Of a stretch of 64,000 nucleotides of DNA, positions 1 through 64,000 are shown piece after piece. The stretch spans positions 67,333 to 131,332 of the forward strand of contig JBAXRK010000003.1 in the NCBI GenBank assembly GCA_037131245.1, given 5' to 3'. Position 1 is the stretch's first letter. Each line of letters begins with the position of its first letter. This DNA comes from Candidatus Omnitrophota bacterium (GTDB lineage Bacteria > Omnitrophota > Gorgyraeia > Zapsychrales > Fredricksoniimonadaceae). The position numbers were made by a program, and so were the translations under genes. The notes beneath the pieces were generated by a model. The model was not told the origin of the DNA, did not search any database, and worked only from the letters and a program-made list of their open reading frames with translations.

Positions 1-427
1 TCTCCAGGGGCGGCTCGCGGAAATATTCCCAGGAGCCTTCGAACATGAACCTGAAGCGGGAACTTAAGTTCATGACATTGGGCGTGGAAATAATGAGTTT
101 CCCTCCGGGTTTTAGAATGCGGGCGATCTCCCGGATAACATCGTAGGGATTCCTTAAATGTTCGATGACCTCCGCGAAGATCGCGTAGTTGAATTCGCTC
201 GCGGCGAATGGCATGGGTTTCGTGACATCACAGACTTTCAGGTCGATCTTATCTGATCGCTTGAATCGGGGGACATCCAGGTCGGTAGCGGTCACTTGGA
301 ACCCAAGGTCTTTCAAAGCCACAGAGTAATCGCCGTCGCCGCATCCGAGATCGATGACCTTCCCACGGGATTCATTAGTGAGCAATCCGACCATAGTGTT
401 CAGTAGAGGGTTGTTGTGATTTGTCAT
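1..427 (-). CDS. Class I SAM-dependent methyltransferase (C-terminal end runs off the window)
   Basis: Reverse-strand ORF from ATG (427..425): MTNHNNPLLNTMVGLLTNESRGKVIDLGCGDGDYSV...ARILKPGGKLIISTPN. It has the motif I GxGxG (VIDLGCGDG) and the LKPGG motif. It is absent from the ORF track because it is open at the window edge. Confidence 0.7.
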   Translation of the reverse strand, partial: MTNHNNPLLNTMVGLLTNESRGKVIDLGCGDGDYSVALKDLGFQVTATDLDVPRFKRSDKIDLKVCDVTKPMPFAASEFNYAIFAEVIEHLRNPYDVIREIARILKPGGKLIISTPNVMNLSSRFRFMFEGSWEYFREPPLE

Positions 428-495
428 AGGGGCACTACTATAAGGCCTGTAGCCAGCAATTGAAAGAAATCCTTTCTTATCCGGGTCGGGGTCTA

Positions 496-520
496 TATAA
501 TATGGAAAATTTCCGGAAAT
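496..520 (+). promoter_or_regulatory. Candidate -10 box (TATAAT 496..501) followed by a perfect 14-bp palindrome AATTTCCGGAAATT (507..520)
   Basis: Read directly in the divergent intergenic region between the methyltransferase and the oxidoreductase operon. The palindrome sits where an operator would overlap the transcription start. The -35 is poor. Confidence 0.3.
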
Positions 521-533
521 TATTATCTGTGAG

Positions 534-1556
534 GTGCTTGTGGTTTCTGTCGGTGTTATCGGTTGCGGTCATTGGGGGCCGAACCATATCCGTGTTTTTT
601 CCCAGCTTGCCAACTCCAAATGCCTGATGTGCGCTGATATTGACGAGGCGCGCCTCAAGTCGGTGAAGGCTCTCTTTCCCGGCCTTGAGGTTACCAAAGA
701 CCATCAGGATATCCTGAAGAATCCGGCAGTCGACGCGGTGTGTATCGCGGCGCCGACGCGCTTCCACTATCAGCTGACCAAAGAGGCCCTGGCGGCGGGC
801 AAGCATGTCCTGTGCGAGAAGCCGCTGGCTATGACGGCGGAAGAGTGCCTCGACCTGAAGGCGCTCGCGGAGAAAGCCGGGAAATTTTTGATGGTCGGGC
901 ATGTTTTCACGTTCAATTCCGGTATCCGCTGGGTGAAGGAATATATTGATTCCGGCGAGATGGGGAAGATCTATTACGCGCATTCCGAGCGCACCAATCT
1001 CGGGCCGTTCCGTTACGACGTTAACGCCCTTTGGGACCTGGCGCCGCATGATATTTCTATTTTTGATTATTTGCTGGGCGGCAGTGCGATCGGCGCGTCC
1101 GCGCGCGGGCTTAAATGCCTGGGCAATAAGCTGGAAGACCTTTCTTTTGCCACGCTTGATTATCCCAACGGCGTGCTGGTGAATGTCCACGTGAGCTGGG
1201 CCGATCCGCGCAAGGTCCGTCAGATCACCATCGTCGGCGAGAAAAAAATGCTGGTCTGGGACGACCTCGACCCTATGGGCGCGGTCAAGGTTTACGACAA
1301 GTATGTTGAGCGCACCACGAAATATTATGAAAGTTACGGTGAATTCCAGTTATTGTCTCGGGAAGGTTCCATCACGATCCCGAAAGTGAACCTGGCCGAG
1401 CCGCTTAAGGCGCAGGGGCAGTATTTTATTGATTGTATCGAAAAGAATGTGCCGCCGTCCATCGCGGACGCGGCCAAGGGCGCGTCGGTCGTGCGCACGC
1501 TGGCGGCTGTTCAGCAATCAATGGACCATGGCGGGGCTTCGGTCAAGATCGCATGA
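534..1556 (+). CDS. Gfo/Idh/MocA family NAD-dependent oxidoreductase (sugar-nucleotide dehydrogenase type)
   Basis: N-terminal Rossmann motif VGVIGCGHWGPNH, an EKPLA motif, 340 aa. GTG start. Sits next to acetyltransferase and GT2 genes. Confidence 0.8.
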   Translation: MLVVSVGVIGCGHWGPNHIRVFSQLANSKCLMCADIDEARLKSVKALFPGLEVTKDHQDILKNPAVDAVCIAAPTRFHYQLTKEALAAGKHVLCEKPLAMTAEECLDLKALAEKAGKFLMVGHVFTFNSGIRWVKEYIDSGEMGKIYYAHSERTNLGPFRYDVNALWDLAPHDISIFDYLLGGSAIGASARGLKCLGNKLEDLSFATLDYPNGVLVNVHVSWADPRKVRQITIVGEKKMLVWDDLDPMGAVKVYDKYVERTTKYYESYGEFQLLSREGSITIPKVNLAEPLKAQGQYFIDCIEKNVPPSIADAAKGASVVRTLAAVQQSMDHGGASVKIA

Positions 1557-2056
1557 GCTATTTCAAGCATCCTACAGCATTAGTGGGTGATAAAGCGCGG
1601 GTCGGTGACGGCACGCGCGTGTGGGCGTTCGTCAATATCATGGATGGCGCTTCTATCGGGACGGATTGTAATATTTGCGATCATTGCTATGTCGAGGGGC
1701 AGGTCAGGATCGGCAATAATGTGACGGTGAAGAATAATGTGCCGGTATTCGATGGCGTGACCCTGGAAGATAATGTTTTTGTGGGGCCGAACGCGACGTT
1801 TGTCAACGACCGCTTGCCGCGCAGCCGCAGTACGGGGTGGAAGCTTGAGCGAACAACGGTCAGGAAGGGTGCTTCGATCGGCGCGAACGCGACGGTCATG
1901 TGCGGCATCACGATCGGTGAATACGCGGTGGTCGGCGCCGGTTGCGTGGTCCTTAAGGATGTTCCCCCGCATACGGTCGTGGTGGGGAACCCGGCCCGTT
2001 CGGTCGGCCTGGTCAATAAGAGTGGACAGCGGGCCAGGCCCGAGGAGTTGGCGTGA
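1553..2056 (+). CDS. Left-handed beta-helix (hexapeptide repeat) N-acetyltransferase
   Basis: MSYFKHPTALVGDKARVGDGTRVWAFVNI... shows repeated [LIV]-G-x4 hexapeptides. The ATG at 1553 overlaps the upstream stop (ATGA). The track ORF 1433.. is an upstream extension. Confidence 0.75.
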   Translation: MSYFKHPTALVGDKARVGDGTRVWAFVNIMDGASIGTDCNICDHCYVEGQVRIGNNVTVKNNVPVFDGVTLEDNVFVGPNATFVNDRLPRSRSTGWKLERTTVRKGASIGANATVMCGITIGEYAVVGAGCVVLKDVPPHTVVVGNPARSVGLVNKSGQRARPEELA

Positions 2057-2778
2057 AGATCCTGGTGTCACCGATCGCGTTCAATGAAGAGGTCAAGCTG
2101 CGCAGCGTGGTCGAGCGGTTTCTGAAAAGCCCGCTGGCCGGTAAAGTGGATTACTGCGTTGTTGATGACGGGTCTAATGACGGCACGCAGAAGATGCTTC
2201 AGGGGTTCGCCCCGCGTGGGGTACGCACGCTGCGTCACGCGTTCCAGAGCGGGGTTGGCGCGGCGATCCGTACGGCCATCAAGCATGCCCGGGCGAACGG
2301 CTACGAGGTGCTGGTGATCATGGCCGGCAATGATAAAGATAATCCCGATGAGTTGCCGGTTTTACTTAAAGAGATCGATAACGGTTTCGATTTTGTCCAG
2401 GGTTCGCGTTACAAGGGCAAGGTAGGTACCGGCGGTGACATGCCGTTCTACCGCAAGATCGCGACCCGGTTGCATCCGTGGCTGATGTCTTTTTTTCTCG
2501 GCGTGCGGATCACCGATAGCACGAACGGGTACCGGGCGTTTCGCCTGTCTCTTTTTAACGACGCGCGGATCAATATCGACCAGCCCTGGTTGAACGCCTA
2601 TGAGCTTGAGCCGTATCTGATCTTCAAAGCGATCAAGTTGAAATATAAATTCACGGAAGTGTTCGTGACCAAGATCTATCCACCCAAGAAGCTGGGTTAC
2701 ACCAAGATGAAGCCGCTTCTCGGTTGGTGGAGTATTTTAAAACCGGTATTTTACCTGGGATTGGGGATCAAAAAATGA
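2053..2778 (+). CDS. Family 2 glycosyltransferase (DPM1-like)
   Basis: VVDDGSNDGT motif and a QGSR motif, with a C-terminal membrane-associated tail. GTGA overlap with the upstream gene. Confidence 0.8.
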   Translation: MKILVSPIAFNEEVKLRSVVERFLKSPLAGKVDYCVVDDGSNDGTQKMLQGFAPRGVRTLRHAFQSGVGAAIRTAIKHARANGYEVLVIMAGNDKDNPDELPVLLKEIDNGFDFVQGSRYKGKVGTGGDMPFYRKIATRLHPWLMSFFLGVRITDSTNGYRAFRLSLFNDARINIDQPWLNAYELEPYLIFKAIKLKYKFTEVFVTKIYPPKKLGYTKMKPLLGWWSILKPVFYLGLGIKK

Positions 2779-3554
2779 AGATCTACGGCAAGAATCCGGT
2801 CCTCGAACGCTTGAAGGCGAACCCGAAAAGCGTGCGTGTTATTTTTGTGCAGTCGGGCCATCCGGAGCACAGCTATATTGCCACGAAGGCCAAGAAGCAT
2901 AATATCCCGGTCCAGGTCGTTGAGGCGCGTAAAATGCTTAAGCTCGGGCGCAGCCTTAATACGCAGGGCTTGCTGATGGATGTTGAGGACTTTGAGTATG
3001 TTGATTATGAGCTGGTGTTGGAAGAAGCAGCGGCCGGCGCGACAGTGTTGGTTTTTATTGACGGTTTAAATGATCCGCAGAACCTGGGCGCGATCATCCG
3101 CAGCCTGGGCTGCCTGGGGGGTTTTACGCTGGTGTTGCCGACCCATGACTCAGTGCATGTAACGGACGCTGTTTTACGCGTCGCTTGCGGCGGGGAAAAT
3201 CACGCGCGGGTCGCGAAAGTCAATAATCTTAACCAGGCTATTTCGAAAGCCAAGAGCGCCGGGATCTGGATCGCCGGCAGCGTGGTCAAGGACGGCGTCG
3301 ACCTTAAGGCGACGAAGTTGCCGTTCCCGCTGGCGCTGGTGATCGGGTCGGAGGAAAAAGGGATCCGTGAGGTCACCTTGCCGCGTTTGGACCTGAAGCT
3401 CACGATCTTCATGGCGCATCCGCGCATGTCGCTTAACGCCGCGCACGCCGCGAGTATTTTTTGTTACGAGATCAATAAACAAAGGCCCAAGCATGCCCCC
3501 AAAACAAAAAGCCAGTCGGGCGAAAAAGTCGACTACGACAACCTCCCGGAGTAA
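2775..3554 (+). CDS. SpoU/TrmH-family RNA 2'-O-methyltransferase (RlmB-like)
   Basis: MKIYGKNPVLERLKANPKSV... is the substrate-binding N-domain. SpoU motifs are DGLNDPQNLGAIIRS, LVIGSEEKG and SLNAAHAASI. The ATG overlaps the upstream stop. Confidence 0.75.
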   Translation: MKIYGKNPVLERLKANPKSVRVIFVQSGHPEHSYIATKAKKHNIPVQVVEARKMLKLGRSLNTQGLLMDVEDFEYVDYELVLEEAAAGATVLVFIDGLNDPQNLGAIIRSLGCLGGFTLVLPTHDSVHVTDAVLRVACGGENHARVAKVNNLNQAISKAKSAGIWIAGSVVKDGVDLKATKLPFPLALVIGSEEKGIREVTLPRLDLKLTIFMAHPRMSLNAAHAASIFCYEINKQRPKHAPKTKSQSGEKVDYDNLPE

Positions 3555-4116
3555 AGCGCTGGATTTTTTCGCCGAGGCCGGCCTGCTCAAGCGCGTGAAG
3601 CGCAGTGGCTGGTGGGTGGCGGGGATCGAGAATCCGGAGAGCGTGGCCGATCATTGCTTCCGTTGCGCGGTCATCGGTTTTTACATGGCGCATGAAGAAG
3701 GCGCTGATCCGTACCGGGTACTGGCGATGACCCTTTTTAATGATATTCATGAAGCCCGCATCAATGACCTCCACAAGATGGGGCATTACTATATCGATTT
3801 TAAGGCCGCCGAGAAGCGCGTGTTCGCCGACCAGGTAGCGTCGCTGCCTTCCAAGGTGAAGTCCGAGCTTGAGAGCGTGCGCCATGATTATGATGCTCAG
3901 GCCACGCTTGAAGCGCTGGTGGCCCGCGACGCGGATATCCTGGAGTGCCTGGTCCAGGCCAAAGAATATTGCGACAACGGCTATCCCGTCGCGAAAAAGT
4001 TCCTCAAGCGGGCGCCGGGTTTTCTTAAGACACGGACGGCAAAAAGCCTCTGGGAGGCGCTGCAGGCCTGGGATTCTACGGTTTGGTGGGAGAATGTCGT
4101 CAAATTTGAGCGTTAA
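3493..4116 (+). CDS. HD-domain phosphohydrolase (YfbR/COG1896-like) with a Lys/Ser/Thr-rich N-terminal extension
   Basis: LKRVKRSGW, ESVADHCFR and NDIHEARINDL give the H..HD..D pattern. The only ATG gives a 62-nt overlap with the upstream gene. Confidence 0.7.
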   Translation: MPPKQKASRAKKSTTTTSRSKALDFFAEAGLLKRVKRSGWWVAGIENPESVADHCFRCAVIGFYMAHEEGADPYRVLAMTLFNDIHEARINDLHKMGHYYIDFKAAEKRVFADQVASLPSKVKSELESVRHDYDAQATLEALVARDADILECLVQAKEYCDNGYPVAKKFLKRAPGFLKTRTAKSLWEALQAWDSTVWWENVVKFER

Positions 4117-4124
4117 AAAGAGAT

Positions 4125-4155
4125 CGATTTGGCCACTGCCAAATCGGAGTTTTAT
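4125..4155 (+). terminator. Possible intrinsic terminator after the HD gene
   Basis: Stem CGATTTGGC (4125..4133) pairs with GCCAAATCG (4138..4146) around loop CACT, followed by GGAGTTTTAT. The U-tract is short. Confidence 0.35.
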
Positions 4156-4205
4156 AGTATAATGAGTTTTATGTAAATTTAATAACCATCGATCGTTAGG
4201 AACAG

Positions 4206-6137
4206 ATGGCAGTTAAGCAGACAGACCTTTCTGGATTTATTGATTCGCTTAAGATCGGCATCGCCCGCATTAACTATGGGACGGGCGCCCGGTTCCTTTT
4301 TGTCAATTCCGCCCTGGCGCAAATGCTCCATTACCAGAAGGTCGATCTGGTCGGACGTAAGTTCTCGGACATCTTCCAGAGCCGTAAAACAATGAGTGAT
4401 ATTTTCCGGGCCCTCGACAATAATGTCAGTTTTGATGGCCAGGAGATCCCTCTGAAGTGCAGGAGAGAGGGCTCGATCTGGGCGGCGGTATCCATTACTG
4501 TCGAAAAAGATGCTAAAGGCCGGGTGCAATTCCTGGATCTGGTCGTTGAAGATATTACCCGGCAGAGAAAGATTGAACAAGACCTGGCGCGCTCCAAGGA
4601 ACTTTTTAAGGTCGTTTTTGATAATTCCGCGGCGGCGATCACCGTGACCGATGAGCAGGAACAGATCGTGGCCTGGAACCCGTTCACTGAGAACATGCTG
4701 GACATGGGCCGGGAGGAATTGTTCAACAAGCCGGTGAAGGATATTTATCCCGAACGCGAGTGGCGCAAGTTGCGTAAGCTCAAGATCCGCCAGAAGGGCC
4801 AGCTTTCGGGCATTAATACGCAGGTCATCAAAAAGGATGGCACGATCCTGGATGTTGACGCGTCCATCTCCATCCTTAAAGACACCAAGGGCAAGATCGT
4901 CGGGTCCATCGGGATCCTGCGCGATATTAGCAAGCAGAAGCGCGTTCAGGAAGCGTTGCTTAATGCCAAGATCGCGGCCGAGGTTGCCAATAGTTCCAAA
5001 AGCATGTTCCTGGCAAAAATGTCCCACGAGCTCCGCACCCCGATGAACGCGGTGATCGGCATGTTGGACCTGACGCTCGATACGTCGCTGTCGGATGAGC
5101 AGCGCGATAATTTAAAAGTAGCCAAGGACGCGGCGGGCAACCTGCTGGGCGTTCTTAACGATATCCTGGATCTTTCCAAGGCGGAGGCGGGGAAGATCTC
5201 GATCGAGCAGATCGAGATCAGTTTGCGCGATGTGATCAAAAGTGTTTGCAAAGGGCTTACGATCCTCGCCCAGAACAAAGGCCTTGAACTGCGCCATGCC
5301 GTAGCGGAAGATATCCCGGCGCTGGTCATGGGCGATCCGGTGCGTATCCGTCAGATCATTATTAATCTGGTCAATAACTCCATCAAGTTTACCCATATGG
5401 GGCACGTTGAGGTGGCGGTCAGGAAGGTGGCTTGCGAGGGCGATCTGTGTGAAATACAGTTTTCAATATCCGATACCGGTATCGGGATCCCCAAGGATCG
5501 TCAGAATTCCTTGTTCGAAGTTTTTAGTCAAGTCGACGGCAGCACATCGCGCCGTTATGGCGGCACCGGGCTGGGCTTGGCCATCTGCAAGAAGCTCGTC
5601 GAGATGATGGATGGCCGTATTTGGATCGAGAGTGAAGAAGGCAAAGGCAGCAGTTTTAATTTTTGTATCAAGCTGAAGGTCAGCGCCAAAGCCGCGCCGA
5701 TCGCCGTCGCGTCCGGGGAAGAGGGGCTCGCTAAGGCTGCCGACCCGGTTGGGCACCTGCGCATCCTGTTGGCCGAGGATAATTTGGTCAATCAGAAGAT
5801 CGCCGCGCGGGTCCTGGAAAAACGCGGGTGGGAAGTGGTGTGCGCCGTTAATGGCCGCGAGGTGCTCGATATCGTCGGAAAAAGCCATTTTGACCTGATC
5901 CTGATGGACGATCATATGCCCGAAATGTCGGGCGTTGAGGCGACCGTCCTTATCCGTACCGAAGAAAAGCAGACCGGCCTGCATATCCCGATCATTGCCA
6001 TGACCGCCAACGCGATGACCGGCGACCGCGAGAAATATCTGGCCCACGGGATGGACGATTACGTGTCGAAGCCCATTGACCGCGAGGTGCTGTTCCTAAC
6101 GATCACTAACCTTATCCAACAAAGGAAATCCGAATGA
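4206..6137 (+). CDS. Hybrid sensor histidine kinase (PAS-PAS-HisKA-HATPase_c-REC)
   Basis: H-box MSHELRTPMNAVIGM, N box NLVNNSIKFT, G boxes DTGIGI and GTGLGLAI. C-terminal receiver domain ILLAEDN...DLILMDDHMPEMSG...SKP. Confidence 0.85.
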   Translation: MAVKQTDLSGFIDSLKIGIARINYGTGARFLFVNSALAQMLHYQKVDLVGRKFSDIFQSRKTMSDIFRALDNNVSFDGQEIPLKCRREGSIWAAVSITVEKDAKGRVQFLDLVVEDITRQRKIEQDLARSKELFKVVFDNSAAAITVTDEQEQIVAWNPFTENMLDMGREELFNKPVKDIYPEREWRKLRKLKIRQKGQLSGINTQVIKKDGTILDVDASISILKDTKGKIVGSIGILRDISKQKRVQEALLNAKIAAEVANSSKSMFLAKMSHELRTPMNAVIGMLDLTLDTSLSDEQRDNLKVAKDAAGNLLGVLNDILDLSKAEAGKISIEQIEISLRDVIKSVCKGLTILAQNKGLELRHAVAEDIPALVMGDPVRIRQIIINLVNNSIKFTHMGHVEVAVRKVACEGDLCEIQFSISDTGIGIPKDRQNSLFEVFSQVDGSTSRRYGGTGLGLAICKKLVEMMDGRIWIESEEGKGSSFNFCIKLKVSAKAAPIAVASGEEGLAKAADPVGHLRILLAEDNLVNQKIAARVLEKRGWEVVCAVNGREVLDIVGKSHFDLILMDDHMPEMSGVEATVLIRTEEKQTGLHIPIIAMTANAMTGDREKYLAHGMDDYVSKPIDREVLFLTITNLIQQRKSE

Positions 6138-6484
6138 GTCAGGTCATCGATCTAAAAGACGTATTGGAGCGCGTTCAGGACGACAAAGAGCTGATGCTGG
6201 AGTTGTTCGATATCTTTATCGAGGATTTCGTGGGCAAGCGCGAAACGTTCTGGAAAGCGTTCGAGAAACACGATACGTCCGGTTTTGCCATGATCGCTCA
6301 CGGGCTCAAGGGTGCTACCGGGAACATTTCAGCCGCCCAGATGCACGAGAATTGCGTGATCCTTGACCGCATGGGCAAGGACGGGGATATCAAGAACGCC
6401 CGTCCCGCGCTGGAGCTCTTGGATCGCCAGTTTGCCGAGTTCAAGGTCGAGGCCGCGCGCCTTAAGGCCGAATTTAAAAAATGA
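6134..6484 (+). CDS. Hpt (histidine phosphotransfer) domain protein
   Basis: AHGLKGATGNISA (HxLKG motif), 116 aa. Start overlaps the kinase stop. Confidence 0.8.
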   Translation: MSQVIDLKDVLERVQDDKELMLELFDIFIEDFVGKRETFWKAFEKHDTSGFAMIAHGLKGATGNISAAQMHENCVILDRMGKDGDIKNARPALELLDRQFAEFKVEAARLKAEFKK

Positions 6485-8250
6485 AACTGCCGGCCTCAGT
6501 CCTGGCTTTATTCCTGGCCGTCCTGGGGCTCTTTTTCTACGCTCCCGTCCTGCAGTATCCTTTCGTTCATGACGATGTGGCTTTTATCCGCTTGAATCCG
6601 GATATCGGGCGCTGGGACAATATCGCGGATGCCTTCCTTCATCCTGGTGTTGATCTTGGCTCGGGGCGGGTCCCTACGCCGTATTACCGTCCGGTGCTGG
6701 AGGTCCTTAACCGGGCCCAGTATGCCTTGTTCGGGTTTGATGCGGCGGGATTTCATTTCTTCAATGTTCTGGTTCATGTCCTTAATGCCTGCCTGCTGAT
6801 GGCCGTCCTGACGGCCGCGTTCGCCTGCCCGGCGGGGTGGGCTTTTTTCCTGGCAGCGGTTTTTCTTCTTCATCCGGTGCAGACTCAGGCGGTGGCTTGT
6901 GTATCAGGCCTGTCGAACCTGGCGTCAGCGTTCTTTCTTCTGGTCTCTTTCTTGAGTTATTGGCGGACACGTACTCCCGGTTCAGGGATCTTCTGGTTAT
7001 TTTTATCCGGTGGGTCTTTTGTGGCGGCGCTTTTCACCAAAGAATCGGCGGTCATGCTGCCGCTGGTCATTGTGTTGTATGAAAGTCTTGTTGGATCCGG
7101 TTCACGCCGTCGGGTCCCGGTTATCGGGTTGGCGTTGCTGGCGGGATCGTTCCTCGTTTGGCGGCACGCTTTATTGCCCGGCCTGGCAGGACAGATCTTC
7201 GATCTTCCTGGTGAATGGCGTTTGCGCCTTTTATCTATTCCGTCTGCGCTGATCAATGATGCGCGACTCATTGTCTGGCCGGTAGACCTGCATTATTTAC
7301 GGCAGATCGATGTGCTGGCGCCGCAAATTTCACCGGCCTTGTTCCTGACTAGCGGGGCCTTGCTGATAACGGCGGCACTTATAAGAGCAAGCGATGTGGT
7401 GCGACGCCATGCCTTGTTCGGGCTGGGCTGGTTCCTGCTCTTTTTACTGCCGCATCTCAATATTGCCCCGATGATCAATGAATATTCTTTTGTCCAGGCG
7501 GCGGAACACTTCCTGTACCTGCCGCTTTTCGGGATCCTGCTGGTAACGGCCGCTTTTCTTCCGGGGCTGCTCCGCGGCGTGAGCAGCCGGATCATGATAA
7601 TGGCGGGAGCGGGCCTGATCCTGGCATGCGGCATCCTGACGGCGGGCCAGCTGCCGTTCTGGCGTTCCGAGGTCGTGCTTTTTGAACGGGCGGTCTTGTT
7701 CGAACCGAGGGCCGGCCGGGTGAGGTTGCTACTGGCGCGGGCTTATGCCGACGCCGGGCGGTATGATGAGGCCTGGCGTGAATACGCGGTTTCCTTGCAA
7801 ATCATGACGGAATATGTTAAAAAGGCAGGGCATTCACAGGGCGCTGTGGCGGTGTACCGGCAGTTCATTAAGACGATCTATTTCGATCGCGGGCAATTGC
7901 TGTTACGCAAGGGTGATCCGGTTGGCGCGAATCGGGAATTCTTGTTATCGCTCAGGACGGTGGCGCCAAGCGTGGCGGGCTTTAATGCCAGGGCGCAGGA
8001 TTGCCGGACGTTCAGCTTTTTGGCGATGAATAGGGTCCGTGCCGGGGACATGACCGTGGCCGCCAGGTATTTTAAATTGGCGCTAGCCGCTAATGCCGCC
8101 GATGTGGAAGCCTTGAATAATATGGGGATGGTCTATCTTCAGCGGAAGAATGATGATATGGCCCGGTTCTTTTTTGAGCGGGCCCTTAAGGTCCACCCCG
8201 GGTTCGGCCCCGCCTGGGAGAATTTGAAGCGGCTGGATATTAAAAGGTAG
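6481..8250 (+). CDS. Polytopic membrane protein with C-terminal TPR repeats (GT-C / TMTC- or PMT-like glycosyltransferase candidate)
   Basis: About 10 predicted TM helices, a first-loop acidic motif FVHDDVAF and a YYRPV motif. The C-terminal ~180 aa hold TPR-like repeats (ARAYADAGRYDEA..., NNMGMVYLQRKNDDMA...). Confidence 0.55.
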   Translation: MKLPASVLALFLAVLGLFFYAPVLQYPFVHDDVAFIRLNPDIGRWDNIADAFLHPGVDLGSGRVPTPYYRPVLEVLNRAQYALFGFDAAGFHFFNVLVHVLNACLLMAVLTAAFACPAGWAFFLAAVFLLHPVQTQAVACVSGLSNLASAFFLLVSFLSYWRTRTPGSGIFWLFLSGGSFVAALFTKESAVMLPLVIVLYESLVGSGSRRRVPVIGLALLAGSFLVWRHALLPGLAGQIFDLPGEWRLRLLSIPSALINDARLIVWPVDLHYLRQIDVLAPQISPALFLTSGALLITAALIRASDVVRRHALFGLGWFLLFLLPHLNIAPMINEYSFVQAAEHFLYLPLFGILLVTAAFLPGLLRGVSSRIMIMAGAGLILACGILTAGQLPFWRSEVVLFERAVLFEPRAGRVRLLLARAYADAGRYDEAWREYAVSLQIMTEYVKKAGHSQGAVAVYRQFIKTIYFDRGQLLLRKGDPVGANREFLLSLRTVAPSVAGFNARAQDCRTFSFLAMNRVRAGDMTVAARYFKLALAANAADVEALNNMGMVYLQRKNDDMARFFFERALKVHPGFGPAWENLKRLDIKR

Positions 8251-8258
8251 GGATAGCT

Positions 8259-8987
8259 ATGTCGATAGGCTTGATCGTGGGTGGGACATTAGTGGTGCTG
8301 GGCGTTCTGCTGTTCCTGGCGTGGCAGATACCCGATGTTATTGAAAAAGCTCAGAAGAAGAACAAGCGTGCGCCCGCTGCTCTGCCGCCTAAGGACTGGC
8401 AGCCGATCGCGGAGCGTTTTGAGAAGCGCGTGAAGATCATGGAAGAGGCCGCGCAGTCATTTGAAGCGCAGTTGCGGGGTAAGGACAAACAGGCTGAGCA
8501 AGTTAACACGACGCTGGCCCTGGTCAGGAAACAGTTAGAGCAGGAGAAAGCCTGGCGGGAGAAGGAAGAGGCCGAGCTGCAGAAAGAAAAGAAACAGGAG
8601 CGCACCTTACAGGAAGAGCTGCTTAAGACGCGCCAGGCGCTTAATACCGAGTCGACCGAAAAGATCAAGCTGGAGCATGAATTGACGGATATCCGTCGTG
8701 AGCGTGAGCAGTTGTCAGGCACAGGCCGCGGCCTTTCCTCGCGGGTCCTGGAATTGGATCGTCAGCTGGAAAGCGCGCTCAAAGAATTAAAGCAGTTACG
8801 GGAACAAAATTACGAGTTGAGCCGTAAAAGAGAAGACACCGAATGGGTGGCCAAAAGCGATTACAGGCAGCTGGAGAGCGCGCTTAAGCGTGCCCGTTTT
8901 GAAGGGGAGGAATTTAAGAAGGCGTTTCCTCCTTCAGAGTGGCCGGCGTCGCTGCGGCCTGATCAGGACCGCAAGGCAGAGAAATAA
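8259..8987 (+). CDS. N-terminally anchored coiled-coil protein (hypothetical)
   Basis: One N-terminal TM helix followed by ~200 aa of E/K/Q/L-rich heptad-like sequence. No catalytic motif seen. Confidence 0.5.
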   Translation: MSIGLIVGGTLVVLGVLLFLAWQIPDVIEKAQKKNKRAPAALPPKDWQPIAERFEKRVKIMEEAAQSFEAQLRGKDKQAEQVNTTLALVRKQLEQEKAWREKEEAELQKEKKQERTLQEELLKTRQALNTESTEKIKLEHELTDIRREREQLSGTGRGLSSRVLELDRQLESALKELKQLREQNYELSRKREDTEWVAKSDYRQLESALKRARFEGEEFKKAFPPSEWPASLRPDQDRKAEK

Positions 8988-9002
8988 TCACGGAGATTAT
9001 AT

Positions 9003-10031
9003 ATGTCGTTTAAATATCGTCAGCGCCTGCCGGAAGTGCAGGCCATCATGGCAGAGTTGCCGGTCAGCCCCGAGGTCCTGGAGGTCAAGCGCGAGCGGGA
9101 CCGCGAGGTGTCGGATATCATTGCCGGAAAAAGCTCAAAATTCCTGCTGATCATCGGCCCTTGTTCGGCCGATAATGAGGATGCGGTTTGTGAATACGTG
9201 GCGCGGCTGGCTAAATTGCAGCAGCGGGTGAAACAGAAACTGGTTCTTTTGCCGAGGATCTATACTAATAAGCCGCGTACGACCGGGCTTGGCTACAAGG
9301 GGATGGCGCATCAGCCGGACCCGAACGATGAGCCGAATATTGTCGATGGCCTGATCGCTATCCGCAAGATGCATATCCGCGCGCTGGGTGAGTCGGGCTT
9401 AAGCTCGGCCGATGAAATGCTTTATCCGTTCAATTATCCTTACCTCGAGGATGTTCTCAGCTACGTGGCGATCGGCGCGCGGTCGGTGGAGAATCAGGAG
9501 CATCGCCTGACCGTTAGCGGCCTGGATATTCCCGCCGGAATGAAAAACCCGACAGGCGGGGATATGGGTGTCATGATCAATTCCATCAAGGCGGGGCACG
9601 CGCCGCAACTTTTTTCTTATAAGGGTTGGGAAGACCGGACCTCGGGGAATCCCCTGACGCACGCGATCTTGCGCGGGGCGGTCGATCCCTACGGGCGCGG
9701 TATCCCCAATTATCATTTCGAGGATATCACTCATCTTCGCAAATTGTATCTTGAGTCCGGCCTGAAGAATCCGGCCGTCCTGGTGGACGTGAGCCACGCG
9801 AATTCGAACAAACAGTTTGCCGAGCAGCCGCGGGTCGCGCGTGAAGTGTTGGCATCGCTTAAGTACGCGCCGGAGCTGCGGAGTTTCGTCCGGGGCCTGA
9901 TGATCGAGAGCTATCTGGTTGAAGGAAGTCAGGACCCGTCAGGTGGTGTGTACGGGAAGTCGATCACGGATGCCTGCCTGGGTTGGGATGCTTCCGAGCG
10001 GCTGGTGCTTGATATCGCTGATATTGTTTAA
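9003..10031 (+). CDS. 3-deoxy-7-phosphoheptulonate (DAHP) synthase, class I
   Basis: LLIIGPCSADNED, RIYTNKPRTTGLGYKGM and VDVSHANS motifs, 342 aa. Confidence 0.85.
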   Translation: MSFKYRQRLPEVQAIMAELPVSPEVLEVKRERDREVSDIIAGKSSKFLLIIGPCSADNEDAVCEYVARLAKLQQRVKQKLVLLPRIYTNKPRTTGLGYKGMAHQPDPNDEPNIVDGLIAIRKMHIRALGESGLSSADEMLYPFNYPYLEDVLSYVAIGARSVENQEHRLTVSGLDIPAGMKNPTGGDMGVMINSIKAGHAPQLFSYKGWEDRTSGNPLTHAILRGAVDPYGRGIPNYHFEDITHLRKLYLESGLKNPAVLVDVSHANSNKQFAEQPRVAREVLASLKYAPELRSFVRGLMIESYLVEGSQDPSGGVYGKSITDACLGWDASERLVLDIADIV

Positions 10032-10042
10032 GGGGGCTCATC

Positions 10043-11206
10043 TTGTTTGCCCGACGTACGAATTGGGAACTCTCCGATAATCCCCTGGCGGCCGCGCTGG
10101 CGGCGCGCAAAGCGTCCGGCGGGAAGATCCTTGACCTGACCGAATCGAATCCGACCCGCGCGGGGATCGCCTATCCGCCTGAGATGTTCCTGGGGGCCTT
10201 CAATAATAAAGAGAGTTTGGTGTACGCTCCTGAGCCGAAGGGCTTGCTCAAGGCTCGCGAAGCGGTGGCGGCTTATTTTGCCGCACGCGGCGTTATTGTG
10301 CCGGCCGACCATTTGACCCTGACGGCCAGCACGTCTGAAGCCTATTCGTTCCTGTTTCGTTTGCTCGCCGATCCCGGCGACAGGATCCTGCTCCCCGCCC
10401 CCAGTTATCCCTTGTTCTCTTATCTGGCGGACATCAATGATATTGAGCCCGTGTATTATCAGTTGGCCTTCGACGGGTTAAAGTGGGAGATCGATCTTGA
10501 GTCGCTTGAGAAAGGGGCGAAAGCGGGGAAGGTGAAGGCCGTGGTGCTGGTAAGCCCCAATAATCCGACGGGCTCGTTCATCAGCGCCGATGAATTAAAG
10601 GATCTTAATGTTCTTTGTGTGAAGTATAAGATGGCGATCATCAGCGACGAGGTCTTTAGCGATTATCTGTTCGAAGGGGCGAGAGGCCGTTACGTTAGTC
10701 TCGCTTCCAATTCCGATGTCTTAAGTTTTGCTTTGGGTGGCTTATCCAAGGCTCTGGCACTTCCCCAGATGAAATTGGGCTGGATCGCGGCCAATGGCCC
10801 GAGGGATGTCCTGAAGGATGCCCTTGCGCGGCTGGAAGTCATTACTGATACGTTCCTGTCGGTTAATACGCCGGTTCAGCATGCCTGTATTGAGTGGCTG
10901 CCGAAAGCCGGGGTCATCCAGGAGCAGGTGATGCGGCGCGTGACAGAAAATCTGTCTTTCCTAAATAAGACGGCCGTTGGCGGGCGCGCGTACGTTTATC
11001 CTGTCGACGGGGGATGGTACGCGGTTGTGCGCGCGGAGCTTGGGCTTCCGGAAGATGAATGGGCCGTGCGCCTTCTAAAAGACAAAGGCGTGTATGTTCA
11101 TCCAGGATTTTATTTTGATTTTGAAACAGAAGGCCACATTGTCCTCAGCCTTCTAACTTTGCCTGATATTTTCCGGCAGGGTGTTCCTGCGCTTGCGGTC
11201 TTCTGA
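10043..11206 (+). CDS. PLP-dependent aminotransferase, class I/II
   Basis: SPNNPTG motif and GGLSKALALPQMKLGW (the PLP lysine region). TTG start. Confidence 0.8.
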   Translation: MFARRTNWELSDNPLAAALAARKASGGKILDLTESNPTRAGIAYPPEMFLGAFNNKESLVYAPEPKGLLKAREAVAAYFAARGVIVPADHLTLTASTSEAYSFLFRLLADPGDRILLPAPSYPLFSYLADINDIEPVYYQLAFDGLKWEIDLESLEKGAKAGKVKAVVLVSPNNPTGSFISADELKDLNVLCVKYKMAIISDEVFSDYLFEGARGRYVSLASNSDVLSFALGGLSKALALPQMKLGWIAANGPRDVLKDALARLEVITDTFLSVNTPVQHACIEWLPKAGVIQEQVMRRVTENLSFLNKTAVGGRAYVYPVDGGWYAVVRAELGLPEDEWAVRLLKDKGVYVHPGFYFDFETEGHIVLSLLTLPDIFRQGVPALAVF

Positions 11207-11218
11207 TCAAGGCCTATA

Positions 11219-13408
11219 ATGACGACGGTTAAGCTCCCCGCTCCCTTGGTGACGGTCTCAGCCATTTTGGCTGCCGTTATCTTGTTTTTTGCCGCTGTCA
11301 CGGCTTCTGAGAGCCCGAATCAGAAGATCTTTGAATTTCCGCCGGGCTCTTATTCCTGGGTCTCCGTTCGTGAGACCACATTCTCCTTTTCATCGTCGCG
11401 AGAAATGCTTCTGCTCCCTTCCAGGGATCGCTGGACAGACGTTCGTTTTGACTGTGTCCTGGTTGATCCGACGGTTGCGGGGCTGGCTTTCGATTACCAG
11501 GGCCAGGAGCACTTCTCATTTTTCCTGATCGATCGTCCGAGGGGAGTATTGGAGTGGGGCACGGTCGATCATGCACACGTCACGGACTGGAGATCGACAG
11601 CTTTACCGGCGATCAATGAAAAGGGGGTGGTTCGCCTTCCTTTGACGCTTGAGGTCCATCAGCGAGAGGCCGCATTAATGGTCAACGGTCAATTGGTTAC
11701 GCGTGTTCTTGGCGGGGATTTTCATGGCGGGAAGATCGCGCTGTTGATCGGGGCGAGCGTGCCGAACCGCAATGGATTCATGCTAAATTCCATCCAGGGG
11801 GTCCTTGCTTCAGGCAGGACCAGGGAGATCAAGGCGCGGGCTTATTCGGACCGTCGTGAGGTTCCACTCTTTGAGATCCCGGGTATCCCCTTCATCCTGG
11901 CGTTTTATTCGGTTTTGGTCTTTCTGGGGTATCGTTGGGTAAAGTTCGAAGGCTCGCTTTCCGTCGTGTCCTTGTGGGATCGCGTCTATTGCGCGGCGGG
12001 CCTGTTGCTTGGAGCCGTTGTATTTTCCCGTTTATGGCAGGTGGCGCTCCATTTGGGGCCGGTGGACATACCGACATATGGGGGCTTGATGGCCACCGTG
12101 GGGACAGTCGTCCTTTTTATTTTGATCGCTTACAGTTATTCCCGGCTTTTTGCTATAGCCACCCCGCTTTTTTTGTTCGTAGCTCTTCCATTCTTTTGTT
12201 ATTTTCTTAATCTGATGAATCTTTTGGTGTTGCATCTAAATGATACGCTGTTTATTCGTTTGTGCGTGGGAGCGCTGTGCCTGCCTTTGTTATGGCGCGC
12301 GCGATATTTGACGGGCATGCTTCGCGCGGAGATCGGGAAGTTATCCCAGGTTCCGATAGCGAACGGTTTAATACTGCTCTGGAGTGCCTATGCGGCGTGT
12401 TACTGTTTTGAATATGATCTGGTGCCAACCAGGCACGCGATCATCGATGAAGGGTCTTTATGGGTCACCGCGGCGCAGCATATCCTGGCTGACGGGATGG
12501 CGAAGGCTCAGCTTCTTGTTTATCCTGGCGGTGGTCTTCATTCTTTCGGTATTTCTTTTGTTGCGGCTTTGCCCGGCGTGCTTTGGGGGAACGGGCATGG
12601 AGCGTCGGTATACTTGATGCCCCTGTTCAATATTGCGGCCTTAATGCTTTTTTTGCATAGGATCAAGACATGGAAATGGGGGTTCCTGTTTTTCTTTGTA
12701 TCGTTGTTTATGGCCTTTGATTATACCGGGATCGTTAGCAAGTTGCTTTATCAACTTGTGTATGGGGAGGGGATTTCATCGGTTTATTTTCTGGTGCTTT
12801 GTCTGGAGGTGTTTGTTCTGGCAAAGGAAGCTAAGGAGCTCTCGCTGAGGCGTGTCCTGGCGGTGTCCATGGGCATTGGATTAATGGCTTTGACCAAATC
12901 GCCAGTAGGATATTTCGGATGCCTTTTTATGCTGATTTTGAGCGGCCTTTATGGCGTTGGCCGCTGGGCGAGGGGTGGTGGAATCATCTTGGGGGCGTGG
13001 TTTTTGTTCCTGGCACCTATTACTTTGTGGAAAGGGTATACCTTGCTTAACGGGTTATACGCGGCTCCGGTAACTCAGGCCGCGGCGGTTACGGGGCATT
13101 CTTTTAATGGGGAAGTTTTATGGCGCCTTTGGTCTTCGATGATCAGCAAGGGGCACATGGCGTGGCCCTTTGTGTATGTGACCGCTTCCTGTTTTATGAT
13201 CGCGCGAACGTTCGGGAAACGTGATTATGTGTTGCTTGGTCCGGTGTTTGTCCTCATTGTAAGCGTTTTATTATATTATCTTTTCTCTTTTTGCGCGGAC
13301 TATGATAGTTCAACGCGCTACTTTATGCCGGCCCTGCTGCCATTATTTTTCTTCGGCGCTGTGGGTTTTGAGCGATGGATGGGAAGGTTATCTGCGGGTC
13401 GTGCTTAG
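11219..13408 (+). CDS. Large polytopic membrane protein with an N-terminal extracytoplasmic beta-rich domain (possible GT-C glycosyltransferase)
   Basis: 729 aa. A signal-anchor is followed by a ~190-aa soluble domain (jelly-roll-like pattern ...GGKIALLIGASVPNRNGFMLNSIQ), then at least 12 hydrophobic helices. Confidence 0.45.
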   Translation: MTTVKLPAPLVTVSAILAAVILFFAAVTASESPNQKIFEFPPGSYSWVSVRETTFSFSSSREMLLLPSRDRWTDVRFDCVLVDPTVAGLAFDYQGQEHFSFFLIDRPRGVLEWGTVDHAHVTDWRSTALPAINEKGVVRLPLTLEVHQREAALMVNGQLVTRVLGGDFHGGKIALLIGASVPNRNGFMLNSIQGVLASGRTREIKARAYSDRREVPLFEIPGIPFILAFYSVLVFLGYRWVKFEGSLSVVSLWDRVYCAAGLLLGAVVFSRLWQVALHLGPVDIPTYGGLMATVGTVVLFILIAYSYSRLFAIATPLFLFVALPFFCYFLNLMNLLVLHLNDTLFIRLCVGALCLPLLWRARYLTGMLRAEIGKLSQVPIANGLILLWSAYAACYCFEYDLVPTRHAIIDEGSLWVTAAQHILADGMAKAQLLVYPGGGLHSFGISFVAALPGVLWGNGHGASVYLMPLFNIAALMLFLHRIKTWKWGFLFFFVSLFMAFDYTGIVSKLLYQLVYGEGISSVYFLVLCLEVFVLAKEAKELSLRRVLAVSMGIGLMALTKSPVGYFGCLFMLILSGLYGVGRWARGGGIILGAWFLFLAPITLWKGYTLLNGLYAAPVTQAAAVTGHSFNGEVLWRLWSSMISKGHMAWPFVYVTASCFMIARTFGKRDYVLLGPVFVLIVSVLLYYLFSFCADYDSSTRYFMPALLPLFFFGAVGFERWMGRLSAGRA

Positions 13409-13500
13409 CTTCGCGGACGAAGCGGACGAGGCTGCGTTGACCTTTTCGTTCAATGTGTTATTATTAATTAACTATTTTAATTTCTCCGGAGGATGAGTTT

Positions 13501-13977
13501 ATGGCGAGACCTAGTTGGGATGAATATTTCATGAAACTGGCGATGATCGCCTCCGAACGCGCTACCTGCCCGCGGATGCATTGCGGCTGCGTGCTGGTCA
13601 AGGACCGCGAGGTGATCGCGACGGGGTACAACGGTTCCATTCCTGGAGATGCGCACTGCGAGGACGTGGGCTGCCTGGTCGTTGAGAATCATTGTGTCCG
13701 CACCAATCACGCCGAGATGAACGCTATCGTTCAGGCCGCCCGCAAAGGCCATATTATCGACGGCGGCACGGCCTATGTGACCAATATGCCTTGTACGACC
13801 TGCTCCAAGGCCCTCATCGCGGCCGGGGTTCAGCGGGTTGTGATCTTCTCCGATTATCATGATACCCTGGCGACGGATTTCTTTGCCAAGGGCAAGGTGC
13901 GCATCGACAAGATCCCGATGCCCTCCAAGCAGATCGTTTATGACCTTGAGAAGTACACCTCCGCGCGAAAGAGCTAA
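13501..13977 (+). CDS. dCMP deaminase (ComEB family)
   Basis: Zinc motifs HAEMNAI and PCTTCSKALIAAG. RBS GGAGGA lies upstream. Confidence 0.85.
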   Translation: MARPSWDEYFMKLAMIASERATCPRMHCGCVLVKDREVIATGYNGSIPGDAHCEDVGCLVVENHCVRTNHAEMNAIVQAARKGHIIDGGTAYVTNMPCTTCSKALIAAGVQRVVIFSDYHDTLATDFFAKGKVRIDKIPMPSKQIVYDLEKYTSARKS

Positions 13978-13984
13978 GGCGATC

Positions 13985-15178
13985 ATGGAATTCTATCAGG
14001 TAAAAAAAGGGCGGATCACGTTAAGTGGCCGCCCCGTTCATTTAAAGGGCGTGAATCTCGGCGGCTGGCTGATGCCGGAAGCCTATTTTATGCATGCGCC
14101 GAATCGGGGGCACCGGTTCTTCCGGGACAGGTTCATCCTTGAGCTTGGGGAGAAAGCGTACGCCGAGATCGAGAAGGCTTTCCGGGACAATTTTATCCGT
14201 GAGGATGATTTTAAGCGGATCGCGGTAATGGGGTTTAATCATGTCCGTTTGCCTTTTCATTATGAGCTCATTGAAACAAAGCCTTTTAGTTATGCTAAAT
14301 CCGGGTTGAAATATCTGGAACAGGCTGTGGCCTGGGGTAAAAAGCATGGGGTAGGCATTATTCTTGATATGCATGCGGTCCCCGGCGCCCAGAATCATGA
14401 TTGGCATTCGGACTCTGATGGACGGATGTTGTTCTATTCGTCAAAAGAGTATCAGCAGCGGGCGATCGCTCTTTGGCACCTGATCGCGGAACGGTTCAAG
14501 AACGAGCCGGCGGTGATCGGCTATGATATCCTTAACGAAACGGTCATCCCCGATGCAGCTCCCATGAACGCGTATTATCGCGCGGCGATCGCGGCGATCC
14601 GGACCGTGGACCGGCGGCATATTATTTTTACCGAAGGTAATCGTTGGGCGCAGGATATCGACTGCCTGGAGGATTTTGAAGATGAGAATCTGGTCTTCGG
14701 GATCCATTTTTACGAGCCTTTGGAATTAACGTTCAATTTTGTGCCAGGCTTGAGTTATCCTTTGCTCGGTGGTAAAAAGCCGTGGGATAAAAGCTTTATG
14801 CGTCAGCGGCTTGAGTTGTCGGTCGCGGTAGCACGCAAGCGCGGTCGTGCCCTTTGGTGCGGCGAATGCGGCGTGAACGCTCGCGACGGTAAATATGGCG
14901 AAGACCGTTATGTTGCGGATATGCTGGCAAATTTCAAGGCGCTTGATATTCATTGGACTTACTGGACCTGGAAAGCGGTCAAGAATTCCATCTTCCCCGA
15001 CGGAATCAACAGCTATTATCCCAATGACCCCTGGATCAATCGCGCGGGCCCTGTTTCCGGGTGGGATACTTGGGCGGCGCAGTGGCCCAAAAACAGGAAA
15101 GCGATGATCGCTTCCTGGCGCACCGATAAGTTCTCGCTTAACAAGCCGGTTGCGGGAGCGCTCAGCCGTGCGCTTTAA
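13985..15178 (+). CDS. Glycoside hydrolase family 5 (cellulase-like)
   Basis: GVNLGGWL, FNHVRLPF, GYDILNE (acid/base Glu) and WCGECG (nucleophile Glu) motifs. The ATG at 13985 is chosen over the extended track ORF. No signal peptide is apparent. Confidence 0.7.
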   Translation: MEFYQVKKGRITLSGRPVHLKGVNLGGWLMPEAYFMHAPNRGHRFFRDRFILELGEKAYAEIEKAFRDNFIREDDFKRIAVMGFNHVRLPFHYELIETKPFSYAKSGLKYLEQAVAWGKKHGVGIILDMHAVPGAQNHDWHSDSDGRMLFYSSKEYQQRAIALWHLIAERFKNEPAVIGYDILNETVIPDAAPMNAYYRAAIAAIRTVDRRHIIFTEGNRWAQDIDCLEDFEDENLVFGIHFYEPLELTFNFVPGLSYPLLGGKKPWDKSFMRQRLELSVAVARKRGRALWCGECGVNARDGKYGEDRYVADMLANFKALDIHWTYWTWKAVKNSIFPDGINSYYPNDPWINRAGPVSGWDTWAAQWPKNRKAMIASWRTDKFSLNKPVAGALSRAL

Positions 15179-16244
15179 GGCTCTTTGTTTGCTTATGTTC
15201 TGCGGATTGTCTTCTCCGGCGTTCGCGGAGTGGAAGATCTCGGAGATCGGGCTGTATCCTCCGGCTGGCGAGACCCAGTGGATCGAGTTGTTGAATGATT
15301 CATCCTTGCCGGCGCCCATCGATGGCCTTTTTATCAAAGGCGACCGTTGGGAATGGCGGTTCTCAAGTTTGAATATCGACGTGCCTGAGCATACGCTGAT
15401 CCTGGTCCGTTTTGACAGCCCCGGTGACGCGGCGACCATGGAAATAAAAGATGGGGTGCGTGTTCTTCATGTCCCGCAAAATGTGATCTTTGGTGACTCT
15501 CAGCGAGGGTATTGCGCTTTGTATGAGAAACAGGCCGGGTCCGGGCCTGAGGTGGATCAGATCGAGCATGCGCTGGGACGGGTGCTTTCCGCTCAGAAGA
15601 TCAACAGCATTGATACGATGGTTAAAGCGAACGCCGGCGCGCTCCCCGACAATTTTGTTGATTTTGTCGCTTGGGGGGATGCCCCGGGCCAGATAGGGCA
15701 GGAAGCGACAGATGCCGGATTGTGGTCGGGCGGCCAGGTTTTTATGTGGACCGACCCCGCGCCGGAACGGATGCCGGATGGCCCCGCCGAGCCCGGACAG
15801 TTTTTTGATAAGCCTGGCAAAACACTTGGCCGTATCGCTGGCCAGTGGAAAACGCTTGAGGCCGATGAGGCCTCTCCGGGACGTTGGAACCCTGAAGGTT
15901 TGGCTCCCGAAAAGATCCTCAAGGTTCTGCCCGGTTCAAGCAGTGATATGCCGTTTTCGTCTTTTTCATTATGGTGGCAGAATGTTTTTTTAAGTGGCGG
16001 CTGCGATATTCAAGCCCAGATCGCGACGGATGCTGCGTTCACGCATATTGTGCGGGAATTGAGCCGCGAGTCGCACGGCAAGCCACTGCCGCCGTTGGAT
16101 CTTGGTACGTATTGGTGGCGGTTCAAGACGCTTGATGGTTTTCCGTCATGGTTGGACGTCAAGAACGCTCCGCCGGAAGTCCCTCAGCAGACCTGTCACG
16201 GCAGCACGGATTGGAATGCGCCGGTCAAATTCGAGATCCGTTAA
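15150..16244 (+). CDS. Secreted hypothetical protein with an N-terminal lamin-tail-domain-like segment
   Basis: Signal peptide RFKALCLLMFCGLSSPAFA. ISEIGLYPPAGETQWIELLNDSSLPAPIDGLFI resembles the LTD pattern (InEi...eWIEL.N...dLsG). The start is uncertain, TTG 15150 or GTG 15168. Confidence 0.4.
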   Translation: MRERSAVRFKALCLLMFCGLSSPAFAEWKISEIGLYPPAGETQWIELLNDSSLPAPIDGLFIKGDRWEWRFSSLNIDVPEHTLILVRFDSPGDAATMEIKDGVRVLHVPQNVIFGDSQRGYCALYEKQAGSGPEVDQIEHALGRVLSAQKINSIDTMVKANAGALPDNFVDFVAWGDAPGQIGQEATDAGLWSGGQVFMWTDPAPERMPDGPAEPGQFFDKPGKTLGRIAGQWKTLEADEASPGRWNPEGLAPEKILKVLPGSSSDMPFSSFSLWWQNVFLSGGCDIQAQIATDAAFTHIVRELSRESHGKPLPPLDLGTYWWRFKTLDGFPSWLDVKNAPPEVPQQTCHGSTDWNAPVKFEIR

Positions 16245-16251
16245 GGAGTTT

Positions 16252-17052
16252 ATGGCTATTGAGAAGATCACCAGTTTGCAAAATTCCGGCATTAAGCGCG
16301 TGGTGCGCTTGCGCACCAAGAAAACGCGCGAAGCCAAGGGGTTGACCATTGTTGAAGGTGTGCGTGAGGTGCGCCAGGCGCTGAAAGCGGGCCTGCGGTT
16401 CACCGGCGTTTATTTCTGCCGCGAGGGTGTGTATCATTGCCCCGATGACCTTATTGCCGAACTCGACGCGCGGCATGTCCGCCTTTTCGATTGCGTATGC
16501 AGTGTTTATGCCAAGATGGCTTATGGTGACCGCAAGGAAGGTGTGCTGGCGCTTGTTGAGCAGCCGGAGCATACGCTGGCCGGACTGAAGCTTTCGGCCA
16601 AGCCGATGGTCGTGGTCATGGAGCGGGTGGAGAAGCCCGGCAATCTCGGCGCGGTCCTGCGCACCTGTGACGGTGCGGGGGTCGAGGCGTTACTTGTGTG
16701 CGATGAGCTTACGGATATTTATAATCCTAATGTTGTGCGTTCCAGCCTGGGCGCGGCCTTTACTGTTCCGACGGTCATGTGCAGCAGCCGTGAGGCGCTG
16801 GAATTCCTGCGGGCGAAAGGCATCAAGACCTTTGCCGCGGTGGTCCAGGCCAGCGATGAATATTTTAAGAAGGATATGTCGGGTTCTTGTGCTATTGTAC
16901 TCGGCAGCGAACAGGACGGTTTAAGTGACCTGTGGCAGCGCAGCGCCGATGAGAAAGTTCGCATCCCCATGAAGGGGAGCATTGATTCGTTAAACGTGTC
17001 AGTGAGCGCGGCGGTCATGATCTACGAAGCGCTCAGACAAAGGAATGTATGA
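16252..17052 (+). CDS. TrmH/SpoU-family RNA methyltransferase
   Basis: RBS AAGGAG before ATG 16252. Motifs ERVEKPGNLGAVLRT, IVLGSEQDG and SLNVSVSAAVMIYE. Confidence 0.75.
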   Translation: MAIEKITSLQNSGIKRVVRLRTKKTREAKGLTIVEGVREVRQALKAGLRFTGVYFCREGVYHCPDDLIAELDARHVRLFDCVCSVYAKMAYGDRKEGVLALVEQPEHTLAGLKLSAKPMVVVMERVEKPGNLGAVLRTCDGAGVEALLVCDELTDIYNPNVVRSSLGAAFTVPTVMCSSREALEFLRAKGIKTFAAVVQASDEYFKKDMSGSCAIVLGSEQDGLSDLWQRSADEKVRIPMKGSIDSLNVSVSAAVMIYEALRQRNV

Positions 17053-18344
17053 AACTGATGTTGTTTCTTTCACATAACGGGATCTTATCGCGCCGCAAGG
17101 CATTTGATGCTATCAAGGCCGGCGCGGTGCAGGTTAATGGCCGTATCAACCTTGAGCCGTCCACGGACGTCGATCCCGCGCGCGATAAGGTGCTTTTTCA
17201 TGATCGCCTGGTCAATGACCGGATCTTTGAATATATCATGCTCAATAAGCCCGAGGGCCATGTGACCAGCTGCGAGCGGCAGTTCGGCGAGGCAACGGTC
17301 ATGGATATTCTACCGAAGGATTTGAAGCATTTGCGCCCGGTCGGCCGGCTGGACAAGGATACTGAAGGGCTGCTGCTGTTCACCAATGACGGTGAGTTGG
17401 CTAATCATATGGCCCATCCGAGTTTTGATGTGAATAAAACTTATTTGGTCCGGGTACGCGGCAAGATTGCGGCGGCCGAGGTCGGCCAGCTTGAGGCCGG
17501 CGTTATGATCGAAGGTAAAAAGACCGCCCCCGCGGCGGTGGCTTTGATCAAGTCCAGCGATGATGTCAGCGAGTTCCAGATCACGATCCATGAGGGGCGT
17601 AAGCGCCAGGTGCGGATGATGGCCGATGCGATCAATCGTCCCGTGGTCTATCTAAGCCGTTTAAGCCAGGGGCCGCTGGAATTAGGCGGGCTTCCCCGGG
17701 GCGAATACCGTCGTTTGTCCGAAGAAGAGGTCATGGTCCTTAAGCGCATTAAGCGTTCGGCTGCTTCCAAGGCCAAGAAGCCTGAGGCTAAGAGTTTTAG
17801 TGCGGAACCGAAATATGTCGGCCGTCGCGGCCGCGGTGAATTTAATCGTGACCAGCGCTTGTTGCGGGAAGAGCAGTTGCGTGAGAAGCAGCGTGTGAGC
17901 GACGAGCGGCGTCCTGTGAGCCGGCCGGCCGCGCGCCCTCAAGATCCGCGCCGTCGCCCGTATGTGCCGAAGGAGGGCGGTAGGCCTGCGAGTCGTGATG
18001 AACGTCAGCGGTCGTTCTCTCCTAGAGAGGGCCGTCCGGCCAGCCGTTCTGAGGATTCAGGCCGTCGTCCGCCCCGTCCCGAGTATTCATCGCGAGAGGG
18101 TCATCGCAGCAGCCCGCGTTCTGGAGAACGTCCCGCGGCCGGGCCGAAGCCGTTGTTTTCGTCCAATTCCGAGAAGCGCAAGTTTTCCAGTACGCGTGAG
18201 TGGCACAGCGATTCGGATGTTCACGCTCCGTCGAATGCACCGAAGACCGTAACGAAACCTGCTTTCAGCAAACCGCAATACGGAAAGCGCCCGGATGACG
18301 GCGCGCGCAAAGCGTACATCAAGAAGCCTTTCAGAAAGTCATAA
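17049..18344 (+). CDS. rluB: 23S rRNA pseudouridine synthase RluB-type (S4 domain plus RsuA/RluB catalytic domain) with a ~190-aa Arg/Pro/Ser-rich C-terminal tail
   Basis: S4-like N-terminus and catalytic motif PVGRLDKDTEGLLLFTNDG. The tail has degenerate repeats EGGRPASRDE / REGRPASRSE / REGHRSSPRSGE. Confidence 0.8.
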   Translation: MKLMLFLSHNGILSRRKAFDAIKAGAVQVNGRINLEPSTDVDPARDKVLFHDRLVNDRIFEYIMLNKPEGHVTSCERQFGEATVMDILPKDLKHLRPVGRLDKDTEGLLLFTNDGELANHMAHPSFDVNKTYLVRVRGKIAAAEVGQLEAGVMIEGKKTAPAAVALIKSSDDVSEFQITIHEGRKRQVRMMADAINRPVVYLSRLSQGPLELGGLPRGEYRRLSEEEVMVLKRIKRSAASKAKKPEAKSFSAEPKYVGRRGRGEFNRDQRLLREEQLREKQRVSDERRPVSRPAARPQDPRRRPYVPKEGGRPASRDERQRSFSPREGRPASRSEDSGRRPPRPEYSSREGHRSSPRSGERPAAGPKPLFSSNSEKRKFSSTREWHSDSDVHAPSNAPKTVTKPAFSKPQYGKRPDDGARKAYIKKPFRKS

Positions 18345-18353
18345 CCCAATCAT

Positions 18354-20303
18354 ATGATCTCTTTAACGAACGTATCCAAGAACTTCGATGAGCGCATGCT
18401 CATGGACAATGTGACCTTAAGTATTTTCCGTAATGAGCGGATCGGCCTGACCGGGCCCAACGGCGCGGGCAAGACCACGTTGTTCCACCTGATCATGGGC
18501 GATATGCAGCCGACGCAGGGGAATATCACTTCCGAGCGCGGGATCAAGATCGGTTATCTGCCACAGGAAGCGCATTTTGATTCAGAGCGTACCGTGATGG
18601 AAGAGGTCACTTCCGGCGACGACGAGATCCGCGCTCTGCTGGCGGAGAAACATCAGCTTGAAGAGACCGACCGTTGCGGCGAAAATCGTTATGGGGACGT
18701 GATGGAGAAGCTCGAAGCGCTCGGTATCTACGACCTCGAGCACAAAGCCGAGAAGATCCTGGCGGGCCTGGGGTTCAAGGAATATGAATTCAACAAGCCG
18801 ATCGTTCAGCTCTCCGGCGGGTGGCAAATGCGCACGCTGTTGGCCAAACTGCTGACGTACAATTATGACCTGCTTCTGCTTGACGAGCCGACAAACTATC
18901 TGGACCTCACCGCGACACTCTGGCTCAAAGAATTCCTGGGGAAGTACGCGGGATCCTTCATCATGATCTCGCACGACAAGATCTTTCTCAATGACGTGAC
19001 CAATTACACTATTGTCCTCGAGAACGGGAAGATGGCCAAGGTCAAGGGAAGTTACGATGTGTATGAGTCCCAGAAAGAGCTGGAGTACCGTACGCTCGAA
19101 AAGCGCATGAAGGTTATCGACAAGAAAAAAGACCAGCTTGAGCGGTTCACCAGTCGTTTCCACGCCCAGCCTAACCGCGCGTCGGCGGTGCAGAACAAGA
19201 TGAAGATGCTTGATAAGTTGGAAGATGAGAGCGTCGACCTGCCGCGTACCCGTTCGAGCATCAAGGAATTTAATTTTCCGGAAACCACCGAGAGCGGTTA
19301 CACGGTACTCAACCTCGAGCATATCAAGAAGTCGTATTCCGACAAGACCATTTATACCGACCTGAATTTCGAGATCACCAAGGGGCAGAAGGTGTGCCTG
19401 GTTGGCCCCAATGGCGCCGGTAAATCGACGCTGCTTAAGATCCTTGCAGATGTGATCCCTTATGATAGCGGCACGCGCCGCCTGGGCCATGCCGTCAAAA
19501 TGGGGTATTTCTCTCAGACGCGTTTGGATGTTCTTAATCCCAACCGTTCGGCCCTTGAGGAGTTGCTCAGCGCGGTGGGTGGCAGTTTCCCGCAGACCCA
19601 GGCGCGCAATCTGCTAGGTATGTTCAATTATCACGGTGATGATGTGTTCAAGCCGGTCAATGTCCTGTCGGGTGGTGAAAAAAGCCGTTTGATCCTGGCC
19701 AAGCTTTTGATCAATCCGCCGAATTTGATCCTGCTTGATGAACCGACGACGCATTTGGACGTGGCGGGTGTTGAGGCGCTGGTAAGAGCGCTCAAGAATT
19801 ATAAAGGGACGTTGTGTTTTATCAGCCACGACTTGTATTTTATCCGTGAGATCGCCAATCATATCGCTGAAGTCGAAGGCGGCGATATCCGGCAGTATCC
19901 CGGTGGCCTGGATTATTATCTTGATAAGAAGCAGAGCCGCACCTCGGCGGAAGATGCCAACGCGAAGAAAGCGGCCGCCCGTCAGGCGTATGAGGCCCAG
20001 AAAAAGCCGAAGCATGATCCGAACGAACCCGAGCATTTGCGGACCGCGCGCGATAAGCACGAAGCCGCGCTGAAACGCATTAGTGAGATCAAGAATCGCA
20101 TCAAAGCTATTGAGAAGGAAGAAAAAGATCTGGAGACCGAGACTTACGTTAAGTCGCGCGTGATGAACACCGCGTTCACGGGGCGCGGGCGGGAAGATGC
20201 TATTGAGTGCGGTAAACGCCTCAAGGAGATCCAGATCAAATTGCGCGAGCTTGGCAGTGAGAAGAGCCGTTTGGTCGACGAGCGCAACCGGATCAATCAA
20301 TAA
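18354..20303 (+). CDS. ABC-F family ATPase (translation-factor type, Uup/YheS/EttA-like)
   Basis: Two ABC cassettes (GPNGAGKTTL and GPNGAGKSTL; signatures LSGGWQMR and LSGGEKSR). No TM domain. K/E-rich coiled-coil C-terminus. Confidence 0.85.
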   Translation: MISLTNVSKNFDERMLMDNVTLSIFRNERIGLTGPNGAGKTTLFHLIMGDMQPTQGNITSERGIKIGYLPQEAHFDSERTVMEEVTSGDDEIRALLAEKHQLEETDRCGENRYGDVMEKLEALGIYDLEHKAEKILAGLGFKEYEFNKPIVQLSGGWQMRTLLAKLLTYNYDLLLLDEPTNYLDLTATLWLKEFLGKYAGSFIMISHDKIFLNDVTNYTIVLENGKMAKVKGSYDVYESQKELEYRTLEKRMKVIDKKKDQLERFTSRFHAQPNRASAVQNKMKMLDKLEDESVDLPRTRSSIKEFNFPETTESGYTVLNLEHIKKSYSDKTIYTDLNFEITKGQKVCLVGPNGAGKSTLLKILADVIPYDSGTRRLGHAVKMGYFSQTRLDVLNPNRSALEELLSAVGGSFPQTQARNLLGMFNYHGDDVFKPVNVLSGGEKSRLILAKLLINPPNLILLDEPTTHLDVAGVEALVRALKNYKGTLCFISHDLYFIREIANHIAEVEGGDIRQYPGGLDYYLDKKQSRTSAEDANAKKAAARQAYEAQKKPKHDPNEPEHLRTARDKHEAALKRISEIKNRIKAIEKEEKDLETETYVKSRVMNTAFTGRGREDAIECGKRLKEIQIKLRELGSEKSRLVDERNRINQ

Positions 20304-20563
20304 TGAAATTAAAGCTCGATCTCCACGACATTTTCTCCAATACCAACGCGATCGATGCCGCTTTGCGCGGCGTGATGGATGAGGCGATCGAGAAACACGC
20401 CGAATACGTCGAGATCATTCCCGGAAAAGGCAGCGGGCAGTTAAAGAAAACGGTGCTGAGATTCCTGGAAAAAGGGTATAAGGGCCGTTATAGCCGCATC
20501 GAGAAGGACGACAAGAATTTCGGGCGGATATTTGTGCATTTTAATTGGAATAAGCTGCGGTAA
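20303..20563 (+). CDS. Stand-alone Smr-domain protein
   Basis: LDLHD ... VEIIPGKGSGQLKK matches the Smr pattern (LDLHG...IIHGKG.G.L). 86 aa. The ATG overlaps the ABC-F stop (TAATG). Confidence 0.65.
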   Translation: MKLKLDLHDIFSNTNAIDAALRGVMDEAIEKHAEYVEIIPGKGSGQLKKTVLRFLEKGYKGRYSRIEKDDKNFGRIFVHFNWNKLR

Positions 20564-20646
20564 TGGCATTCCGGTAAGGCATTTCGCATCGACCTCCGCT
20601 CCCTCCGGGCCCCGATAGGATCGGTTGATCATGTTTCTTCTAAGGA

Positions 20647-20702
20647 AACGCCGATAGCTCCTATGGCCAGTTGGCCATATGGCAGCTATCGGCGTTATTT
20701 TT
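20647..20702 (+). terminator. Intrinsic terminator of the ABC-F/Smr unit (long imperfect hairpin plus T-run)
   Basis: AACGCCGATAGCT (20647..20659) pairs with AGCTATCGGCGTT (20684..20696). Inner stem TATGGCCA/TGGCCATA. Followed by ATTTTT. Confidence 0.65.
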
Positions 20703-20784
20703 CAAGAATCCTATTAATGAAATACCCAAGCCCCGGGCTCTGATAGAGCCCTGGATGGCTTGGGTATGAATGGTCAAGAATCCT
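20702..20784. repeat. 46-nt near-perfect hairpin (20722..20767) flanked by an 11-bp direct repeat TCAAGAATCCT (20702..20712 and 20774..20784)
   Basis: ATACCCAAGCC (20722..20732) pairs with GGCTTGGGTAT (20757..20767). Inner stem GGGCTC/GAGCCC with a 5-nt loop. The direct repeats were read directly. Confidence 0.5.
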
Positions 20785-20796
20785 TGCCCATTCAAT

Positions 20797-20834
20797 AAAA
20801 AAAGCCCTCGGAATTCGCGGGGCTTTTCTTATTT
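20797..20834. terminator. Bidirectional-looking terminator (A-run, GC stem, T-run) downstream of micro-ORF 1
   Basis: AAAAAAA-GCCCTCG-GAATT-CGCGGGGC-TTTTCTTATTTT. On the minus strand it follows the stop of the 20-aa ORF by ~30 nt. Confidence 0.5.
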
Positions 20835-20860
20835 TGGCAGAAGTATCGCCAAAGAAAAAA

Positions 20861-20923
20861 TTACTTCTTCTTCTTTTTCGCAACTTTCTTGACGGGCTTC
20901 TTAGCAGCTTTCTTAACGGCCAT
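20861..20923 (-). CDS. Micro-ORF 1: 20-aa polycationic peptide MAVKKAAKKPVKKVAKKKKK
   Basis: Strong SD (GAAAGGAGAAA) lies 8 nt before the ATG, with TATAAT (complement of 20975..20980) upstream and its own terminator downstream. The 5' and 3' contexts are paralogous to micro-ORF 2. It is below the ORF-track size cutoff. Confidence 0.5.
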   Translation of the reverse strand: MAVKKAAKKPVKKVAKKKKK

Positions 20924-21070
20924 AAGTAGTTTCTCCTTTCCTGAGGTTATGTGTTGCTTGTATTCAAACCTAAAATTATATTAACACGCGTAATGACGGA
21001 TTCAAAAAATATTTGGATTATTTTTCATTTTGATTTGTCGCGCGAAGGTTAATTGTCGACGAGAACAAAT

Positions 21071-21110
21071 AAAAAGGCTCGCGGACGTTTTTGTCGCGAG
21101 CCTTTTTTCG
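21071..21110. terminator. Bidirectional intrinsic terminator downstream of micro-ORF 2
   Basis: AAAAA-GGCTCGCG(21076..21083)...CGCGAGCC(21095..21102)-TTTTTT. An 8-bp perfect GC-rich stem flanked by A- and T-runs. Confidence 0.65.
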
Positions 21111-21123
21111 GAAAAAGAGAAAA

Positions 21124-21207
21124 TTACTTCTTCTTTTTCGCGGTTTTCTTTGCGGGAGCTTTTTTGGACATCTTGGTGGAGCACTTTTTCGTTGAGCAGC
21201 AAGGCAT
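21124..21207 (-). CDS. Micro-ORF 2: 27-aa Cys/Lys-rich peptide MPCCSTKKCSTKMSKKAPAKKTAKKKK
   Basis: SD GAAAGGAGAAA lies 7 nt before the ATG. The C-terminal codons ...GCGAAAAAGAAGAAGTAA are nearly identical to micro-ORF 1. It has its own terminator. Confidence 0.5.
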   Translation of the reverse strand: MPCCSTKKCSTKMSKKAPAKKTAKKKK

Positions 21208-21321
21208 AAGATTTTCTCCTTTCGTGTGGTTTTGTAACCTGCGATAATGATAACATCAATAGCGATTTCTTTCCATAGGCGTGTTAAATTTTGATGAAGT
21301 TGTTTGCCGGTCCGGCGGTTA

Positions 21322-22434
21322 ATGATGAATAGCACAAAACTTTCGTTATATGTCCATATTCCTTTTTGCGTGAGCAAGTGCCCTTATTGTTCTTTTGCCG
21401 TCGTGGCCGGGGCATTAAAGCATGAAGCGGCTTATGTCGCCGCCCTTGCCCGCGAGCCGTTTTCCGGACGTCCCGCGATTTCCACCATTTATATCGGCGG
21501 AGGCACACCATCCTGTTTATCGATGCGCGGCATAGAAGCCCTGTTTGAAATGATCAATGCCCGTTTTGATGTCGCGCGGGATGCTGAAGTGACATTTGAA
21601 ATGAATCCTGAAAGTGTTGATCCTGCCAAGGCGGTGTTGTTGAAACGCCTGGGTGTTAATCGCGTGAGCTTGGGTGTTCAATCTTTAAATGACCGTACCC
21701 TTGAGCTTCTGGGGCGCCCCCACCGTAACGATGATGCCCGGCGGGCTTTTAGCGTATTGCGCGCCGCCGGATTTGCCGACATCAATGTTGATATGATCTA
21801 TGGTTTGCCCGGACAGGGCGCGCGGGAGGTGCTGGCAGACCTTGGGGACCTGTTATCGTTAGGCAGTGAGCATTGTTCTTTGTACACGCTTAATGTGGAG
21901 GAGCGAAGCCTGTTCTTTGCCCGTCGCATGGAAGTGGATCCGGACGCGCAAGGAGGGCTCTACAGCGCTGTTTGTCAGGCGATGGAAGAAGCCGGCGTTA
22001 AACAGTACGAGGTCAGTAATTTCGCCCGGCCCGGCTTTGAGTCCCGCCACAACATTCACTATTGGAATGGCGGTGATTATATCGGCCTGGGGATGGCGGC
22101 GCATGCCCATCTTGCCGGTGAGCGTTCCTGGAACGCGGATACGCTGCCAAAGTATCTTGAATTGATGAAAGAAAAGGGAACGGCAAAGGTTGGCAGCGAA
22201 AGGTTGCCACCGGCTGAGAAACTGTTGGAGGTTTTTCTCTTCGGCTTGCGGATGAATCGCGGCGTTGACCTGGGTTCCCTTGAGGCGCGCTTCGGCCTGG
22301 AGTTGCCGCACGACAAGAAAGAAAAGCTGGAAAGTTTTATTGAAATGGGCTTGCTAGAGGAGGATGATACGCATATCCGGGCAACGCCCCGCGGGCGGCT
22401 TTTGCTCGATGAACTTGCCGCGAGGATCATTTAA
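21322..22434 (+). CDS. hemW: Radical SAM heme chaperone HemW / oxygen-independent coproporphyrinogen oxidase-like
   Basis: LYVHIPFCVSKCPYCSF (CxxxCxxC), GGGTPS and a HemN_C-like C-terminus. ATG 21322 is preferred over TTG 21304. Confidence 0.8.
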   Translation: MMNSTKLSLYVHIPFCVSKCPYCSFAVVAGALKHEAAYVAALAREPFSGRPAISTIYIGGGTPSCLSMRGIEALFEMINARFDVARDAEVTFEMNPESVDPAKAVLLKRLGVNRVSLGVQSLNDRTLELLGRPHRNDDARRAFSVLRAAGFADINVDMIYGLPGQGAREVLADLGDLLSLGSEHCSLYTLNVEERSLFFARRMEVDPDAQGGLYSAVCQAMEEAGVKQYEVSNFARPGFESRHNIHYWNGGDYIGLGMAAHAHLAGERSWNADTLPKYLELMKEKGTAKVGSERLPPAEKLLEVFLFGLRMNRGVDLGSLEARFGLELPHDKKEKLESFIEMGLLEEDDTHIRATPRGRLLLDELAARII

Positions 22435-22444
22435 AGAGGTCGTG

Positions 22445-23476
22445 ATGGTTTTGTTGAGAAGGTTTTTATTTATATTTGCGGTATTCGGGGCTCTTGTTAT
22501 TGCGGCAGGATGGGTGGTAGTGAACAATGCCGCCGCCATGAGTTATCTGGTACGTCAGGCGGTCGCGCGAAGCCTTAAGGCCGTTGATGTTCGTGAGTTG
22601 CGCTTCGGGTCGCTGGCGTATACCTTCCCGTCAGATTGGGCACTGAAGGATGTTCGCGCCCGTTTGGTGATTGGCCAACAGGTGCTGACGTTTACTTCCG
22701 CCCGTCTGGATATCAGCAATGCGCTCGGGTTATGTTCGATCGGTAGAGGAGCCGGCCTGTCATTGAGTGGAGCGGATGGTTTCTTTGACAAGTTGAAGGT
22801 CAATGGTATTTCCGGCCGGTTTTATCTTACGAGGACGGACCACGGGGTTTCCTACCGCGGCGATGTGTCGGCGGGCACCGTGGCTTGGGACAGGCTCGGC
22901 GTTTCAAAAGTTAAAGCAACCGTTAGCGGCGATGCCGGCCAGTTGAGCCTGCGGCAACTTCAGGCGGATGTATACGGCGGGAAGACCGCAGGCAAGGCTA
23001 TGGTCGCCTTTGGACGAGTTCCTCGGTATGAAGTCAGTGCCGTAGTCGAGAAGGCCGATATCGGCCAGCTGGACAGGGTTCTTGGCGGCGTTTTTCATGA
23101 GCTGGGTGGCACTCTCTCCGGCCGGGTCCGCCTGGCCGGTTCCGGTCCACAGATCGATGGCCTGGACATGAACTGGGACATGCCCTCTGGCGGCAAGGTG
23201 AGCGCGGCGCTTTTGTCGTCGATCGCGACCTACCTTCCGGCATCCCAGGAAAAGAAACGTATTGATTCCCTGATCCGCAGCGGAGGAAAGCTTGCGGTTG
23301 AGGTTTTTTCGTTTACAATAAAGAACGATGCGCCCGATCATCTGAGCGGTGAGATCGGGCTTAAAAGCCGGGAAGCGAATCTGGAGCTCCATATTACGCA
23401 CGAAGTGAAAGTGGACGCCCGGATCGATTCATTACTTCAGGCCTGGTCGGCTGTGTTCAAACAGGAGAGAATATGA
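22445..23476 (+). CDS. AsmA-like / YdbH-like membrane-anchored protein (compact, 343 aa)
   Basis: N-terminal TM helix FLFIFAVFGALVIAAGWVVV, then beta-rich repeats with the AsmA-type pattern (LQADVYGGKTAGKAMV..., LGGTLSGRVRLAGSG). The call rests mainly on synteny with the ynbE-like and ydbL-like genes downstream. Confidence 0.5.
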   Translation: MVLLRRFLFIFAVFGALVIAAGWVVVNNAAAMSYLVRQAVARSLKAVDVRELRFGSLAYTFPSDWALKDVRARLVIGQQVLTFTSARLDISNALGLCSIGRGAGLSLSGADGFFDKLKVNGISGRFYLTRTDHGVSYRGDVSAGTVAWDRLGVSKVKATVSGDAGQLSLRQLQADVYGGKTAGKAMVAFGRVPRYEVSAVVEKADIGQLDRVLGGVFHELGGTLSGRVRLAGSGPQIDGLDMNWDMPSGGKVSAALLSSIATYLPASQEKKRIDSLIRSGGKLAVEVFSFTIKNDAPDHLSGEIGLKSREANLELHITHEVKVDARIDSLLQAWSAVFKQERI

Positions 23477-23652
23477 GATCATTAGCGGTATTGTTGTTGC
23501 TGGCGTTCTGCGCCGGGTGCACGGTGAAAGCGATCGGGGATCCTAACCGCCCGATCACCATTAACGCGCATATCACGATCGATATCAAGGGGCTCGAGAA
23601 AACGGCGTCGGGCATTGAGGATTTTGTCAGCGGCGGAGCAGCCAATAAGTGA
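23473..23652 (+). CDS. ynbE: YnbE-like small lipoprotein (59 aa)
   Basis: MRSLAVLLLLAFCAGC carries a lipobox (L-A-F-C-A-G-C), followed by TVKAIGDPNRPITINAHITIDIKG. ATGA overlap with the upstream gene. It is below the ORF-track cutoff. Confidence 0.6.
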   Translation: MRSLAVLLLLAFCAGCTVKAIGDPNRPITINAHITIDIKGLEKTASGIEDFVSGGAANK

Positions 23653-23696
23653 GCGAAGCGAGTTGGCTGCGACGTCCCGGACACTGTTTGTCCGGG
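23632..23696. repeat. 65-nt two-hairpin repeat, copy A (covers the last 6 codons and stop of ynbE)
   Basis: GGCGGAGCAGCCAATAAGTGAGCGAAGCGAGTTGGCTGCGACGTCCCGGACACTGTTTGTCCGGG. It matches copy B at 60 of 65 positions. Stems are GCAGCCAA/TTGGCTGC and CCCGGAC/GTCCGGG. Confidence 0.85.
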
Positions 23697-23729
23697 GCGG
23701 AAAATAAAAAATTTACGGAGAGAATTTCT

Positions 23730-24131
23730 ATGAAAAAGATCATCATGGCGGTTTTATTGACGGGATTGCTTTCGACAGCGGCTTTTGCCCAAACGTATGA
23801 TATTAAAGAGATGACTCCCGCGGTCAAGGCCGCGCTGGAAAGCCGTAAGTCCCGGTTCAGCGAGCTGAAGGCGCTTAAAGCGCAGGGCGTGGTGGGTGAG
23901 AATAACCACGGGTATGTGCAGGCCCTTTCCGGTGGTTCCGACGCGAAAGCACTGGTTGCCGCCGAAAATAAGGACCGTAAGTTCGTTTACCAGGCGATCC
24001 TGGAACAGAACGGGCTGGATGCCGGGGCGCTCGAGACGGTCGAGATGGTTTTCGGCAAGGTGCAGCGCGGTAAGGCCTCTTCGGGAGAGAAAGTCCAGGA
24101 CGAAAACGGGAATTGGCGGAGCAGCCAATAA
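23730..24131 (+). CDS. ydbL: YdbL-like periplasmic protein (DUF1318)
   Basis: Signal peptide MKKIIMAVLLTGLLSTAAFA. GYVQAL...VAAENKDRKFVYQAILEQNG matches the DUF1318 pattern. ATG 23730 with RBS GGAGAG. Confidence 0.7.
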   Translation: MKKIIMAVLLTGLLSTAAFAQTYDIKEMTPAVKAALESRKSRFSELKALKAQGVVGENNHGYVQALSGGSDAKALVAAENKDRKFVYQAILEQNGLDAGALETVEMVFGKVQRGKASSGEKVQDENGNWRSSQ

Positions 24132-24179
24132 GCGAGTGAAACGAGTTGGCTGCGACGTCCCGGACCCTGTTAGTCCGGG
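24115..24179. repeat. 65-nt two-hairpin repeat, copy B (covers the last codons and stop of ydbL and abuts the stop of the convergent polyprenyl synthase gene)
   Basis: GGCGGAGCAGCCAATAAGCGAGTGAAACGAGTTGGCTGCGACGTCCCGGACCCTGTTAGTCCGGG. All five differences from copy A fall in predicted loops. Confidence 0.85.
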
Positions 24180-24182
24180 AAA

Positions 24183-25256
24183 TTAAGCGTAGCGCTTGGC
24201 AATATTGATCGACTGATCGAAGAATTTAAACAGAGCCTCCGCCACCAGCTCTTTCTGGCGGGGGTTCATTTTTAGCGCCGCGAGCTGTTTTCTTGCTTTT
24301 GTTACCCGCACATTGACGGCATTAAGCGCGTAATGCAGGCTTCCGGCTTTGATCAGGAGCAGCTTGATCGCTTCAAGATCGGCCAGCTTTTTGTTCTTCT
24401 TTGTGAAGATGTTCTTAAGATCCCGCAAGTCCTTCCCCTGAAGTTTTTCGAAGGCATGAACGATCAGGAGTGTTTTTTTCTGCTCTTCCAGGTCACTTAA
24501 GATCGATTTCCCGATGGATTCTTCCGTCTCAAATATACCGATGATGTCATCCTGGATCTGAAAGGCCTGGCCGATGCATAGGCCGAAGTCGGCGATCTTG
24601 GGGATCTCGGTTTTTGGCGCTCCGGCAAGGATCGCGCCCGTTACCAGGGGACAGTCAAAGGTGTAGCGCGCGGTTTTCAGCGAATAGTTCAGGAAGACGT
24701 CCTTTTCGTGGACTTGCTTGACATCCACCACCCCGTGGACGGTATCGACGAATTCTCCCATGGCGGTAAAAGCCGCGGTCTGGATGAAATATTTCAGGGC
24801 TTGTTCCTTGCGCAGCGGGTCTTCGTTGATCGACAGGAACGCGTCGATGGCCAGCGCGTAGGTGATGTCACCGGCGATGATGGCCAGGTCAACGCCGAGC
24901 TTGTCGGGGTTGGCGCAGGGGACGGTCTTATTGAGGATGCGGTGCATGGTGGGCTTGCCGCGCCGCAGGTCCGAGCAGTCGATAATATCGTCGTGGATCA
25001 GCATAAAATTATGCAGGAACTCGATGCAGGTCGAGGCATTGTAAAGCGAGCGGGTCGGCCGGCGGCCTTTAGGTGAATAGCCCAGATAGCCCAGGATGAG
25101 CAGGATGGGGCGGATGCGCTTGCCTTCGCGTAAGGAGAATTCGCGGATGCTTTTGTGGAGGATGGGGTTGACCAGGTGCAGTTTATATTCTTTGGCCACA
25201 TGGTCGAGAAAAAGGCCGATGCTCGTGTCGATCTCTTTTTTAAAGGTGTCTAACAT
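24183..25256 (-). CDS. Polyprenyl diphosphate synthase (trans-IPPS)
   Basis: First Asp-rich motif LIHDDIID and second motif FQIQDDIIG, 357 aa. Confidence 0.85.
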   Translation of the reverse strand: MLDTFKKEIDTSIGLFLDHVAKEYKLHLVNPILHKSIREFSLREGKRIRPILLILGYLGYSPKGRRPTRSLYNASTCIEFLHNFMLIHDDIIDCSDLRRGKPTMHRILNKTVPCANPDKLGVDLAIIAGDITYALAIDAFLSINEDPLRKEQALKYFIQTAAFTAMGEFVDTVHGVVDVKQVHEKDVFLNYSLKTARYTFDCPLVTGAILAGAPKTEIPKIADFGLCIGQAFQIQDDIIGIFETEESIGKSILSDLEEQKKTLLIVHAFEKLQGKDLRDLKNIFTKKNKKLADLEAIKLLLIKAGSLHYALNAVNVRVTKARKQLAALKMNPRQKELVAEALFKFFDQSINIAKRYA

Positions 25257-25332
25257 GGGTTATCCTTGATATCTGTTGACCTTATGCTGAATTGTTTTAC
25301 AATCACACTATAACTTAACCATGGAGGGTGAC

Positions 25333-26034
25333 ATGAAGAAATTTTTATTTTTTGCGCTATTCCTGCTTGTGACTGCCAGTATCGCCTGTTCCGGGGCCGG
25401 AGCGGAGACGATCTACCTGAAGAGCGGCGCGACAGCGACCGGCAAGATCGTTCAAAAGACCGACGCCAGCGTGGTCATTGATATTGGCGGCGCCAGCGTG
25501 ACGTATTACAAAGATGAGATCGACCGTATTGATGATGCGGCGCCTGCCGCACCCGCGGCTGCCGTTCCAGCTCCTGCGGCGCCCGTTGCTGTTGCGCCTG
25601 CCGTGCCCGCTTCCGTAGCGGCCGCTGTGGCGACCGATCAGCCCGCCGGTACGATAAGTCCCTCCAAGCACGACCTGATCATGAAATTCGTCGATGTTTT
25701 TGGCACCCGTGCCAGCATGAAGGCGAATTTTGAGCAGATGATGTCGTCCCTTTCGCCGGAAGAATCCGCCAAACTGCGCGGCGCGTTTAATGTTGACGAT
25801 ATCATCGAACAGCTCGTGCCTCTTTACGACAAGTATTTCACGGAGGCGGATCTGACGGCTTTTGTAAATTTCTACGGTTCAGCTGACGGGAAAAAACTGG
25901 TTTCAACCATTCCGCAGATCATGCGCGGGAGCGTTGAGGTCAGCGCCAAGTATTTTGAATCCCATATGCCCGAGGAGTTCAAGAAGGGCGTGGCGGCCAA
26001 GGAGGCTGGCGCGGCGCCGGCTGCGGCGAAATAA
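25333..26034 (+). CDS. Secreted DUF2059-like protein with an Ala/Pro-rich linker
   Basis: RBS GGAGG before ATG 25333 and signal peptide MKKFLFFALFLLVTASIACSGAGA. The low-complexity linker is APAAPAAAVPAPAAPVAVAPAVPA. The C-terminus YFTEADLTAFVNFYGSADGKKL is typical of DUF2059. Confidence 0.6.
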   Translation: MKKFLFFALFLLVTASIACSGAGAETIYLKSGATATGKIVQKTDASVVIDIGGASVTYYKDEIDRIDDAAPAAPAAAVPAPAAPVAVAPAVPASVAAAVATDQPAGTISPSKHDLIMKFVDVFGTRASMKANFEQMMSSLSPEESAKLRGAFNVDDIIEQLVPLYDKYFTEADLTAFVNFYGSADGKKLVSTIPQIMRGSVEVSAKYFESHMPEEFKKGVAAKEAGAAPAAAK

Positions 26035-26112
26035 GGCTTTTACCCTGAATTGTAAGTTCTTTTATTACAATAGTTTGCGTATATTTAGCTAGATTTTGTT
26101 TGATTTTCCGCT

Positions 26113-26173
26113 CCCCCTTTGTTATATTAAGCACTCTTTTCGTTGTGCTTAATATAATAAAGGGGGATTTTTT
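26113..26173 (+). promoter_or_regulatory. 22-bp-stem hairpin plus U-tract that abuts the purB start codon and sequesters its Shine-Dalgarno sequence
   Basis: CCCCCTTTGTTATATTAAGCAC (26113..26134) pairs with GTGCTTAATATAATAAAGGGGG (26145..26166) at 21 of 22 positions, with a 10-nt loop. Then ATTTTTT and ATG at 26174. Confidence 0.55.
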
Positions 26174-27469
26174 ATGATCGACCGTTACACGCTTTCCAAG
26201 ATGGGGCGCATCTGGTCCGAGCAACGCAAGCTTGAGATCATGCTTCAGATCGAGGTTTTGGCCTGCGAAGCCATGTGCCAGCTCGGCAAGATCCCTAAAC
26301 CCGCCCTTGAAAAAATAAAAAAGAATGCCAAGTTCGACCTCGATGAGGTCAAGCGCATCGAAGAGCGTACCAAGCATGACGTCGTGGCGTTCATCCATAA
26401 TGTCGGCGAGAATATCGGCGCGGAAGCCCAGTATCTTCACATGGGCATGACGTCGTCCGACCTGATCGACACCTCCATTTCAGTCCAGTGCGTTGAAGCG
26501 TCCGAGATCCTGATCGGTGACATGAAAAAGTTGCTGGCCATCCTCAAGGCCAAGGCCAAGAAGTACAAGGATACGGTTTGTATCGCGCGCACGCACGGCG
26601 TCCACGCCGAGCCGATGACGTTCGGGCTTAAAATGGCGCTTTGGTATGACGAAATGACCCGCAACCTCAAGCGCCTGGAGCTCGCCGCCGAAGATATGCG
26701 CGTGGGCAAACTTTCCGGCGCGGTCGGGACCTATGCCAATATCGATCCTTTTGTTGAAGAGTATGTTTGCCAGAAACTGAATCTAAGGCCCGCTAATATC
26801 GCGACCCAGGTCATTCAGCGTGACCATCACGCGAACTTCCTCAATGTGCTGGCTCTGGTCGGCGCTTCGCTCAATAAATTTGCCACCGAGATCCGCCTGC
26901 TCCAGAAGACCGAAGTGCTCGAGGTTGAAGAGCCTTTCTTCAAGGGGCAGATCGGTTCATCAGCGATGCCGCACAAGCGCAATCCCGTTACCTGTGAGCG
27001 CATTTGCGGGCTGGCGCGCATTCTTAAGGCGAACGCTTCCATCGGGCTGGATAATATCGCGCTCTGGCATGAACGCGATATCAGCCACAGTTCCGCCGAG
27101 CGCATCATCCTGCCGGATAGCACGATCGCGCTCGATTATATGCTCAACAAATTCATTCCGCTGATCGATGGCCTTCTGGTCTATCCGAAGAACATGATCA
27201 ATTCCTTGCAGATCACCCGCGGGCTGATCTATTCCCAGCGCTGCCTGCTCGAATTGATGAAGAAGGGCCTGCCGCGTACCGAAGCTTACGAGATCATTCA
27301 GAGCGCGGCCATGCAGGTCTGGCAGGAGACGTCGGATTTCCGTGATGTCCTCAATCGCGACCGTCGGGTGCGCAAGTACATGTCCAAGGAAGAGATCGAT
27401 GCCTGTTTCGATATCAAGTATTACATCAAGCATCGTGATTATGTGTTCAAGCGCGTAGGGATCAAATAA
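26174..27469 (+). CDS. purB: Adenylosuccinate lyase
   Basis: 431 aa. Motifs HDVVAF, signature SSAMPHKRNP and MIDRYT at the N-terminus. Confidence 0.9.
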   Translation: MIDRYTLSKMGRIWSEQRKLEIMLQIEVLACEAMCQLGKIPKPALEKIKKNAKFDLDEVKRIEERTKHDVVAFIHNVGENIGAEAQYLHMGMTSSDLIDTSISVQCVEASEILIGDMKKLLAILKAKAKKYKDTVCIARTHGVHAEPMTFGLKMALWYDEMTRNLKRLELAAEDMRVGKLSGAVGTYANIDPFVEEYVCQKLNLRPANIATQVIQRDHHANFLNVLALVGASLNKFATEIRLLQKTEVLEVEEPFFKGQIGSSAMPHKRNPVTCERICGLARILKANASIGLDNIALWHERDISHSSAERIILPDSTIALDYMLNKFIPLIDGLLVYPKNMINSLQITRGLIYSQRCLLELMKKGLPRTEAYEIIQSAAMQVWQETSDFRDVLNRDRRVRKYMSKEEIDACFDIKYYIKHRDYVFKRVGIK

Positions 27470-27484
27470 TAAGGAACGGTTTCT

Positions 27485-28192
27485 ATGGAAAAACGCGAGA
27501 AGCTTTACGAAGGCAAGGCCAAGGTTCTTTACGCGACGGATAATCCGGACATGGTCATCCAGTATTTCAAGGATGACGCGACCGCCGGGAATGGTAAGAA
27601 GAAGGGCACGATCGACGAAAAAGGCATCATGAATTGTGCCATTTCGGTGAGCATGTTCGAGTATCTGGCCGCCAACGGCATTCCGACGCATTTGGTCAAG
27701 AAGCTCAGCGATCGCGAGATGCTGGTCAAGAAGGTCAGCATCGTTCCCGTTGAGGTCATTATCCGCAATCGTGCGGCCGGTTCGCTGTGCCGCAATTATG
27801 GTGCGGTTGAAGGCAAGCATCTGGCGCGGCCGATCTTTGAGTTGTGCTACAAAGAGGACAAGTACAATGATCCGCTGATGAACGAGGACCATGTGATCGC
27901 CCTTGAACTGGCGACGGAGGCCGAAGTGCGCGAGATCAAGCGCCTGACGCTGGCTATTAACACGCTGATGCAGAAGTTCTTTCTGGCGCTGCAGATCGAG
28001 CTCATCGATTTCAAGCTGGAGTTTGGCCGTTACAAAGGCGAGATCATTCTCGCGGACGAGATATCACCGGATACCTGCCGCTTATGGGAAGTTGGCACGG
28101 GCGTCCGCCTCGATAAAGACCGCTTCCGCAACGACCTCGGAAATATCAAAGAAGGTTATCAGGAAGTCCTAAAGAGAGTTACCGGTAAATGA
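27485..28192 (+). CDS. purC: SAICAR synthetase
   Basis: LYEGKAK, VPVEVIIRN and LADEISPDTCRLW motifs. Confidence 0.9.
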   Translation: MEKREKLYEGKAKVLYATDNPDMVIQYFKDDATAGNGKKKGTIDEKGIMNCAISVSMFEYLAANGIPTHLVKKLSDREMLVKKVSIVPVEVIIRNRAAGSLCRNYGAVEGKHLARPIFELCYKEDKYNDPLMNEDHVIALELATEAEVREIKRLTLAINTLMQKFFLALQIELIDFKLEFGRYKGEIILADEISPDTCRLWEVGTGVRLDKDRFRNDLGNIKEGYQEVLKRVTGK

Positions 28193-31098
28193 TCTGGCGT
28201 ATTGAAATAAAAGAAAAACCCGGCGTATTTGACTCGGTCGGCGCCGGCGTCCGCCATGATATCCTTGACCTGGGCATTTCTTCCGTCAAGGATGTGCGCG
28301 CGGTACAGGTGTTCCTGCTGGAAGGCGATATTGACCGCAAAGGGGCAGAGCGTATCTGCCGCGAGCTTCTGGTTGACCTGGTGGTTCAGGATTATACGTT
28401 GTCTGATCGCCCGGCGAAAGCGGCGGCACGTAAGGGCATGAGCGAAGTTGAGATCGCTTATAATCCGGGTGTGATGGATCCGGTGGAGGCGTCCACTTTA
28501 AAAGGTATCCATGACCTTGGCATTAGCGGGGTCACGGCTGTCCGCACTGCCCGCAAGTATATTATAGAAGGCGCGCTTTCCCCAAAAGAGCTGGAAGTCA
28601 TCAAAGAAAAAGCGTTGATGAATAAAATCGTTCAGCATTCGGTGAAGCGGCCGGAGGATAGTTTTAAGTCGATGTTGGTGGGTGCTAAGGAACCCGCTTT
28701 AAATACGCCCGAGCCGCTTAAGGTCAAGATGCTTGGCTTGTCCGATAAAGCACTTGTCGAGTTAAGCAAGAAGGGCCAGTTGTATCTTAATCTTAACGAG
28801 ATGAAGGTGATCCAGAAGCATTTTGCCGGGCTCAAGCGTGAGCCGACGGATATTGAGCTCGAGACCCTCGCCCAGACCTGGAGCGAGCACTGCAATCATA
28901 AAACGTTCCGCGGGAATATTGCCTACACGGTCTCCGAAGGTAAGAAGTCCACGACCGAGGTCATTCAGAATTTATTAAAGCAGACGATCGTCAAGGCGAC
29001 GAACACGCTCAATAAATCGTGGTGTGTTTCTGTTTTTCACGATAATGCCGGTATCATCAAGTTTGACGAGAAATTCAATGTGTGTTTCAAGGTGGAGACG
29101 CACAATCATCCTTCAGCGCTGGAACCGTTCGGTGGTTCTAATACGGGTGTGGGCGGTGTTATCCGCGACATCCTGGGTACCGGCCTGGGCGCCAAGCCGA
29201 TCTGTAATACCGATATTTTTTGTTTTGCCCGTCCGGATTATGCGTTTGACAAATTACCCGTCGGGGCTTTGCACCCGAAGCGGGTGCTCAAAGGCGTGGT
29301 CAGCGGTGTGCGTGATTACGGCAATAAGATGGGGATCCCGACCGTCAACGGCGCGATCTGCTTTGACGACCGTTATGTCGGCAACCCGCTTGTTTTCTGC
29401 GGCACGGTCGGCATTATCCCGAAGAAAATGGAGCACAAGAAAGTTAAGAAGGACGATCTGATCGTGGTTTGCGGCGGCCGCACCGGGCGCGATGGTATTC
29501 ACGGCGCTACATTTTCTTCCGGCGACTTGACGCATGAGTCTGAGGTCGTTTCTTCCGGCGCGGTGCAGATCGGCAATCCTATTGAAGAAAAGAAAGTCCT
29601 GGATGTTCTGCTTAAAGCGCGCGATGAAGGGCTTTACAGCGCGATCACCGATTGCGGCGCGGGCGGCTTGTCGAGCGCGGTCGGTGAAATGGGAGCGGAG
29701 CTTGGCGCGCGCGTTGACCTGGAATTAGTGCCGCTGAAATATCAGGGGTTGAAATATCACGAGATCTGGATCTCGGAATCCCAGGAGCGGATGGTCATGT
29801 CGGTGCCGCCGAAGAATCTGGAGCGGTTCAAGCAGATCTTTGCCGCCGAGAATGTGGATTTTGCGGTGATCGGGACTTTTCCTGGAACCGGCCGGCTGGA
29901 ATTGTTCTATAACGGCGTGCGGATGGCAGATCTGAGCATGCATTTCATGCATGAAGGGACCCCGCGCATTACGAAGACCGCCGTTTGGTCCGCGCCGAAA
30001 CATAAAATGCCTGATTTCAAGTGTCCCGCCGATTTGACCCCGAAGCTCATGGAGGTCCTGGCGGATTTCAATGTTTGTTCTAAAGAAGCGGTCATCCGCC
30101 GTTATGACCATGAAGTTCAAGGCGGCAGCGTGATCAAGCCGATGGTGGGGCCGGCCTGTGACGGCCCGTCGGATGCCAGTGTCCTTCGCCCGCGTTTGGG
30201 AACGGACAAAGGCATTGCTGTATCCAACGGGATCAATCCCCGACTTGGCGCGCTTGATCCCTACTGGATGGCGGCGTCCGCGGTGGATGAGGCGATCCGC
30301 CAGATCATTGCGGTGGGCGGCAATCTTTCACAAGTCGCCCTGCTGGATAATTTTTGCTGGGGAAATCCCGACAAGCCGGACCGCCTGGGCGGGTTAGTGC
30401 GCGCCGCCAAGGGGTGTCATGACTTTGCGGTGGCTTACGGGACGCCGTTTATTTCCGGCAAAGACAGCTTCTATAATGAATATAACGATCAGGGCAAGTC
30501 GATTGCGATTCCCGGGACCATTCTGATCTCCGCGATCGGCATCATGAATGATGTCACGAAGTCGGTGACCATGGATCTTAAGAAAGCCGGTGGTTTGCTT
30601 TATGTGGTTGGTTCCACATACGATGAATGGGGCGGATCGGTGTACCTGGCGTCGCATGGCTTTATCGGCGGGCAGGTGCCGGTGGTGCGTTCCCGTGAGG
30701 CGTTGGCGGTCTATCATTCTTTGTCGAAAGCGACTGCTAAGGGGTTGGTCGCGTCAGCTCACGATTGCTCCGAGGGCGGGCTAGCCGTGGCAGTGGCCGA
30801 GATGGCTTTTGCCGGCGGCTTGGGCGCCGCGTTCCTCGCCAAGAGCGTGCCCTACGAGGGGCATAGCGACCGGGATGATATGGTGCTGTTCTCGGAATCC
30901 AATTCCCGTTTTGTCGTGGAAGTTTCACCGGAGAACAAAAAAGCTTTTGAAAGAACGATGAAGGACGTCCCTTGCAAGTTGGTTGGGCAGGTGCTGGCGG
31001 ACGAAGCTGTTTTCTATTACGGCTTGAAGGATAATCTGTGCCTGAAGGCGGATATTGGTGTGTTGAAGGCGGCGTGGCAGAAACCATTAAAATTTTAA
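28189..31098 (+). CDS. purL: FGAM synthase subunit PurL fused to two N-terminal PurS-like repeats (PurS-PurS-PurL)
   Basis: 969 aa. Residues ~1-75 (IEIKEKPGVFDSVGAGV...LVVQDY) and ~85-155 (VEIAYNPGVMDPVEAST...) each resemble PurS. The PurL core follows (WSEHCNHKTF, ETHNHPSALEPFGGSNTGVGGVIRD, VQIGNP). Confidence 0.85.
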   Translation: MIWRIEIKEKPGVFDSVGAGVRHDILDLGISSVKDVRAVQVFLLEGDIDRKGAERICRELLVDLVVQDYTLSDRPAKAAARKGMSEVEIAYNPGVMDPVEASTLKGIHDLGISGVTAVRTARKYIIEGALSPKELEVIKEKALMNKIVQHSVKRPEDSFKSMLVGAKEPALNTPEPLKVKMLGLSDKALVELSKKGQLYLNLNEMKVIQKHFAGLKREPTDIELETLAQTWSEHCNHKTFRGNIAYTVSEGKKSTTEVIQNLLKQTIVKATNTLNKSWCVSVFHDNAGIIKFDEKFNVCFKVETHNHPSALEPFGGSNTGVGGVIRDILGTGLGAKPICNTDIFCFARPDYAFDKLPVGALHPKRVLKGVVSGVRDYGNKMGIPTVNGAICFDDRYVGNPLVFCGTVGIIPKKMEHKKVKKDDLIVVCGGRTGRDGIHGATFSSGDLTHESEVVSSGAVQIGNPIEEKKVLDVLLKARDEGLYSAITDCGAGGLSSAVGEMGAELGARVDLELVPLKYQGLKYHEIWISESQERMVMSVPPKNLERFKQIFAAENVDFAVIGTFPGTGRLELFYNGVRMADLSMHFMHEGTPRITKTAVWSAPKHKMPDFKCPADLTPKLMEVLADFNVCSKEAVIRRYDHEVQGGSVIKPMVGPACDGPSDASVLRPRLGTDKGIAVSNGINPRLGALDPYWMAASAVDEAIRQIIAVGGNLSQVALLDNFCWGNPDKPDRLGGLVRAAKGCHDFAVAYGTPFISGKDSFYNEYNDQGKSIAIPGTILISAIGIMNDVTKSVTMDLKKAGGLLYVVGSTYDEWGGSVYLASHGFIGGQVPVVRSREALAVYHSLSKATAKGLVASAHDCSEGGLAVAVAEMAFAGGLGAAFLAKSVPYEGHSDRDDMVLFSESNSRFVVEVSPENKKAFERTMKDVPCKLVGQVLADEAVFYYGLKDNLCLKADIGVLKAAWQKPLKF

Positions 31099-31110
31099 GG
31101 GTGCCCTTTT

Positions 31111-31773
31111 ATGGCTAAAAAAGAACAGCAAGTGACAACGGATTTTTACGAAATGGACCAGTGGCGTATTTTTCGCATCATGGCTGAATTCGTGGAAGGG
31201 TTCGACCGTCTGCACGCTGTTGAGAACGCGGTGACGATCTTTGGCTCGGCTCGCCTTAAACCCAACCACAAGATGTACCAGTTGTGCGAACAAACGGCGA
31301 AGCTGTTGGTTGAGAACAAATACGCGGTCATTACCGGCGGCGGACCCGGCATCATGGAAGCGGGTAATCGTGGCGCGTTCCTGGCCAAGGGCGAGAGCAT
31401 CGGGCTTAATATTGAGCTTCCGTTCGAGCAGAAGCCGAATGCCTATATCCGGACGCTGGTTAATTTTCATTATTTCTTTTGCCGCAAGGTCATGTTCGTC
31501 AAATACGCCAAGGCGGTCGTGGTATTCCCCGGCGGCTTTGGCACGCTCGATGAGCTTTTCGAAAGCCTGACGCTGACCCAGACGGGCCGTATGCCTAAAG
31601 TGCCGGTCATCATGGTGGGCAGTTATTTTTGGAAGGGCCTGCAGGAATGGATGAAGGAACGGCTTCTGGGAGAGAAATGTATCGATGAGAATGACCTGTA
31701 TCTTTATCATATCGTCGATGAACCGGAAGAAGTGGTCAAGATCATCAAGGATTTCTATCGTAAGAAAAAGTAA
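31111..31773 (+). CDS. LOG-family (TIGR00730) nucleotide 5'-monophosphate nucleosidase / phosphoribohydrolase
   Basis: ITGGGPGIMEA and PGGFGTLDELFE (the LOG PGGxGTxxE motif), 220 aa. Confidence 0.8.
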   Translation: MAKKEQQVTTDFYEMDQWRIFRIMAEFVEGFDRLHAVENAVTIFGSARLKPNHKMYQLCEQTAKLLVENKYAVITGGGPGIMEAGNRGAFLAKGESIGLNIELPFEQKPNAYIRTLVNFHYFFCRKVMFVKYAKAVVVFPGGFGTLDELFESLTLTQTGRMPKVPVIMVGSYFWKGLQEWMKERLLGEKCIDENDLYLYHIVDEPEEVVKIIKDFYRKKK

Positions 31774-31775
31774 TC

Positions 31776-32576
31776 ATGGCTAATAAACCTCGAGTTCTAG
31801 TATTGCGCACCGCCGGAACGAATTGCAATGCGGAGACGGCTTTTGCTTTTGAGCAAAGCGGCGCCGAAGTCGACCAGGTGCATTTGCAGGAGCTTTTTGC
31901 CGGCCGTGTGGCGATGAAGGATTACCATATCATGGCGCTGCCGGGCGGGTTCAGTTACGGGGACGATATTGCCTCTGGGCGTATTTTTGCTAATGAGCTC
32001 CGTGTTAGATTGGGCAAGGATGTGGCTAAGTTCATCAGCGATAAGAAATTGATCATCGGCATTTGCAATGGATTTCAGATCTTGGTCAAGGCTGGTATTC
32101 TTCCCGGGCCGTTCGCGGTCGGTTCAAAGACCATTCAAACAGCGACCTTGTTCAATAACGATTCTGGTAAGTTTGAAGACCGCTGGGTGCATTTAAAGGT
32201 TGGGGGCAAGTGCGTTTGGACGAAAGACCTTCCGAAGAGTATTTTTATTCCTGTGGCGCACGGCGAGGGGAAATTCATTCCCGTGAATAAAAGCGTGATG
32301 GACGCGCTTAAGAAGAACGGGCAGATCGTTTTCTCCTATGTGAAGGTTGACGGCAGCAAACCGGAGTATCCGGATAATCCTAATGGCTCCACGGAAGATA
32401 TTGCCGGTATTACCGATCCGACCGGGCGTATCCTGGGGCTTATGCCGCATCCGGAGCGTCATTTCCTGGCGACCCAGCATCCTTTCTGGACAAGACTGGG
32501 AAAGAGACCCAAGTTTGGCGAGGGCGCCAAGGTGTTCCAGAACGGCGTCGATTACGTTAAAAAGAATTTGTTGTAA
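31776..32576 (+). CDS. purQ: FGAM synthase glutaminase subunit
   Basis: LPGGFSYGDD, the nucleophile region GICNGFQIL, and MPHPER. Confidence 0.9.
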   Translation: MANKPRVLVLRTAGTNCNAETAFAFEQSGAEVDQVHLQELFAGRVAMKDYHIMALPGGFSYGDDIASGRIFANELRVRLGKDVAKFISDKKLIIGICNGFQILVKAGILPGPFAVGSKTIQTATLFNNDSGKFEDRWVHLKVGGKCVWTKDLPKSIFIPVAHGEGKFIPVNKSVMDALKKNGQIVFSYVKVDGSKPEYPDNPNGSTEDIAGITDPTGRILGLMPHPERHFLATQHPFWTRLGKRPKFGEGAKVFQNGVDYVKKNLL

Positions 32577-32585
32577 TGAGGGCCG

Positions 32586-32831
32586 ATGGTCAAAAGCGCG
32601 CTTTGGTTCCTGGCGGGGTTTGCTACTGAGTTCATCCTGGCCTATGTATACGGGCCGGCTATTTCGAACTCTCCCCAGGCGCTGGCCTGGTTTGCGTCGA
32701 GAGTCACGGTTATTCTATTAGTTCTCGTTCCGGCCATTATTGGCATCTTGCTTTGGAAACAGAGCAAGGCTTACGCGGCGGGTGTTGCGGTTTCTTTCCT
32801 TCTTGTTCTATTTTTAATGGCTGGGATATAG
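32586..32831 (+). CDS. Small 3-TM membrane protein (hypothetical) embedded in the pur operon
   Basis: 81 aa with three hydrophobic segments. No recognisable motif. Coding status rests on ORF length and tight spacing. Confidence 0.4.
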   Translation: MVKSALWFLAGFATEFILAYVYGPAISNSPQALAWFASRVTVILLVLVPAIIGILLWKQSKAYAAGVAVSFLLVLFLMAGI

Positions 32832-32833
32832 TT

Positions 32834-33832
32834 ATGAGAACGTTAACGTATAAAGATAGTGGCGTCGATATTCAGAAGGCTGACGCGTTCGTTGGGGCGA
32901 TCAAGGGCCTGGTGAAGTCAACCCGTAATGCGGGCGTGATGGACCGGACGCGCGCGTTCGGTTCTTTGTACGCGCTGCCCAAAGGTTACAAAGAGCCGGT
33001 GTTGGTCTCTTCCACCGATGGCGTTGGCACCAAGCTGTTAATCGCCAATCATATCGGCAAGCACGATACGGTGGGGATCGATCTGGTCGCCATGAATGTT
33101 AACGATGTGCTTTGCGTGGGCGCCAAGCCATTGTTTTTCCTTGATTATGTAGCTTGTGGCAAGGTTGATAAGAAAGTTCTAGTTGATGTGATGAAAGGCG
33201 TGGCCGAGGGTTGCCGTCAGGCGGGTTGCGCGCTTATCGGCGGCGAGACCGCGGAAATGCCCGGGATGTATAAGCCTGAAGATTATGACCTCGCGGGTTT
33301 TACCGTGGGCGTGGTTGAGAAGAAGAAGATCATCGACGGCACGAAGATCAAGCCCGGCGATGTTGTTATCGCGCTGCCTTCGAGCGGCGTCCATTCCAAT
33401 GGTTATTCCATGGTGCGTAAGGTTTTCGGGCCGGCGGACCAGAAGAAATACGCGAAGCTCATTCTTGAACCCACGCGCATCTATGTAAAGAATATCCTGC
33501 CTTTGGTCGGTAAATTCGATATTCACGGCATGGCGCATAATACCGGCGGCGCTTTTTACGAGAAACTAACGAAATGCCTCCCGGACAATGCCGCGCTTGA
33601 GATCGCCAAGGGAACCTGGCCGATGCCGGAGATCTTTGAGCTGATCATGAAGAAAGCGGATATTGCCGAGCGTGAATTGTACCGGACATTTAATATGGGC
33701 GTCGGATTTATTGTGATCGTGAAGCCTGCCGAGGCGGCCAAAGTGCAGGCGGCTTTGCGTAAGACGAACATGCCTTCGTACATTATTGGTAAAGTCATTA
33801 AGCGCGGTAAGGAAAAGCTGGAACTGGTTTAA
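32834..33832 (+). CDS. purM: AIR synthetase
   Basis: MRTLTYKDSGVDI..., DGVGTKL and GGETAEMPG motifs. ATG 32834 is preferred to the extended track ORF. Confidence 0.9.
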   Translation: MRTLTYKDSGVDIQKADAFVGAIKGLVKSTRNAGVMDRTRAFGSLYALPKGYKEPVLVSSTDGVGTKLLIANHIGKHDTVGIDLVAMNVNDVLCVGAKPLFFLDYVACGKVDKKVLVDVMKGVAEGCRQAGCALIGGETAEMPGMYKPEDYDLAGFTVGVVEKKKIIDGTKIKPGDVVIALPSSGVHSNGYSMVRKVFGPADQKKYAKLILEPTRIYVKNILPLVGKFDIHGMAHNTGGAFYEKLTKCLPDNAALEIAKGTWPMPEIFELIMKKADIAERELYRTFNMGVGFIVIVKPAEAAKVQAALRKTNMPSYIIGKVIKRGKEKLELV

Positions 33833-33835
33833 ACA

Positions 33836-35104
33836 ATGAAGATCCTGGTGATCGGTTCAGGCGGTCGTGAACATACGCTGGTGTGGAAGATCCGCCAGAG
33901 TCCCCGTGTAACCAAAGTATTCTGCGCGCCGGGTAACGGCGGCATCGCGTCACTCGCCGAGTGCGTGAATATCAAGGCCGACGATGTGGCCTCCCTTCTG
34001 AAATTCGCTCAAGATAATAACATTGACCTGACCGTTGTTGGTCCCGAAGTGCCTTTGGTGCTTGGCATTGTCGATGCTTTCGAAAAGGCGGGCCTCAAGG
34101 CTTTCGGTCCGTCAAAAGCCGCGGCGCGCCTGGAGGGCAGCAAGGCTTACGCTAAAGACTTTATGACCCGTCATCATATTCCGACAGCGGCGTATGGTGC
34201 TTTTGATGATATTGTTTCCGCGACGGCCTTCCTTGATAAATGTGGCTTTCCTCTGGTGGTTAAAGCGGACGGGCTGGCGGCAGGTAAGGGCGTGATCATC
34301 TGCCAGAGTAAATCTGAGGCGGTGGATGCGCTTAAGAGCATCATGTCAGATAAGGTTTTCAAGGATGCCGGCAATCGGGTGGTCATTGAAGAGTTCCTCG
34401 TCGGCGAAGAGGCGTCCATTTTGGCAGTCGCTGACGGCAAAGATTTTATTATTCTCGAATCATCCCAGGACCATAAACGGATCTTTGATAATGACCTTGG
34501 GCCGAATACCGGCGGGATGGGGGCTTATTCGCCCGCGCCGGTCGTGACGCCTTTGCTCATGAAGCAGATCGCGGATACAGTGATCACGCCATCGATCGAT
34601 GGTATGCTTAAAGATGGCGCGCCGTTCAAGGGCATTTTGTATGCTGGCATTATGGTGACGGCGCAAGGGCCGAAGGTGCTGGAGTTCAATACGCGTTTTG
34701 GCGACCCCGAAACGCAGGCCGTGCTTCCCCGGCTCAAGAGTGATATTGTAGAGATGATGCTGGCATCCGTTATGGGCCGGCTGGCGGGGCTTAAGTTGGA
34801 GTGGGATAGCCGGGCGTGCGTTTGCGTGGTGATCGCGGCTGGCGGATATCCTGGTGACTATTCTACGGGAAAAGAGATCAAAGGTTTGGCGAACGTTCCT
34901 GGCGACGCCGTGGTGTTTCATGCCGGCACTAAAACGGCGGGCGGCAGCGTGGTGACTGCGGGTGGGCGGGTCCTTGGTGTGACGGCGCTTGGGTCCGGCA
35001 TTGCCCGGGCTATCGAGACGGCGTATAAAGCGGTGGCGGTAATTTCATTTGAGGGGATGCAGTTCAGGAAAGATATCGGGAAGAAGGCGTTACATCGAGG
35101 GTAA
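33836..35104 (+). CDS. purD: Phosphoribosylamine-glycine ligase
   Basis: MKILVIGSGGREH, ATP-grasp motifs and EFNTRFGDPE. Confidence 0.9.
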   Translation: MKILVIGSGGREHTLVWKIRQSPRVTKVFCAPGNGGIASLAECVNIKADDVASLLKFAQDNNIDLTVVGPEVPLVLGIVDAFEKAGLKAFGPSKAAARLEGSKAYAKDFMTRHHIPTAAYGAFDDIVSATAFLDKCGFPLVVKADGLAAGKGVIICQSKSEAVDALKSIMSDKVFKDAGNRVVIEEFLVGEEASILAVADGKDFIILESSQDHKRIFDNDLGPNTGGMGAYSPAPVVTPLLMKQIADTVITPSIDGMLKDGAPFKGILYAGIMVTAQGPKVLEFNTRFGDPETQAVLPRLKSDIVEMMLASVMGRLAGLKLEWDSRACVCVVIAAGGYPGDYSTGKEIKGLANVPGDAVVFHAGTKTAGGSVVTAGGRVLGVTALGSGIARAIETAYKAVAVISFEGMQFRKDIGKKALHRG

Positions 35105-35108
35105 GGCT

Positions 35109-35582
35109 ATGAATATTCAAGTCGCGTTGATGATGGGCAGCAAGAATGATATGCCGATAGTTGAAGAAGCGGTCAAGATGCTCGACGCGTTCGGTATCAG
35201 CAATGAGGTGAAAGTCCTTTCCGCTCACCGCACACCGAAACAGACGGCTGAGTATGCCGAGGGGTTGGCGGCGCGCGGCGTGAAAGTGGTTATTTGCGCG
35301 GCGGGCGGTTCGGCGGCTTTGGCGGGGACGGTCGCGGCGCACACGCAGATCCCGGTCATTGGCATTCCGCTTGAATCAATGGGTTTCAACGGGTTGGACG
35401 CGCTGTTGTCGACCATTCAGATGCCGCCGGGAGTCCCGGTGGCGGGAGTGGGCATCGGTAAGCCGGGTGCCAAGAACGCGGCGCTGATCGCGGTGCGCAT
35501 CATGGCCCTGTCGGATAAGAAGTTACTAAAGAAGCTTGAGGAATTTACCGCCGATCAGGCGGAAAAGATATTAAAGGGTTAA
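35109..35582 (+). CDS. purE: N5-CAIR mutase / AIR carboxylase catalytic subunit
   Basis: VALMMGSKNDMP, SAHRTP and PVIGIP motifs, 157 aa. No purK is present in the window. Confidence 0.85.
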   Translation: MNIQVALMMGSKNDMPIVEEAVKMLDAFGISNEVKVLSAHRTPKQTAEYAEGLAARGVKVVICAAGGSAALAGTVAAHTQIPVIGIPLESMGFNGLDALLSTIQMPPGVPVAGVGIGKPGAKNAALIAVRIMALSDKKLLKKLEEFTADQAEKILKG

Positions 35583-35586
35583 GAGC

Positions 35587-36657
35587 GTGAAGACCAAGGT
35601 CATCAAGATCGATCCCGAAGCTCCTTCCTCCAGCGCGATCCACGAAGCGGCGGATTGCGTCCACAAGGGCGGGCTGGTCATTTTTCCGACGGAAACGGTG
35701 TACGGCATCGCGGCCGATAATTCGAATCCTGTGGCCATGAAGCGTTTGCGGGATGTTAAAAAGCGTTCTGATGACAAGCCTTTTTCGGTGATGATCGCCC
35801 AGAAAGAGCTGGTCCGTAACTATACGACGTATACCGACCCTAAGCTTTATAAATTGATCGATCGTTATTGGCCGGGTCCGCTGACTGTTATTGTACCGGC
35901 GGCCAGTGATAAGTTGGGGCATACGATCGGTATCCGGATCCCGGATCATAATGTGGCGCTCAGGCTGGTGGAGAACGCGCGCTGCACAATCGCGGCCCCA
36001 TCGGCGAATTTTGAAGGGAATCCTGCCCCGACGACCTGCGAAGAAGCGTTGCGGGACCTGGACGGCCTGGTCGATATCGCGATCGATAGCGGCAAAGTAC
36101 GTAGCGGGATCGCGTCCACTATTGTGGATTTCACCAAGCCCCGGCCGACAGTGACCCGCAACGGCGAGATCGAACAGAAGGCTGTCGATGCCGTAACGGG
36201 CCGTAAGAATATCCTTTTCGTCTGTACGGGTAACAGCTGTCGTTCAGTGATGGCGGAGTATCTGCTTAAGAAAAGGCTGGCGTATCGCAAGGACGTCGAG
36301 GTTTCTTCTTGTGGCACCGGCGTGATGTTCCCTACTTCGGCCAGCCAGGAAGCGGTGGGGGTCCTTAAGAGTTTCGGGATGGACGCGCGCGGGCATTTGT
36401 CGCGGCCGGTCACGAATATGCTGCTTAAAAGATCGGACCTGATCTTTGTGATGACGCGTTCGCACCGTTTGCAGGTTTTGGAACGCGTCCCGGTGGTGGA
36501 GCCCCGGGTGTATTTGCTCGGCGAGTTCAATCACGCGACAGCTTTACGGGAATCAGACCTTGATATCCCGGACCCCATCGGGCATGCGCGCGGCGAATAT
36601 CAGGCTTGTGCCGCGTTTATTGATGACTGCCTGGATAAAGTTGAGAAATTGATCTGA
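35587..36657 (+). CDS. tsaC: Fusion protein: L-threonylcarbamoyladenylate synthase (YrdC/Sua5/TsaC domain) plus a low-molecular-weight phosphatase (YwlE-like)
   Basis: The N-terminal ~200 aa carry PTETVYGIAAD, KPFSVM and APSAN motifs. The C-terminal ~150 aa carry the P-loop ILFVCTGNSCRS (CX5R-S) and the Asp loop DIPDPIG. GTG start. Confidence 0.8.
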   Translation: MKTKVIKIDPEAPSSSAIHEAADCVHKGGLVIFPTETVYGIAADNSNPVAMKRLRDVKKRSDDKPFSVMIAQKELVRNYTTYTDPKLYKLIDRYWPGPLTVIVPAASDKLGHTIGIRIPDHNVALRLVENARCTIAAPSANFEGNPAPTTCEEALRDLDGLVDIAIDSGKVRSGIASTIVDFTKPRPTVTRNGEIEQKAVDAVTGRKNILFVCTGNSCRSVMAEYLLKKRLAYRKDVEVSSCGTGVMFPTSASQEAVGVLKSFGMDARGHLSRPVTNMLLKRSDLIFVMTRSHRLQVLERVPVVEPRVYLLGEFNHATALRESDLDIPDPIGHARGEYQACAAFIDDCLDKVEKLI

Positions 36658-36669
36658 TCGGACCATGAT

Positions 36670-37131
36670 ATGAAACGATTAACGGTTTTTATTGGCGCGG
36701 ACCATCGTGGTTTCGCTCTTAAGGGTAAAGTGATCGCCTTGTTGCGTTCCCGGGGCCATGAAACAGTTGACGTCGGGACGTACGAGCCTGAACCACCGTG
36801 TGATTACCCCAAGTTATCGCTGGAAGTGGCGACCAATGTAGCCAGGCACAAGAATTCCCGCGGGATCCTGGTGTGCATGACGGGCATCGGGCATTCTATC
36901 GCGGCTAATAAGGTCCCGGGTGCTTACGCGGCGTTGTGTTATAACAAGGAAGCGGCGGCGCTTTCCCGCCAGCATAACAATTCCAATATTCTGGTGTTGG
37001 GTTCAAAGTTCGTGACCGAGAAAATGATGTTCGTGATCATTGAAACATGGCTTAATGCCGAGTTTGAGGGCGGCCGGCATCTGCGCCGGGTAAAACAGAT
37101 CAAGGCGATCGAGAAACAGTTCTTAAAATAA
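36670..37131 (+). CDS. rpiB: Ribose-5-phosphate isomerase B
   Basis: IGADHRGF, VCMTGIGHSIAANK and the RHLRR motif. Confidence 0.85.
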   Translation: MKRLTVFIGADHRGFALKGKVIALLRSRGHETVDVGTYEPEPPCDYPKLSLEVATNVARHKNSRGILVCMTGIGHSIAANKVPGAYAALCYNKEAAALSRQHNNSNILVLGSKFVTEKMMFVIIETWLNAEFEGGRHLRRVKQIKAIEKQFLK

Positions 37132-37146
37132 AGGGAATGGGCAGAT

Positions 37147-38394
37147 ATGAAGGACTTGCAGAAGAACGATCCGGAAGTTTATAAAAGCATCTCAAACGAG
37201 CTCAAGCGCCAGCGTGAGAACCTGGAGTTGATCGCGTCCGAGAATATTGTCTCAGCGGCCGTGATGGAAGCCATGGGCTCGGTGATGACCAATAAATATG
37301 CCGAGGGGTATCCCAAGGCGCGCTGGTACAACGGTTGCGAAAATGTGGACGAGGTTGAGCAGCTGGCGATCGACCGTCTGAAGAAGCTTTTTGGCGCGGA
37401 CCACGCGAACGTGCAGGCGCATTCCGGTTCTCAGGCGAACATGGCGGTCTACCTTTCCGCGGTGAAGCCGGGCGACACGGTCCTCGGGCTTGATCTGGCC
37501 TGCGGTGGGCATTTGACGCATGGGCTGAAGATCAACTTTTCCGGTAAGCTGTACAATATGGTTTCCTATAAAGTCGACGCTAAGACCGAACTCATCGACA
37601 TGGATGAGGTCGAGCGCCTCGCGCTGGAGCATAAGCCGAAGATGATCATCGCCGGGTACTCGGCGTATTCGCGCGTTCTGGATTTTAAGCGGTTCCGTGA
37701 GATCTGCGATAAGGTGGGGGCGGTCCTTTTTGTTGATATGGCGCATTTTGCCGGGCTGGTAGCGGCCGGTGTGCATCCGAACCCCGTTCCGTACGCGGAA
37801 TTTGTCACATCGACGACACATAAGACCCTGCGCGGCCCTCGCGGCGGGATCATCTTGTGCAAAGCGGACTATGCCAAGAAGGTCGATATGAATATTTTTC
37901 CTGGTATCCAGGGCGGGCCATTAATGCACGTTATCGCGGGCAAAGCCGTGGCTTTTGGCGAAGCCCTTAAGCCGGAGTTCAAGGCCTATCAAGAGCAGGT
38001 GGTCAAGAACGCTAAAGCTTTTGCCGTGGCGCTCGAGAAACGGGGTTTTCGCATCGTTTCCGGCGGGACGGATAATCATCTGTTCATGGTTGACCTGCGC
38101 CCGAAGAATATTACGGGTAAGGACGCGGCGACCCTGCTTGACAGCGTGAAGATCACGGTTAACAAGAACCTGATCCCATTTGATACACAGGCGCCGGCAG
38201 TGACCAGCGGGATCCGTATCGGTTCTCCGGCGCTCACGACGCGCGGGATGAAAGAGCCCGAGATGGACAAGGTCGCCGAGCTGATCGACCAGGCGATCGT
38301 TAACCGGGATAACGCGGCCGCGCTCGATAAGGTTCGGGCCGGTGTTGAAGAGCTGACGAAGAAGTTTCCCATTTACCCGGGGTTATCTTACTAA
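37147..38394 (+). CDS. glyA: Serine hydroxymethyltransferase
   Basis: [14 protein letters not shown] and [14 protein letters not shown] (PLP lysine). Confidence 0.92.
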
Positions 38395-38870
38395 TGAAAT
38401 GCCCTGCCTGCGCGTATAAGGACACCAAGGTGGTCGATTCTCGCGAGAACGCGGAGGCCACGTCCATCCGCCGCCGCCGGGAATGCCTTAAATGCGCCAA
38501 GCGTTTTACGACCCATGAGTACGTGGAGCAGGTGTCGCTCATGGTCATCAAAAAAGATTCTCGCCGTCAGCCCTACGATCGCTCACGGGTCATCAACGGC
38601 ATCATGAAGGCGTGTGAAAAGCGCCCGGTGAGCGTGGCGCAGGTGGAAGACGTAGCGGTGGATATCGAGCGCACGATCCAGAAGAAATACGACCGTGAGG
38701 TCGATTCTTCGGTGATCGGTGAGCTCATCATGGAAAAACTTTATACGCTTGATGAAGTGGCTTATGTCCGCTTCGCGTCGGTATACCGGCAGTTCCGCGA
38801 TGTCAGCCATTTTATGAAAGAGATCCAGGTCATTCTGGAACGCGAGCGTGATGTAAAAAGGAAAAAATGA
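38394..38870 (+). CDS. nrdR: Transcriptional repressor NrdR
   Basis: [17 protein letters not shown]...RRRRECLKCAKRFTT forms the zinc ribbon, followed by an ATP-cone. Confidence 0.9.
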   Translation: MKCPACAYKDTKVVDSRENAEATSIRRRRECLKCAKRFTTHEYVEQVSLMVIKKDSRRQPYDRSRVINGIMKACEKRPVSVAQVEDVAVDIERTIQKKYDREVDSSVIGELIMEKLYTLDEVAYVRFASVYRQFRDVSHFMKEIQVILERERDVKRKK

Positions 38871-39277
38871 GCATGGTCCCGATCGAGCTCGTCAAGATCA
38901 TCATTGATGAAAAGAATCACGACCAGGCGGTCGTCCTGCGGGAAAAAGGCGGCACCCGGCAGATCCCGATCGTGATCGGTTTGGTGGAAGCGACCAGCAT
39001 TCAGATGAAGATATCAAATGTTGAAGCGCCGCGGCCGCTGACTCACGACCTGTTGACTTCCGTGATCAAGGCGCTGGGGGCGGAAGTGGAATCCCTCTCG
39101 ATCGATGACCTGGTGGACGGCACTTTTTTCGCCAAGCTCCGGTTGCGCGACAAAACAGGCCATCTGATCAGTATTGATTGCCGGCCTTCTGACGGGATAG
39201 CGCTCGCGGTGCGTTATAAGTGCCCCATGTCTGTTGATGAAAAAGTTTTTTCCCAAGCGTTAACGAATGACCTGTGA
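38867..39277 (+). CDS. Bifunctional nuclease family protein (DUF151/BFN)
   Basis: IVIGLVEATSI and RPLTHDLL motifs, 136 aa. Confidence 0.7.
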   Translation: MSMVPIELVKIIIDEKNHDQAVVLREKGGTRQIPIVIGLVEATSIQMKISNVEAPRPLTHDLLTSVIKALGAEVESLSIDDLVDGTFFAKLRLRDKTGHLISIDCRPSDGIALAVRYKCPMSVDEKVFSQALTNDL

Positions 39278-39280
39278 GGC

Positions 39281-40726
39281 ATGCCCGTGCCTACCATTAA
39301 TGATCTGCCTGAAGTGCCTTCCCTTATTGAGTTAGCCCGAAAGAAGCGTGTGTCCTTGTATCTTGTCGGCGGGTATTTGCGCGATCAATGGCTGCGCCGT
39401 CAGGGGCATGACCTTGATTTTATTGTTTCAAAGGGCGCGATCGCTTTTGCCCGGGCTTTCGCGCTGAAGTGCCGGGGATCTTTTATCCTGCTTGATGCCG
39501 AATCCGGCTGTGCCCGTGTGGCTCGTAAAACGCGGGAAGGTTTGTGGACCTATGATTTCGCCGACTTACGCGCCAAAGACCTGGCCGGTGATATTAAGAA
39601 ACGCGATTTTACGATCAATACGCTGGTCGTCAACCTGATGACATTAAAGCCCGAGCAGGACATTCTTTCTTCATGCGTAAAGAATCCTAAGGCGCTGGCG
39701 GACATTAAGGCCGGCCTCTTGCGCATGACCAGTCCGGCGGCTTTCGATGATGATCCGTTGCGGCTGCTGCGGGCGTACAGCCTGGCCGCTCAAACCGGAT
39801 TTAAGATCGAACCTAAAACATTGTCGGCGATCACGCCGCGGGTGCGCTTGATCCTTGACGTTTCGCCCGAACGGGTCAGGGATGAATTTTTCAAGGTCCT
39901 GGAGACGCCCCGTGCGGCCCGCAGTATTGCCCAAATGGAAAAGAGCGGCCTGCTCTTTGCCATTATCCCTCAGCTTAAATTGATGGAGCGGGTGCCCAAG
40001 GGCGGGTATCATCATTTGAATGTATGGAAGCATTCGCTGCTGGCGTTGGCCGAATTTGAGAAATTAATGAAGGCGTGGTCTGGCCGTGCGGAATTGGCGG
40101 CATACCTGGCGGTCAAGGTCGGCGGTGGCCATACTCGTGCCGCGCTCATCAAGTTCGCCTGCCTGCTGCATGATACCGGTAAACCGGCGACGCGTAAGGA
40201 AATGCCGGAAGGGCGCTTGAGTTTTCACGGGCACGAAAGGGTGGGGCGTGATATCACCCGGGCCATCTGCCGGCAGCTTAAGACCTCGACAGCCGAGCGT
40301 TACGCCCTGGAAGATATGGTCGCCTTGCATTTACGGCCGGGGTATATGTCGAATTTTAAGAAAGCGCCCGAAAAAATGGTTTTTCGTTTTATGCGTGACG
40401 CGAAAGAGGAAGCGGTGTCGATCCTTATGCTGGCGCTTTCCGACCAGCGCGCTACCCGCGGGCCGTTGACCAAGCCGGAGGATATCGTTCACAGCGAGGA
40501 CATTGTCCGTCCTTTGGTCGATCTTTTCTTCGCGAAGAAGAAGGAGAAACCCTTCGTCCGTCTTATTGATGGTAATGACCTGATCAAAGAGTTAAAATTA
40601 ACACCTGGCCCTGAGTTCAAGGAGATCCTGGCCGCGGTGGATGAGGCTCAGCATTTGGGGAAGATCAAGACGGCTGAAGAGGCGTTTGAGTTCGTTCGTA
40701 ACCGGTCTAAGGACCCAAGATCATGA
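39281..40726 (+). CDS. CCA-adding enzyme / poly(A) polymerase family nucleotidyltransferase with an HD domain
   Basis: LYLVGGYLRDQWL...DLDF, RDFTINT and the HD region LLHDTGKP. Confidence 0.75.
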   Translation: MPVPTINDLPEVPSLIELARKKRVSLYLVGGYLRDQWLRRQGHDLDFIVSKGAIAFARAFALKCRGSFILLDAESGCARVARKTREGLWTYDFADLRAKDLAGDIKKRDFTINTLVVNLMTLKPEQDILSSCVKNPKALADIKAGLLRMTSPAAFDDDPLRLLRAYSLAAQTGFKIEPKTLSAITPRVRLILDVSPERVRDEFFKVLETPRAARSIAQMEKSGLLFAIIPQLKLMERVPKGGYHHLNVWKHSLLALAEFEKLMKAWSGRAELAAYLAVKVGGGHTRAALIKFACLLHDTGKPATRKEMPEGRLSFHGHERVGRDITRAICRQLKTSTAERYALEDMVALHLRPGYMSNFKKAPEKMVFRFMRDAKEEAVSILMLALSDQRATRGPLTKPEDIVHSEDIVRPLVDLFFAKKKEKPFVRLIDGNDLIKELKLTPGPEFKEILAAVDEAQHLGKIKTAEEAFEFVRNRSKDPRS

Positions 40727-41460
40727 AGATCAAAAATATTGATGTTAACATCCTTAAAGGGCCGGCTTCCGGGTTGCCGGTGATGTCTGGCCTGGTCAAT
40801 GAACATACGGTCCGCGCGGCGTGCGCGGAGCATATTAAAAAAGCCGCCGCGCAGGGTAAGCGCACGGTCATGGTGCCGGCCCTGGGGACCGACCGGGGAA
40901 GATTTCCGCTGGTGGCTTGCGCCAAGATCATTTCCCAGGAAGTGCTGCGGGCCGGGCGTGAAGGCCGCGGGTCACTGGGCGAGATCAATATCTGCCTGGA
41001 CACCGATGAGGCGTTTGATGTTTTTGCTAAACAGGTTTTTGGCTATCTGCGGCATGTGACGGAAGATATGGGCTGGGGGCCTTACGTAACGACGGATATT
41101 ATTATCGAGGTGGAGGGCGGGGTGGTGGTGATCGAACGCACCAATCCGCCGTTCGGGCTGGCCTTGCCCGGCGGATTCGTCGATGCCGGCGAGAGCCTGG
41201 AAACAGCCGCCTGCCGCGAGGCGAAAGAAGAAACAAATCTGGAATTGAAGGAGCTCAAACAATTCCATACTTATTCTGATCCCAAGCGAGATCCGCGCTT
41301 TCATACGGTAACGACGGTCTTTACGGCCAAAGGTGTTGGCGAAGCAAAAGCCGGCGATGACGCCAAGGGCCTGAAGGTCGTGCCCCATGACGAGCTGCTT
41401 CTTCTTGATTACGCGTTCGATCACAAACAGGTCATTAGAGAGTACCTTGACCGGAGGTAA
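40723..41460 (+). CDS. Nudix hydrolase with an N-terminal macro-domain-like (degenerate) extension
   Basis: The Nudix box is LPGGFVDAGESLETAACREAKEETNLEL. The N-terminal ~110 aa contain VMVPALGTDRGRFPLVACAKIISQEV, which resembles the C-terminal part of macro domains. Confidence 0.6.
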   Translation: MKIKNIDVNILKGPASGLPVMSGLVNEHTVRAACAEHIKKAAAQGKRTVMVPALGTDRGRFPLVACAKIISQEVLRAGREGRGSLGEINICLDTDEAFDVFAKQVFGYLRHVTEDMGWGPYVTTDIIIEVEGGVVVIERTNPPFGLALPGGFVDAGESLETAACREAKEETNLELKELKQFHTYSDPKRDPRFHTVTTVFTAKGVGEAKAGDDAKGLKVVPHDELLLLDYAFDHKQVIREYLDRR

Positions 41461-41464
41461 GCAT

Positions 41465-42196
41465 ATGGACTATCGCGTGGCTGTTGTTACTGGCGGGAAC
41501 CGTGGCCTGGGCCGGGAGATCGTCCGTCAGCTGGCTGAGCAGGATATTCTGGTGGTGTTGGCGTGCCGGGACCGCGAGAAAGGATTGCTGGCTGTCAGTG
41601 AGTTTGAGCGTGAAGAGCTGTCGGTGCGTTTTGCGCCCCTGGATGTGAGCAGCGCGGCGAGCGTCGGGGTGCTCGGTGATTTTGTGCATAAGACCTTTGG
41701 GCGTTGCGATATCCTGGTGAATAATGCCGGGATATTCCCTGATGTCTGGGATCGCCCGGCGATAGCGCCGGCGGATGGTTTGCATACGCCGCTTGAGTTT
41801 GTCCGTAAAGCCATGGAGGTTAATACGTACGCGCCGCTGTTATTGTGCCAGCAGTTCATTCCGCTGATGAAGCGGCATGATTATGGGCGCATCGTGAACA
41901 TGTCGAGCGACCTGGCTCAGCTATCCGATCTGACGAATCCAGAGGGCAGGTTTTTGGCGTATCGGATGTCCAAGACAGCGCTTAATATGGTGACCCGTGT
42001 CCTGGCGGCTGAAACGGCGGGCACCAATATTCTGATCAACAGTTGTACCCCCGGCTGGTGCCGTACTGATATGGGTGGTCCGCAGGCGCCGCGTACGGCC
42101 GAGCAAGGGGCCGATACACCTGTATGGCTGGCGACGTTGCCGAATAGCGGTCCGACTGGCGGATTTTTTAAGGACCGTCAACCGATAGCGTGGTGA
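41465..42196 (+). CDS. Short-chain dehydrogenase/reductase (carbonyl-reductase-like)
   Basis: VVTGGNRGLGREI (TGxxxGxG), NNAG and YRMSK (YxxxK). Confidence 0.8.
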   Translation: MDYRVAVVTGGNRGLGREIVRQLAEQDILVVLACRDREKGLLAVSEFEREELSVRFAPLDVSSAASVGVLGDFVHKTFGRCDILVNNAGIFPDVWDRPAIAPADGLHTPLEFVRKAMEVNTYAPLLLCQQFIPLMKRHDYGRIVNMSSDLAQLSDLTNPEGRFLAYRMSKTALNMVTRVLAAETAGTNILINSCTPGWCRTDMGGPQAPRTAEQGADTPVWLATLPNSGPTGGFFKDRQPIAW

Positions 42197-42226
42197 CGCC
42201 ACCTATCGATAGGGAGAGCTCAGGTT

Positions 42227-42577
42227 ATGATGAACAATCATCTTCATTCGTCGCTGAAAAGAGGCCTTTTCTCACTGGCGCTGGTGTGCGCGGTGATGCT
42301 CGTCGGCACGTTGGGCATGCGTCATATTGAGAAAATGTCCTATATTGATGCGTTCTATTTTATCAGCATGATCGCTACCGCCCAGGGCCCGACTTTTACG
42401 CCGGTGACGGTGGCAGGTAAACTTTTTGCTTCATTCATGTCGTTCGTGGCCGTGGGCGTGGTGGTGACCTCGATCGGCTTTCTGTTCGGGCCTTTTCTCG
42501 GTCAGTTGCTTCATATTGGCGCAGAGCGCGCCAGGAAGAACAGTGGGTACAACAACTCTATAACAAAGGATTTGTAA
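42227..42577 (+). CDS. Minimal 2-TM pore-loop channel-like protein (non-canonical filter)
   Basis: The layout is TM1, a pore-helix-like segment YIDAFYFISMIATAQGP, then TM2. It resembles K+-channel pore modules but has TAQGP in place of TVGYG. Confidence 0.4.
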   Translation: MMNNHLHSSLKRGLFSLALVCAVMLVGTLGMRHIEKMSYIDAFYFISMIATAQGPTFTPVTVAGKLFASFMSFVAVGVVVTSIGFLFGPFLGQLLHIGAERARKNSGYNNSITKDL

Positions 42578-42578
42578 A

Positions 42579-43091
42579 ATGAAAATAACCAGCATGATCT
42601 TGATGGCGGCAGTTTTTATGATGTTGAGCGGGGTATCTAGTGTTTCGGCCCAAACAAACTGGGGTGGCATGTTAAAGAGTGTCGGGCAGGCAGTGGCGGT
42701 TTCGCTTTGCCCCCAGGCGCAACAGACGGTCGATCAGGCCAAGAAGCTGAGCACGGCCCCGGCGCAGCAGCAAAATTTCATTATTGCTAAAGCCAAGGAG
42801 TACCTTGCGGCGAAGAATTATCAGCCGGCGTATGATCTGGCGAATTATGTGCTGACGTTGGACCCCAAGTCGATCAGCGCTCAGAAGATCCTGACGGACG
42901 CCAAGGTCGCGCTGGCCAAGATGGCGCAGGATCATATTGCGGCTGCTCAGCAGAAGATCACAGCGTCGATCCCGCCATCCGATGCCCAGACAGCGGCGGC
43001 GCGTCAGCAAGTGGAGCAGGCCCAGAAAGGGTCGGCCACGACCGCGGATAGCGTCAATAGCCTGCTGGGCGCTTTCGGGACGAAGAAATAA
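42579..43091 (+). CDS. Secreted Ala/Gln-rich hypothetical protein
   Basis: Signal peptide MKITSMILMAAVFMMLSGVSSVSA, with helical low-complexity sequence after it. No motif recognised. Confidence 0.45.
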   Translation: MKITSMILMAAVFMMLSGVSSVSAQTNWGGMLKSVGQAVAVSLCPQAQQTVDQAKKLSTAPAQQQNFIIAKAKEYLAAKNYQPAYDLANYVLTLDPKSISAQKILTDAKVALAKMAQDHIAAAQQKITASIPPSDAQTAAARQQVEQAQKGSATTADSVNSLLGAFGTKK

Positions 43092-43727
43092 GTGCGCTCT
43101 TTTCTGGTTTTGTCCTTCGTTTTTCTGACGTCATCCCTGGCACTCGCCGGGACTCCCGGTTCTTATGCGGCTAATGATCCGCACAGGTGTTTTGATATCC
43201 CTGTGACGGCTCTTTGGGCAAAGGAAGCTTGCTATTCCCGTATACCCGCATTTGATCTGAGGTCGAATCCCGCTTTGCGCGACCTGACCTCTTTTGTCAA
43301 AGCCGGGGATTCACCCCTTGAGCAGGTTTGCCTGAAAGGTGCCGCACAGATGCCGGATGGCTTCTTTCAGGGATCGGTCCGGCGTTGTGGAACAAATTTC
43401 CGGATCTTTACCGGCGCGATGGATGCCCCCGATTTTATTATTGATGTCAACGGTAAGCCGGTCGCTTCTTGCGGCGGGATGCCTGGTCCGAATGGCCCTC
43501 AGGAGGATCTTCCGGCATGCAATGAGACGTGCGAGCAGAAAAATTTATGCGACGATGTTCATATCGATTGTTCCCAGATGGCGCTTCCAGCTGTCATCCC
43601 ATCAGACTATGAAGGCCAGATCGAATATTTCAAGAAAAAGAACGCGTACAAATATCTTGGCCTGACTGTGGAAGAAGCTGTTAACCGCTGCCAGTCCGCG
43701 CATCGGCACCTTCCATTCTTTCGTTGA
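43092..43727 (+). CDS. Secreted Cys-rich hypothetical protein
   Basis: GTG start directly after the upstream stop. Signal peptide LVLSFVFLTSSLALA. About 10 Cys. No motif recognised. Confidence 0.45.
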   Translation: MRSFLVLSFVFLTSSLALAGTPGSYAANDPHRCFDIPVTALWAKEACYSRIPAFDLRSNPALRDLTSFVKAGDSPLEQVCLKGAAQMPDGFFQGSVRRCGTNFRIFTGAMDAPDFIIDVNGKPVASCGGMPGPNGPQEDLPACNETCEQKNLCDDVHIDCSQMALPAVIPSDYEGQIEYFKKKNAYKYLGLTVEEAVNRCQSAHRHLPFFR

Positions 43728-44530
43728 CAGTGTTGTTAATGGAGCTAGAATTTAACTTCTCTATGCGTTATTTAATCCTTTCACTTATGTTTTTTCTTTC
43801 CGCCACGGCGGCCCAGGCTGCTATTTTGAAGAGTGACCCTTTGGCGGATCTTAAGGCTGCCATTATCCAGGAGGATTTCAAGGGGGCTAATGGCCTGGCG
43901 AAAGACCTTCTCAAGAAAGACCTTACCCGTGAGCAGTCGATCCAGGCGCAATATTATTTAGGCCTTAGTTTCCTGAGGCTGAGCGAATATCCCAAAGCTT
44001 ACGAAACGTTCAAGAAGTTGCTTTCAGACCGTCCTGATATTGAGACCTACGATAAGGCCGAGGTGGGGATCATCGACGCTCTTTATTTACAGGGCCAGTA
44101 CGAAAATGCTTTGAAAGAAGTCACCGGCCTGATCGCCAGGCGCCGTGATTCGGAGCAGATGAGTTTGTTTTGCCTTAAAGCCGCCCGCGCGAACCTGAAG
44201 CTGGCGCGTTGGAACAAGGCCCGTGACATGTTAGAGAAGATCATCGGTGATTATCCCGAGAGTTTCGAGGCTGATGTTGCCCGTGGTTTACTGGAGGAGA
44301 AGCAGTATTTCGCCGTTCAGGTCGGTTCGTTCAATGATGAGGCGCGGGCCCGCAAGCTGATGCAGGAGCTGCTCGACCGCAAGGAATACGCCTATATTGT
44401 TGAAACAAAATCCGCCGAAGGCCGTTTGTATTTTCGTGTCCGCGCGGGGCAGTTGACCGCCCTTAAAGATGCCCAGGATTTGGAAAAGAAGCTTTCCGGT
44501 CTGGGTTACCCAACCTTGATCTATCCTTGA
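43724..44530 (+). CDS. TPR plus SPOR domain protein (peptidoglycan-binding)
   Basis: The true start is probably ATG 43763 (MRYLILSLMFFLSATAAQA signal peptide). TPR-like repeats are followed by a C-terminal SPOR domain YFAVQVGSFNDEARARKL...YFRVRAGQL. Confidence 0.65.
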   Translation: MTVLLMELEFNFSMRYLILSLMFFLSATAAQAAILKSDPLADLKAAIIQEDFKGANGLAKDLLKKDLTREQSIQAQYYLGLSFLRLSEYPKAYETFKKLLSDRPDIETYDKAEVGIIDALYLQGQYENALKEVTGLIARRRDSEQMSLFCLKAARANLKLARWNKARDMLEKIIGDYPESFEADVARGLLEEKQYFAVQVGSFNDEARARKLMQELLDRKEYAYIVETKSAEGRLYFRVRAGQLTALKDAQDLEKKLSGLGYPTLIYP

Positions 44531-45444
44531 TGACTGACCCTGTTATTCCCCTTGTTCAACGTGAGTTAGCTAATAACAATATTCTTTTTTTAGTGGGGCC
44601 TTCGGCGGTGGGTAAATCCGCTGTGGCGGTTGAAGCGGCCGGTCTTTGTAACGGCGAGGTCGTTTCCTGCGATGCTATGCAGGTTTATCGCGAGATCAAT
44701 ATCGCCAGCGATAAGCCATCACCACGGATGCGGGCGGGCGTAGCCCATCATTTACTGGATATTGTTTCGGTGGAAGAGGATTTCAATGCCGCGAAATATC
44801 GGGCATTGGCGGTCGTGGCGATCGATAATATTTTAAAGCGTGGGCGCAAGGCGATCGTTTGCGGCGGCAGCGGGATGTATATGGCGGCCATCCTTGATGG
44901 TTTGTTTGAATCGGTGGCATTGCCGGACGGCTTGCGTGAAGATTTACTTGAGCGTGTCAAGGCGGGTGGATTGGGCGCGATGTATCAGCGTTTGTGTGAT
45001 GTCGACCCTGACGCGGCGGGCAAGATCAACCCTAACGACCAGCTTAGAATTGTTAGAGCGTTGGAAGTTTTTGAAGCGACAGGGATCCCGATATCAAAAT
45101 TACAAAAGACCCGCGACGGTCTATGGGGTAAGCAGCCGATCGCGGTGATCGGGTTGGGGCGGCCCAGGGACGTGATGTATGCCCGGGCGGAAGCGCGGAT
45201 CGAGGGGATGTTCGCTTCCGGCCTGATCGAGGAAGTGCGCGGGTTGATGGGAATGAAGTTATCGCTAAGCGCGTCACGGCTTATCGGCATCCCGGAAGTG
45301 AAAGGCTTTATCAATGGCGATCACAGCCTGGACCGGGCCAAAGAGCTGATGAAGCAGAACACACGGCACTATATTAAAAGGCAAATGACTTGGTTTAGAA
45401 AGGATCAACGGATACAGTGGAAATCCCTCGGCTCCGAGGCCTAA
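44530..45444 (+). CDS. miaA: tRNA dimethylallyltransferase
   Basis: P-loop GPSAVGKSAVA, IVCGGSGMY and the HYIKRQMTWFR motif. Confidence 0.88.
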   Translation: MTDPVIPLVQRELANNNILFLVGPSAVGKSAVAVEAAGLCNGEVVSCDAMQVYREINIASDKPSPRMRAGVAHHLLDIVSVEEDFNAAKYRALAVVAIDNILKRGRKAIVCGGSGMYMAAILDGLFESVALPDGLREDLLERVKAGGLGAMYQRLCDVDPDAAGKINPNDQLRIVRALEVFEATGIPISKLQKTRDGLWGKQPIAVIGLGRPRDVMYARAEARIEGMFASGLIEEVRGLMGMKLSLSASRLIGIPEVKGFINGDHSLDRAKELMKQNTRHYIKRQMTWFRKDQRIQWKSLGSEA

Positions 45445-45496
45445 TTAGGCCTCAGGTAGCCTTCGGGACATTCTGAAAAGAATTCTTTTCAGAATG
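45436..45496. repeat. Two perfect palindromes in the miaA-hflX spacer: GAGGCCTAATTAGGCCTC (45436..45453) and CATTCTGAAAAGAATTCTTTTCAGAATG (45469..45496)
   Basis: Read directly. The first spans the miaA stop codon. The second is 28 bp and centred on GAATTC. No following U-tract. Confidence 0.6.
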
Positions 45497-45544
45497 AATG
45501 ACCTGGTTCCGAAAAGATAAACGAATTGATTGGAAGGTGCTTTG

Positions 45545-46804
45545 ATGAAAGAAAGAGTCCTGTTGGCGATCGTGGATCTTAAAGAGCGCAGCCCCTGGCC
45601 GCTGCATCAGACGGCCTATGAGATGGAAGAGCTGGTTAAAGCTTGTAATGGGGAAGTGGCCGGCAAAGTGATGTGCCCGGCGCATCCGCCGGAATCGGCG
45701 ACCCTTATTCATAAGGGAAAAGTGCAGGAGATCGCGGCTTTGGTGCCGGTCCTCGACGCGAATACGGTGATCTTCAGCCATGAGCTTAAAGGCCGCCAGC
45801 AGCGCGAGCTCGAAGAACAGCTGGGGGTCAGGGTACTCGACCGGACACAGCTGATCCTGGACATTTTTGCCCGTCGCGCAACATCACTGGAGGGAAAACT
45901 GCAGGTTGAGCTGGCGCAGCTGCAGTATCGTTTGCCGCGTTTGTCGGGCAATTATGATGAACTCTCTCGTCAGGGCGGCGGCATCGGCACCAGCGGCCCC
46001 GGCGAGACCAAGCTTGAGACAGACCGCCGGCGCATTGAACAGCGGGTGGACCGGATCAAGAAAGAGCTCGAAGATGTGACCCGTTCCCGTCAGGTCAAGC
46101 GCAAGCAGCGTCAGGGACGGCATATCCCGCTTATTTCTCTCGTCGGTTATACGAATGCCGGCAAGTCGACATTGTTAAATACATTGACCGATGCGCATAC
46201 GATCACCAAGGACGGGTTGTTCACGACGCTCGATTCGCTGGCGCGGCAGTGCGCGCTGCCTAATCGCCAGAAAGTTGTTTTTTCCGATACCGTCGGTTTT
46301 ATGCACGACCTGCCGCACCATTTGATCGAGGCTTTCAAGGCCACGCTTGAAGAGGTGGAGAGCGCGGACCTGCTGTTGCATGTGCTTGATGTCAGTAATC
46401 CGGAGTATGAGAATTTCAAGACGTCCGTGGATCATGTTCTTGAGCAGATCGGCGCGCATCAGAAACCGACCATTATGGTCCTCAACAAGATCGACCAGGT
46501 TTCTGACAAGAACATTCTTGTTGAGGCCGCCCGGAAGTTCAAGAATACGGTTGAGATCTCGGCGTCGACCCAGTTGAATATCGGCGCGCTCTTAAGTTTG
46601 GTAGAGGATCATCTGGCCGAGCAGGTGGCAGAGATCGATGTGACCGTGCCGATGGACCGGATGGACCTGGTGCGCCTCGCGCATCAGGAAGGGGATGTTA
46701 TATTAGAGGAATATGGCGCCGATGGCATCCACCTTCAGGCGCGCGTTCCGGCGCATCGGGCTGACCTCTTTACCAGTCATGAAAAGAAGCCGAAGCACAG
46801 TTAG
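45545..46804 (+). CDS. hflX: GTPase HflX
   Basis: HflX N-domain pattern (QLILDIFARRA, LQVELAQLQY), G1 LVGYTNAGKSTL, G3 DTVGF and G4 NKID. ATG 45545 is preceded by GGAAGGTG. Confidence 0.88.
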   Translation: MKERVLLAIVDLKERSPWPLHQTAYEMEELVKACNGEVAGKVMCPAHPPESATLIHKGKVQEIAALVPVLDANTVIFSHELKGRQQRELEEQLGVRVLDRTQLILDIFARRATSLEGKLQVELAQLQYRLPRLSGNYDELSRQGGGIGTSGPGETKLETDRRRIEQRVDRIKKELEDVTRSRQVKRKQRQGRHIPLISLVGYTNAGKSTLLNTLTDAHTITKDGLFTTLDSLARQCALPNRQKVVFSDTVGFMHDLPHHLIEAFKATLEEVESADLLLHVLDVSNPEYENFKTSVDHVLEQIGAHQKPTIMVLNKIDQVSDKNILVEAARKFKNTVEISASTQLNIGALLSLVEDHLAEQVAEIDVTVPMDRMDLVRLAHQEGDVILEEYGADGIHLQARVPAHRADLFTSHEKKPKHS

Positions 46805-46885
46805 ATAATCTAATTATATCGGTAAGTTTTTGTTGACAATAAAATTAGTTTGTGTTATCCTTCGTGAGGATGAAGGAGTTGCTGG

Positions 46886-47164
46886 ATGCGGACAGAAAAA
46901 AGCCTGAATGATTTTGATATCAAGATCGATCCGCAGGCTCCGCTCTTTGTTATCGGCGTGGCGTCTGAAATGGTGGGCGTGCCCATTTGGACCCTGCGCA
47001 AACTTGATGAGATGGGGGTCGTTAGTCCCCGTCGGGTCGGGGTGCGGACACGGTGTTATTCCCAGGTGCAGATCAAGCGCTTGACCTATGTCAAGTACCT
47101 GATGGAGGAGCGCCGGGTCAATATCAGCGGCGTCAAGGTGATCCTGGAAATGAAAATTCATTGA
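46886..47164 (+). CDS. hspR: MerR-family heat-shock regulator, HspR-like
   Basis: PLFVIGVASEMVGVPIWTLRKLDEMGVVSPRR...YSQVQIKRL...VNISGVKVILEM parallels the HspR HTH and coupling region. It sits directly upstream of clpB. A possible promoter is TTGACA (46843..46848) with a 17-nt spacer to TATCCT. Confidence 0.65.
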   Translation: MRTEKSLNDFDIKIDPQAPLFVIGVASEMVGVPIWTLRKLDEMGVVSPRRVGVRTRCYSQVQIKRLTYVKYLMEERRVNISGVKVILEMKIH

Positions 47165-47214
47165 AAGGAAATTTTTTTACTGTAATCTTGGCACTCGCAG
47201 GCAATGAGTGCTTA
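47161..47214 (+). promoter_or_regulatory. Promoter (TTGAAA 47161..47166, 16-nt spacer, TAATCT 47183..47188) overlapping a CIRCE element TTGGCACTC-N9-GAGTGCTTA (47188..47214)
   Basis: The CIRCE consensus is TTAGCACTC-N9-GAGTGCTAA. Here 8 of 9 and 8 of 9 arm positions match, with the exact 9-nt spacer GCAGGCAAT. It lies upstream of the small Cys protein and clpB. Confidence 0.75.
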
Positions 47215-47306
47215 TGTAGGTGAAAGCTTTCGGCTTTGCCAGCGACAAAACATCATCAACAGATGTGCTGTTTGGCAGAGAGAAATTAACAACAAGTGAG
47301 GTGGTT

Positions 47307-47444
47307 ATGGGAAAGAAGCCTGATCAGAAAGTTAAAAAACCGAAAGCCGGCGAGCAGCAGCCGAAAGTGGACCCGCAACAGCCCGATAAAGAGACCGGGC
47401 CGTGTTGCACGGCGGAGAATGTGTGCCGCTGCAGTGGGGAATAA
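47307..47444 (+). CDS. Small (45-aa) Lys/Pro/Gln-rich protein with a C-terminal Cys cluster
   Basis: MGKKPDQKVKKPKAGEQQPKVDPQQPDKETGPCCTAENVCRCSGE. SD GAGGTGG lies 4 nt upstream of ATG 47307. Located between the CIRCE element and clpB. Confidence 0.45.
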   Translation: MGKKPDQKVKKPKAGEQQPKVDPQQPDKETGPCCTAENVCRCSGE

Positions 47445-47462
47445 CAAGAGAAAGAGTGAACA

Positions 47463-49571
47463 ATGAATTCATTTAAGATGGACCCTCAGCAGGAAGGCCA
47501 GAGTGCGCTTGAACTTTACGGCCGGGACCTGACGGAACTGGCGCGCAAGGGAAAGCTTGATCCGGTCATCGGACGGGATGAAGAGATCCGCCGCGTGATC
47601 CAGGTTTTATCGCGCCGCACCAAGAACAATCCGGTGCTGATCGGCGAGCCGGGCGTGGGCAAGACCGCGATCGCGGAAGGCCTCGCCCAGCGGGTGGTGT
47701 CGGGCGATGTTCCCGAGGGGCTCAAGAACAAGAAGGTCGTCACCCTTGACATGGGTGCGCTCCTGGCCGGGGCGAAGTTCCGCGGCGAGTTCGAGGAACG
47801 CCTGCGCGCGGTCCTTAAGGAAGTGGAAGACAAGAACGGCGATATTGTCCTTTTTATTGATGAACTTCACACGATCGTCGGCGCGGGACGCGCGGAGGGG
47901 GCCATTGACGCGTCGAACCTTCTGAAACCGGCGCTGGCCCGGGGCACGCTCCGTTGTGTTGGCGCGACCACGCTCGATGAATACCGGCAGCATATTGAGA
48001 AAGATGCCGCCCTTGAGCGCCGGTTCCAGCCGGTCATGGTCATGGAGCCGACAGTGGAGGATACGGTGGCGATCCTGCGCGGCCTTAAGGAAAAATATGA
48101 AGTGCATCACGGCGTGCGTATCGAGGACCGGGCGCTGGTGGCCGCGGCCGCGATGTCCGAGCGTTACATCGCTGACCGGTTCCTGCCGGATAAAGCCATC
48201 GACCTTATTGATGAAGCGGCGTCACGGTTGCGTATCGCGATCGACAGCATGCCGCAGGAACTTGACGCTAGTGAGCGCCGCTTGCGGCAGCTCGAGATCG
48301 AACGCCAGGCACTGACGAAGGAAAAAGATGACGCGTCGCGTGAGCGCTTGCGCAAGATCGAAGAGGAGCTGGTTTCACTCAAGAAGCAGAATGCCGGTTT
48401 ACGTGAGCGCTGGCAGAAAGAAAAGGGCTTTATTGCGAAGATCCGCCGGATCAAGGCACAGATGGAAGAATTGCGCGCGGAAGGTGACAAGGCCGAGCGC
48501 GACAGCGACCTGGCGAAGGCCTCCGAGATCCGTTACGGCAAGCTGGGTGTCCTCAACAAGGAATTGGATACGGAAAATAAGGCACTTATAACGGCCCAGG
48601 GCGGGCATCCTTTGCTTAAGGAAGAGGTTGGCGAGGAAGATATCGCCCAGGTCGTGGCCAAATGGACGCGCATTCCCGTTGATCGCCTGAAGCAGGGTGA
48701 ACAGGAAAAGCTGGTGCATATTGAGGACGCGCTCAAGCGCCGGGTGATCGGCCAGGACGAGGCGGTGGGATTGGTGGCCAGCTGCGTGCGCCGTTCGCGC
48801 GCGGGGCTTTCGGATCCGCATCGCCCGATGGGGTCGTTCATTTTTGTCGGGCCGACCGGGGTTGGCAAGACCGAATTAGCGCGCGCCCTCGCGGGGTTCC
48901 TGTTTGACGACGAGAACGCGCTGATCCGCCTGGATATGAGCGAGTATATGGAGAAGCATTCGGTGTCCCGCCTGATCGGCGCGCCGCCGGGTTATGTTGG
49001 TTTTGAAGAGGGCGGGCAGCTCACGGAGGCCGTGCGCCGCCGGCCATACAGTGTGCTTTTGTTCGATGAGATCGAGAAAGCGCATCCGGATGTCTTTAAT
49101 ACATTGTTGCAGCTCCTGGACGATGGCCGTCTGACCGACAGCCAGGGTCGGGTGGTGAGTTTTAAGAATACGATCATTATTATGACTTCCAATTTGGGGA
49201 ACGTTGAAGGCGGGGAGTCGGTGCAGGAGGCGCTGCGTTCGTTCTTTCGTCCGGAATTCCTTAACCGTATCGACGAGATCGTGGAGTTCCGCCGGTTGGA
49301 TCGCGGGGATGTGGTGTTGATCGCGGATATCCAGATCGAGATCCTTAAGGAGCGGCTGGCCCAGCGTCGTATCACATTGACCGTGTCCGCGGAGGTCCGT
49401 GCCTGGTTGGCTGAGCGCGGTTACGACCCGCAGTTCGGGGCCCGGCCGCTCAAGCGGCTGATCCAGCGATCCGTGCAGGATCCGATCGCTCTTAAGCTCC
49501 TTAAAGGCGACGTGAAAGACGGTGAGAGCGTTGATGTTGTGATGAAGGATGGAATTCCTTCTGTTCTTTGA
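47463..49571 (+). CDS. clpB: ClpB disaggregase lacking the N-terminal domain (702 aa)
   Basis: It starts at ...[34 protein letters not shown], which aligns to roughly residue 150 of E. coli ClpB. Both AAA+ modules are present ([10 protein letters not shown] and [10 protein letters not shown]), as is the coiled-coil M-domain. Confidence 0.9.
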
Positions 49572-49583
49572 TAGAATGCTGTC

Positions 49584-50621
49584 ATGCGACATTTGGTTTT
49601 TATGCACAGCTTGTTGTTCCTTGGCATCATGGCCGCGCCGGTCTTTTCTGCTGAAATGATGAAGGACGGGTTCTACGATGAGATCGACCCCAAGGGCGTT
49701 CTGACGCGTACGGTTGAATACCAGCAGGGCGTGGCCCATGGGCGCTTCCGCTCTTTTTATCCTGACGGGCTGCTGCAGGCGACCGGGACGTATCGCGCCG
49801 GCAAGCTCGACGGCATGCTGATGGAATATTTTCCGGATGGCAAGCCGAAGCGCAAATCGTTTTACCGTGAAGGCGTCCTTCATGGGCTCATGACAGCTTA
49901 TTTCCCCAGCGGGCGGATCCAGAAAGAGGAGCCCTATATTGCCGGTTGGAAAGATGGGTTGGTCCGTGAATATTCCGAGGATAGCGTCCTGGTATTCGAG
50001 CGGCAGTTCAGCCATAATCAGGAAGACGGCGTGACCAAGAAATTTTATGCCACGGGCGGGGTTTATCGGGAGTACGATTATCGTAACGGCGTGCAGTACG
50101 GCAAGATCCGCGAGTTTTACCCTGAGGGCATGATCAAGGGTATTTATGAAGCGTCCGATGGCATGCGCCGTGGCGCTGGCAAGGAATATGCCCGGACGAG
50201 CGAGCTGCTCAATGACGGATTTTACGAGAACGACGTGCTTAATGGCCCGGTAAGGATCTATTACAAAAGCGGGCGCGTGCGGATCAAAACGAATTACACG
50301 GCCGGGAAGATGGATGATCTTTTCTGGCGGGAATATTATGAGAGCGGCTCGGTCCACTGGGTGGTGCCGGTCGTGATGGATGTGAAAGAAGGCATGGGGA
50401 AAGAATATTTCGAGGACGGCCGGCTTAAGAGTGAAGGCGCCTTCAAGAATAATGAGCGCGTTGGAGCCTTTAAGGTGTATGATGAAAAGGGGATACTGAT
50501 CGCTGAAGAAACGTATGAGGCCGGGAGGCTCGCGAGGCGGGTTGAGTATTTCCCGACGGGAAAGGTGCAGAGCGATCAGCGTTTTTTTGCTGAGGCAGCG
50601 GCTGGCGAGAACGTTAAGTAA
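49584..50621 (+). CDS. MORN-variant repeat (YwqK-family) protein with a signal peptide
   Basis: At least 10 repeats of the pattern G.(L/K)(D/H)G....(Y/F)(Y/F)..G. N-terminal hydrophobic leader LLFLGIMAAPVFSA. Confidence 0.7.
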   Translation: MRHLVFMHSLLFLGIMAAPVFSAEMMKDGFYDEIDPKGVLTRTVEYQQGVAHGRFRSFYPDGLLQATGTYRAGKLDGMLMEYFPDGKPKRKSFYREGVLHGLMTAYFPSGRIQKEEPYIAGWKDGLVREYSEDSVLVFERQFSHNQEDGVTKKFYATGGVYREYDYRNGVQYGKIREFYPEGMIKGIYEASDGMRRGAGKEYARTSELLNDGFYENDVLNGPVRIYYKSGRVRIKTNYTAGKMDDLFWREYYESGSVHWVVPVVMDVKEGMGKEYFEDGRLKSEGAFKNNERVGAFKVYDEKGILIAEETYEAGRLARRVEYFPTGKVQSDQRFFAEAAAGENVK

Positions 50622-50627
50622 CAGCAT

Positions 50628-50689
50628 TTGACATTAGACGTTCTTTTTTTTATAATTCCGCGCTAGCAAAGTACCTTCAAGAGTGCCAA
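50628..50689 (+). promoter_or_regulatory. Consensus sigma-70-type promoter (TTGACA 50628..50633, 17-nt spacer, TATAAT 50651..50656) followed by a degenerate CIRCE-like element (CTAGCAAAG-N9-GAGTGCCAA, 50663..50689)
   Basis: Both hexamers are perfect and the spacer is 17 nt. The right CIRCE arm matches 8 of 9 positions but the left arm only 5 of 9. Immediately upstream of hrcA. Confidence 0.6.
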
Positions 50690-50702
50690 AAGAGGGTTGT
50701 TT

Positions 50703-51434
50703 ATGGTTCGTGCAAATCAACAGCAGCGCAAAGACGTGGTCCTGACGATGGTCGTGCAGCAGTATATTCGTACTGACGCGCCGGTCAGTTCCGCGTTCAT
50801 CGCTGATTGTTATGAGGACGGCATCAGTTCGGCGACCATCCGCAATATCCTGGCGGACCTGGAGTCCGATGGTTATCTGACGCATCCGCACACCTCAGCC
50901 GGGCGGGTGCCGACGCAGCGGGGCTACCGTTATTTCGTTGATTTTCTGATGCGCGAGATCGCCCTTGTTGAAGAAGAGCGCCATCGCATTCATTTAGAGT
51001 ATGAGCAGGGCGTGCGGGAATTGCAGTTATTGATGGAGCGGACGTCGGCGGTCATTTCTGACCTGACGCATTGCGCGAGCATCGTGACCCTGGAAGGGTA
51101 TCCGCGGACCTATTCGTTCCGCGGGACGAATTACCTGGCGGAGGCGGTCGGCGTTCATGGTTTGCAAAAGATGGCCGGCATCCTTAAAGTGCTTGAGGAG
51201 AAAGAGCGGATCCTGGAGGTATTGCGCCGGGATCTTGATAAGAAGATCAAAATTTATATCGGACAGGAAACCGCTTGTGCCTGTTTCGATGATTGCGCGA
51301 TGGCGGTATCGCATTTTAAAACGCGCGGCGGCGCGGCGGGGCACCTGGCGGTGCTGGGTTCCACGCGGATGGATTATGAGCGGGTTGTTTCAGCCCTGGA
51401 ATATGTATCCGAGATCATGAGAGAGTTGGAATAG
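50703..51434 (+). CDS. hrcA: Heat-inducible repressor HrcA (compact, ~243 aa)
   Basis: N-terminal winged helix ISSATIRNILADLESDGYLTHPHTSAGRVPTQRGYRYFVD. About 100 aa shorter than typical HrcA proteins. Confidence 0.8.
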   Translation: MVRANQQQRKDVVLTMVVQQYIRTDAPVSSAFIADCYEDGISSATIRNILADLESDGYLTHPHTSAGRVPTQRGYRYFVDFLMREIALVEEERHRIHLEYEQGVRELQLLMERTSAVISDLTHCASIVTLEGYPRTYSFRGTNYLAEAVGVHGLQKMAGILKVLEEKERILEVLRRDLDKKIKIYIGQETACACFDDCAMAVSHFKTRGGAAGHLAVLGSTRMDYERVVSALEYVSEIMRELE

Positions 51435-51437
51435 CTT

Positions 51438-51965
51438 ATGGCAGACGAAGAAGTGAGAAATGAAGGGGCGGGCGCAGGTGAAGCGCCGGCTGTCGCGGAA
51501 CCAGCGGTTACCGAGGTGGAAAAGCTTCAGCAGGAAGTCGGTGAAGCCAAAGATAAATATATCCGGTTGTTCGCCGAGTTCGACAATATGCGCAAGCGCC
51601 ATGAGCGTGAGCGGACGGAGCTGATCAAATACGCGCACGAAGAGGTGATCATCGAGATGCTCGGGTTTTACGAGGATTTTGAGCGTTCGGTGACGGCCGC
51701 CCGCGTGAATCCGGCGGAAGGGGCGTCGCTTCTGAAGGGCGTTGAGATGGTCCTAAAACGGATGCAGGAGCTCTTAAAGAAATATGAAGTAACGGAGATC
51801 GACGCTTTGGGCAAGAAATTCGACCACACCCGCCATGAGGCGCTGATGGCGGTGGAGTCGGAAGAAGTAGAGGATGGCACCGTACTGGAAGTGTTCCAGA
51901 AGGGATATATCATGGACGGCCGCGTGGTTCGCACGGCCAAGGTAAAAGTTTCGAAGAAAAATTAA
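51438..51965 (+). CDS. grpE: Nucleotide exchange factor GrpE
   Basis: LRLFAEFDNMRKR, and the C-terminal beta domain GYIMDGRVVRTAKVKV. Confidence 0.9.
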   Translation: MADEEVRNEGAGAGEAPAVAEPAVTEVEKLQQEVGEAKDKYIRLFAEFDNMRKRHERERTELIKYAHEEVIIEMLGFYEDFERSVTAARVNPAEGASLLKGVEMVLKRMQELLKKYEVTEIDALGKKFDHTRHEALMAVESEEVEDGTVLEVFQKGYIMDGRVVRTAKVKVSKKN

Positions 51966-51980
51966 AGAAAGGTTGTTCAT

Positions 51981-53894
51981 ATGGCGAAATTCATCGGTAT
52001 CGATTTAGGCACATCAAATTCAGCGGCGGCGGTCATGGAAGGCGGCCGGCCGGTGATCATTCCGTCGGCCGAAGGCGCCGGCGTGGCGTCGGGTAAAGCA
52101 TTTCCGTCGTTCGTGGCTTTCACGAAGGATGGCCAGCGTTTGGTGGGTGAACCGGCGCGCCGTCAGGCCGCGGTGAACTCCCAGGGCACTATTTACGCCG
52201 CCAAGCGCAAGATGGGCACCGATCATAAGTTCCAGGTGCTCGACAAGGAATTCACGCCCCAGCAGGTATCGGCGTTCATCCTGCAGAAGATCAAGGCGGA
52301 TGCCGAGAAGTACCTGGGCGACACGGTCGAAGGCGCGGTCATTACCGTTCCGGCTTATTTCAACGACAATCAGCGCCAGGCCACCAAGGACGCGGGTGAA
52401 ATCGCGGGGCTTAAAGTCATGCGGATCATTAATGAGCCGACGGCCGCGTGCCTGGCTTATGGTATTGATAAGGCCGGTAAAGAGCAGAAGATCATGGTGT
52501 TCGACCTCGGCGGCGGTACGCTTGACGTGACCATCCTTGAGATGGGCGAAGGCGGGACGTTTGAAGTTTTATCCACCAGCGGCGATAATTTGCTGGGCGG
52601 CACCGATATGGATAACGCGCTCATCGCGCATATTGTGGGCGAGTTCAAGAAAGAAAGCGGCATCGACCTTTCGCAGGACAAGATGGCGTTCCACCGTTTG
52701 CGCGAAGCGGCTGAAAAAGCCAAAGTCGAGCTTTCCAGCACGGTGCAGACCGAGGTCAACCTGCCGTTCATTACGGCGGACGCGTCGGGCCCCAAGCATT
52801 TGGCGCTCACGCTTGATCGCGCGAAGCTTGATTCGCTGGTGGGGCCTATTGTCGAACGCTGCCGCGGCCCTATCCGCCAGGCGATGAAGGACGCGACAGC
52901 CAAGCTTGGCTCTGATGTTAAAGTGGACAAGATCATCATGGTCGGCGGCCCCACGCGCATGCCGATCGTGCAGGATTTCGTTGAAAAAGAAGCCGGGCAG
53001 AAGATCGAGCGCGGCATTGACCCGATGGAATGCGTGGCGCTCGGCGCCGCGGTCCAGGCGGGAATCATCAAGGGCGATGTGAAGGATGTGCTTCTGCTCG
53101 ACGTGACACCCTTGACCCTCGGTATCGAGACGATGGGTGGGGTGATGACCAAGATGATCGAGCGCAATACGACCATCCCGACCAAGAAAAGCAATGTGTT
53201 CTCGACGGCCGAAGATAATCAGCCGGCGGTGACCATCCGCGTGCTTCAGGGTGAACGCCAGATGTCCAATGATAACGTGGAGCTGGGCCGTTTCGACCTG
53301 GTGGGCATTCCGCCCGCGCCGCGCGGCGTTCCGCAGATCGAGGTTACGTTTGATATCGACGTGAACGGTATTGTCCATGTTCACGCCAAAGATAAAGCGA
53401 CCGGCAAAGAGCAGTCTATCAAGATCACGTCACCCAAGAAGTTGTCGGAGGATGAGATCAAGAAGATGGTTCAGGAGGCCGAGAAGTACGCCGAGCAGGA
53501 TAAGAAATCCAAGGAAGAGGCCGAGATGGTCAATCAGGCTAATAACCTGGTCTATTCGACGGAAAAGGCGCTGAAGGATTATGGCGACAAGGTGCCGCAG
53601 GCCGAGCGTGAAGAGATCATGAAGGAGCTTGAGAACCTCAAGCAGGCGGTAAAGGACAAGAATGCCGACCGCGTGAAGACGGCGACGGAAGCGCTGACCA
53701 AGGCCAGCCATAAGTTGGCCGAGGAAATGTACAAGGCGACCGCTGCGCAGCAAGGTGGTGCCGCCGGCGCTGAAGGCGCTGCCGGCGCTCATCAGGCCGA
53801 ACCGCAGCAACCTCAGGAAGAACCTAAGGCCGACGGTCCCAAGAAGCGCGACGGGGTCATTGACGCGGACTTTGAGGTGAAAGACGACAAATAA
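51981..53894 (+). CDS. dnaK: Chaperone DnaK (Hsp70)
   Basis: [27 protein letters not shown] and further signatures, 637 aa. Confidence 0.95.
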
Positions 53895-55036
53895 TGAAGA
53901 AAGACTATTACGAGATCCTAGGCGTTAAAAAAGATGCGGATGTGGCCGAGATCAAGAAGGCTTATCGGGCGCTGGCGATGCGTCATCATCCGGACCGGGT
54001 TGAAGAGTCAGAGAAGAAGCAGGCGGAAGAGAAATTCAAGGAGATCTCGGAAGCTTACGGCGTTTTGTCTGACGCGCAGAAACGCCAGACCTACGACCAG
54101 CATGGCCACGCGGGGATCGATCAGAGTTACACCTCGGATGATATTTTCCGCGGAGCGGACTTCTCCAGTGTGTTTGGAGACGGCGGCGGTATGGACGATA
54201 TCCTTAGCCAGTTCTTCGGCGGATCTTTTAGCGGAGGCGGTGGTCGGCGCCAGCAACAGCGTCGGGCGGCGCGCGGGCGCGATATCCAGTATGAAGCGGA
54301 GCTCACGCTGGAGGATGTTTATGCCGGTGTCAAGAAGACCATTAAGGTCCCGCGCAATGAAGTGTGCAAAGATTGCCAGGGTAACGGCTCCAAAGGCGGC
54401 ACGGCATTGTCCGACTGCCAGACGTGCGGCGGCCGTGGCCAGGTGATGATGAACAGCGGTTTCTTTCGCATGGCGCAGACCTGTCCGGCTTGTCATGGCG
54501 AAGGCCGTATCATCAAAGAATCGTGCCCCAAATGTAACGGGCGCGGCGCGATCAAACATGTGCGCGAGATCGAGGTAAATTTCCCGCGCGGGCTCGATAA
54601 CGATTCACAGATGCGCCTGCGCGGCGAAGGCGAGATCGGCCCGGGCGGACCAGGCGACCTGTTCCTGTTCATCCGGGTTAAGCCGCACGCGAAGTTCCGT
54701 CGCGTGGGTAATGACCTGGAGCTTGACCTGCCGGTGAGTTTCGTGAAAGCCGCGCTCGGCGGCGACGTGACAGTGCCTACGGTTGACGGCCAGGTAACAA
54801 TGAAAGTGCCGGCCGGTACGGAAAGCGGCAAAGTTTTCCGGGTAAAGGGCAAAGGGATGCCGGACTTGCGCGATGAGCGCGTATCCGGTGAGATCTATGC
54901 CCGGGTGATGGTCGATGTCCCCAAGAGATTATCACCTGATCAGCGCCGGCTGCTGGAAGAATTCGCCAAGGCCAGCGGCGAGGCCGTGGATGGTTCGGAT
55001 TCATTTAAAGACAAGATCAAGAAAGTGTTCAAGTAA
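53894..55036 (+). CDS. dnaJ: Co-chaperone DnaJ (type I)
   Basis: J domain with HPD (YRALAMRHHPDR), a G/F region, and four CxxCxGxG zinc motifs. Confidence 0.93.
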   Translation: MKKDYYEILGVKKDADVAEIKKAYRALAMRHHPDRVEESEKKQAEEKFKEISEAYGVLSDAQKRQTYDQHGHAGIDQSYTSDDIFRGADFSSVFGDGGGMDDILSQFFGGSFSGGGGRRQQQRRAARGRDIQYEAELTLEDVYAGVKKTIKVPRNEVCKDCQGNGSKGGTALSDCQTCGGRGQVMMNSGFFRMAQTCPACHGEGRIIKESCPKCNGRGAIKHVREIEVNFPRGLDNDSQMRLRGEGEIGPGGPGDLFLFIRVKPHAKFRRVGNDLELDLPVSFVKAALGGDVTVPTVDGQVTMKVPAGTESGKVFRVKGKGMPDLRDERVSGEIYARVMVDVPKRLSPDQRRLLEEFAKASGEAVDGSDSFKDKIKKVFK

Positions 55037-55037
55037 T

Positions 55038-55310
55038 ATGCCCACTTACGATTATGAATGCCGGGAATGCGCGCATACCTTTGACGTGCTGCAGTCGATG
55101 TCCGCGCCAAAACTGACCACATGCCCTGAATGCGGCAAGGAAAGCCTGGCCCGCCTGATGGGTAGCGGTAGCGGCGTGATCTTCAAAGGTTCGGGGTTTT
55201 ACGAGACTGATTACAAGAAGAAAGAACCACCCAAGTCTGAAAAGCCTGCTCCGTCGGCGTGTAAATCCTGCCCCGCGGCGGAAGGCGGGGCTTGTCCGTC
55301 CGCTTCATAG
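55038..55310 (+). CDS. FmdB-family zinc-ribbon protein
   Basis: MPTYDYECRECAHTFDVLQSM...CPECG (CxxC...CxxC), 90 aa. Confidence 0.75.
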   Translation: MPTYDYECRECAHTFDVLQSMSAPKLTTCPECGKESLARLMGSGSGVIFKGSGFYETDYKKKEPPKSEKPAPSACKSCPAAEGGACPSAS

Positions 55311-55316
55311 CCGGGT

Positions 55317-56108
55317 ATGAAAAAAGCCTTTACGATCCTTGAAGTCCTGGTGGTGCTATCGGTGATCGCGATTCTTATCGCGGTGGCGATCCCGAGCATC
55401 AAGGGCATGCGCGACGAAGCGAATGTTACTAAAGTCAAAAGTGAACTGCGCACGCTTCAGTCGGCTATTGAATCATACGCGATGCATACCAGCCCTAGGG
55501 CTTACCCGCCTCAATCCAGTCATATGATCGCCGCCTCGCTGGTCCCGGCTCTCCCGCAGATCATTGACGCGACCTTGTACGACCCGTTTGGTGACACGCC
55601 ATCAAGTGAATATACGTACGCGCTTTCTAATGACGGGAAGAGTTACGCGATCTATTCTCTGGGGCCCAACAAGACGAGCGCGACACAAGCGCCGGCGAAT
55701 AATGGGGATGTTGTGACAGGCGGGGATGATGTTGTCGCAACCAATGGACAGGCCGTGAGCGGCGGTGTCGAGGGGGCGGATGGTAATAGTTGCGGTGCCG
55801 GTCAGGTGCTCTCTTCCGGGACGTGCGGGCCAGGCACGATCACGATCGTGGCGGCGACCTTTGGAGCCAATTGCGGAGGCAGCAGCGGTAATGTGACGGG
55901 TATTGTGGCCGGCCTTTGTAACGGGCAGTCTTCGTGTAATTTCAGTGAAGGGGTGCCGGCATGCAGCAGCGGGCCTTTTCCGGACGTAACTCCCGGTTGT
56001 TACAAGGATTTTTCTGTCAGCTATACCTGTTCCGGCAGTGGCAGCAAATCGGCTTCCGCGCCCGCCCGCCAGTGTGAAGGGTATCCCATTTCGCTTTCTT
56101 GCCCGTAA
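55317..56108 (+). CDS. Type IV pilin / T2SS pseudopilin-like protein with a C-terminal Cys-rich SUEL (rhamnose/galactose-binding) lectin-like domain
   Basis: Class III signal MKKA|FTILEVLVVLSVIAILIAVAIPS. The C-terminal ~100 aa (nt ~55785..56105) read SCGAGQVLSSGTCGPGTITIVAATFGANCGG...VAGLCNGQSSCNFS...GPFPDVTPGCYKDFSVSYTC. This follows the SUEL pattern C..g..l.L.C..g..I.I..A.YGR...C...C.G..sC.v.....FgDPC.gt.KyL.V.Y.C. Confidence 0.6.
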   Translation: MKKAFTILEVLVVLSVIAILIAVAIPSIKGMRDEANVTKVKSELRTLQSAIESYAMHTSPRAYPPQSSHMIAASLVPALPQIIDATLYDPFGDTPSSEYTYALSNDGKSYAIYSLGPNKTSATQAPANNGDVVTGGDDVVATNGQAVSGGVEGADGNSCGAGQVLSSGTCGPGTITIVAATFGANCGGSSGNVTGIVAGLCNGQSSCNFSEGVPACSSGPFPDVTPGCYKDFSVSYTCSGSGSKSASAPARQCEGYPISLSCP

Positions 56109-56205
56109 TAGGGCTCTGTCCCCAATTATGTGCCCCTGTCTTGCAAACCCCCTGTTTATAGTACATACTTAACCTTAATCAACATTAAATTAAGGGATAA
56201 GCGCT

Positions 56206-59200
56206 TTGATCCGATTCCGGAAGTGTATCTCAGTCATTCTATTGTGTGTATTCGTAGCGTCCGAGATCCTCGGGCGCTCCGGGAATGCGTTTGCGTCCGT
56301 GCCATTGCCTTCGGCGATCCCCATGGTCGCGCTGACGGCCCCGTTCCATCCCGTTATCCTCCAGGGCCTGCAATTCGATCCTGCTGATCCACTGAAAGTC
56401 GATTTTATCGTTGATGAAGGTGATCGCGCTAATGCCGGTCAAGCGGCATTTGAAGCCGAGACCGCGCAACTGGCCAAATATTTTTTGGCCGGGCTGACTC
56501 TTCCCCGAGGTGATCTGTGGGTGAACCTATCGCCTTACGAAGGCGAGCGGATCATCCCCGAGGCGCTGGGCCAGACAGGGCTCGGTAAAGTTTTCCTTGA
56601 ACAGGATTATCTTCTTAAGAACCTGACCGCCAGCCTGATCCATCCCGATAGCGAGACCGGCAAGCGTTTTTGGGCTGAGGCATATAAGCAGGCCTATGAA
56701 AAGTTAGGCACGACGGATATTCCAGTCGACACCTTTAATAAAGTCTGGATCATCCCCGAAAAGCCTGTGGTGTATGAAAAGCCGGGTGCTTCGCATGTAG
56801 CTTATATCGTCGACGCCCGGTTAAAAGTGATGCTGGACAGCGATTATCTGGCGCAGATAAAGAATGTTGTCTCCGACACCAGTATTTCCAAACAAGCCCT
56901 GCGCGACATTATTGTTCCTATCATCGAAAAAGAAGTCAACGAAGGCGCGGGGTTTGCTCCGTTGCGCCAGGCCTATCAGGCGCTTATTTTGGCCGGATGG
57001 ATGAAAGGAAAAATGAGTTCGGCCGGTGGGTTACTGGCTGGCGGTTATATCAATTTGAACAAGACGGCCGGCGTTGAGCACGGCGAGCAGGGCTTGAAGG
57101 ATCGTGTTTGGAACGCCTATCTTGAAGCGTTCCAAAAGGGCGTGTTTAATTTTATCCGTGAAGAAAAAGATCCGGCAACGGATGAGGTCCTCCCGCGCAA
57201 GTATTTCTCCGGCGGGTTCGATTTTGACGCGGCGGAAACGCCTTTAATAGTCGGCGCGTTACAGGCCCCGCTTTCGGGGTCACGCAAAAAGGTGACCTTT
57301 CGGTTTGATCCGCTGCGGGAGTTATCGAAGGCTTCTGGCCTTTCGGCCGTCGCAGCCGCGTCCCGGGAAGTGCCGTGGTCTTTTCTGGATGCCGAAGGGT
57401 ATGAAGCCCGCCAGCTCTTGAGCCGTTCCGGTGAGGATGCTCCGGAACTGCTGATCGTGACGCTCCGTCAGCACGGGTCGACGGTCCCTGACGCCAACAT
57501 TATCTTTGAGTTGTTCCCGCAACAGAAGCTTATCCGTTCCAAGATCTTCATGCCTGCCTTTCCTAAAGACGGCACCGATCGGTCGCCGGCGCTTTTGCGG
57601 CATATTTTTGAGGAGGGGGGATTTGCCGGTTGGCGTTTTTTGGCCAATGCAGCGCCTTCCCAGGCCCGTTCGCTGGCAGCCATGACTGATTTTAAGGTAG
57701 AAATTTCACCTGGGTTCCTGGGCCTAGAGCGTCGCGCGGCATTCAAGCCGGCGGTCAAGGCCGCGACACAAAGCGTGGTGTCCGGTCACGGCCCGGGCCA
57801 GTCTTTGCTGCGGGCGATCAAGGAGTCGAATGTTTTCGGGATCATCCCCGGCAACGTTGATCCGGCCCAGCGTGATGCGGCCGAGAGCACGCGCAAGGAG
57901 CTGGTCAATGACCTGATGGCAAGAGCCAAGCGGGTTCAGGCGGGGTTTAATATTCCGTTTTTACATATGGAGCCGGTGTTTCGTCATATTTTCGCCAATG
58001 GGCTGCTGCGGATGAGGCTGATGTCGGACGCGCTCGAACTCCGGGTGGAACCCGAGTTCCTAAGGCAGATATTGCAAGGACTGGAGAGCGAATTTAACAT
58101 CATTGACGAATTGCTCACGACCTTTAGTGATCCTGATCTGGCGTTTGTGTGGGCCCGTGGGTATATCCGTCATTATGATCAGAACGCCGCCAATAGCGGG
58201 CAGGGGCGAGACCTTTACGGCGCGGCGAAGCTCTTTGTTGACGGGCAGGGAACGAAGCGCTTGGCCGCGATCGCGGTGGATATGCGCGAGCTTAGCCGTG
58301 TCTGGAAAGAAAACACCGCTTCGCTGCATGCCGATGTTACCCGGCTCCTGGTATTGTCCGGTGAGCCCTATCAGATTGTTTTTTCTTCTTCAGCTCGAAA
58401 GTTCATCCCGGTAAGCGGAGAGCTGACGTCAGAAATTTTCAAGAAACGGGAGACGATCAATTTGCAGGACGCGCAGGACGGGGATTTTGTGTACCATCCC
58501 AGGATAGCCGTTGGATTTTCCACGCTCGCGGTGCGGGGGCTGGTCGATGAGGATGTGCACGGCGGCGCCAACAAGGATTTTCGTCATTGGGAATGGCTTC
58601 TGGACGGGGCTATATGGGAGCTGCTTAAGAACGCCCATCAGGGCCGGTACGGCCGCAAGGACGGGATCAAGAATGTCAGCGTGGAAGTGAGCGTTGCGGC
58701 AGAGGTGCTCAGGATCATTATTAAGGACGACGGGGAGGGGATGGACCGCGGGTATTTTGAACTTCTCAGGCGCGGCAGGGACGCCGTCAAGGAGGTATCG
58801 ACGAAAGAGTTCACTGATATCCATGGCCAGGGGCTCGGGGTCGGGGATAGTATTTTGCATCTTAACCAGATCGGCGGTACCGTCAGGATCGATAATCGCC
58901 CACAGGAGGATTTTCCGAAGGATCACGGGGTGACGTATACCATCGAGATCCCGGTTGCCGCCTCTTCGGTGAACGCCGCTGAAATGACAGCCGCGGCGCG
59001 GAAGGTTTTGCTGAGAAAGTTCGACGAAATGTTCAAGTCTTTCTTTGCGGGCAGAGAGCTTCTTTTGGCGAAGCTAGGCCGGGCCGACGAGCCTCTCTAT
59101 CGTCCGTTCATGGAGGCGGCCGATCATGTGTCGCAGGACGCGATGGCGCTCAATTTCTTTGGGGCCCTTCTAAGGGGGCAGGGTCCTGGACCGGCAGTGG

Positions 59201-61809
59201 ATGATTGGGAAAAACTTAACCGTGATATGGTGAGATTCAAGGCGGATGTTGAGGCCATTTTTGTGGAACCTCAGGGTTTGCGGTCCTGGGCCGCTGCGTA
59301 TATGTCGGTAACGAAAAAGGATGACGCAAGCTTGCGCAGCGAACTGGCACGATTTATCCTCAAGGATCGTGCGGGGGAGTGGAATAATCCGGCGTTCTCT
59401 AAAGCATGGTTGACTTACCGGCGGATGTTCGATTCAAGTTGGAAGGAATTCCGCGATGTCTTCAATGCGTATAAACCGGCGGGCGTGGCGGGTATTGACG
59501 CGGCCGAGGGAGTTGAGCCAGGCCGTGAGGCGCTGGTCATTGAGTTGCTGAAAGCACTTCGCGAGATCGACCGGTTCCCGGGCGGCATTGCGTCGTTCCC
59601 CAAATTGTTCCAGTCCGTTGTGCACGGAGCGGTGACGCCTTTTGTGGCCGGGTATCTTTTGGAGGAAATGCCGTCGAACGCGATCGCCTATGAGAAGAGC
59701 GCGTCGGGCACGTGGCAGGAGGTCAGCCTTTCGCGCCTGAAGGCGATGCCCGGGGCTTTTGCTTCCCGTGTTGATATTTATGCCATGCCCTCAAAGATCT
59801 CAGGCATTGTTCCCGCCGTGGTCCTTATTTCGGACGCCGCCGAGAAGTTCACCGATCCCGACGCGTATGATCAGCGCCTGATGATGACGCCGACCCAGGC
59901 ATTGGCGCGGTCTTTGTGGTTCGATCCGGAGCATTTGGGGCTCGCCGACCTGGCTTTTGAGAAAATGATCAAGGCATCCGTGCAGCATTACCTGGCGTTG
60001 AGAAGTTGGGTGCCGCAAGATGACCTTCGGGTAGCCGCAAAAGAGATCATGATGACGCTGGGGCTTAACCGGGAGGCGTTTAACCGGCGCTTCTTTGCGG
60101 ATAACCTTTGGGCGCTTGATATCGGCGATCATCAGATCCTGATAAAGAAGTACTCTGGATTGTGTTTCGATTATTCGAAATTTATAGCGTCCCAGGACGG
60201 CAGTCCTTTCGGGATCCCTAATGAAGTGCGGGGGCATCTTTATTTCTTGCTTGGCGTTGAGTTCATGCATTTGAGGGACGCGTTCTCTAGCCTGATCCTG
60301 GCGATGGGGCGTGAGCACTGGAATGGGGTCAATGGGCATTTGGGGGCACTTAGGGGCGCCATTAAGTCTTACAGCCCCGCGGACGATATCCTTAAGCGCG
60401 TTGGTGACCTCCAGGACAGCGTCACGCGCGCCGAGGGGGCCCTTTATCGCCGGCAAATGCCGCGGGTCCTTTTTGAGACGGATGAATTCCTGAAAACGGC
60501 CCTGCGGGCTTTGGCGCATTCCGAAAAATTGACGGTGGAGGCCCGGCATGAGCTTGTCAGCGGCTTTGTTGTTTCCGCCGAACTTATCGACCGGGTCATT
60601 GATCTGCGCGAGCCGGTCCGTGATGAAAGCGAGGCGCAGCTGGCGTCGCGTCTCTACGCCGAGAAGCAGGCGATGAAATTGTACGAAAATCTTCAGGGGA
60701 TCGAGATCAGGCTGTTTGCCGGGCTAGAGCCCGAAGCGGATCGTTCACAGTCTTTGGCGGCATCGGCTCATCCGCCGATGACGCAAGATATGATGACCTG
60801 GCCGGAGCATGTTCGCGACCGGGCGCGGGTCCTGGAGGCCGGGGGGCGTCATATCGCTGCCGCACGGGATGGTTCTCCGCTTCGGTATCTTAAGGCGGCT
60901 TTTGTCCCTTACGAGGAGACGGTCTCATCTTCCAGGCAGGATATTTATGATGCGGATGAACGGGCCGTCAGCAAGTTTGGCCCGGTGCGCAACAGGATCA
61001 ATCTTTGGGCTAATGATCAGGATGCCCGCCTGCTGATCCTGGAACTGGTCAGAGACGTAGAGGCGGGAACTCCCCTGATCGACGAGAAAGACTTCTTGGA
61101 CCGGCTCAATGCTATTAATATCGCTTTGATCAAGAGCGCGGTGCCGGATGAAGAGAATTATTATTACAGCCGGATGTTTTTTAATCGGACGCTGTTGGAA
61201 AAGATATCGGGGATCGATCGTATCGCGGGGAAAATGCTCACGCCGGCGTTGACACTCGGGCGTTCGGGGCGGCTTTTGGTCCAGTTCAAGCGTTTGATCA
61301 ATGAGATCGAGCATCGCGACCAGTATTCGATGGATTCGTTCCTTGATGCGCTGGAGGCCTTTTACCGGGAGATCATGCGCGGGCAAAGCGGCGAGGATGA
61401 GTTCTTGTTCAAGTCCGGGAATAATTCGCTGGCGATGAACATGGTCAATGCCTTCCTGCGGTTGAACGGGTTGAAGGGGATATCTCACGGCGACCTTGAG
61501 TTTAACGTCCGTGCCGGTCAGCAGGCGGGTTTGCGGGAGGCGTTCAAGCGGCAGATCCAGCAGGCCAATAGCGCGCTGGATTGGACCGCGCCGGCCAAGG
61601 GGCAGGTTGACCGGGCTGAGGCTCCTAATGGAGGTATTGACCTTGGGGCTGCCCTCGCTCCTGTTACACAAGGAGATGTAGGTTCAGGTGACGTTCTTGC
61701 GATGCCGATGACAGCTGATGCGGGCGCTTTGCTTGGTTTTTCGCCGGTCTTGATCGGGATCAAACCGATCGATGACCTTCCTTCGATCTTAGGCCTTTCA
61801 GGAAAATAA
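56206..61809 (+). CDS. Giant (1867-aa) secreted multidomain protein with a conserved N-module, a GHKL-type ATPase core and a degenerate Fic-like motif
   Basis: TTG start with AAGGGA upstream. Signal peptide MIRFRKCISVILLCVFVASEILGRSGNAFA. The N-module (nt 56206..~57220) is paralogous to the next gene. GHKL boxes lie at nt ~58578..58955 (ELLKNA; IIKDDGEGM; HGQGLGVG; TYTIEIP). A Fic-like motif lies at nt ~61402..61470 (FLFKSGNNSLAMNMVNAFLRLNG). The C-terminal tail reads GGIDL...GFSPVLIGIKPIDDLPSILGL. Confidence 0.75.
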   Translation: MIRFRKCISVILLCVFVASEILGRSGNAFASVPLPSAIPMVALTAPFHPVILQGLQFDPADPLKVDFIVDEGDRANAGQAAFEAETAQLAKYFLAGLTLPRGDLWVNLSPYEGERIIPEALGQTGLGKVFLEQDYLLKNLTASLIHPDSETGKRFWAEAYKQAYEKLGTTDIPVDTFNKVWIIPEKPVVYEKPGASHVAYIVDARLKVMLDSDYLAQIKNVVSDTSISKQALRDIIVPIIEKEVNEGAGFAPLRQAYQALILAGWMKGKMSSAGGLLAGGYINLNKTAGVEHGEQGLKDRVWNAYLEAFQKGVFNFIREEKDPATDEVLPRKYFSGGFDFDAAETPLIVGALQAPLSGSRKKVTFRFDPLRELSKASGLSAVAAASREVPWSFLDAEGYEARQLLSRSGEDAPELLIVTLRQHGSTVPDANIIFELFPQQKLIRSKIFMPAFPKDGTDRSPALLRHIFEEGGFAGWRFLANAAPSQARSLAAMTDFKVEISPGFLGLERRAAFKPAVKAATQSVVSGHGPGQSLLRAIKESNVFGIIPGNVDPAQRDAAESTRKELVNDLMARAKRVQAGFNIPFLHMEPVFRHIFANGLLRMRLMSDALELRVEPEFLRQILQGLESEFNIIDELLTTFSDPDLAFVWARGYIRHYDQNAANSGQGRDLYGAAKLFVDGQGTKRLAAIAVDMRELSRVWKENTASLHADVTRLLVLSGEPYQIVFSSSARKFIPVSGELTSEIFKKRETINLQDAQDGDFVYHPRIAVGFSTLAVRGLVDEDVHGGANKDFRHWEWLLDGAIWELLKNAHQGRYGRKDGIKNVSVEVSVAAEVLRIIIKDDGEGMDRGYFELLRRGRDAVKEVSTKEFTDIHGQGLGVGDSILHLNQIGGTVRIDNRPQEDFPKDHGVTYTIEIPVAASSVNAAEMTAAARKVLLRKFDEMFKSFFAGRELLLAKLGRADEPLYRPFMEAADHVSQDAMALNFFGALLRGQGPGPAVDDWEKLNRDMVRFKADVEAIFVEPQGLRSWAAAYMSVTKKDDASLRSELARFILKDRAGEWNNPAFSKAWLTYRRMFDSSWKEFRDVFNAYKPAGVAGIDAAEGVEPGREALVIELLKALREIDRFPGGIASFPKLFQSVVHGAVTPFVAGYLLEEMPSNAIAYEKSASGTWQEVSLSRLKAMPGAFASRVDIYAMPSKISGIVPAVVLISDAAEKFTDPDAYDQRLMMTPTQALARSLWFDPEHLGLADLAFEKMIKASVQHYLALRSWVPQDDLRVAAKEIMMTLGLNREAFNRRFFADNLWALDIGDHQILIKKYSGLCFDYSKFIASQDGSPFGIPNEVRGHLYFLLGVEFMHLRDAFSSLILAMGREHWNGVNGHLGALRGAIKSYSPADDILKRVGDLQDSVTRAEGALYRRQMPRVLFETDEFLKTALRALAHSEKLTVEARHELVSGFVVSAELIDRVIDLREPVRDESEAQLASRLYAEKQAMKLYENLQGIEIRLFAGLEPEADRSQSLAASAHPPMTQDMMTWPEHVRDRARVLEAGGRHIAAARDGSPLRYLKAAFVPYEETVSSSRQDIYDADERAVSKFGPVRNRINLWANDQDARLLILELVRDVEAGTPLIDEKDFLDRLNAINIALIKSAVPDEENYYYSRMFFNRTLLEKISGIDRIAGKMLTPALTLGRSGRLLVQFKRLINEIEHRDQYSMDSFLDALEAFYREIMRGQSGEDEFLFKSGNNSLAMNMVNAFLRLNGLKGISHGDLEFNVRAGQQAGLREAFKRQIQQANSALDWTAPAKGQVDRAEAPNGGIDLGAALAPVTQGDVGSGDVLAMPMTADAGALLGFSPVLIGIKPIDDLPSILGLSGK

Positions 61810-61910
61810 AGGCGTCATTTTCTTTGTTTCCCGTGCCCTTGAAATCACCTATATATATGGTATCCTTTCTTGATTTGGTGGAGTGCCCAAAAAAACGTGA
61901 TGGAGCTGAA

Positions 61911-64000
61911 ATGTTCAAACGCCTGTCCGCAGCCGTTATTTTGCTGACATTTACCGCAAGCTCTCTTCTGGGGCCGAATGCCGCTTATGCCCAGGCGCTT
62001 TTTCTGCCTGAGCCAGGCACGATGGTGCAGGCTAGTCCTTCATTTGAACCCCTTATGATCAAAGGGCTTACGACCCATCCGGAAAATCCTCTTCTATTTG
62101 ATTTTATCATGGACACCGGCAATACCGGCCTTCAGGCCGATATGGCCGACCCTGTTTTGAAAGCGGAATCCGAGAAACTGATCAAATATTTTCTGGCTTC
62201 CCTGGCTATTCCTGATCAGGACCAGTGGGTGAACCTTTCGCCTTATGAAGGCAATCGCATTTTGCCTGACTCTTTAGGGAAAACGGAATTGGGCCGCGAT
62301 ATGCTGGCGCAGGATTATGTGCTTAAGCAGGTGACGTCTTCTTTTATTTATCCGGAAAAAGAATTAGGCAAGGCTTTTTGGGCGAAAGTGTATGAGCGGG
62401 CCCAGAAAGAATTCGGCGTTACGGATATTCCCATGGATGTGCTTAACAAGGTATGGATCACGGCGGAGAGCGCGTCGGTTTACGTGAAGGGCAATAATGC
62501 TTTTGTGTCGGACAGCCATTTGAAGGTTCAGCTGGAAAGCGATTATCTGGCGATGAAGCAGCAGGCACCGGCCGTACAGGATGAGCGTTCCAGCGCGATC
62601 AGCAAGCAGGTCATCCGCGAGATCGTCCTGCCCGAGCTTGAAAAGGAAGTGAACGCGGGGCAGAATTTCTCGCCGCTGCGCCAGATATTTCACAGCATGA
62701 TCCTGGCGGTTTGGTACAAAAAGAATTTGAAAGAGGCTCTTTTGTCGCAGGTTTACGCCGATCGCGCGAAGACCGGCGGCGTGGAAGGTGCCTGGACTTT
62801 GGCAAAAGGCGCGGAGGTTGACCCCGAGCAGATCTACGCTAAATATGTGCAAGCGTTCCAGAAGGGCGTGTTCAACTACATTAGGGAAGACGCCGATCAG
62901 GTTACCGGCGAGATGATCCCCCGTAAGTATTTTTCGGGTGGTATTCATGTGCCGGATGTTAAAGTTTCAGGCTTGCCCGGTGAGAGCGCTCAGTCGACGG
63001 GCCGTGCCTTGCGGGTTAAAGGTGAGTTCCGTGATGCCTCGCAGGGCGCTAAAGTCCCGGTGATCTCTCTGGGGGCGCCGGTAGAGGAAGCGACGCCGGG
63101 GTATTTCACGGTCCCTATCACGATCCCGGAGGGTGTGGATAATGCCAACGGGCGTCTCAATGACCTGGTGAAGGATTTATGGTCGAGTTACAGCCGGACG
63201 CGCAGGAATTTTTATGTGACGGTTAATTGGACGCCGGGGCGTAATGTGTTGAGCATTGGTGAGAACGTTCCTTCGGGGTTGAACGGCAGCCTGGTGCGCT
63301 GGAAGGAAAAACAATTGGCGGATATCAACACGTTGCTGCGCCAGGGGCGTGAGATGCTTGATGCCGCGCAGCATGATGCATCGCAAATGATCCGTTCCGA
63401 CGATATGATCACCCCCGATAAGGATAGCGCGTTATGGCTTTTTGGAGAGGATTTGGGTAAAGTTTTGCAGCCTGTTCTGACTTCCCTGGCGAGCAAACTT
63501 GAGCCTATTGTTCGTGCTAGTTCTTTAAACTCCCTTGGTTTGGAAAATTATACTGCTCATGGCTATTTTCTTAAGCAGCTGACGTCCAGCCATGCTGGGG
63601 AGAATATTTCCCATATGGTCCGAATGGTTCAGATGGATCATACGATCCATAATGATGTAGACGGCAAAGCGATCCTCAAGATCTTTATCGCGGCTCGGTA
63701 TGTGTGGCAGAAGAACTATACGACGATCGATGACCGCCGGATCGAAGTGCCTGATGCGGTGATCGGCATCCTGATCGACTATTTTAATCGTCAGTTCGAG
63801 AAAGATGAAGATGCCGTGGATCGTATCGTGGCAGCCTATCACGAGGCGTACGATAAGCGGAATCAGGACATTGGTTATGCGGTGAATTACGATGATTACA
63901 AAACTGGCTTTGCGGGGATGCTGGCGGATGCTCGTAATTATTACGATTGGTTTGCTCCCTTTCTGGATAAGGAAGCTAAGGCGGCTTTGAAGGCGGCTAC
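61911..64000 (+). CDS. Second large secreted protein (over 696 aa, 3' end beyond the window), paralogous in its N-terminal ~340 aa to the 1867-aa protein
   Basis: My hand translation from ATG 61911 (RBS GGAG) is open to the window edge, which is presumably why it is missing from the ORF track. Signal peptide MFKRLSAAVILLTFTASSLLGPNAAYA. Shared motifs are WVNLSPYEG, AQDYVLK, LNKVWI, SPLRQ, FQKGVFNYIRE and PRKYFSGG. Confidence 0.75.
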   Translation, partial: MFKRLSAAVILLTFTASSLLGPNAAYAQALFLPEPGTMVQASPSFEPLMIKGLTTHPENPLLFDFIMDTGNTGLQADMADPVLKAESEKLIKYFLASLAIPDQDQWVNLSPYEGNRILPDSLGKTELGRDMLAQDYVLKQVTSSFIYPEKELGKAFWAKVYERAQKEFGVTDIPMDVLNKVWITAESASVYVKGNNAFVSDSHLKVQLESDYLAMKQQAPAVQDERSSAISKQVIREIVLPELEKEVNAGQNFSPLRQIFHSMILAVWYKKNLKEALLSQVYADRAKTGGVEGAWTLAKGAEVDPEQIYAKYVQAFQKGVFNYIREDADQVTGEMIPRKYFSGGIHVPDVKVSGLPGESAQSTGRALRVKGEFRDASQGAKVPVISLGAPVEEATPGYFTVPITIPEGVDNANGRLNDLVKDLWSSYSRTRRNFYVTVNWTPGRNVLSIGENVPSGLNGSLVRWKEKQLADINTLLRQGREMLDAAQHDASQMIRSDDMITPDKDSALWLFGEDLGKVLQPVLTSLASKLEPIVRASSLNSLGLENYTAHGYFLKQLTSSHAGENISHMVRMVQMDHTIHNDVDGKAILKIFIAARYVWQKNYTTIDDRRIEVPDAVIGILIDYFNRQFEKDEDAVDRIVAAYHEAYDKRNQDIGYAVNYDDYKTGFAGMLADARNYYDWFAPFLDKEAKAALKAA

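Follow-up and report, generated by a model that had tools for sequence, protein, structure and literature searches.

A pair of adjacent micro-genes, located upstream of hemW in a MAG of Candidatus Omnitrophota, encodes short peptides of which roughly half is lysine. Based on their conservation in related loci, the two ORFs are very probably real translated genes, rather than sRNAs or chance ORFs. They belong to two paired families whose occurrence is restricted to a lineage of Candidatus Omnitrophota, and each micro-gene is, by its predicted signals, a small transcription unit of its own here, with a promoter, a strong Shine-Dalgarno sequence, the ORF and an intrinsic terminator. The encoded peptides are likely to bind nucleic acids or other polyanions.

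Two lysine-rich micro-genes beside hemW

The micro-genes sit in a gap of ~760 nt between the end of an Smr gene (position 20563) and the start of hemW (~21325-21343), within the 64,000-nt stretch of DNA that we analysed (the window). Judged by eye from the list of ORFs, this gap is apparently the longest between long ORFs in the window. The two minus-strand micro-ORFs, their peptides, their Shine-Dalgarno contexts and their 3′ ends are exactly as described in the original prediction, and their features are collected in Table 1. When both strands of the 64 kb were searched for ATG-initiated ORFs of 12-60 aa with a lysine content of at least 35%, just these two were found. An ABC-F gene and the Smr gene adjoin the micro-ORFs in the window. 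The strand of the micro-genes is opposite to that of nearly all other genes in the window, and genes with very high expression are not usually placed in this way. ARAGORN gave no matches in the window.

It had been suggested that these ORFs are too small for standard gene callers, and this is borne out by what has been annotated. A second assembly of this organism has no gene called at the positions of the micro-ORFs. A search of 5.8 billion predicted proteins gave no candidate for a 43-aa in-frame extension of the second peptide, and a 30-aa query had no matches among 1.84 billion protein representatives.

Table 1. Features of the two micro-genes, with positions given in the window; promoters and terminators are predictions
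Feature	Position	Strand	Description
Micro-gene 1 (type 1), CDS	20861..20923	minus	MAVKKAAKKPVKKVAKKKKK, 20 aa, stop TAA
Micro-gene 1, promoter	20975..21030	minus	UP-like stretch, -35 and extended -10
Micro-gene 1, 5′ UTR	20924..20971	minus	Shine-Dalgarno GAAAGGAGA at 20940-20932, 9 nt from ATG
Micro-gene 1, 3′ UTR	20794..20852	minus	small hairpin 20852-20834; terminator hairpin and U-run 20833-20794
Micro-gene 2 (type 2), CDS	21124..21207	minus	MPCCSTKKCSTKMSKKAPAKKTAKKKK, 27 aa
Micro-gene 2, promoter	21247..21275	minus	-35 TGGAAA, 17-nt spacer, -10 TATCAT preceded by TG
Micro-gene 2, Shine-Dalgarno	21208..21223	minus	GAAAGGAGA at 21223-21215, 8-nt spacer to ATG
Micro-gene 2, intrinsic terminator	21071..21107	minus	AAAAAGGCUCGCG...CGCGAGCCUUUUU, then AUUUGUU

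Conservation of the reading frames

Homologues of micro-gene 1, which we call type 1, are found upstream of hemW at 12 loci and encode 16-24 aa, with HemW identities of 45-74%; homologues of micro-gene 2 (type 2) are found at 8 loci and encode 25-27 aa. All related loci come from MAGs or metagenome contigs. The two micro-genes are always adjacent to each other, and their order is swapped in loci L086 and L087. At two Omnitrophota loci whose HemW is 48-49% identical, there is no such ORF beside hemW. A scan of metagenomes with a DNA pattern for type 2 gave no matches, while in a HemW-seeded metagenome scan, most of which was taken up by the generic YVHIPFCV pattern, only distant relatives came up, with L088 as the one useful locus.

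The original prediction held that frameshifts or stop codons in relatives, within an otherwise conserved nucleotide sequence, would point to an sRNA. Instead, the ATG (12 of 12 in type 1), the frame and the stop are retained in all 20 ORFs. The stop is TAA in 18 cases and TAG in two, and the Shine-Dalgarno sequence GAAAGGAGA is likewise kept in 20 of 20 with a spacing of 6-10 nt. All indels are multiples of three, including those in nucleotide-only alignments. The mean pairwise differences at codon positions 1, 2 and 3 are 0.18, 0.19 and 0.46 for type 1 and 0.15, 0.12 and 0.47 for type 2, so that third positions are 2.5-4 times more variable than the first two. The sense-frame pN/pS ratios of 0.20 (type 1) and 0.19 (type 2) are the lowest among the six frames, with the proviso that the sequences are short and that the alignments were guided by the sense peptides, which favours the sense frame.

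HemW is also less well conserved than type 1 and than the type 2 Cys motif. For example, the type 1 sequences of the window and L002 are identical at 20 of 21 positions, while HemW is 68% identical in the same pair. This conservation beyond that of HemW could reflect docking at a specific site (e.g., a pocket in rRNA) instead of a non-specific effect of charge.

One antisense frame also has low pN/pS ratios (0.30 and 0.33), because its third positions are common to both frames. The conserved product might then be encoded on the plus strand, as a Phe/Leu/Ala-rich hydrophobic mini-protein that serves as a membrane peptide or type I toxin, and this frame is indeed open across the span in all 20 cases and yields conserved-looking peptides such as YFFFFFATFLTGFLAAFLTA. 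However, Lys and Ala codons automatically leave the antisense frame open, and its pN/pS ratios are above those of the sense frame. The plus-strand frame has no conserved start or Shine-Dalgarno sequence, its boundaries enclose anywhere from 28 to 147 codons, and its flanks are unrelated. Moreover, the promoter elements and Shine-Dalgarno sequences are oriented for the minus strand, although the terminators could work both ways. We thus consider a plus-strand product to be highly improbable.

Since hemW encodes a HemN-like radical SAM enzyme, and adjoins the micro-genes divergently in 12 of 12 loci, we also considered that the peptides, chiefly the type 2 peptide with its three cysteines at all eight loci, are RiPP precursors modified by this enzyme. 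This, too, has only a slight probability. The neighbour scores as HemW, the housekeeping heme chaperone, since its 293 bits to the TIGR00539 equivalog model exceed the cutoff of 205, and HemW orthologues that are 35-45% identical are found across many phyla without such ORFs. The conserved neighbourhood encodes no transporter, protease, SPASM-type maturase or further biosynthetic enzyme, and the peptides are dominated by Lys and have no leader/core organization.

Promoters, Shine-Dalgarno sequences and terminators

The putative promoter of micro-gene 1 consists of an A/T-rich UP-like stretch (~21030-21006), a -35 element TTGAAT (21005-21000) and, after a spacer of 16 nt, an extended -10 element TGT-TAATAT (20986-20978), which overlaps a TATAAT at 20980-20975. 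In an alignment of 10 loci, its -35 and extended -10 elements are conserved and keep their register. The promoter was overlooked by a consensus scan because it scores 8/12. In the five closest relatives, the 5′ UTR of micro-gene 1 is 88% identical, as compared with 84% for the CDS; a stabilizing 5′ stem-loop in the type 1 UTR was ruled out, as folding analysis gave no stable fold. In the putative promoter of micro-gene 2, the TGTTATCAT element is common to L081 and L083. A sigma-54 promoter in GGCAAGGATTCTTG was considered and dropped, since, judged by eye, its spacing is one off and its -12 element is not conserved. The 8-mer GAAAGGAG occurs exactly twice in the whole 64 kb, once ahead of each micro-ORF, and GGAG is present ahead of 3 of 44 other ORFs in the window.

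Both terminators have marked folding energies: -25.6 kcal/mol (z -4.4) for micro-gene 1 and -22.5 kcal/mol (z -4.3) for micro-gene 2, where none of 200 shuffled sequences folded as well in either case. Compensatory changes are seen at 7 of 12 stem pairs in the micro-gene 1 terminator (12 loci) and at 7 of 11 pairs across loci in that of micro-gene 2. The micro-gene 1 terminator looks two-directional: it has an A-run on its 5′ side, and a plus-strand scan also caught the hairpin. The proposal that the two genes are terminated independently holds for the window and for seven of the eight loci, but not for L168, in which the pair is bicistronic, with the ORFs 59 nt apart and the terminator between them absent. 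With this one exception, the conserved promoters and terminators are what would be expected of independent sigma-70 transcription units, and the predicted transcripts are only ~150 nt long.

The composition of the peptides, the combination of UP-like stretch, -35 and extended -10 elements, and the GAAAGGAG sequence suggest that both products are probably made in large amounts. As a proxy for expression, codon usage showed no clear similarity to DnaK or ClpB; the micro-genes have too few codons for this comparison.

Stalling or attenuation

Short ORFs that are rich in one amino acid and are followed by a terminator hairpin resemble the attenuator leaders for Thr, Phe, Leu and His. It is therefore conceivable that translation of the Lys runs is what matters, whether by sensing Lys-tRNA, by sensing ABC-F/Smr rescue capacity or as an attenuation leader. 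The three to five Lys codons directly ahead of the stop, the terminator hairpin after each ORF and the adjacent ABC-F and Smr genes in the window fit this possibility, as does a weak, sub-threshold likeness to the Rfam models for Thr, Phe and Leu leaders. At the gathering threshold, however, no Rfam family was found in the whole window. In a search of the intergenic region with E-values up to 10, the matches were all sub-threshold and driven by terminators; the leader matches have bit scores of 18-26, against gathering thresholds of 49-55, and cover the terminators only.

The gene context also speaks against the stalling tracts linked to ABC-F/Smr that were originally proposed. In the loci examined, there is no downstream gene on the same strand, as the next gene converges or differs, and so unlike attenuator leaders, the micro-genes have no downstream operon, as well as no alternative antiterminator pairing. 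The ABC-F/Smr pair adjoins the micro-genes only in the window, in L086 and in the P0030 locus (where adjacency was inferred from a gene list with the pair and an equal gap), while other loci have a giant protein, a P-type ATPase, PGI or a TatA-type gene as the neighbour. The only constant neighbour is hemW.

Nor do the Lys codons have the expected properties. Stalling and sliding have been associated with at least 11 A nucleotides in 12 nt, the 12A-1 pattern (PMC4552401). This 11-of-12-A pattern is present in 1 of 20 ORFs, compared with 3.1-4.6 expected under random choice of Lys codons, and the longest A-run is at most 8 nt. In contrast to a leader in which only the Lys run counts, purifying selection acts on the peptide as a whole, with the CC pair and the KAPAKK core included; the third Cys is present at all loci, though at a shifted position in L168. 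A stalling or regulatory element is thus largely refuted by synteny, and we regard it as very unlikely.

Composition and possible kinship of the two peptides

The peptides, of ~2.2 and ~3.0 kDa, have a net charge of ~+10.5 and are made up of Lys, Ala, Pro, Val and Thr, with no acidic residues; 11 of the 20 residues in the micro-gene 1 peptide are Lys, and none is Arg or acidic. Arg is nearly absent from the families as a whole, with one each in the type 1 copies of L085 and L088. The two window peptides are 41-55% Lys and 0% Arg; the corresponding figures for the proteins of the window (54% GC) are 6.6% and 6.4%. Their polycationic character thus appears to be owed to selection rather than to base composition.

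Type 1 varies in length through internal repeat-like indels, and the tails read AVKK-AAKK-PVKK-VAKK and APAKK-TAKK. Type 2 combines an N-terminal Cys cluster with a type-1-like Lys/Ala/Pro tail. Within the cluster, CC is invariant in 8 of 8 loci, and the third Cys is found four residues later in seven of them, but is adjacent (CCC) in L168. The tail is SKKAPAKK in six of the eight loci, STKAPAKK in L082 and TKKAPAKK in L168. In hhalign, type 1 aligns with the last 18 residues of type 2 at a probability of 94%, though the sequence is of low complexity. That the two types are paralogous, as the original prediction had it, is thus plausible, but not provable with such sequences.

Comparison with known proteins

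Neither peptide had a match in Pfam or NCBIfam, or among PDB chains of at least 20 aa (searched by phmmer with single sequences, and also with profiles), in each case with E-values up to 10. In viral contigs, the type 2 pattern had no matches, and the 89 matches to KKVAKKKK followed by a stop were rejected because they proved to be the C-termini of unrelated proteins, with lengths of 107 or 116 aa in about three-quarters of cases. The original assignment to a class of polycationic ribosomal or H1-like proteins is fair as a functional class, but membership of Thx, bS22, bL37 or Hc1/Hc2 finds no support in sequence.

Omnitrophota are discussed alongside the PVC group, which includes Chlamydiota. 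The micro-peptides resemble chlamydial Hc2 (HctB), Hc2-like proteins (e.g., Bordetella BpH1) and the Lys-rich tails at the C-termini of Hc1 and of eukaryotic histone H1 in their basic pairs with Ala, Val, Thr and Pro spacers and their even charge spacing, and, like Hc2, they vary in length by indels of repeat units. The Hc2 repeats are pentamers that have two basic residues together with Ala, Val, Thr or Pro, and no acidic residues, and that bind both DNA and RNA (PMC2848022). The micro-peptides share this make-up, being Lys-rich with Ala/Val/Thr/Pro spacers and no acidic residues, which is a likeness of composition only: the Hc1/Hc2 models of Pfam and NCBIfam give no match, and there is no detectable homology to any DNA-binding family. 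There are also differences of scale and detail. Hc2 has a length of 165-237 aa, in which many repeats are flanked by conserved domains, whereas the micro-peptides of 16-27 aa are effectively one block; they have a period of 4-5 residues and use nearly only Lys, whereas Hc2 uses Arg and Lys.

Protamines and the Coxiella burnetii protein ScvA are very short, highly basic proteins that condense DNA in a compact cell form, ScvA being confined to the small-cell variant. In mammalian protamine P1, a CC near the N-terminus and additional cysteines serve for cross-linking, and cysteines in protamines bridge peptides. The MxCCxxKKC motif of type 2 resembles the Cys arrangement of protamine P1. However, protamines and ScvA are Arg-rich (ScvA is also rich in Gln), have at least 30 aa and share no homology with the Lys-rich micro-peptides, and we know of no developmental cycle in the source organism.

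In size, extreme basicity and occurrence as stand-alone short genes, the micro-peptides are similar to the bacterial ribosomal proteins bL37 (24 aa), bS22 (33 aa, DUF1713/PF08213) and bTHX (~26 aa) and to eukaryotic eL41 (25 aa). They might thus be lineage-specific micro ribosomal proteins, each of which would stabilize the Omnitrophota ribosome from a defined site in an rRNA pocket or at a bridge between the subunits. The very strong expression signals, a conservation that surpasses that of the housekeeping gene next to them and the fixed N- and C-terminal motifs would all agree with such a role, and the type 2 Cys cluster, with its invariant CC, recalls the small ribosomal proteins that bind zinc. 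On the other hand, the known tiny ribosomal proteins are Arg-rich, with His, Gly or aromatic residues, whereas the micro-peptides are composed of Lys, Ala, Pro and Val with virtually no Arg, aromatic residue, His or Gly. There is no sequence or profile similarity, including to the DUF1713/bS22 and Thx models, and deposited ribosome structures would be expected within the PDB chains searched. The variable length and the Cys cluster of type 2 also set the micro-peptides apart. The indels giving 16-24 aa in type 1 fit non-specific binding more easily than a fixed pocket. None of the 12 loci shows a link to a ribosomal operon. Some tiny ribosomal proteins have gone unannotated (the M. tuberculosis orthologue of bL37) or have been recognized only from ribosome structures (PMC10081302). 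On balance, we view a micro ribosomal protein as unlikely, though well above the other alternatives.

Proposed function and significance

Our preferred reading, to which we give an even chance, is that the peptides are abundant polycations that are like one histone-H1/Hc2 repeat block and bind nucleic acid. As genetically encoded polycations, they would bind the phosphate backbone of nucleic acids, each acting as a stand-alone single repeat block that resembles the Lys-rich Hc2 repeats and the C-terminal tail of histone H1. In this way, they could neutralize and compact the chromosome of cells of roughly 0.2 µm, and type 2 peptides could be bridged via their Cys cluster, either by a metal or by a disulfide. 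Omnitrophota have been reported to be ultra-small cells (PMC10066038). The most likely target appears to be the nucleoid, with ribosome binding nearly as plausible. As the main target, we would give the nucleoid a somewhat less than even chance, and the ribosome or rRNA a distinctly smaller one.

More speculatively, and with rather low confidence, the peptides may form a new class of genetically encoded 'oligolysine polyamines', which with their 16-27 residues would be smaller than any other known bacterial protein dedicated to coating chromatin or ribosomes. A plain polycation and a partner that is cross-linked via Cys (by metal or disulfide, in a protamine-like network) would then jointly help to pack the genome and the translation machinery into cells of this size.

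For a phylum that is known only from metagenomes, the analysis brings to light two further genes that are conserved and apparently expressed at high levels. The micro-genes are too short for the length limit that standard gene callers apply, have no counterpart among billions of predicted proteins, and provide a clean example in which the coding status of micro-ORFs is set by comparative sequence alone. As the peptides can be chemically synthesized, binding assays would be straightforward. If they do bind nucleic acids as proposed, this would mean that stand-alone oligolysine peptides of 2-3 kDa can take the place of part of a bacterium's repertoire of nucleoid-associated proteins, polyamines or ribosomal proteins, which would have a bearing on how DNA and ribosomes are compacted in ultra-small cells.

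Two lysine-rich micro-genes beside hemW

The gap of about 760 nt between the ABC-F and Smr genes and hemW holds two ORFs whose peptides, Shine-Dalgarno (SD) contexts and 3′ ends agree exactly with the original prediction. On neither strand of the 64-kb window does any other ATG ORF of 12-60 codons reach 35% Lys. The window has just two copies of the 8-mer GAAAGGAG, one ahead of each micro-ORF, and of the 44 other long ORFs only 3 have GGAG in the 20 nt before their start, starts being approximate; the host may lean little on SD-led initiation outside a few genes. Nearly all long ORFs of the window are on the plus strand, and each 2-kb bin shows a positive GC skew; the micro-genes and a polyprenyl synthase gene are among the few minus-strand genes. 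As anticipated, standard gene callers miss the micro-ORFs (a second assembly of this organism has no gene call for them), and the peptides are absent from predicted-protein collections.

Features of the window discussed in the text
Feature	Position	Strand	Remarks
ABC-F gene	18354-20303	+	One side of micro-ORF gap
Smr gene	20303-20563	+	Adjoins ABC-F gene; same side of gap
Three hairpins	20600-20800	-	Arms 20767-20794, 20722-20767, 20635-20708
Micro-gene 1 (type 1)	20923..20861	-	Translation MAVKKAAKKPVKKVAKKKKK
Micro-gene 1 5′ UTR	20924-20971	-	
Type 1 extended -10, TGT-TAATAT	20986-20978	-	Aligned in 10 loci
Type 1 -35, TTGAAT	21005-21000	-	Aligned in 10 loci
Type 1 UP-like A/T-rich stretch		-	Aligned in 10 loci
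Micro-gene 2 (type 2)	21207..21124	-	Translation MPCCSTKKCSTKMSKKAPAKKTAKKKK
Type 2 TG-extended -10 promoter	21275-21247	-	Common to window, L081, L083
hemW-type radical SAM gene	from about 21325-21343	+	Other side of gap
Small ORF	23473-23652	+	55-63 aa
Polyprenyl synthase gene	24183-25256	-	
1867-aa ORF	56206-61809	+	Weak HATPase_c match only

Conservation and gene context

The HemW protein of the window is 100% identical to one annotated in a Candidatus Omnitrophota MAG. Its relatives form a graded series that starts at 74% identity and falls below 50%, and we screened the DNA around hemW from 13 relatives for Lys-rich small ORFs. Both types of micro-ORF recur in related loci, always upstream of hemW and divergent from it. 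Two Omnitrophota loci (L169 and L170, HemW identity 48-49%) have no such ORF and a different upstream operon. In hemW loci of other phyla, about 1 Mb in total, the Lys-content filters applied picked out just two small Lys-rich ORFs (L022 and L137), both unrelated in sequence and context.

The two micro-ORF families
Property	Type 1	Type 2
Pattern	MA[VT]KK...KK[VT]AKKK	MxCC[ST][ST]KKC....SKKAPAKKxAKKK
Loci	12 (window, L001, L002, L081-L088, L168)	8 (window, L002, L081, L082, L083, L086, L087, L168)
HemW identity	45-74%	53-74%
Length (aa)	16-24	25-27
Mean pairwise difference, codon positions 1/2/3	0.18/0.19/0.46	0.15/0.12/0.47
Pooled pS	0.74	0.80
Pooled pN	0.15	0.15
Sense-frame pN/pS	0.20	0.19

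The far flank of the micro-ORFs differs by locus (ABC-F/Smr, giant proteins, a P-type ATPase, PGI or a TatA-type gene), so adjacency to ABC-F/Smr is not a conserved feature, and the suggested link to that pair is not supported. The order relative to hemW is swapped in L086 (2532-2789) and L087 (2454-2710), and in L168 (2591-2802) a terminator-free stretch of 59 nt separates the ORFs, which thus form a bicistronic unit. The micro-genes therefore stay together while being rearranged. The proposed independent termination holds in the window, where each has its own hairpin, but not in L168.

When compared by hhalign, type 1 aligned to the last 18 residues of type 2 (94% probability, 56% identity), with a score inflated by low complexity. 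Because of this match, common ancestry is plausible, and type 2 may consist of a type-1-like tail with a Cys-rich head. The exact tail KKVAKKKK-stop also ends many unrelated phage proteins on IMG/VR contigs (L172-L260; 89 matches, about three-quarters in proteins of 116 or 107 aa, for the most part from marine samples), so this motif alone is not diagnostic of the family.

Other features of the neighbourhood were also observed. In L081 (1-2349), L083 (1-2384) and L087 (1-2395) the micro-gene region borders directly on very large proteins (at least 1207, 2007 and 2572 aa) that have hardly any Pfam matches, consistent with the giant proteins reported for Omnitrophota; the window has an 1867-aa ORF elsewhere. 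In the window the gene after hemW matches AsmA weakly and below threshold, and in relatives it has no Pfam family. Between it and a DUF1318 gene lies a small ORF without a Pfam family, whose position is filled in most related loci with gene lists, and not in L169 or L170.

Evidence for coding

Relatives were compared for frameshifts or stops despite conserved nucleotides, and the outcome favours coding, with frame, ATG and stop kept in all 20 ORFs (12 of type 1 and 8 of type 2). In nucleotide alignments blind to translation, gaps inside the ORFs are all multiples of three; GAAAGGAGA precedes all 20 at a distance of 6-10 nt, and the stop is TAA in 18 and TAG in two. In peptide-guided alignments of these short sequences, pN/pS is lowest in the sense frame among all six frames for both types. 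These comparisons argue strongly that the micro-ORFs are genes.

The antisense frame that shares third positions with the sense frame is open in 20/20 (pN/pS 0.30 and 0.33), an automatic result of AAR and GCN codons. We rejected a Phe/Leu/Ala-rich antisense product, which lacks a conserved start or SD and has boundaries of 28-147 codons with unrelated extensions. A poly(A) element for ribosome sliding or stalling, the latter raised in the original prediction, is contradicted by A-runs of at most 8 nt; the 11-of-12-A pattern that serves as a criterion (PMC4552401; see also PMC4363877) occurs in just one of the 20 ORFs, versus 3.1-4.6 expected under random Lys codon choice. An attenuator or leader peptide was rejected since, in the loci examined, the micro-ORFs have no same-strand gene downstream of them. 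A RiPP precursor is not plausible because the neighbouring radical SAM gene scores as the housekeeping heme chaperone HemW (TIGR00539, 293 bits, cutoff 205) and occurs across phyla without micro-ORFs.

Expression signals

Type 1 units align in register at 10 loci, from the UP-like stretch through the promoter, a 5′ UTR of about 45 nt, the SD and the ORF to the terminator. The micro-gene 1 5′ UTR is 88% identical among the window, L002, L081, L082 and L083, versus 84% for the coding sequence, and far exceeds the flanks in identity among the five closest relatives; RNA folding predicted no stable fold within it. The predicted hairpin and U-run 3′ of each ORF were confirmed (-25.6 and -22.5 kcal/mol, z -4.4 and -4.3), none of 200 shuffles being as stable as either hairpin. 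Compensatory changes affect 7 of 12 stem pairs in type 1 (12 loci) and 7 of 11 pairs in type 2. No known RNA family matched the region. The promoter is strong and the SD is the strongest in the window, which suggests that the peptides are abundant.

Directly 3′ of the micro-gene 1 terminator are three very stable hairpins (-93.7 kcal/mol over 201 nt, z -8.4). The largest has the core ATGGCC-N4-GGCCAT, present once in the window and twice, with different flanking stems, at the equivalent place in L002 (about 3190-3340). Possible identities for these hairpins are REP-like elements, palindromes that bind protein, or additional terminators serving the converging Smr operon.

Composition and possible role

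Lys makes up 11 of 20 residues in micro-gene 1 and 11 of 27 in micro-gene 2, with no acidic residue, no Arg and a net charge of about +10.5; in the family, Arg occurs only once each in the type 1 copies of L085 and L088. Since proteins of the window average 6.6% Lys and 6.4% Arg at 54% GC, the Lys-only make-up is selected rather than compositional. The tails consist of xxKK and xxxKK units (AVKK-AAKK-PVKK-VAKK-KKK and APAKK-TAKK-KK) in which Ala, Val, Pro or Thr serve as spacers. Type 2 has three cysteines in every locus, with CC invariant and the third Cys four residues after it in seven of eight loci and adjacent (CCC) in L168. Cysteines cross-link peptides in protamines, and one might speculate by analogy that this cluster binds metal or cross-links the peptides.

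No description of the micro-peptides was found in Pfam, NCBIfam, PDB or the searchable literature. Neither matches a Pfam or NCBIfam family, and single-sequence and profile searches found no similarity to PDB chains, which should cover deposited ribosome structures. The original comparison with ribosomal or H1-like proteins stands as a general resemblance, tiny and basic in principle like H1/Hc2-like proteins, protamines, Coxiella ScvA, bTHX, bL37 and bS22, but every sequence-based membership test failed. No known bacterial nucleoid protein is, to our knowledge, as short as the micro-peptides, which are further set apart as a conserved pair, one partner of which carries a Cys cluster.

The main rival to a nucleoid role, binding to the ribosome or rRNA, seems somewhat less likely than that role. 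The peptides share the size class of bL37 and bS22 (PMC10081302) and are more conserved than HemW, and the cysteines of type 2 would fit; however, the composition lacks Arg and aromatic residues, length varies, no sequence matches and no ribosomal operon is linked to the micro-genes. Chlamydial Hc2 and Hc2-like repeats bind DNA and RNA (PMC2848022). Each repeat is a pentamer in which two basic residues are combined with Ala, Val, Thr or Pro and acidic residues are lacking, and the length of these proteins varies through repeat indels (PMC2848022). The micro-peptide tails have the same residue make-up, a likeness of composition, and type 1 length likewise varies by indels of the repeat-unit kind. 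Omnitrophota cells are reported to be ultra-small, about 0.2 um (PMC10066038, which mentions neither histones, nucleoid nor lysine). From the Lys-only make-up, the Hc2-like units, the expression signals and this cell size, we infer that these are abundant polycationic peptides that probably bind the phosphates of nucleic acids. The functional claim is weaker than that of the genes themselves; nucleoid compaction is, tentatively, the most likely role.

Follow-up and report, generated by a model that had tools for sequence, protein, structure and literature searches.

By analogy, the repeat described here would work most like two kinds of known element, the REP elements of bacteria and the double-hairpin or repetitive hairpin elements of mitochondria. 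The REP, BIME and REPIN sequences of proteobacteria, which are mobilised by RAYT, are short GC-rich hairpins that lie at or after stop codons in operons and carry no U-tract. REP/RAYT units are imperfect palindromes of 20-40 nt with a GTAG-like head, often arranged as inverted doublets and dispersed in tens to hundreds of extragenic copies per genome, and the cognate RAYT gene (for an IS200-like Y1 transposase) is itself usually flanked by REPs. On transcripts, REP hairpins stabilise the upstream mRNA by impeding 3' exonucleases, and a REP that lies no more than about 15 nt from a stop codon is reported to lower translation (Liang, Rudd and Deutscher, 2015). The mitochondrial elements, namely the DHEs of Allomyces, the RHEs of sponges and the GC clusters of yeast, are tiny (about 30-90 nt), consist of hairpins only, derive from AT or GC clusters and are present many times in each genome. 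Mitochondrial hairpin elements are also lineage-specific, are seen through the empty sites of relatives and sit at tolerant gene spots or gene ends, in keeping with what is described for compact genomes, where elements that form hairpins can become fixed almost nowhere except at tolerant positions within genes or beside them (PMC2800124).

Two groups of transposable elements are also relevant. IS607 elements, which use a serine transposase, have no terminal inverted repeats, make no clear target duplication and show GG at the target and at the junctions (PMC4058570, PMC6188088), and each of their ends requires subterminal repeats of about 40 bp (PMC6188088). MITEs such as Correia, RUP and Nezha are small non-autonomous folding insertions that can alter gene ends and be co-transcribed, and they make a target duplication of fixed length. 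Here we describe a bacterial double hairpin, present at the ends of two adjacent genes, that we place among the small insertion repeats that form hairpins, a broad class already known.

The two copies lie within a 64,000-nt stretch of a Candidatus Omnitrophota genome (the window; positions are counted from its first nucleotide), at a locus that reads hemN-like, AsmA-like, ynbE-like and ydbL, with a polyprenyl synthase gene next to ydbL on the opposite strand, in convergent orientation. The AsmA-like gene, in the position of ydbH (22445..23476, plus strand, 343 aa), is syntenic in all relatives and matches the Pfam AsmA model weakly (E = 7.8e-5, under the curated cut-off); its stop overlaps the start of the next gene (ATGA). 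This next gene (23473..23652, plus strand, 59 aa, TGA at 23650-52) encodes a small lipoprotein-like product without a match to Pfam or NCBIfam models, which shows the PITIN-type core of YnbE and is 30% identical to the E. coli YnbE sequence. We call it ynbE-like because of its gene position, its lipoprotein-like N-terminus and this identity. The assignment of ydbL (23730..24131, plus strand, 133 aa, TAA at 24129-31) comes from the DUF1318 model (Pfam PF07027, E = 6.5e-19) and a match to the PDB entry 28oj, "chaperone-like protein YdbL" (E = 4.6e-8); the product agrees at every residue with NCBI MEI6437496.1, a protein of a Candidatus Omnitrophota MAG. Its ribosome-binding site, as read from the sequence, is GGAGAG at 23717..23722 (plus strand), at the position of ACGAGG in one relative (L009). 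The polyprenyl synthase gene (24183..25256, minus strand; Pfam PF00348, E = 1.1e-54) is 82-87% identical to its counterparts in relatives. Overall, every one of the 57 window ORFs scanned with Pfam has a housekeeping role, for instance in purine synthesis or as a chaperone or sensor kinase.

A repeat search of the window returned one direct repeat of 65 nt, at 23632-23696 and 24115-24179, whose copies are 483 nt apart and identical at 60/65 positions (92%), in agreement with the coordinates and match count given in the initial annotation. The differences between copy 1 and copy 2 are T/C at 23650, C/T at 23654, G/A at 23658, A/C at 23683 and T/A at 23689. Aligned in full, the copies occupy 66 columns (23632..23697 and 24115..24180, both on the plus strand), and the leading GG of each belongs to the host, being ancestral sequence at 23632-33 and the end of a conserved Trp codon at 24115-16. 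The 64 kb contain exactly two occurrences of each hairpin pattern, GCAGCCAA-N17-TTGGCTGC and CCCGGAC-N7-GTCCGGG, all of them within the repeat copies, and shuffled sequence gave about 0.3-0.4 matches even with 2-3 mismatches permitted.

The source genome was assembled from a metagenome, and a short repeat may be an error of assembly, so that a chimeric or mis-joined repeat, arising in assembly or binning, has to be weighed. Against this, a Logan assembly of run SRR12676967, which is independent, is identical across 861 nt containing both copies, which argues that the repeat is not an assembly artefact. The longest exact stretch common to the two copies is only 24 nt (with 5-6 differing positions), and they are therefore unlikely to have been confused in assembly; all flanking genes are moreover intact and syntenic. 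We thus regard an artefact as exceedingly improbable.

Six independent syntenic loci from relatives (L005, L007, L009, L014, L016 and L018) share the order hemN, AsmA-like, ynbE, ydbL and convergent polyprenyl synthase, with YdbL 72-81% identical to that of the window, and lack the element at both sites: no hairpin was found at either site in any of the six, and a covariance model built on the two copies returned nothing significant there. In these relatives ynbE encodes 55-56 aa and ends in SG(G)K before the stop (e.g., agcggaaaaTAA or agcggcgggaaaTAG), and the gap between ynbE and ydbL is 10-29 nt, vs. 77 nt in the window. Their ydbL ends ...NWN before the stop (tggaatTAA) and abuts the convergent gene, with a 4-nt overlap in L016 and L018. 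Nearly all full-length proteins among the 93 YdbL homologues listed end in W, WN, W plus 3 residues or a close variant, and none of the 93 ends in WRSSQ. The prospect, raised in the initial annotation, that orthologous ynbE and ydbL genes might finish with the same codons as those of the window is thus not borne out.

The insertion boundaries were set against the empty sites of the six relatives. On this basis, the inserted unit spans 23634-23697 in copy 1 (CGGAGC...GTCCGGGG) and 24117-24180 in copy 2 (CGGAGC...GTCCGGGA), both on the plus strand. Subtraction of the ancestral sequence leaves a unit of identical length (64 nt), in register, at both sites, and the limits of insertion and of repeat agree within 0-2 nt. 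Both insertions lie after GG, 1-2 codons ahead of the old stop, and the old gene ends are still legible downstream. The ynbE relic (23696..23707, plus strand) reads GGC GGA AAA TAA (G G K stop), now out of frame; it matches, as GGCGGAAAATAA directly 3' of copy 1, the agcggcgggaaaTAG and agcggaaaaTAA ends of L005 and L009, and is followed, as in L009, by aaaaatttacg(g/a)g (aaaaatttacgg...) and the ATGAAAAAG leader. The ydbL relic, AAT TAA (N stop; 24181..24186, plus strand), stands directly 3' of copy 2, and the TTA within it (24183-85) still provides the stop codon of the convergent polyprenyl synthase. That the two copies are insertions, with the ancestral last codons and stops downstream of them, had been missed by the initial annotation.

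In the YdbL tree, the window is nested among the relatives, as sister to L009 and then to L005 and L007, and since these relatives are element-free, a gain in the lineage of the window is the parsimonious explanation. A deletion in the relatives instead was rejected given this nesting and the relic stops kept in the window, and so was a horizontal replacement of ydbL, since the genes of the locus show an even level of identity to the relatives, without an outlier. At the level of sequence comparison, both copies are clean insertions of one discrete 64-nt unit at the extreme 3' ends of genes, and the element reads as no ancestral part of the operon.

As 64 is not a multiple of three, each insertion shifted its gene out of frame. 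The unit however carries stops within its first 21 nt (TGA in one frame, TAA in another), and these early stops in two forward frames re-terminate each gene after four new codons. The ynbE-like product accordingly ends ...GGAANK, with its last four codons (AANK) and TGA taken from the insertion, and YdbL ends ...NWRSSQ, with the last four codons (RSSQ) and TAA of the same origin. Each gene stops within its copy of the repeat, the two reading it in different frames, and on this point the ORFs agree with the initial annotation, which had both genes ending inside the element in different frames and the repeat supplying their C-terminal codons and stops. The insertions affected neither the ribosome-binding site of ydbL, which is untouched, nor the convergent gene, which insertion 2 left whole.

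To what extent such a unit recurs bears directly on its nature. Searches with the stem patterns (allowing mismatches), blastn-short and the covariance model found no third copy in the 64-kb window, where the two-copy covariance model run with filters off gave a next best hit of 10.6 bits (E about 1). Nor did one turn up in 185,579 GTDB species genomes (the source species evidently not being among the representatives), in JGI metagenomes, or in viral contigs, plasmids and phages. The stem-pattern search returned three matches in GTDB, in coding sequence, and four in JGI; all are regarded as chance matches because they fall in unrelated sequence and lack the second hairpin. A comparison of the concatenated open-frame translations of the element with 5.8 billion proteins gave no match, a weak negative as intergenic copies would escape it. 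Rfam models gave no match at E <= 1 in 21000-26000, nor at gathering score across the window, and the Pfam scan of the 57 window ORFs showed no transposase, recombinase or reverse-transcriptase domain. The element is hence neither a high-density REP, which would recur several times in 64 kb, nor a widespread family with these stems. The many randomly scattered copies that the initial annotation had considered as a sign of a generic REP were not seen, as no third copy turned up anywhere searched.

We lean, somewhat beyond an even judgement, towards a lineage-specific, REP/MITE-like double-hairpin insertion, non-coding and 64 nt long (62 nt plus a GG junction), which was copied locally and whose effects on RNA are probably incidental. 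This candidate element combines two GC-rich hairpins that differ from each other, and its two copies share one orientation. It would have entered one site and then been copied as a discrete unit to the other, 483 nt away, which would imply a transposition-like or site-specific copy-and-paste in trans. Because the insertion limits equal the repeat limits at both sites, a defined unit appears to have been copied rather than an arbitrary stretch, and this coincidence of boundaries speaks for a mechanism that is transposition-like or site-specific and acts in trans, more than for random template switching. GG lies to the left of both copies, with GG (copy 1) or GA (copy 2) to the right, such that GG occupies 3/4 junctions, which may resemble exchange at a GG dinucleotide. 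The apparent "capping" of two genes would then reflect survivorship, in that a compact genome would tolerate such insertions almost only at gene ends: the spacers of the relatives at both junctions together span only -4 to 29 nt, so that other landing places would nearly always be gene-destroying. A like argument is found in the literature for hairpin elements of compact organelle genomes (PMC2800124). Counting against mobility are the absence of transposase and recombinase domains from the 57 window ORFs scanned, the lack of terminal inverted repeats, a GG "junction" of just 2 nt, the GA at one of the four junctions, and a known copy number of two, with both copies in one operon.

The small number of copies also bears on another route, by which a one-off foreign or de novo hairpin segment, and not a mobile element, would have been duplicated in a transposase-free, local copying accident, either when replication switched templates or during repair mediated by microhomology (GG at the left edge, AA at the right). 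Hairpins promote template switching. Consistent with such an accident, only two copies exist in everything searched, at this short distance and in the same orientation, the window is without a transposase, and both targets share short microhomology with the edges of the element (GG/CGGA in ynbE). However, the limits of copy 2 exactly match those of insertion 1 (64 vs. 64 nt), with no host flank carried along. A discrete unit should behave in this way, whereas a template switch at arbitrary points should not, and the origin of the first copy remains unexplained by this route. We therefore consider a copying accident unlikely, and return below to the insertion of a discrete element.

Both copies are predicted to fold into the two hairpins that the initial annotation had described, as borne out by stem patterns and predicted folds alike. 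In copy 1, hairpin 1 (23638..23670, plus strand) pairs GCAGCCAA with TTGGCTGC (23638-45 / 23663-70) around a 17-nt loop, which contains the ynbE TGA (23650-52) and a TAA in the ydbL-type frame, and hairpin 2 (23676..23696, plus strand) has the stem CCCGGAC/GTCCGGG, extended to 11 pairs (23673-83 / 23689-99) in the minimum-free-energy fold. In copy 2, the corresponding hairpins lie at 24121..24153 (stem 24121-28 / 24146-53, with the ydbL TAA at 24129-31 in the loop) and 24159..24179 (stem 24159-65 / 24173-79), again on the plus strand. The predicted RNA folds of 79 nt with both hairpins reach -38.3 kcal/mol for copy 1 and -33.4 kcal/mol for copy 2 (z-scores of -5.5 and -3.8, with 0/200 shuffles as stable), and folding the same hairpins as DNA gives about -18 kcal/mol.

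The differences between copies affect 5/24 loop positions vs. 0/30 stem positions. Assuming uniform change, and as a post hoc test, the exact probability that all five fall in the 24 loop positions out of 65 is 0.0051, which upholds the below-1-percent chance of the initial annotation; under the same assumption, and likewise post hoc, the exact probability of no difference in the 30 stem positions is 0.039. One of the differing sites, 23650, is the first base of the ynbE stop codon. Two others, 23683 and 23689, close the loop of hairpin 2; copy 1 has an A-U pair there and copy 2 a C/A mismatch, so that these differences disrupt a pair and are not compensatory. The loop-only pattern is real, and is compatible with a constraint on the hairpins and equally with a mutational bias toward single-stranded loops. 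If the former, the stems would be kept since the element depends on its hairpins, be it for moving as DNA or for the stability of its RNA.

Once transcribed, such an element is expected to have the same effects on RNA as a REP, with upstream mRNA protected from exonucleases and nearby terminating ribosomes disturbed. By this analogy, the hairpins on the mRNA would probably block 3'-to-5' exonucleases, and ribosomes terminating inside hairpin 1, in whose loop the stops lie, would probably be hindered. These effects are probably by-products and not the reason for the presence of the element.

Another reading would have the double hairpin, whatever its origin, selected as a cis-regulatory RNA and kept for tuning operon expression and the YnbE:YdbL ratio, whether by stabilising the ydbH-ynbE segment against exonucleases, by serving as a processing site, or by lowering translation of the gene that ends in hairpin 1; copy 2 could also insulate ydbL from the convergent gene. 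The confinement of all five differences to loops (p = 0.005 and 0.039), the very stable predicted structures and the location of both copies in a single operon where tuning would make sense are in line with such a role. So is the importance of YdbL dose in E. coli, where a yhdP tamB double mutant is killed by surplus YdbL if YdbH and YnbE do not rise with it, and where YnbE relies on its C-terminal helix and YdbL on its C-terminal residues (PMC13464000). However, the six syntenic relatives conserve nothing of the element and manage with a short, unstructured ynbE-ydbL gap, the two copies in one genome give no covariation test and differ in a way that breaks a pair of hairpin 2, and the loop-only change may come from a higher mutability of unpaired loop bases.

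On these sequence comparisons a selected role in operon stoichiometry, without comparative support, seems doubtful. The suggestion in the initial annotation of an operon-tied RNA motif that sets the stoichiometry of three proteins fails the refuting test that the annotation itself had set, namely an absence of stem conservation or covariation in relatives: the six have neither element nor hairpin, and so offer nothing in which stems could be compared. A conserved RNA motif specific to the ydbH-ynbE-ydbL operon was for the same reason rejected, as was membership in any Rfam family, for which no covariance model matched.

How then does the discrete inserted element compare with the systems outlined above? 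The REP-like character proposed in the initial annotation holds in that REPs are its nearest known class, though neither the GTAG head nor the single palindrome of the REP/RAYT type is there. Instead, the element joins two unrelated hairpins in tandem (GCAGCCAA and CCCGGAC), with two copies in 64 kb as opposed to a dispersed multitude, no RAYT gene among the 57 window ORFs, and no sequence similarity to anything searched; REP/RAYT membership was rejected for the missing GTAG head and the unlike hairpins. The mitochondrial elements are alike in size, composition, lineage specificity and placement, and differ in being organellar and multi-copy, whereas the element is bacterial, present in two copies and shares no sequence with them.

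With IS607, the element has in common the absence of inverted repeats and a GG on the left of each copy and on the right of copy 1. Ends of about 40 bp, however, cannot fit into its 62-64 nt, one junction is GA, and the Pfam scan of the 57 window ORFs found neither a serine recombinase (Resolvase) nor a TnpB domain, such that an IS607-type link is a lead only. MITE membership was rejected for want of terminal inverted repeats, the 5' end CGGAGCAGCC and the reverse complement of the 3' end CGGACAAACA agreeing at 6/10 positions with only CGGA shared. The target-site duplication, of fixed length in MITEs, is here at most 2 nt and ambiguous (GG up to GGCGGA for copy 1, GG...GA for copy 2, with zero equally possible), and only two copies are known. 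It is nonetheless conceivable that we are looking at an undescribed, ultra-small bacterial mobile element (62 nt plus GG) made of two unlike hairpins with its own stops, which moved in trans at GG and was co-opted as a REP-like stabiliser of the YnbE:YdbL ratio or as a translation brake, a combination that we consider very improbable.

Several other classes were rejected. An integron attC site or cassette is contradicted by GTTGGCT, which does not fit GTTRRRY, and AGCCAAT, which does not fit RYYYAAC, by the absence of an integrase from the window ORFs scanned, and by a ydbL that is syntenic and repeat-free in six relatives. The VR/TR pair of a DGR is excluded by differences (T/C, C/T, G/A, A/C, T/A) that are not confined to template adenines, with no reverse transcriptase in the window, and a CRISPR-like reading by sequence criteria and synteny.

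Broadly speaking, the finding is real but modest, being lineage-private, limited to two copies and without evidence of function. If our reading is right, it offers a clean case of a tiny hairpin element that rewrote the C-termini and stops of two adjacent genes without breaking them, in the compact genome of a candidate phylum where such elements are not known to have been described, and it would explain the apparent capping of genes, gene ends being the only positions where such elements survive. The lipid bridge that YdbH, YnbE and YdbL form in E. coli responds to the dose of YdbL and to changes at the C-terminal regions of both YnbE and YdbL (PMC13464000), and both of these sensitive features are altered here, which does not imply that the change is adaptive. 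For annotation, the lesson would be that the ...AANK and ...RSSQ tails are insertion-derived and not features of their families.

Lastly, the copies resemble intrinsic terminators in presenting a GC-rich hairpin at a gene end, copy 2 even lying between convergent genes, whereas copy 1 is found within an operon, upstream of the ydbL ribosome-binding site. As the initial annotation had already concluded from the lack of a U-tract, neither is a plain intrinsic terminator: the sequence that follows is GCGGAAAAUAAAAAAUUUACGG for copy 1 and AAAUUAAGCGUAGC for copy 2, there is no U-tract on either strand, and a terminator scan lists neither copy. Hairpin-plus-U terminators are present in the window at about 20790-20830 and 21065-21110.

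The two copies of the 64-nt double-hairpin element, which end the ynbE-like gene and ydbL, respectively, differ at three positions in the loop of their first hairpin (23649-23660 in copy 1 vs. 24132-24143 in copy 2), and these differences lie at an exact 4-nt spacing. They correspond to an exchange of two adjacent GNRA-like tetramers: copy 1 reads GTGA-GCGA, copy 2 GCGA-GTGA. This swap shifts a TGA between reading frames, so that the pair of frames containing a stop differs between the two copies.

Downstream of copy 2, the junction at which ydbL meets the convergent polyprenyl synthase gene can be compared with two syntenic relative loci lacking the element (L016 and L018). In both relatives, the two genes overlap by 4 nt (1893-1896 in each locus) through a common AATTAA, which provides the stop codons on both strands, and no terminator lies between them. 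In the window, this hexamer is retained as a relic past the copy 2 insertion (24181-24186, of which 24183-24186 correspond to the 4-nt overlap).

Upstream of both copies, the gene in the ydbH position (22445-23476) is a short, fast-evolving AsmA-like partner: its product is only 343 aa long (vs. ~879 aa for E. coli YdbH), has only a sub-threshold AsmA match, and is 45–53% identical among relatives, the neighboring genes being 70–90% identical in these same relatives.

Downstream of the Smr-domain gene, the intergenic region carries two further hairpins (20635-20708 and 20725-20764). At −24.7 and −28.2 kcal/mol per 40 nt, they rank among the most stable local hairpins found anywhere in the window. 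A search against Rfam (E ≤ 1) returned only chance-level matches for these hairpins (terminator-like and miRNA-type families). The pair may represent a bidirectional terminator cluster or a structured RNA that has so far escaped annotation. On the reverse strand, two tiny ORFs rich in lysine, MAVKKAAKKPVKKVAKKKKK (20861-20923) and MPCCSTKKCSTKMSKKAPAKKTAKKKK (21124-21207), lie in tandem and could encode small basic proteins. A strong ribosome-binding site of the AGGAG type precedes each ORF, and each has a separate canonical hairpin-plus-U terminator after it; their 3' parts form a 45-nt direct repeat (73% identical).

Finally, the coding segments 56812-57215 and 62511-62941 are paralogous (70–76% identical). 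Based on this paralogy, a tandem paralogue of the giant HATPase_c-containing protein (1867 aa, 56206-61809) appears to begin near the window end.
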